Source: a phage
Direction: 5' to 3' (one strand)
DNA: 1,071 nt
Sequence record: ON036039.1
Below, in pieces: positions 1 through 1,071 of this stretch; positions within the stretch are counted from its first letter, which is position 1, and each line of letters opens with the position of its first letter. The position numbers were made by a program, and so were the translations under genes. The notes under the pieces were generated by a model that did not search any database, had not been told where the DNA came from, and saw nothing but the letters and a program-made list of their open reading frames with translations.

Positions 1-93
1 ATGCGCCAGGAAACCCGCTTTAAATTTAACGCGTATCTGAGCCGCGTGGCGGAACTGAACGGCATTGATGCGGGCGATGTGAGCAAAAAATTT
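1..93 (+). other. Region encoding the N-terminal segment (aa 1-31) that is proteolytically removed during capsid maturation in P2 (gpN to N*)
   Basis: Established knowledge, recalled: P2 gpN is processed to the mature N* form by loss of about 31 N-terminal residues, a cleavage dependent on the scaffold/protease gpO. In this translation aa 1-31 are MRQETRFKFNAYLSRVAELNGIDAGDVSKKF and the predicted mature N-terminus begins TVEPSV at nt 94. The exact cleavage position is from memory and is not derivable from the sequence. Confidence 0.45.
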
Positions 94-1071
94 ACCGTGG
101 AACCGAGCGTGACCCAGACCCTGATGAACACCATGCAGGAAAGCAGCGATTTTCTGACCCGCATTAACATTGTGCCGGTGAGCGAAATGAAAGGCGAAAA
201 AATTGGCATTGGCGTGACCGGCAGCATTGCGAGCACCACCGATACCGCGGGCGGCACCGAACGCCAGCCGAAAGATTTTAGCAAACTGGCGAGCAACAAA
301 TATGAATGCGATCAGATTAACTTTGATTTTTATATTCGCTATAAAACCCTGGATCTGTGGGCGCGCTATCAGGATTTTCAGCTGCGCATTCGCAACGCGA
401 TTATTAAACGCCAGAGCCTGGATTTTATTATGGCGGGCTTTAACGGCGTGAAACGCGCGGAAACCAGCGATCGCAGCAGCAACCCGATGCTGCAGGATGT
501 GGCGGTGGGCTGGCTGCAGAAATATCGCAACGAAGCGCCGGCGCGCGTGATGAGCAAAGTGACCGATGAAGAAGGCCGCACCACCAGCGAAGTGATTCGC
601 GTGGGCAAAGGCGGCGATTATGCGAGCCTGGATGCGCTGGTGATGGATGCGACCAACAACCTGATTGAACCGTGGTATCAGGAAGATCCGGATCTGGTGG
701 TGATTGTGGGCCGCCAGCTGCTGGCGGATAAATATTTTCCGATTGTGAACAAAGAACAGGATAACAGCGAAATGCTGGCGGCGGATGTGATTATTAGCCA
801 GAAACGCATTGGCAACCTGCCGGCGGTGCGCGTGCCGTATTTTCCGGCGGATGCGATGCTGATTACCAAACTGGAAAACCTGAGCATTTATTATATGGAT
901 GATAGCCATCGCCGCGTGATTGAAGAAAACCCGAAACTGGATCGCGTGGAAAACTATGAAAGCATGAACATTGATTATGTGGTGGAAGATTATGCGGCGG
1001 GCTGCCTGGTGGAAAAAATTAAAGTGGGCGATTTTAGCACCCCGGCGAAAGCGACCGCGGAACCGGGCGCG
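1..1071 (+). CDS. N: Major capsid protein, phage P2 gpN family (HK97-fold); 357 sense codons, stop codon not contained in window
   Basis: Seen in sequence: frame 1 is open from ATG at nt 1 to the last base (357 codons, no in-frame stop), whereas every other frame is broken up. Translation begins MRQETRFKFNAYLSRVAELNGIDAGDVSKKFTVEPSVTQTLMNTMQESSDFLTRINIVPV and ends ...YESMNIDYVVEDYAAGCLVEKIKVGDFSTPAKATAEPGA. Established knowledge / recall: this matches the P2 gpN major capsid protein, which I recall as 357 aa, the same length as this ORF. Identity is from memory, not a search. Gene symbol N follows P2 nomenclature. Confidence 0.9.
   Translation, partial: MRQETRFKFNAYLSRVAELNGIDAGDVSKKFTVEPSVTQTLMNTMQESSDFLTRINIVPVSEMKGEKIGIGVTGSIASTTDTAGGTERQPKDFSKLASNKYECDQINFDFYIRYKTLDLWARYQDFQLRIRNAIIKRQSLDFIMAGFNGVKRAETSDRSSNPMLQDVAVGWLQKYRNEAPARVMSKVTDEEGRTTSEVIRVGKGGDYASLDALVMDATNNLIEPWYQEDPDLVVIVGRQLLADKYFPIVNKEQDNSEMLAADVIISQKRIGNLPAVRVPYFPADAMLITKLENLSIYYMDDSHRRVIEENPKLDRVENYESMNIDYVVEDYAAGCLVEKIKVGDFSTPAKATAEPGA

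Follow-up and report, generated by a model that had tools for sequence, protein, structure and literature searches.

The 1071-nt stretch of DNA analysed here from end to end (the window) was made artificially by reverse translation of the phage P2 major capsid protein, gpN, with the codons that are most used across the E. coli genome. We give this reading a probability of about 97%, and a non-native origin in the broader sense, whether the sequence was computed or synthesised, is at least as secure. The decisive test was to back-translate native gpN with a table of the top E. coli K-12 codons, which returned all 1071 bases of the window with 0 differences; from the native P2 gene the window differs by synonymous changes only. 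Both results support the original prediction that the window is a back-translation and not native DNA; that it was produced purely in silico is what we infer from its form.

Codon content and source of the codon table

Codon tabulation showed that the window, which is the entire source, consists of 357 sense codons in frame 1. It begins at ATG and its final triplet, GCG (1069-1071), is still a sense codon, with no internal or terminal stop codon in this frame. A ribosome-binding site, flanks, a tag and cloning sites at the ends are likewise absent from the window. Exactly 20 distinct codons occur in frame 1, one for each of the 20 amino acids: alanine GCG (28), cysteine TGC (2), aspartate GAT (28), glutamate GAA (25), phenylalanine TTT (13), glycine GGC (20), histidine CAT (1), isoleucine ATT (24), lysine AAA (22), leucine CTG (24), methionine ATG (12), asparagine AAC (19), proline CCG (14), glutamine CAG (14), arginine CGC (22), serine AGC (23), threonine ACC (20), valine GTG (28), tryptophan TGG (3) and tyrosine TAT (15). 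This tabulation of 20 codons over 357 positions is identical to the list given in the original prediction, and a check for a second codon found none for any amino acid.

The probability of obtaining one codon per amino acid was about 1e-75 under the codon frequencies of native P2 gene N, about 1e-106 under those of a K-12 sample and about 1e-67 under those of highly expressed E. coli genes (ribosomal-protein, tuf, fus and rpo genes). In 113 natural K-12 ORFs, each 300 codons or longer, the median number of distinct codons was 57 and the minimum 37, the latter in a tufA fragment; tufA/B, the natural ORFs with the strongest bias in the sample, used 37-44. All 16 amino acids with at least 10 occurrences are confined to a single codon in the window, compared with at most two in any natural ORF. 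The single-codon pattern of the window is far beyond chance, and the claim that a complete lack of synonymous variation is effectively impossible in a native gene holds with these probabilities and with the natural minimum of 37 codons.

To identify the codon table, we counted codons in long ORFs from four 50-kb stretches of the K-12 genome (NC_000913.3) that had not been picked for high expression (200 kb, 53,508 codons). The window codon was the commonest genome-wide codon for 18 of 18 degenerate amino acids, with close calls in this table for arginine (CGC 1207, CGT 1178) and isoleucine (ATT 1527, ATC 1419). By our own arithmetic, synonymous codons picked at random would agree with the top codon at all 18 amino acids about once in 3.4e8. 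An earlier 150-kb K-12 sample, rich in ribosomal, tuf and rpo genes, had matched at 14-16 of 18 amino acids, with near-ties for glycine, isoleucine, arginine and valine. Since the match became complete once counting was limited to ordinary stretches, this early mismatch reflects sampling bias and not a different table.

The codons preferred in highly expressed genes were taken from 34 annotated genes (ribosomal proteins, tufA/B, fusA and rpoA/B/C). This set prefers GCT, GAC, TTC, GGT, CAC, ATC, CGT, TCT, GTT and TAC, and it matched the window for only 8 of 18 amino acids; the highly expressed or 'optimal' codon set was rejected as the source on this count. The window follows a ranking by genome-wide frequency, as naive back-translation does by default, rather than a table of translational optimality. 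The prediction that the chosen codons are the most frequent ones of E. coli is correct with this refinement, namely that it applies genome-wide and not to the highly expressed set.

The encoded protein and its natural genes

The translation of the window is 100% identical (357 of 357 residues) to gpN of phage P2 (NC_001895.1 4080-5150) and also 100% identical to gpN of phage PhiD252. Profile searches matched PF05125 'Phage major capsid protein, P2 family' over the full length (E=2e-151, 504 bits, cut-off 27), the NCBIfam equivalog TIGR01551 (315.5 bits, cut-off 219.65) and the major head protein family PHROG 70 (phrog_70, E=7e-177). The entry 'Major capsid protein gpN' of the PDB (7JW1) was matched over residues 1-357 (E=1e-238). 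On these matches the encoded protein is classified as the type member of the P2-family major capsid proteins, with an HK97-like fold assigned by the match to 7JW1; at the protein level there is no difference between the window and this family member. P2 capsids are T=7, and the small capsids formed under the P4 Sid scaffold are T=4.

The biology of gpN is known in detail. The structure of the protein is a canonical HK97 fold in which N-arm, E-loop, P-domain and A-domain are present; gpN assembles together with the scaffold/protease gpO, and maturation removes residues 1-31 (PMC7552001). The P4 Sid protein diverts it into small capsids, and recombinant expression of gpN has been used for making procapsids (PMC7552001). 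gpN is a real, fully characterised textbook protein with a solved structure, and in this respect the window holds what is already known.

Native P2 gene N (L001 1501-2574, equivalent to NC_001895.1 4080-5153) ends with the stop codon TAA and lies between genes O and M; the ATG of M, which encodes the terminase small subunit, is located 3 nt past the TAA of N (TAACCGATG). It encodes its protein with 52 sense codons. Alignment of the window with this gene revealed 83.1% nucleotide identity and 181 mismatches distributed over 159 codons. All 181 of the 181 differences are synonymous, and not one amino acid is changed. As predicted, a perfect protein match is accompanied by a lower identity at the DNA level and the mismatches are found mainly at third codon positions (152/181). 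The remaining 29, at first and second positions, are accounted for by 14 serine swaps from TCN to AGC and one leucine swap from TTG to CTG.

The assembly index lists 5,461 blocks with a protein identical to gpN, and the order gpO-gpN-gpM was normal at all ten loci with this protein that were retrieved. These ten genes and P2 N itself formed a set of 11 natural genes for an identical protein. They use 50-52 codons each and share 97.95-100% nucleotide identity with one another, compared with 83.1-84.2% with the window. In 150 alignment columns all 11 natural genes agree and the window alone deviates. Native P2 N and its alleles in E. coli prophages thus encode the same 357-residue protein as the window, which differs from them in its 20 codons and in lacking the TAA, the gpO and gpM neighbours and a ribosome-binding site. 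As native P2 N at the DNA level the window was rejected, with neither near-100% identity nor the anatomy of a natural gene.

A natural relative from Salmonella phage PHB48 has 76% nucleotide identity, with 81 amino-acid changes and 111 codons that differ only synonymously. Zero amino-acid changes together with 159 synonymous codon swaps is a combination that no evolutionary process gives and that reverse translation does. Relative to P2 N, natural N genes are distributed bimodally: 94 phage records have at least 90% nucleotide identity and the rest at most 77%. Within this phage collection, the window with its 83-84% sits in a gap that is empty of natural N genes.

Codon choice in the native gene was also compared with that of the window. 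Native N favours TTC, TAC, ATC, GAC and GGT, as highly expressed E. coli genes do, whereas the window has TTT, TAT, ATT, GAT and GGC. At phenylalanine, tyrosine, isoleucine, aspartate and glycine the natural capsid gene resembles highly expressed genes more closely than the window does. The GC content at third positions is 0.70 in native N and 0.64 in the window.

Searches for natural DNA that matches the window gave no near-100% hit, which agrees with what had been expected of a back-translation; the maximum was 84.5%. The best identity was 84.3% among 50,697 phage records (megablast and blastn), 84.5% among 5,426 complete E. coli genomes, of which 1,531 carry an N gene or homologue, and 84.3% among 72,556 plasmids (PLSDB). 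Larger collections were scanned with a 60-mer specific to the window (243-302), which has 18 differences to the native sequence. Exact copies of it were absent from IMG/VR, from JGI metagenome contigs and from GTDB genomes (one for each of 185,579 species). The native 60-mer of the same codons served as a positive control and was recovered in three IMG/VR contigs, which validates the exact scan.

Origin of the sequence

In the proposed route, a person or program would have taken the 357-residue gpN and written one fixed codon for each residue, this codon being the one most used across the whole E. coli genome, and the output would begin at the ATG and end with the final sense codon. The window would then be the product of a generic 'most likely codon' routine run in silico and not a sequence designed for an experiment. 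Generic utilities that return most likely codons include Reverse Translate of the Sequence Manipulation Suite and EMBOSS backtranseq with an E. coli table. A sequence translated from a protein record, more than a cloned gene, would be expected to lack a stop codon and flanks, as the window does; these absences and that of design clean-up make a purely computational back-translation very probable, if less certain than the non-native origin as such. No observation speaks against a non-native origin.

The competing explanation with the most in its favour is a physically synthesised 'one amino acid-one codon' gpN gene, made for instance for recombinant capsids or P4 virus-like particles, whose insert sequence entered a database. 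Genes of this design with the commonest genome-wide E. coli codons have been synthesised and expressed (PMC3056764, variant V0). The window is like the V0-type design in its single fixed genome-commonest codon per amino acid and in being rebuilt deterministically from the protein. Recombinant gpN has already been made for procapsids (PMC7552001), and a construct for a C-terminal fusion would likewise be without a stop codon. Unlike an ordered gene, however, the window lacks a stop codon, cloning sites at its ends, a tag, flanks and any sign of design clean-up, and it resembles raw program output. Common restriction sites (PstI, PvuII, SacII and BssHII twice each, and MluI) and three A6 runs are still present. 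The codons come from the genome-wide table and not from the highly expressed one (8/18) that is usual in expression-oriented optimisers, nothing above 84.3% was found in the plasmid collection, and native N already expresses well in E. coli, which leaves little motive for recoding. We consider a synthesised gene unlikely, and the same low weight is given to the window as a real recoded gpN gene in use, for example in an engineered P2/P4 capsid or transducing-particle system. If such a gene physically exists, it would be no more than a routine synthetic gene for a known protein. An expression-oriented codon-optimised gene was rejected separately, with 8 of 18 preferred codons, restriction sites kept and no stop codon or flanks.

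The two other explanations carry much less weight than a synthesised gene. A back-translation from a different table, such as the human default or a table of highly expressed E. coli genes, is very improbable. Enterobacteria share genome-wide preferences, and 20 codons cannot separate E. coli from a close relative; yet the K-12 genome-wide table matches at 18 of 18 amino acids and the highly expressed one at only 8 of 18. A human table would give GCC, CCC, ATC, AAG, GAG, GAC, TTC, TAC and CAC, and all of these codons are absent from the window. The probability that the window is a native capsid gene of P2 type whose codon bias is naturally extreme is practically negligible. All that speaks for this explanation is the high expression of major capsid genes and some bias in their codons. 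Against it stand probabilities of about 1e-67 to 1e-106 under natural E. coli codon frequencies, the 37-44 codons that even tufA/B use and the 50-52 of natural genes for the identical protein. The window codons are moreover not the translationally preferred ones (8/18), the top natural DNA identity is 84.5%, and 0 non-synonymous against 159 synonymous codon changes lies off the natural trend. Codon counts, probabilities, the exact rebuild and the comparison with natural alleles refute a native gene with extreme codon bias. The reading we retain is an artificial reverse translation of P2 gpN with genome-wide E. coli codons.

Nucleotide-level features and use of the sequence

As the exact rebuild showed, the protein fully determines the DNA of the window, which carries no further information. 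It follows that the protein and a 20-entry table account for all nucleotide-level features, among them GC content and codon adaptation, repeats and predicted hairpins, motifs and ORFs in alternative frames; the view that such features are artefacts of these two is sustained by the rebuild with its 0/1071 differences. The features annotated on the window are listed in Table 1.

Table 1. Coordinates of the features annotated on the window
Feature	Position	Strand	Basis or remark
Back-translated coding sequence of phage P2 gpN, 357 aa	1..1071	+	Codon table, protein identity, exact rebuild
N-terminal gpN segment expected to be cut off by the gpO protease in capsid maturation	1..93 (codons 1-31)	+	Protein-level annotation only
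Codon-aligned antisense frame, open across 357 codons; codon-table artefact, not a gene	1..1071	-	0 stops
Direct repeat of 19 nt, 84% identity	274..292 and 1030-1048	+	Peptides DFSKLA and DFSTPA

The antisense frame stays open since CTA, TTA and TCA, the reverse complements of the stop codons, do not occur among the 20 codons; the corresponding antisense frame of native N contains four stops. Its translation in the window uses only 13 residue types, and no PHROG match was found for it. ORF scans that count run-off ORFs could flag this frame as a long antisense ORF. The 19-nt repeat arises because its two peptides are similar and are written with a fixed codon table, and it is not a DNA-level element. 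An Rfam search of the window gave only a chance match (12.5 bits, gathering score 382). The window contains 0 promoter-like sites and three terminator-like sites, a number that is not meaningful against a shuffled expectation of 1.5 +/- 1.4.

The refinements to the original prediction are the genome-wide rather than highly expressed table, the exact rebuild and the recognition that the in silico origin is something we infer. Findings on the window that rest on its nucleotides are to be discarded, whether they concern GC content or GC skew, codon adaptation, repeats, hairpins, motifs that resemble promoters or terminators, or ORFs in antisense or other alternative frames. The sequence is known on both levels, the protein as P2 gpN and the DNA as a standard one-codon reverse translation, and it adds no new biological feature. 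The value of the result lies in data hygiene, as a quality-control flag for a provenance artefact, and not in biology. The window is not to be treated as genomic DNA; only statements at the protein level carry over, and these are already known.

Follow-up and report, generated by a model that had tools for sequence, protein, structure and literature searches.

A back-translated reading frame that almost certainly encodes the major capsid protein precursor gpN of phage P2

The DNA considered in the present work, termed here the window (the whole stretch that was analysed, 1,071 nucleotides in length), is occupied from its first to its last letter by one open reading frame. Frame 1 of the plus strand is stop-free throughout, which makes 357 sense codons when translated, beginning with ATG and finishing with GCG (Ala357). 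The resulting protein starts with the residues MRQETRFKFNAYLSRVAELNG and terminates with STPAKATAEPGA. No stop codon, ribosome-binding site, tag, cloning site or flanking base is present within the 1071 bases, so that the reading frame and the window are one and the same object. Its landmarks, and three further open reading frames that a mechanical listing placed out of the main frame, are collected in Table 1.

Table 1. Features of the window, with positions counted from its first nucleotide.
Feature	Position	Strand	Basis
gpN precursor (almost certain), complete CDS without its stop, 357 codons	1..1071	+	Translation; 357/357 identity; PF05125, TIGR01551 and phrog_70 matches
Residues 1-31 (MRQETRFKFNAYLSRVAELNGIDAGDVSKKF), N-terminal segment that the gpO protease would cut off	1..93	+	Residues read; cleavage from PMC7552001
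Residues 32-357, putative mature shell-forming gpN, predicted HK97-like fold	94..1071	+	Computed masses; fold from PMC7552001
sir loop, residues 183-224	547..672	+	Residues read; loop definition from PMC7552001
Off-frame ORF	227-451	+	Mechanical ORF listing; interval stop-free in natural P2 N too
Off-frame ORF	378-608	-	Mechanical ORF listing; interval stop-free in natural P2 N too
Off-frame ORF	678-887	-	Mechanical ORF listing; one stop at the same interval in natural P2 N

The family to which this protein belongs is recognised by every collection of profiles against which it was compared. The Pfam profile PF05125 ('Phage major capsid protein, P2 family') aligns over its full length (positions 1-327 of 327) with residues 8-340, at a score of 504 bits (E = 2.2e-151) for a cut-off of 27 bits, while the NCBIfam equivalog TIGR01551 ('phage major capsid protein, P2 family') yields 315.5 bits, the curated cut-off of this model being set at 219.65 bits. 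The PHROGs family phrog_70, 'major head protein', is matched as well (E = 6.7e-177). Among the sequences of solved structures, the chain 7jw1_A of the PDB ('Major capsid protein gpN') is identical to the protein of the window at 357 of 357 positions (E = 9.6e-239), and this value, together with that obtained with Pfam, places the match to the capsid family far beyond chance. When 50,697 phage records were searched by tblastn, gene N of P2 (AF063097, NC_001895, 4080-5150) came out as 100% identical across the entire length, as did gene N of phage PhiD252, whose record is partial; all the other phages listed in this search reach at most 99.7% identity. The original prediction had seen in the frame-1 ORF a P2-family major capsid protein, gpN, and anticipated that the major capsid protein of P2 would come as top match in a full-length alignment: the profiles and the search agree with both statements. 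We may conclude that the window almost certainly encodes, at full length and in precursor form, the major capsid protein gpN of Escherichia coli phage P2 (Peduovirus P2). There is no residue-level difference from P2 gpN over the 357 positions, and what we have at hand is this already known protein itself, not a relative. In terms of discovery nothing is new: this phage coat protein is a textbook case, and its structure has been solved.

The nucleotide sequence tells a quite different tale. Exactly one codon stands for each amino acid, hence 20 distinct codons over 357 positions, when the natural N gene of P2, compared directly with the window, uses 52. The two sequences share 83.1% of their nucleotides while their proteins are 100% identical: 159 of the 357 codons differ, all of them synonymously, and 152 of the 181 nucleotide mismatches sit at third codon positions. 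Immediately after codon 357, the natural gene carries TAA (NC_001895 5151-5153), which the window omits. Twenty codons for twenty amino acids, associated with 83.1% identity in nucleotides and 100% in residues, establish that the DNA of the window is a computer back-translation, in which a given amino acid always receives the same codon, as had been surmised beforehand from the letters. It follows that the protein is the only informative part of the molecule: off-frame ORFs, repeat, base composition and RNA structure carry no biology. Indeed, when the window itself was used as a DNA query against the phage collection, the best match was only 84% identical, which means that this exact DNA is not natural and that DNA similarity cannot assign its provenance. 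The phages pro483 and PhiD252 come out tied in first place by DNA identity, and a ranking of P2 relatives of this kind is meaningless. A scan of both strands of the window with Rfam found no family at its gathering score, as expected for synthetic coding DNA. A search for repeats retained a direct repeat of 19 nt in two copies (274-292 and 1030-1048, 84% identical); we rejected it as a DNA element, since it merely writes the peptides DFSKLA and DFSTPA in fixed codons and is an artefact of back-translation. The window may be labelled with certainty, and its DNA-level features are to be ignored, its nucleotide sequence being artificial.

Could this spelling nevertheless be that of an object meant for the bench, namely a synthetic gene with genuine codon optimisation for the expression of gpN, and not the outcome of a mechanical back-translation? 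A single codon per amino acid is used throughout the window, and the codons retained, such as CTG, GCG, CGC, AAA and GAA, rank as the most frequent in E. coli, so that the sequence does resemble a naive 'optimisation'. Yet so rigid a codon choice is what one typically gets from back-translation programs, not from practical gene design; the window spans the ATG to the last sense codon and is devoid of stop, ribosome-binding site, tag and cloning site; and the plasmids in use for expression of gpN, pJRC49 and pCMR22, were made from the natural N gene (PMC7552001). The idea is, accordingly, very improbable, and back-translation by a fixed table remains our reading of the DNA. Even less credence, in fact next to none, can be granted to the view that one of the off-frame ORFs forms an additional gene overlapping N. 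In natural P2 N, too, no stop occurs over two of the three intervals, at NC_001895 4306-4530 (+) for the one at 227-451 and 4457-4687 (-) for the one at 378-608, and it is this absence of stops over some 75 codons that would make the sole support for a real overlapping gene inside N in P2-like phages, a proposal to which we likewise give hardly any weight. Against it, what lies off frame in a synthetic DNA simply stems from the codon table; the three ORFs span no more than 69-76 amino acids, are rich in arginine, alanine and serine, and are of low complexity; the record of P2 has no overlapping gene annotated there; and the third of them (678-887, minus strand) is interrupted in natural P2. 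The stop-free off-frame intervals probably arose by chance in a gene of moderately high GC content.

The one alternative that deserves some attention, while still unlikely, bears on the source of the protein and not on its nature: the sequence might have been taken from a P2-type prophage or from a sibling isolate, PhiD252 or a prophage of the E. coli chromosome for example, carrying an identical gpN allele, with the same function. Because synonymous sites were erased by back-translation, provenance rests on the protein alone, and identical alleles do exist elsewhere. The N product of PhiD252 is 100% identical to the protein of the window, an N gene 100% identical to that of P2 in its nucleotides is found on three complete E. 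coli chromosomes, and 1,520 of the 5,426 complete E. coli genomes possess a P2-N-like gene. Most close relatives, however, are at least one residue off: the other phages listed stay at or below 99.7%, and 1,501 E. coli records are located between 95 and 99% nucleotide identity to P2 N. Furthermore, the protein of the window is exactly that of the P2 deposit, and the one on which PDB 7JW1 is based. We keep P2 as the preferred source.

Having settled on the P2 protein, we can read its sequence in the light of the structural work performed with it. The fold of gpN is of the HK97 type, with an N-arm, an E-loop, a P-domain with its spine helix and an A-domain (Kizziah et al., Viruses 2020, PMC7552001), and the identity at 357 of 357 residues with the solved 7jw1_A is what allows one to apply this published fold to the protein of the window, which would thus be HK97-like. 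Residues 1-14 form helix alpha0, which was recognised in the density by R6, F9 and Y12 and which, inside the procapsid, occupies the trimeric interfaces and grips the neighbouring subunit (PMC7552001). All three residues are present in the window protein. So are the residues of the cleavage site, SKKF31/T32VEPS, which are conserved in phages Wphi and 186. From the translation, we calculate a mass of 40.2 kDa for the precursor, falling to 36.7 kDa once only residues 32-357 are counted. Further downstream is the surface of gpN contacted by Sid, a protein of the satellite P4, known as the sir loop, with mutations at M184, D206, Y207, A217 and L221 making gpN unresponsive to Sid (PMC7552001). The window protein is wild type at all five of these loci, and D189, E190 and E191 are present in it too. 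Taken at face value, these residues predict that the window encodes a wild-type, Sid-responsive gpN precursor.

What such a precursor does in the life of the phage is well documented. The gpN pentamers and hexamers adopt a T=7 dextro lattice, in association with gpO, the internal scaffold, and with a dodecamer of the gpQ portal; the N-terminal protease domain of gpO cleaves gpN between residues 31 and 32, an event thought to trigger expansion of the capsid (PMC7552001). When P4 comes into play, 60 copies of Sid build an external dodecahedral cage, which touches a single one among the four quasi-equivalent subunits of gpN, imposing a T=4 organisation (PMC7552001). Transposed to the protein of the window, for which fold, assembly, cleavage and redirection by Sid are inferred from the literature on an identical protein, the scenario would be as follows. 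Pentamers and hexamers would co-assemble with the gpO scaffold/protease and the gpQ portal into a T=7 procapsid; the protease domain of gpO would then trim residues 1-31, which may trigger expansion of the shell as the gpM/gpP terminase packages DNA; and, were P4 present, the Sid cage would bind the sir loop and drive formation of a smaller T=4 shell, fitting the P4 genome. The gpN protein of P2 is the classic substrate of what has been named "molecular piracy", where the Sid protein of P4 shrinks the capsid of its helper from T=7 to T=4.

The natural counterpart of the window is found in a gene neighbourhood consistent across records. In P2, N (4080-5153, NC_001895/AF063097) belongs to the late O operon, where it comes directly after O, coding for the head scaffolding protein and protease (3167-4021), and directly before M, coding for the small terminase (5157-5900). 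The gene of the portal, Q, and that of the large terminase, P, are annotated upstream in the P2 record and divergently transcribed. The record of Wphi displays the same gene order as P2, Q-P-O-N-M-L, and that of 186 a homologous one, V-T-R, matching O-N-M of P2. In passing, we observed that the RefSeq entry of 186 (NC_001317) contains at 1215-1961 a separate CDS, labelled 'terminase large subunit', assigned to gene W and annotated as 'similar to Orf12', in the interval that separates the gene of the portal from that of the full-length large terminase, an odd addition when compared with P2 and Wphi. Another annotation caught our attention in ON470606.1 (Escherichia phage vB_EcoM-720R8): at 18342-19402, on the minus strand, the capsid match is broken into three tblastn pieces, with 96.1% identity, and underlies two annotated 'major capsid protein' features, a situation that points to an N gene that is frameshifted or split, or else to a sequencing error. 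As for the bacterial hosts, P2-N-like genes occur in E. coli genomes with a median of one copy and up to three (NZ_CP010145.1, 1518166-1519239, provides an example), and five such places in complete E. coli genomes are on plasmids.

It remains to situate the protein among its known relatives. The original prediction held that P2 could not be told apart from 186, PSP3 or Wphi. This stands for the DNA, and fails for the protein, where 357 of 357 residues are identical to P2 gpN (NP_046760.1; PDB 7JW1 chain A), which agrees with the product of the window in its length, N-terminal segment of 31 residues, sir loop and C-terminal tail. The gpN of Wphi (NP_878202.1), of the same length and family, is the nearest of the three phages that had been put on a par with P2, being identical at 351 of the 357 positions; the alignment reveals six substitutions, I130V, F142L, K151R, P162Q, R193H and K251R, and hence the window is not the Wphi allele. 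With gpT of 186 (NP_052253.1; 266 of 349 residues, or 76%) and gpN of Salmonella phage PSP3 (75.9%), we are considerably further away. Comparison of these identities designates the protein of the window, as judged from its residues, as the P2 allele itself or that of an indistinguishable P2-type prophage. The 186 and PSP3 proteins are nonetheless built to the same plan as P2 gpN: they are members of the same family, encoded by a gene that follows the scaffold gene, and they keep both the N-terminus MRQETRFKFNAYL and the cleavage region DVSKKF/TVEPS, while they depart from P2 gpN in the region of the sir loop and in the C-terminal tail, which have diverged. The next relative of known structure, chain A of PDB 7OZ4 ('p2 family phage major capsid protein'), aligns over residues 1-341 (E = 9.7e-122); it is clearly a different protein, of 339 amino acids, with a five-residue gap and many substitutions at the region equivalent to the sir loop.
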